Part shown: piece by piece, positions 1-11,932 of the stretch | How the letters are laid out: each line of letters begins with the position of its first letter | Position numbering within the stretch: the first letter of the stretch is position 1 | Source of the DNA: Promethearchaeota archaeon | Lineage (GTDB): Archaea; Asgardarchaeota; Lokiarchaeia; Sigyniarchaeales; SOKP01 | DNA: 11,932 nt | NCBI GenBank assembly: GCA_004524535.1 | Contig: SDNY01000108.1 | Coordinates: 1-11,932, forward strand | Direction: 5' to 3' | Notes under the pieces: model-generated | Databases searched by the model: none | The model's input: only the letters and a program-made list of their open reading frames with translations | What the model was told of the DNA's origin: nothing | Position numbers and translations under genes: made by a program

Positions 1-1
1 A

Positions 2-808
2 GAAATCAAAAGACCAATTAAAGAAATTCGGGAAAGAAAGAAGGATAAATCAACATCTAAAGAATTTTTAAATGAAAAAGGTGAATTAATCGACGAGACA
101 GTACAGCTACATTTGACAGATAATATAATTGGTGAGGAGGAAACAATGAAACTCCCTGATACATATTTGAGAGAAAAATTCGTTGTATCAAAAGATTTTC
201 CGAAGTTACGCTTAATCTCTAGCACAGGACAATTATTTAACAAGACCTATGTTGTTTTAGAAGGATTCGATAAAGAGACCAACGAGCCAGGATTATACAT
301 TTTAGATCAACATGCGGCATCTGAAAGAATAAACAAGGAAAAATTTTTAAGAGCTTACGAGACTTCACAAATAAGCAAACAATCGCTAATATCCCCCCTA
401 AAAATTGAAGTTTCTCCAAGCGAAAAGTTCTTTTTGCAAGAAAATTTAAACGAAATAAAGAAATTAGGTTTTTCTTTAGAACATTTTGGTGGAAATACCT
501 TCATTTTAAGAGATATTCCAGTGATCATGGAAAAACTTCCTGAAACGGCAATAATAAAAGAAATTTTTAGCGATATTGCGGAAATAGGCAAAGATAAAAG
601 CTTTTCGGAAGTGAAAGAAGAAATTATTAATTACCTTGCTTGTCATAAAAGCATAAGGGGGGGCGATTATTTAACCCTTAAAGATATTCGAACTCTTCTT
701 ATTGAATTGTCAAATTGTTCGGATTCTTTTCATTGCGCGCATGGGAGACCAACATTAAGATTTATCTCTTTTAAAGAATTAGATAAATTATTTAAACGGA
801 TTGTTTAA
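2..808 (+). CDS. mutL: DNA mismatch repair protein MutL, C-terminal dimerisation/endonuclease domain (5'-truncated by the window edge)
   Basis: Frame is open from position 2 (EIKRPIKEIRERKK...), so the TTG at 113 is not the true start. Contains GQLFNKTY, DQHAASERINKE (DQHAx2Ex4E metal motif), ACHKSI and CAHGRP, all MutL/PMS2 C-terminal motifs. Confidence 0.95.
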   Translation, partial: EIKRPIKEIRERKKDKSTSKEFLNEKGELIDETVQLHLTDNIIGEEETMKLPDTYLREKFVVSKDFPKLRLISSTGQLFNKTYVVLEGFDKETNEPGLYILDQHAASERINKEKFLRAYETSQISKQSLISPLKIEVSPSEKFFLQENLNEIKKLGFSLEHFGGNTFILRDIPVIMEKLPETAIIKEIFSDIAEIGKDKSFSEVKEEIINYLACHKSIRGGDYLTLKDIRTLLIELSNCSDSFHCAHGRPTLRFISFKELDKLFKRIV

Positions 809-818
809 AAAAAAAGAT

Positions 819-1577
819 TTAAGTCATTGAATCTAATCTAAAAGAATCGTCATGTAGCGAGTCCATAAGACTTAGAACTGTTAATTTCAAGGAAAGCATC
901 TCCATAACTTCAATATGTAATTTTTTGTATAGTTCTGATTCTTTAGGGACATTGTAGATTTCTATGAGATTTTTAAATTCTATGCTTAATCGTTCCCTTA
1001 ATTCATCTTGTTTATCTAAATTGAGTTCTTGAGATTCAATCCATCCGTCGATGGCTCCTTTAATCATGGTCTCTACTTCGCTATCTATCGTATATTCAAC
1101 CTCTACTTGTTGTAATTGTTTACGACTTTCTATGTATTCTTTATCTCGATACATTGGCTTTAATAGCAAACCTAGATTTATTATTAAGGGAGTAAGGCTA
1201 AGTTTTCCTAACGCCCTTGTTAAATAATCAAAAACTTCTTCTCTCTTGTACAATCTTACATAATCAACATATTCTTGGATGAATCCCATGAGAATTGTTC
1301 TTATTAGGATCCTTACAAACTCGTTTAACGAACCTCCTGTAATCTCAATAGTTTTTTGAATATAATCATATGTAGAGTTCATGAACTCCTGAATATCTCT
1401 AAACATAGAGAAAGGTATAAGAAATGCTTTAATTTTTTCTAAGATTGTAATTTTATCTTCGATCGAAATAGATAAAGCATATAAAATCATTTTTAATTTA
1501 AACCTTTCATTAGGAATTGATAAAAATTCCTGTACTATACGCAAATGATATCCCAAGGAACTATATACATCATCCAT
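819..1577 (-). CDS. Hypothetical protein, 252 aa, predicted mostly alpha-helical
   Basis: Long ATG-started ORF with no competing frame, convergent with mutL (10-bp gap). No motif recognised. Confidence 0.8.
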   Translation of the reverse strand: MDDVYSSLGYHLRIVQEFLSIPNERFKLKMILYALSISIEDKITILEKIKAFLIPFSMFRDIQEFMNSTYDYIQKTIEITGGSLNEFVRILIRTILMGFIQEYVDYVRLYKREEVFDYLTRALGKLSLTPLIINLGLLLKPMYRDKEYIESRKQLQQVEVEYTIDSEVETMIKGAIDGWIESQELNLDKQDELRERLSIEFKNLIEIYNVPKESELYKKLHIEVMEMLSLKLTVLSLMDSLHDDSFRLDSMT

Positions 1578-1760
1578 TTTTGTTAATAACCAATTTTAGT
1601 TTAAAAATAAAATAATAAATTATTCTTCTTTTAATCCTTATTATTAGTCGATTTCAGCAGAATAGTAATTGTATTAAAACTAAAATTTCGTCAAGAGCAA
1701 GTAATTCAAGATTATTTTCCCAATACCTAAATATCCAATAAAAATAATGCAAATACGGTA

Positions 1761-1800
1761 TATTTAAATGTTTCTATTTTGTCATAGGACAAAAAGGAAA
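1761..1800 (-). promoter_or_regulatory. Candidate TATA box with adjacent imperfect inverted repeat upstream of the 819..1577 gene
   Basis: Minus strand reads GAAACA-TTTAAATA (TATA at 1761-1768). TTTTGTC-atag-GACAAAA at 1777-1794 extends imperfectly to 1771-1800. AT-rich background limits certainty. Confidence 0.3.
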
Positions 1801-1977
1801 ATCAATCTTATAGCTCTATAGAGAATCTATGCATAAAAATACGACAATAATTAAGTTATATTACTGCAAACTCTAACTTTAATTATAAATTATCAATCTT
1901 CTTAACTGCTTTTTATTAATCTCAATTATAATTTTAAAGAGACTAACATTAAAATTATAAATGTAAGTAGAATTGCC

Positions 1978-2247
1978 TTACGCTTTTGAAAAAGCGATTC
2001 CTTCTATTCCTTGGATACCCTCAACTTGACCAAAGAGTTCTTCTACTTTGTCGGTACCGCCCCATTCCTCAGGATATCGCACCTGAACTCTCGCTTTTTT
2101 CAAGCCGAAGGCCACTGGCATCACATCATATTTAACAATTGCGCAAGTATCAGGTAATACTCCTTTCAACTTACCAACAAATTCCTCAAAATCAAGATCA
2201 ACCTCTTCAGGAACAACATCAATTAATGCGATATATTCTTTTCCCAT
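1978..2247 (-). CDS. ef1b: Archaeal translation elongation factor 1-beta
   Basis: 89 aa with PVAFGLKK and GGTDKVEE motifs; SD-like GAGGT at 2254-2258, 6 nt before the ATG; directly follows the zinc-finger gene, the usual archaeal arrangement. Confidence 0.95.
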   Translation of the reverse strand: MGKEYIALIDVVPEEVDLDFEEFVGKLKGVLPDTCAIVKYDVMPVAFGLKKARVQVRYPEEWGGTDKVEELFGQVEGIQGIEGIAFSKA

Positions 2248-2267
2248 AATCTAACCTCATACTGATA

Positions 2268-2441
2268 TTAGGGGCCCTCAAAATCGCATTTAAGACATCT
2301 ATATGTCTTTCCCATCGCTCTACATCTTTCGCATCGCCATATTGTTACATCTCCACATTGAGGACACGGAAAATGGACGGCAGCTTCGTAAGGTGCGATA
2401 GCTCGACCACAACAGAAGCACGTATTTTTTTTTAAAGACAT
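2268..2441 (-). CDS. Small zinc-finger protein of the HVO_2753/DUF1610 (COG2888) type, 57 aa
   Basis: Not in the ORF track (<60 aa). Manual translation: MSLKKNTCFCCGRAIAPYEAAVHFPCPQCGDVTIWRCERCRAMGKTYRCLKCDFEGP*. Four CxxC motifs, FPCPxCG, C-terminal FEGP, immediately upstream of EF-1beta. Confidence 0.93.
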   Translation of the reverse strand: MSLKKNTCFCCGRAIAPYEAAVHFPCPQCGDVTIWRCERCRAMGKTYRCLKCDFEGP

Positions 2442-2674
2442 ATAGAACCGATATAATAATTTATAAATAGTTAATCTTGAAAAATAAAATCAAAGATAAC
2501 TTTAATTATTTTTTATTTTTGATCACTTTTTCTTTCAAAATAGATGTTTTAGGAGTAAGGAAATTAAACTTTAAATTGTTTAACAACATAATTTATTTAT
2601 TGAATTTAATTTTGATATTTTAATCTAAATTTTAATTTATTTTTAAAATAAATTTTGAAAAAGGTGAATGAACA

Positions 2675-3220
2675 ATTCCAGAAAATAAGGTAAAAAAATA
2701 CTTCTCTTTAATTGAGTGTTGGGCTTGGTGCGATATTTGTCAGGATATGGTTGCTTTGAGTATTGATAAAAAGGAAATTTATAATGGTCTTGAAATGGGC
2801 ATATATACCAAGGAATATAAACATTCAAATAAATATCCAGATCCAGAAGATCCAGAAGATAATTCTGGAGAAGAGCACAAAATTTACGTTTATATCAATG
2901 ATAAATACGATGTAACAGGTGTTAAAGCTTTTTTTGGAGATTCGCCTAGTATGGAAGAAATGGAAGCAGCAGCAACAACCACAGGAGAAGTTAGAATCCC
3001 TATAGTTGTAAAAGAAATCCCACCAATGAGCGTTCATTTAGGAATGATGACACAAGATGAATTTAAAGTGCTTAAAATATGTGATGGTATGAATACGATC
3101 GAACAGGTGGCAGAAATTGCTGGAAAAACTGTAGATGATATAGAAAAAATGATGGAAAAATTAAAAAAGAAAGGATTAGTTGATATAATAAAAAGGGCAT
3201 CCTCAAAAAAGGGATTTTAG
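2675..3220 (+). CDS. Hypothetical protein with N-terminal CxxC...H...H putative metal site and C-terminal winged helix; probable ATT start at 2675 (first in-frame ATG at 2747)
   Basis: Frame is open from 2672 (TGA at 2669-2671) and reads IPENKVKKYFSLIECWAWCDICQD-MVALS; SD-like AGGTGA at 2662-2667 lies 7 nt before ATT. C-terminus EFKVLKICDGMNTIEQVAEIAG...MEKLKKKGLV has a wHTH pattern. Gene is well supported; the start is inferred. Confidence 0.75.
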   Translation: MPENKVKKYFSLIECWAWCDICQDMVALSIDKKEIYNGLEMGIYTKEYKHSNKYPDPEDPEDNSGEEHKIYVYINDKYDVTGVKAFFGDSPSMEEMEAAATTTGEVRIPIVVKEIPPMSVHLGMMTQDEFKVLKICDGMNTIEQVAEIAGKTVDDIEKMMEKLKKKGLVDIIKRASSKKGF

Positions 3221-3236
3221 ATATAAACAGAAGGGC

Positions 3237-3262
3237 ATGATAAACCTATCATATCTTTTTCT
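3237..3262 (+). terminator. Candidate terminator of the 2675..3220 gene
   Basis: ATGATA-aacc-TATCAT hairpin (3237-3252) followed by a T-rich run. Confidence 0.35.
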
Positions 3263-3330
3263 TAAATCTTAATTTTTAAAGTTCTACTAATTTCCGATAC
3301 TATTTTTTGTATATATTTATTTTTGCATTA

Positions 3331-3364
3331 TAAAAAAGAATTGATTAAGACGAGTGGGTCTTAA
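3331..3364 (-). terminator. Candidate terminator of iorAB
   Basis: TTAAGAC-N6-GTCTTAA inverted repeat (3345-3364) followed on the minus strand by TCAATTCTTTTTT. Confidence 0.4.
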
Positions 3365-3400
3365 GTAAATGCTGCTTAATAATTGAATACTACTCTTTTT

Positions 3401-4082
3401 TTACTTTTTCTTTATAATCTTAACACCTTCTTCTAATCCAATTTGCAACGCCTGAATATTATCATCAGGATCTCTAAGCCATTCCTTTATTACTTCCTCA
3501 TAATGTTCAATCTCAATAAACGGAATTTTTCCTGTAGCAATTGCAAAGCCTAACATGATTATATTAACTTGCTGATTACTGTTAAATTTTTCAAGCGATA
3601 ATTCAGTTGCATTCATAAAAAAGATCTCATCTGAATACCCCTTTAAGATCTCTTTGATTTTCTCCAAGGATGGATATTCTTCCAAATCAGCCGTAATTAA
3701 AATTGGCGGAATTGTGCGCGTGTTAATGACGAATGTCGTTTTATTTGAAGCAAAAATCCCTCGTCTTAACGCTTCTACAGGTTCAAAACATATATATAAA
3801 TCAGCATCACCATAACAGATCAATGGAGATTGAAGATTTTTACGGTCATCTTCAAAAATTTCCTTTTGATATCTACTATGACTTGAAATTGCTCCTTCTC
3901 GCTGAGCGAGCCCATGCATTAAATGTATATGCTTGAGTTAAGCTTTATATTTCACTTCCAAAAGCTCGCTTTATTCCAGCTTTTTGAGCAGCAAATTCTA
4001 TTAATCTTTTCAAGGTAATGACGCCTTGTCCAGCAGTTCCGGCTATAACAATATTTACTATATCTGTTTCCTTAAATTTCAC
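3401..4082 (-). CDS. iorB: Indolepyruvate:ferredoxin oxidoreductase beta subunit, split gene: exon 1 4082..3951 (44 codons), exon 2 3919..3401; 216 aa if spliced
   Basis: GTG at 4082 with SD GGAGGT (4091-4096) 8 nt upstream, overlapping the iorA stop. Exon 1 = MKFKETDIVNIVIAGTAGQGVITLKRLIEFAAQKAGIKRAFGSE (GxxGQG motif). Exon 2 = MHGLAQREGAISSHSR...SPLI..GDAD...EPVEALR...N.IMLG. Joined they give the family motif SE-x-HG-x-AQR. Confidence 0.92.
3920..3950 (-). other. Candidate 31-nt bulge-helix-bulge (BHB) intron in iorB mRNA
   Basis: Sequence AUAUAAAGCUUAACUCAAGCAUAUACAUUUA. Central 4-bp helix AGUG (3956-3953)/CAUU (3925-3922); 3-nt bulges AAA (3952-3950) and UAA (3921-3919); flanking intron and exon helices. 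Cutting after the second nucleotide of each bulge removes exactly 3950..3920 and restores the frame. Confidence 0.85.
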
Positions 4083-6042
4083 GGAATGATACCTCCTTTT
4101 CTAAAGCATTGAAGATGGATTTATGTATCGCGGCATTGGGACATATTTTGAAGCATACGCCACATTTTATGCATCTATCCTCGTCAATTTGCATGGTTTC
4201 TCTTTCGTTGATTACGGTCCGGCGTATTGCCGGGCAACTAAGAATTCTTGCACACTCATAGCACATTTGACAATTATAGATTTGATAGACTTCCTCTTTT
4301 ATTTTTTCTCCTTTCACTTCGAGTTCTTTAACCTGTTTCATACGCCATCGATGAGCTTGAAGAGCACATTCCCTTTTAATGATAATTACTTTTAAGCCTT
4401 TAATTTTTAGACCTTCTTCAATAGTTCGCGTAAGTTTCTTAGGATTATACGAATCCTCGACTCGAAGCCATGGTACACCTATTGCTTTACAAATTGTTTC
4501 TATTGAAAATCCTTTATTAATTAGAAATCTAAGCACGTCGTCTTGATGACCAGTCATCGCTGTCCATGAATTTTCAAAGATAATTAGGAGTACATTTGAA
4601 TTATATCCAACAGCTTCTGCTAACGGTGGCATACCTGTGTGAAAAAATGTGGAATCTCCTATCAATGCTATAATTTGTTGATCAGTTTTAGTGGACATAC
4701 CAATAGCCGCACTTATCCCTCCGGACATGCAAATGATTAAATCACTACATTCTTGAGGTGGGAAAAACGACATAACATAACATCCAATATCTCCACAAAT
4801 TACAGTATTTTCTAAACTATTTGTTGCTTTTAATATAGAGTAGAGTGTAGCTCGTTCAGGACAACCAGCACAAAAAGTAGGAAATCTGCTAGGAACCATC
4901 TCTTTATATGAATTGAAATAATCGATTGCTTTTATCATCTGATCATTTGGTGTTTTATTAAAGATCTTTGCTAAACAAGTGGCAACTAATCCAGTAGAAA
5001 ATTCATTATATTTAGGGAAAAATTTCTCTCCAATTATTTCTACATTAATTCTTTGATTCTGAGCAATTTCAGCAATTTTTATTTCTAAAAAAGGTTCTAA
5101 TTCTTCGATAATAATTACTTTTTCAAGGTTTTGCATGAAATTGGTGATTTCTTTGTAGTTTAGTGGGTAAATCATTCCAAGTTTTAGCACCGGCACATCG
5201 CTTAATCCTAATTGTTCAAGAGCTTCCATTGTATAACCAAAAGGCATACCGCTGGTTATTATTCCTATTTTATTGTCCCCTGAGAAAACTTTATTTAATC
5301 CTAATTCCGGAATAGCTGCCCTTAATTTCTCAATTCGCTCATATAACCTAATATGATTATTTATGGCATGAGGAGGCAATGAATTGAATTTTGGAATATT
5401 TCTGATAAATTCTCCTTTTCCCTTACCCTTTTTTAGTGGTTCTAACTCCACAAATCCTCTAGAATGAGCACTTCTAGTTGACATTCGAAAATCAAAAACC
5501 AAATCGTATTTTTCTGAAAGGTCAAAAGCGATTTTAATCCAATCCTTACACTCTTGAGGAGTATGTGGCTCAATAGTAGGAAGGTGAAGCATCCATGCAT
5601 AAAAACGCTCATTTTGTTCTTGATGAGATCCTAACGATCCTGGATCAGAACCGATCGAGACGACCATTCCTCCGGGATTGGGTCCATTTAACGCAATTAC
5701 ACTTAAAGCATCACTAGCTACATTTAATCCCACATGTTTCATTGGATTTAAAGATCTACATCCAGTCCAAGCAGCTCCTGCACATGCTGAAGTTGCTACT
5801 GCTTCATTTACCGCCCAATGATGGACCAAATATTCTTTAAATTCTGGATTTTCTCTTAAGACTTGATGGAAATACTCTCCTATATCACTGGTGGGTGTAC
5901 CAGGATATTGCGAAACATAGGATACGCCCGCCTCGAGACAACCTCTTACAAGGGCCTCGTTTCCAAGCATTAATACTTTTCCTTGCTCATCGAGAAAGCG
6001 AGTATCTTTTCTTGGCAATTTAATCCTCTTCAATAATTCCAA
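4072..6042 (-). CDS. iorA: Indolepyruvate:ferredoxin oxidoreductase alpha subunit (TPP-binding, C-terminal 2x[4Fe-4S])
   Basis: LGNEALVRG, YPGTPTSDI, NEAVA, MKHVGLNVASD, DPGSLGSHQEQ, FCAGCP, GDIGCY, IGDSTFFHTG...N..TAMTGHQ and two ferredoxin Cys clusters. The true start may be the TTG at 6018 (GAGG at 6025-6028, 6 nt upstream). Confidence 0.95.
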   Translation of the reverse strand: MELLKRIKLPRKDTRFLDEQGKVLMLGNEALVRGCLEAGVSYVSQYPGTPTSDIGEYFHQVLRENPEFKEYLVHHWAVNEAVATSACAGAAWTGCRSLNPMKHVGLNVASDALSVIALNGPNPGGMVVSIGSDPGSLGSHQEQNERFYAWMLHLPTIEPHTPQECKDWIKIAFDLSEKYDLVFDFRMSTRSAHSRGFVELEPLKKGKGKGEFIRNIPKFNSLPPHAINNHIRLYERIEKLRAAIPELGLNKVFSGDNKIGIITSGMPFGYTMEALEQLGLSDVPVLKLGMIYPLNYKEITNFMQNLEKVIIIEELEPFLEIKIAEIAQNQRINVEIIGEKFFPKYNEFSTGLVATCLAKIFNKTPNDQMIKAIDYFNSYKEMVPSRFPTFCAGCPERATLYSILKATNSLENTVICGDIGCYVMSFFPPQECSDLIICMSGGISAAIGMSTKTDQQIIALIGDSTFFHTGMPPLAEAVGYNSNVLLIIFENSWTAMTGHQDDVLRFLINKGFSIETICKAIGVPWLRVEDSYNPKKLTRTIEEGLKIKGLKVIIIKRECALQAHRWRMKQVKELEVKGEKIKEEVYQIYNCQMCYECARILSCPAIRRTVINERETMQIDEDRCIKCGVCFKICPNAAIHKSIFNALEKEVSFREI

Positions 6043-6159
6043 GTTAATTTATAATTTAAAAGCTAAATTACAAAAAAAATTTATGATTATCTGTTGTAAT
6101 TAGAGATTTCAAAAATTAGTTTTATGGTAAATCAATAAAAAAAGAAATAGATCAATTTA

Positions 6160-7155
6160 AAAATTAAAGAAAAATAAAAAAAACTAAAGAAAGAAAGAAT
6201 AATATTCATTTTATTTAATTTACTTTTAAAATAATTCCTCGCTCTACTATTATGGAAGAGTTAAAATCAAAGGTAAGAAAGAAAGGACTCGATTTAGGGA
6301 TGGATTTAGTTGGGTTTACTGATCTATCTCGTCTTATTAATGCTCCAAAACGATTCCACGCGACGGACTATTTACCAACAGCAAAATCAGTTATCGTTGT
6401 GGGTTGTCACTTTCCCGAAGGAAGCGTGGAAAACTGGGTAAAATCGCCTTCTTCATACCAGTATTATGGATATGCTCTAATAAACAAAGAATTAGGACGT
6501 GCTTGCTTGCATATTTCTAAATTGGTAGAAAAAGAGGGATATAGATGTTTTCCGATAGTTCCAACAGGACACTCAAAAGATTGGGATCATAAAAAGCAAT
6601 TAGGAGAATTTTCCCATAGACATGCTGCTGTTGCCGCAGGTTTAGGTGAATTTGGGTATAATAGACTTGTTATTACACCTCAATTTGGCAATCGGATAAG
6701 ATTTTGTTCTATAATTACCGAGGCACCCTTTGAACCCGATCCTATGTATGATGGACCTGCTTTATGCGACCGATGTAAAAAATGTATACAAGCATGCCCT
6801 GGAAATTGTCTTGATGAAAGTAAGCTTATAGAATGTCAAATCGGTGAAAAAAAGTATGAATATGCCACTCTTTATCATTTTAAATGTTTTTATCACCTCT
6901 TGGGATTAGGACCGAAAACGGGGGCTGGCATTGATATCAAGGGACCTAAGAAAAAAGGAGAACTTTCACAATTTGGATTTTTAAAACGCTATATAAAAGC
7001 TTTTATTCTTCGATTTCAAAAATATCAGTACATTTCCCGCCAACAAAACGCCGTGGATTGGTTCGAATTCTGTGGACGTTGCTTACATGTATGCAATCGA
7101 CCATTAAAATAGCTCAATTTAATAATTAAAGAAAATTAAAGAAAAATAAAAAAAA
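6160..7155. repeat. 24-bp exact A-rich direct repeat flanking the QueG-like gene (6160-6183 and 7132-7155)
   Basis: AAAATTAAAGAAAAATAAAAAAAA at both sites; 6152-6178 also matches 7114-7140 at 25 of 27 positions. Low complexity. Confidence 0.45.
6252..7112 (+). CDS. Epoxyqueuosine reductase (QueG)/reductive dehalogenase-like iron-sulfur protein, probably cobamide-binding
   Basis: GMDLVGF, LPTAKSVIV, SHRHAAVAAGLGEFGYNRLVITPQFGNRIRFCSIIT, CDRCKKCIQACP and C...CGRCLHVC. No TAT signal seen. TTTTAAAA at 6224-6231, about 25 nt before the ATG, and no SD suggest a leaderless transcript. Confidence 0.85.
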   Translation: MEELKSKVRKKGLDLGMDLVGFTDLSRLINAPKRFHATDYLPTAKSVIVVGCHFPEGSVENWVKSPSSYQYYGYALINKELGRACLHISKLVEKEGYRCFPIVPTGHSKDWDHKKQLGEFSHRHAAVAAGLGEFGYNRLVITPQFGNRIRFCSIITEAPFEPDPMYDGPALCDRCKKCIQACPGNCLDESKLIECQIGEKKYEYATLYHFKCFYHLLGLGPKTGAGIDIKGPKKKGELSQFGFLKRYIKAFILRFQKYQYISRQQNAVDWFEFCGRCLHVCNRPLK

Positions 7156-7187
7156 ATTACAAAAAAAAATTTTACGCCCGTAAGGGC
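7141..7187 (-). terminator. Terminator of the actin gene
   Basis: GCCC-TTAC-GGGC hairpin (7176-7187) 5 nt after the stop codon, followed by several long T tracts on the minus strand. Confidence 0.65.
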
Positions 7188-7192
7188 TTAAT

Positions 7193-8338
7193 TTAAAAGC
7201 ATCTGTGAATAACCTGTGGTCCCATCTCTTTATACTCTCTCCTTGTAACCCACATACGGTGGAAGGTTTTCAAGGAACTTAGAATTGAGCCACCAATCCA
7301 TACAGAATACATACGTTCTGGTGGTGCAATAATCTTTACATCTACAGACTCAGGGATTTGTTCCTTAATTTCCTTGGTCAATCTTTCTTTAATACCTGGA
7401 AACATAGTAGAACCTCCAGAGAGCACAATATTGCTGTAAAGGTCTCTTCTTAAGTCGACATCACATTCAGAGATAGCTCCTACAATCACATCATCTAAAG
7501 GCTCTAATTCTTTCCCTATTACTGATGGATTAAATAAGCATTCAGGACCTAGAAATCTTTCTACACCTACGTTAATTGTTTCACCGTCAGGAAGCATGTA
7601 GCTCTTTTCCATTCCAGCTACTTTCTTGCTAAGCATCATCTCCTTTTCGGGATCGATTGCTACATAGCAGAGCTTTTCTTTTATATCTCTTACAATTTCT
7701 TTCTCTGCCGAAGTAGTAAATGAATAGCCTTTTTGCCTGAGTAATCTTTGTAAATATGTCGTTATATCTCTACCTGCGAGGTCTATCCTTTGGATGGCGT
7801 GACTTAAGGCGAAACCCTCGAAGATTGGTACAACGTGGGATACACCATCACCAATATCAATAACGCATCCAGTAGTACGACCAGACGCATATAAAGACAA
7901 TACTGCTTGCATAGCTACGTATAATGCTGGAGTATTAAACGTTTCAAACATTATTTCAGCCATTTTTTCTCTATTTGGCCTTGGATTTAATGGAGCTTCA
8001 GTTAGCAGTACAGGATGTTCGCTAGGATCGATTCTTAAATCAGTATAGAAGGTATAATGCCAGATCTTTTCCATTGCTGTCCAATCTTCAATGATACCGT
8101 GCTCTACAGGGAACATTAACTTTAAAACACCCTTGAGTTGCATTGCTTCTTCTCCAATGTAATACTCACGGGTATAATGTTCGACATCAGTCATTATGCT
8201 CTCATATTTAGGATAACCAATTAGCGTTGGAAATACAGATCGGGGCTGATCTTCACCAGCAAATCCATTTTTTGAAATACCTGTACCATTATCAACCACT
8301 AAGGCCTTAGCATTTAAAAAGCTTTCGTCTTCTGCCAT
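7193..8338 (-). CDS. Actin (Lokiactin-type Asgard actin), 381 aa
   Basis: [126 protein letters not shown] and C-terminal HRCF; colinear with eukaryotic actin. Confidence 0.98.
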
Positions 8339-8491
8339 TTTTTTTTCAGCCTATTATTTTTGATTTTTATTCGAATTAATTTCTTGAATATATTTTTTTA
8401 TTATTATCCATATATTTGTTTTTAAAATAAAACCAATAATTATCGATAATTTGTTGCAAATAAAAAATTAAATAATTAATAAAACTAAATC

Positions 8492-8506
8492 TTTATAAAT
8501 TTTTTT
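8492..8506 (-). promoter_or_regulatory. Candidate actin promoter (TATA box with A-rich BRE)
   Basis: Minus strand reads AAAAAAA-TTTATAAA (TATA 8492-8499), about 150 nt upstream of the ATG. Other TATA-like words exist in this region. Confidence 0.3.
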
Positions 8507-8672
8507 AAACCAAAATGTAAAGATTGAGATTTTTAGGTTTAATCACTCAATTATTTAAATAAATTTCCGTAAAATCTCTTTTTTTTGATTTCAATAGGAC
8601 TATAACGGATAAGTTTCATGAATTTATAAAAAAAAAAATTATTTAATCGTAGATTAGGCATGATAGTAGCCG

Positions 8673-8775
8673 AATGAAGCATGATTTCATTAGTCTTTTT
8701 GATCAAATTTTGATCAATTCCTTATTCTCAGAAATAGGAAATTGCGAAATATTTAATTTGATAATATTCCTTATT
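8673..8775. promoter_or_regulatory. Cluster of palindromes and direct repeats, candidate operator sites
   Basis: AATGAA-N7-TTCATT (8673-8691); TTTGATCAAA (8698-8707) and TTTGATCAAT (8709-8718); ATTCCTTATT at 8717-8726 and 8766-8775. Confidence 0.4.
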
Positions 8776-8809
8776 ACCTATAGATTTTAATTGATATTGC
8801 TCTGAAGTT

Positions 8810-9349
8810 ATGAAGTTTAATAATTTTTTTAAAGCCACTCGTATATTGAAATATATATTAATCAACCCTAATTGCACTATCCCTCAGATTAGAGACCATT
8901 TTAATGTAAAACGCTCTAACCCGCCAAGCAGCGAAGAAAAGAATCTCTATAAATTAATATCATATCTTGATAATTCTGGTTTTATAGTTAAGAAAGATAG
9001 TGCTTCAATTTCACCCAGAGGTGCCCATTTTTCTCTTCAAGGTACTCAAAAGGGATCAGAAACTATTAAAAAATTTAAAAAAAGCTTCTCAGATATCCCA
9101 CTTAATTTTACTTTTCAAAACTTTGATTTAATTGAAAAAGATGAAGATAGAATTGAAGAGTTATCAATGGATTTTTCCAAATTTTCTTACAATATTCTTA
9201 ATAGTTTAATGCAAGGATTGCTTGACGAATTACCTTTAGATGCGAGACGTTTCCTCCGCTCAAAACGACCAAGGATAAATAAACTCATCGAAAAAAGCCA
9301 TATTCGCATCCAAGATAAGTTTTCAAATATCATTGACCTTTTAACTTAA
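8810..9349 (+). CDS. Putative winged helix-turn-helix DNA-binding protein (PadR/MarR-like N-terminus)
   Basis: ILKYIL..P..TIPQIRDHF...LYKLISYLDNSGFIVK...F.L..TQKG pattern followed by a helical C-terminal region. Confidence 0.7.
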   Translation: MKFNNFFKATRILKYILINPNCTIPQIRDHFNVKRSNPPSSEEKNLYKLISYLDNSGFIVKKDSASISPRGAHFSLQGTQKGSETIKKFKKSFSDIPLNFTFQNFDLIEKDEDRIEELSMDFSKFSYNILNSLMQGLLDELPLDARRFLRSKRPRINKLIEKSHIRIQDKFSNIIDLLT

Positions 9350-9350
9350 A

Positions 9351-10796
9351 ATGAAAATAACTCCGAATTATATTGGAAATAATTTAGATAAATTAGGGAT
9401 AAAGGAGGCATGCTCACTTTTAAAAGAGCTAATTACTAGTTCAAACGATTTAAATTTAAGATTAGAGGCATTAGAATTTTTTGGAACAATCGAAGATGGC
9501 AAACATTTTAAATTTTTTGAACAACTTTTTCTTTCTGACGAAAATATTGATATTAGGATTAGATGTGGCAATATTTTAAAGGATAAATATTTAAAAGATA
9601 AGAGAATTATTCCGCTTTTAGAATTCACTCTTTTTAATGTGAATAATTTTGAACAAAAATTTCTTGCTGTAGAGATATTAAATATAATAAATACTACAAA
9701 AACAAGAAAGATTATTAAAAATTTTATAAAGACCTATATTAAAATAAAATTAAGGGACAAAAAAGAAGAATTTCCAAAAGAAATCTTTATTCATGATTAC
9801 GATATTCCTATATCTCATACAATATTAGAGATTTGCTTTAATTTAATTCTTTATGAATATTACATAAATGAATTTGGATATAATGTTACTTTACGGAATG
9901 GTCTTATTATTTTATTAAATTGCGAAGGTTCCAATTTAAAGAGTATTAAAAATATAGACGCTATAAATAAACTTACGCATTTAAAACACTTATATGTTCA
10001 ACGGAATAACATAATAAAAATAGAAGGTCTTGAAAGTCTACAAAACTTAAAAACCTTAGATTTATCGAAAAATAATATTAAAAAGATTGAAAATCTGCAG
10101 GAATTAAATAATTTAGAAGAATTAGATTTATCCTACAATTTGATAAAAAATATGGCAAATCTTGATTCTTTAGTAAATTTGAGTAAATTAAATTTAGAAT
10201 TTAATTCAATAACAGCTATTAGTGGATTAAGGAATTTACACAATTTGGAAGAGTTAAACTTAGGTCATAATAGAATTTCAGAAATTAAAAATTTAGAATT
10301 CTTAGGAAAATTAAAGAAATTAAATCTTTCATATAACCAAATTGAAACAATAAAAGGATTAGAAAAATTGGAAATTATAAAATGGCTATATCTCAATTAT
10401 AATAAAATCTCTCGGATTGAAGGTTTAGGTGCTTTAAATATTATTAAAGGACTCTATCTTTCAAATAACATAATAACTCGAATTGAAAATTTAGATAATT
10501 TAATTAATTTAACACAATTAGTGTTATCTTATAATAAAATTCAAAAAATTGAAGGATTGGGGAATCTATTAAAACTTAATACTTTATATCTTGATAATAA
10601 CAGTATAAAAAAATTGGAAGGTATTAATAATTTAAAAAATTTAAATCAACTTTATCTCGTGAATAATCAAATCTCTGTATATAATAATAGAAGTATCGAG
10701 AAATTAGAAAAACTATATTATTTGTTTTTAAACGGCAATCCCCTCACGCCTGAGAGCTGGATTTCTTATAAAAAAAAAATGACTAAATATCCATAA
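9351..10796 (+). CDS. Leucine-rich repeat protein (SDS22-like) with N-terminal HEAT-like helical region
   Basis: About 12-13 repeats, mostly 22 aa, of LxxLxLxxNxIxxIxxLxxL ending in LFLNGNPL. N-terminus has D.NLRLEALEFFG and DENIDIRIRCGNIL. Starts 1 nt after the wHTH stop, suggesting an operon. Confidence 0.92.
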   Translation: MKITPNYIGNNLDKLGIKEACSLLKELITSSNDLNLRLEALEFFGTIEDGKHFKFFEQLFLSDENIDIRIRCGNILKDKYLKDKRIIPLLEFTLFNVNNFEQKFLAVEILNIINTTKTRKIIKNFIKTYIKIKLRDKKEEFPKEIFIHDYDIPISHTILEICFNLILYEYYINEFGYNVTLRNGLIILLNCEGSNLKSIKNIDAINKLTHLKHLYVQRNNIIKIEGLESLQNLKTLDLSKNNIKKIENLQELNNLEELDLSYNLIKNMANLDSLVNLSKLNLEFNSITAISGLRNLHNLEELNLGHNRISEIKNLEFLGKLKKLNLSYNQIETIKGLEKLEIIKWLYLNYNKISRIEGLGALNIIKGLYLSNNIITRIENLDNLINLTQLVLSYNKIQKIEGLGNLLKLNTLYLDNNSIKKLEGINNLKNLNQLYLVNNQISVYNNRSIEKLEKLYYLFLNGNPLTPESWISYKKKMTKYP

Positions 10797-10885
10797 ATAT
10801 TGGCTATATGTATTTGAAGTTATTGATTTTATTTTTATAAGTTAAATTACTTATATATCTATATAACTTTTTAGTCGCAGTAAAT

Positions 10886-11716
10886 ATGACACAACCAAAC
10901 AATATACCCTCGTTTAAACCCCGTTTAATTAAAAAAGACGATTTATACGGGGATAGTGGTTACACACTGAAATTAATTAAGCCAAATATATATCAGTTTC
11001 AATCTATAGGTGCTGGTTGTCATGTTTATCTCGTGATCGGTGAAAATTTAAATGTATTAATAGATACTGGGATTATCTCAAAATTTAATAGTTTTAATTA
11101 TTTACTTACAACAGAAATCGGGCTTAAAGTGGAGGATATTGATCTAGTAATTAACACGCACGAACACTTCGACCACATAAGCTCGAACGCCTATTTTCAT
11201 TGTCTTGTTGCTGCTGGTTACTGGAGTGCTATAAAAATCCAACACACAGATGAGTTAATAACAAAAGGAAAAAAATGGGATGTAGACTTATCAGACCTGA
11301 AAGTGAACATATGGCTTGAAGATCGAAATATAATTGATTTAGGAAATGTATTCTTTAAAATAATAGAAACCCCCGGTCACACTTCAGGTTGTATTTGTAT
11401 TTACGAACCCTATGAACATTATATTTTTACTGGAGACACGTTATTTCAAGGGGCAACTACAAATATTTATGAATCCGGTTCAATTTCAGAATACATAAAC
11501 TCTCTAGAAATACTTAACACTCTAAAGATTAGCAGTTTTTATCCGGGTCATGGAAAATATGTGATAGGCGAGGAAAAAATAAAAGAGGAAATCGCATCCT
11601 CAATTGAAAATGCTACAATGGAACTTCAAACTTTTATTTATCGAATAAAGAGCAAACCTTTAAAAGAAAGTAGACCGCCCCCATCTCTATACGACAGAGA
11701 GGAAGAGGATTTATAA
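10886..11716 (+). CDS. Metallo-beta-lactamase-fold hydrolase (glyoxalase II-like)
   Basis: LIDTG, THEHFDH (HxHxDH), TPGHTSG, FTGDTLF and YPGHG: a complete metal-ligand set. Substrate cannot be inferred. Confidence 0.92.
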   Translation: MTQPNNIPSFKPRLIKKDDLYGDSGYTLKLIKPNIYQFQSIGAGCHVYLVIGENLNVLIDTGIISKFNSFNYLLTTEIGLKVEDIDLVINTHEHFDHISSNAYFHCLVAAGYWSAIKIQHTDELITKGKKWDVDLSDLKVNIWLEDRNIIDLGNVFFKIIETPGHTSGCICIYEPYEHYIFTGDTLFQGATTNIYESGSISEYINSLEILNTLKISSFYPGHGKYVIGEEKIKEEIASSIENATMELQTFIYRIKSKPLKESRPPPSLYDREEEDL

Positions 11717-11719
11717 ACT

Positions 11720-11932
11720 CTATGGAACCATAGCTTTAATCTCAACTAGTTCTCTACATTTATTATTTATGCTTTTATTTGATAATTTTTTGTAAGTACT
11801 AAGTTTTTTGATCTCTTGAGTCATTAAAAATTTTACTGTTTGAATTATTAGATTCAAATTTTTTGCCCAAATCTTGAAAAAAGAATCGGATGACACGATA
11901 AAAAAAGGGAATAATGCCCTTAGCAGGATAAA
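11720..11932 (-). CDS. Probable 3' end of a gene entering from the right edge
   Basis: 70 stop-free codons from the window end (FILLRALFPFFIVSSDSFFKIWAKNL...ELVEIKAMVP*), ending 3 nt from the convergent MBL gene stop. No motif recognised; a shorter alternative frame stops at 11799. Confidence 0.45.
   Translation of the reverse strand, partial: FILLRALFPFFIVSSDSFFKIWAKNLNLIIQTVKFLMTQEIKKLSTYKKLSNKSINNKCRELVEIKAMVP

Follow-up and report, generated by a model that had tools for sequence, protein, structure and literature searches.

Whether a short, stop-bearing insert in a metabolic gene of an Asgard archaeon disables that gene or is removed from its messenger RNA is the question raised by iorB in the window studied here, i.e. 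the whole stretch of 11,932 nt that was analysed. A preliminary description, made from the letters of the DNA, had proposed a candidate intron of the bulge-helix-bulge (BHB) type, the motif cut by the archaeal splicing endonuclease EndA before ligation of the exons by RtcB. Based on the fold of the insert, comparisons to orthologs and a scan of the remaining genome, we propose that the insert is very probably a tRNA-type mRNA intron, with cleavage and ligation predicted from sequence. In the following, G000 denotes the genome under study and C numbers its contigs, while the other G numbers refer to genomes of relatives and L numbers to loci of relatives and metagenomes.

The iorB insert and its fold

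Position, letters and reading frame of the 31-nt insert (3950..3920, minus strand) agree exactly with the preliminary description (Table 1). With its in-frame UAA and frame shift, the insert leaves 45 aa encoded by the unspliced message versus 216 aa by the spliced one. Application of the EndA rule removes exactly 31 nt and brings back the conserved frame, and the residues at the junction are those of the intron-less orthologs. All four pairs of the central helix can form between two opposed 3-nt bulges, and the intron stem, UAUA/UAUA followed by GCUU/AAGC, closes the loop AACUC. Four cut registers restore the same peptide, of which only that given by the BHB rule combines the full helix with a stable inner stem. 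When the insert was shuffled, 10 of 20000 versions had both a complete central helix and a complete (4/4) first intron stem, and none of the 20000 also reached the stem energy. The free minimum of the iorB RNA, at -18.7 kcal/mol, has the central-helix register shifted and the BHB conformer, at -18.4 kcal/mol, is 0.3 kcal/mol less stable; the folding z-score of the whole fragment is a modest -2.05.

Several other identities of the insert were considered. A self-splicing group I or group II intron was rejected, as the ribozyme core comprises hundreds of bases compared to 31 nt here and Rfam yielded no match in the window at E values up to 1. The AAT repeat at its ends, which could be read as a target-site duplication, is not conserved, and 5 of the 20 inserts compared below lack any terminal repeat. 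A second copy of the intron was not found in the genome within 7 mismatches; the other introns of the genome score at most 17/31 against it, and hence recent intragenomic copying is not indicated. Scanning for sigma-70-type promoters and terminators gave chance-level results with a model that is ill-suited to archaea.

The name iorB stands as the best NCBIfam match, but at a score below the curated cut-off: against 205.8 for TIGR03334, exon 2 reaches 85 and the intact G005 ortholog 111, for which this is still the best family. Because the upstream alpha subunit likewise scores below its cut-off, the two genes are designated IorA-like and IorB-like only, with a putative substrate. The genome, which is 99% complete, holds a single iorB match, and the actin gene of the window is in keeping with an Asgard host. 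No break was noticed in the window's genes for actin, the leucine-rich-repeat protein, EF-1 beta, the winged-helix protein, MutL, the Fe-S protein and the metallo-beta-lactamase-fold protein. About 150-175 extra AT-rich bases follow iorB (window 3200-3390) and are absent in G008 and L205; they have weak matches of 73-84% on C16, C20 and C39 and no nuclease similarity.

Table 1. Features of the window (plain positions) and of other contigs of the same genome (C numbers); introns, pairings and cuts are predicted.
Feature	Location	Strand	Remarks
Shine-Dalgarno-like GGAGG	4092..4096	-	precedes exon-1 GTG; read from sequence
iorB exon 1	3951..4082	-	44 codons; start GTG at 4082 overlapping iorA stop; GxxGQG motif; TIGR03334 profile positions 1-30
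31-nt BHB intron	3920..3950	-	in-frame UAA, shifts frame; hairpin, pentaloop 3939-3935
iorB exon 2	3401..3919	-	172 codons plus stop (TAA at 3401); first codon ATG at 3919; TIGR03334 positions 36-184; PF01558 from profile position 29
Exon-exon stem, 5' arm	3957..3970	-	pairs with 3905..3918
Central helix, 5' strand (exon 1, AGUG)	3953..3956	-	4 bp with 3922..3925, one G-U
Bulge 1	3950..3952	-	predicted cut between 3951 and 3950 (BHB rule as in available parts of PMC2738675)
Central helix, 3' strand (intron, CAUU)	3922..3925	-	pairs with 3953..3956
Bulge 2	3919..3921	-	predicted cut between 3920 and 3919 (same rule)
Exon-exon stem, 3' arm	3905..3918	-	12-bp interrupted stem with 3957..3970
Co-conversion tract (predicted)	3802..3976	-	about 26 nt upstream and 117 nt downstream of intron (-26 to +117); about 145 nt; foreign versus nearest intron-less allele L205
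iorA-like alpha subunit	4072..6042	-	intact, upstream, same operon; TIGR03336 542.9 bits, cut-off 650.9
MutL C-terminal part	2-808	+
EF-1 beta	1978-2247	-
Winged-helix protein	2747-3220	+	conserved downstream of iorB
Fe-S protein	6252-7112	+
Actin	7193-8338	-
Leucine-rich-repeat protein	9351-10796	+
Metallo-beta-lactamase-fold protein	10886-11716	+
rpoA1 BHB intron	C17:309-338	-	introns in G000 set 26-32 nt
gyrB BHB intron	C104:12274-12303	-
uL11 BHB intron	C188:175-204	+
RNase HII BHB intron	C98:21969-21998	-
cdhA BHB intron	C100:12004-12033	-
cdhD BHB intron	C8:3057-3086	-
argG BHB intron	C8:15418-15447	-
AOR BHB intron	C144:21930-21959	+
BcrAD-type ATPase BHB intron	C65:33272-33300	+
YchF-related GTPase BHB intron	C174:1980-2010	-
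korC BHB introns (two)	C189:15035-15064 and 15159-15188	-
B12-binding protein BHB intron	C113:6524-6555	-
NifU BHB intron	C113:12409-12437	-
hdrB BHB intron	C162:9354-9382	+
SCP2 BHB intron	C86:9543-9568	+
Ubiquitin-conjugating E2 BHB intron	C123:17016-17044	-
Small GTPase, candidate	C104:6346-6375	+	this and the next seven rows: good fold, profile support absent or unclear
Zinc-ribbon-like protein, candidate	C126:17255-17285	-
Membrane protein, candidate	C100:23206-23235	+
Metallo-hydrolase, candidate	C180:253-282	-
Cys-motif protein, candidate	C55:4955-4985	+
Uncharacterized gene, candidate	C54:16196-16227	-
Uncharacterized gene, candidate	C26:5413-5443	-
CTP synthase, candidate	C47:2051-2076	-	broken, ambiguous register

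Distribution, covariation and selection among iorB orthologs

Within the family, iorB was found in 60 of 134 genomes, one of which is cut off upstream, leaving 59 to be scored. In 20 of these, spanning 9 genus codes, the identical base is occupied by an insert of 30-31 nt, every one containing an in-frame stop; the other 39 lack it. None of five orthologs from other families carries the insert, and a search across the class gave matches in 13 genomes outside the family, all of them covering the site and free of stops. Metagenome contigs hold inserts of 30-32 nt in 24 of the 70 loci that cover the junction, a further 10 of the 80 loci not covering it. A spliced copy was not found among the assemblies, where the closest pair of an intron-less and an intron-bearing gene is 91.8% identical.

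Occurrence in only 60 of 134 genomes marks iorB as dispensable, in agreement with a disabling insertion that created a pseudogene. Such an insertion and an assembly artefact had both been named in the preliminary description as outcomes that would speak against an intron. Either is exceedingly improbable and at odds with the comparison of orthologs. Far from being confined to one strain, the insert is identical in G008, is present in diverged form at the same base in 18 more genomes and recurs in independent assemblies, and the exon 2 frame is full length in all 20 intron-bearing genes. Moreover, the dN/dS of exon 2 is about 0.13 (medians of 0.128 with and 0.138 without the intron) at a median dS of 1.7.

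In phage T4 gene 60, ribosomes bypass a stretch of message in a programmed manner, using matching take-off and landing codons. A comparable bypass or frameshift over the iorB hairpin, with the RNA remaining uncut, would account for the early stop in the insert, the hairpin itself and the 3-nt repeat at the ends in this genome. However, matching take-off and landing codons are not conserved, 5 of the 20 inserts cannot slide at all, and the insert at this one site varies in length between 30, 31 and 32 nt, which would require three different frame jumps. As the genome-wide signal described below is in addition specific to bulges of 3 nt, we assign bypass only a very slight probability, albeit above that of a pseudogene.

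Removal of the insert as a BHB intron, in turn, is in agreement with its covariation, for which compensatory changes had been suggested as a check. Of the 20 orthologs, 14 have U-A and 6 have C-G as the third pair of the central helix, a silent change in a serine codon being matched in the intron, and this pair has changed three times on the tree. Over 18 distinct rows, 92.1% of the alignment cells are paired and 11 of 26 pairs have changed on both sides, for a scored structure that was drawn from the same sequences and is thereby favoured; 0 of 500 shuffles reached this level of pairing, and slid controls gave 20-46%. The individual helices of the fold are 90.7-93.2% paired in these rows, whereas the central helix is left out of RNAalifold's own consensus. 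Across 36 distinct junctions, the central helix has four pairs in only 24, three in 7 and two in 5, the alleles of G073 and G081 being among those with two pairs; the third pair is mismatched in 3 of the 36. Junctions with an imperfect central helix either need an EndA of relaxed specificity or are decaying.

The flanking exons also differ between the two classes of gene. The exon-exon duplex has a mean of -17.4 kcal/mol in genes with the intron compared to -6.4 kcal/mol in those without, and -12 kcal/mol or lower is reached by 20 of 20 and 5 of 39, respectively. At four-fold sites, intron-bearing genes are more alike, mainly from -24 to +21. In a kinship-aware test restricted to well-supported branches, only four independent pairs bear on the exon-stem link (p 0.125) and only one on the helix covariation.

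The five intron-less genes with a strong exon stem (-12.0 to -16.3 kcal/mol) are those of G045, G140, G120, G117 and G079, four of which have a non-overlapping start, as do several intron-bearing alleles. The intron-bearing L271 is 92% identical to the intron-less G117. These five genes possibly represent precise intron loss.

Further interrupted genes and the splicing enzymes of the host

Both strands of the genome were scanned for BHB motifs whose excision would bring two coding-like frames together. With four central-helix pairs and 3-nt bulges, 17 loci were obtained, 15 of them at 29-32 nt, while six wrong bulge sizes returned 7, 5, 1, 4, 1 and 5 loci, with 2, 3, 0, 1, 0 and 1 in this length range, with some genuine loci reappearing among them in a different register. 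From 125 ranked candidates other than iorB, the top 40 were taken and their exons scanned separately against profiles. Support at the junction was obtained for 16; 15 are intact genes joined to a random upstream frame, four look false (C19, C76, C152 and C123:79444), and five have the structure with profile support absent or unclear. The suspicion voiced in the preliminary description, that interrupted genes of such genomes hide a wider splicing system, thus gains 16 genes besides iorB. As the scan missed an intron in an lsrF-like gene, it is not exhaustive and its count is a lower bound. On this sequence evidence, at least 17 predicted BHB introns of the same type, iorB included, are present in protein genes of this genome.

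In six genes, both exons match one family at adjoining positions, namely CdhD, AFOR_N (31|33), Rpb1_1 (73|74), NifU (16|17), SCP2 and CdhA (61|63), and the exons of the E2 enzyme match one family with an offset of 6 residues. In nine others (RNase HII, uL11, the BcrAD-type ATPase, the B12-binding domain, the YchF-related GTPase, HdrB, KorC, ArgG and GyrB), the match starts in the interior of the profile and with the first or second residue of exon 2. A tblastn search for a second copy found none for CdhD, CdhA, RNase HII, uL11, the GTPase, RpoA1, KorC, ArgG, GyrB or NifU. In relatives, the rpoA1 intron is present in 3 of 30 loci and the gyrB intron, of 30, 31 or 53 nt, in 6 of 26 scored (4 unplaced). 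Of the uL11 genes, 28 could be scored (2 others were unplaced); 14 of these are interrupted, four of them twice, and the four sites used lie within a span of 24 codons.

The 53-nt gyrB introns (L176, L185, L188 and L196) are at the same site as the 30-nt one and share a GC-rich sub-hairpin near the 3' end. In the two-intron uL11 genes L145, L152, L163 and L172 (G005, G112, G116 and G084), the middle exons measure 33, 50, 29 and 21 nt. Most introns among the iorB inserts and the G000 set have a common build of 1 + ~9 bp + 5-nt loop + ~9 bp + 6 nt, in which the fourth loop position is often U; U34, U39 and A42 are invariant in alignment columns 34-42 of the 20 iorB inserts. This shared build may serve the splicing enzymes as a determinant of size or loop.

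The interrupted genes bear on a split-gene arrangement, in which re-initiation at the exon-2 ATG would yield a 172-aa protein, made separately from the 45-aa stub and assembling with it, and the hairpin would be a translational coupling element. ATG is the first codon of exon 2 in all 20 intron-bearing GTDB genes versus 22 of 39 intron-less ones, which would permit re-initiation, and both pieces are under purifying selection. No Shine-Dalgarno-like site can be read ahead of this ATG, however, and L269 has an isoleucine at that position. A methionine does not follow the majority of the other BHB breaks in the genome, and many of the breaks fall inside a codon of a conserved motif; the fixed 3-nt bulges and the covariation between exon and intron would be left unexplained as well. 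Separate synthesis of two pieces is therefore very unlikely, if marginally less so than bypass. A conserved peptide tail translated from the unspliced message was not seen either, the tails comprising 0-7 varied residues in the 20 GTDB cases.

The strongest argument for removal of the inserts comes from essential single-copy genes, since stop-bearing inserts in these cannot all represent pseudogenes. The same genes bear on whether EndA would cut the motif and leave the halves mostly unjoined, i.e. an off-switch or decay signal yielding little full-length IorB. The imperfect central helix in 12 of 36 junctions is compatible with this proposal, as is the negative regulatory role suggested for the cbf5 intron in the accessible text of PMC2738675. 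Yet the same motif interrupts single-copy rpoA1, gyrB and uL11, the products of which must be made whole, and exon 2 of iorB is as conserved as in intron-less genes. Cutting without joining is thus about as improbable as separate synthesis; regulation through splicing efficiency, on top of splicing itself, is possible. As at least 16 other genes, some of them essential, carry similar inserts, many mRNAs of this microbe are very probably spliced.

The genes for the enzymes named in the preliminary description, endA and rtcB, were both located, with two EndA paralogs (alpha on C100, beta on C84) and one RtcB (C101) and no stops inside the matches. The best alignment of the EndA alpha subunit is to the Aeropyrum pernix catalytic subunit 3p1z_B, including the region of the specificity loop and the tyrosine, histidine and lysine positions. 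In the available parts of PMC5829648, Asgard EndA is of a two-subunit, loop-bearing (L1 loop) type, and only types of this kind are described as removing relaxed introns. A partial search, in which 10 of 18 T-loop windows gave a tRNA, placed five tRNA introns in this genome, four of which are 29-33 nt with the same hairpin build. ARAGORN found only 12 tRNA genes in the 99% complete genome, which suggests many tRNAs with multiple introns.

We propose that splicing of iorB would operate as follows. The iorAB transcript would fold into the exon stem, a bulge, the 4-bp helix, a second bulge and the intron hairpin, and the two-subunit EndA of the host would cut after the second base of each bulge (Table 1). 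RtcB would then join the exons into the message for a 216-aa IorB-like subunit, any unspliced message yielding the 45-aa stub.

Arrival of the intron and relation to known systems

On the exon-2 tree the intron is scattered, with 12 changes, at least 4 of which are forced by supported branches. Compared to the metagenome allele L205, the nearest without the intron, the genome under study is 93-96% identical outside a tract around the site and 75% inside, in a comparison that relies on this one close allele. In numbers, 39 differences fall in 158 nt around the site, compared to 61 in the 1078 nt beyond it; because the limits of the tract were set with the data in view, the corresponding Fisher p (2e-12) overstates the contrast. 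Inside the tract, the eight alleles nearest to this genome are all intron-bearing, and the two nearest to L205 are intron-less. The intron is identical at 29 of 31 positions to that of L261, the distal exon 2 of which is only 60-80% identical. Among GTDB alleles alone, donor tracing met saturated synonymous sites and gave no donor. From these sequence patterns, we interpret the tract as a co-conversion tract around the insertion site. It is likely that the intron was gained in this lineage rather than lost, by gene conversion from a distant intron-bearing allele as we propose, loss by conversion in L205 being the less likely alternative. In L257, L258 and L260, a replacement scar is seen, in which the old intron-less exon 1 ends about 9 nt before the site; behind it come a new ribosome site and then an entire gene with the intron.

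Such conversion would most likely have been driven by a free-standing LAGLIDADG nuclease able to cut iorB at the intron-less site. In G061, a 490-aa LAGLIDADG gene (L334:1477-2946, minus strand; PF14528, 30.6 bits, cut-off 22.5) is convergent with the intron-bearing iorB, and relatives or remnants lie beside iorB in G048, G012, L229, L230 and the intron-less G079. Per genome, a nuclease gene or remnant adjoins iorB in only 3 of 20 intron-bearing cases, and in 1 of 39 intron-less cases as well, and none was found beside iorB in the present window. PHROGs did not recognise the nuclease fragments, nor did Pfam an 81-aa remnant. Three relatives of the iorB-linked LAGLIDADG protein are encoded elsewhere in this genome, and at C16:2850-4945 the lsrF-like gene, with a 32-nt predicted BHB intron at 3517-3548, is directly followed by a LAGLIDADG relative. 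We lean towards nuclease-driven homing on this basis. The pattern fits collaborative or trans homing by a putative nuclease, by analogy to phage group I introns.

Non-spliceosomal mRNA splicing has a eukaryotic counterpart in HAC1/XBP1, where Ire1 cuts one mRNA at stem-loops under stress and a tRNA ligase joins the ends. A protein endonuclease and a tRNA ligase are common to both systems, whereas HAC1/XBP1 has no BHB and Ire1 is the cutter. Closer to the present case, the available text of PMC2738675 describes cbf5 introns of 16-44 nt, gives no other confirmed cases and mentions further predictions still lacking confirmation, among them inserts of 12 bp in an archaeal virus. As far as this text reaches, the iorB insert resembles the cbf5 pre-mRNA intron of Desulfurococcales and Sulfolobales in being a short coding-region BHB intron, with a cut (here predicted) between the second and third bulge bases by a hetero-oligomeric EndA, and in its patchiness, which in cbf5 arose through loss. 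Assignment to this class is supported at the sequence level by the central helix, the frame-restoring cut, the covarying flanking helices and the genes for EndA and RtcB. However, cbf5 represents one gene and one site with demonstrated splicing, whereas here, in an Asgard family, splicing is predicted for at least 17 genes of one genome, with some genes carrying two introns and with signs of lateral spread. What is new relative to the cbf5 class is hence the scale, essential genes included, and the homing signature.

The accessible part of PMC7714728 reports a BHB intron in the 5'UTR of Haloferax volcanii HVO_1309 and names cbf5 as the only other mRNA example. EndA acts on mRNA there as is predicted here, but the Haloferax intron is untranslated, leaves the frame unbroken and is served by a different EndA type. 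Archaeal tRNA introns share motif and enzyme with the iorB intron, and repeated gains, the placed tRNA introns of this genome being of similar length. As far as its available text goes, a 2026 Asgard preprint (10.64898/2026.10.13.758758) treats tRNA introns only, with 0 occurrences of 'mRNA', regards the arrival route as the central open problem and found no general route, whereas the iorB alleles display a predicted conversion tract and, in some relatives, a neighbouring putative nuclease gene. In the parts of PMC2988022 at hand, nuclease-less phage introns home collaboratively, in trans, by means of free-standing endonucleases. An ORF-less intron and predicted co-conversion of flanking exons are similar here, as may be the free-standing nuclease gene seen nearby in some relatives; the phage introns, however, belong to self-splicing group I and come with GIY-YIG or HNH nucleases, whereas the present elements, on an archaeal chromosome, are a mini-intron predicted to depend on EndA and a gene for a putative LAGLIDADG nuclease. 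A literature search, with subscription journals mostly outside its scope, found no paper on BHB introns in Asgard mRNAs, and no Asgard mRNA intron appears in the available parts of PMC11291895, PMC5829648, PMC12397907, PMC12918454 and PMC12558985. In the prior literature thus found, and as far as its text was available, archaeal mRNA splicing by EndA comprises one coding-region case (cbf5) and one in a 5'UTR.

In conclusion, we consider it fairly likely that this Promethearchaeia family splices mRNAs genome-wide via the tRNA machinery, with tens of BHB introns of about 30 nt, some two per gene, micro-exons of 21-50 nt and essential genes among the carriers (RNA polymerase, gyrase, uL11, RNase HII and CODH/ACS), and with spread between genera by homing with free-standing LAGLIDADG nucleases. 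Given at least 17 coding-region introns, including those of single-copy essential genes, the organism would rely widely on EndA and RtcB to express its genes. N-termini and catalytic motifs would then be overlooked in gene calls and in metabolic and phylogenomic inferences for these genomes. For the arrival of BHB introns, a testable route is suggested by the iorB alleles. If true, these findings would reveal, in close relatives of eukaryotes, an intron-rich prokaryotic gene architecture that has so far passed for truncated or 'frameshifted' genes, and, with introns that are not spliceosomal and for which no ancestry is claimed, they would bear on RNA processing near the origin of eukaryotes.
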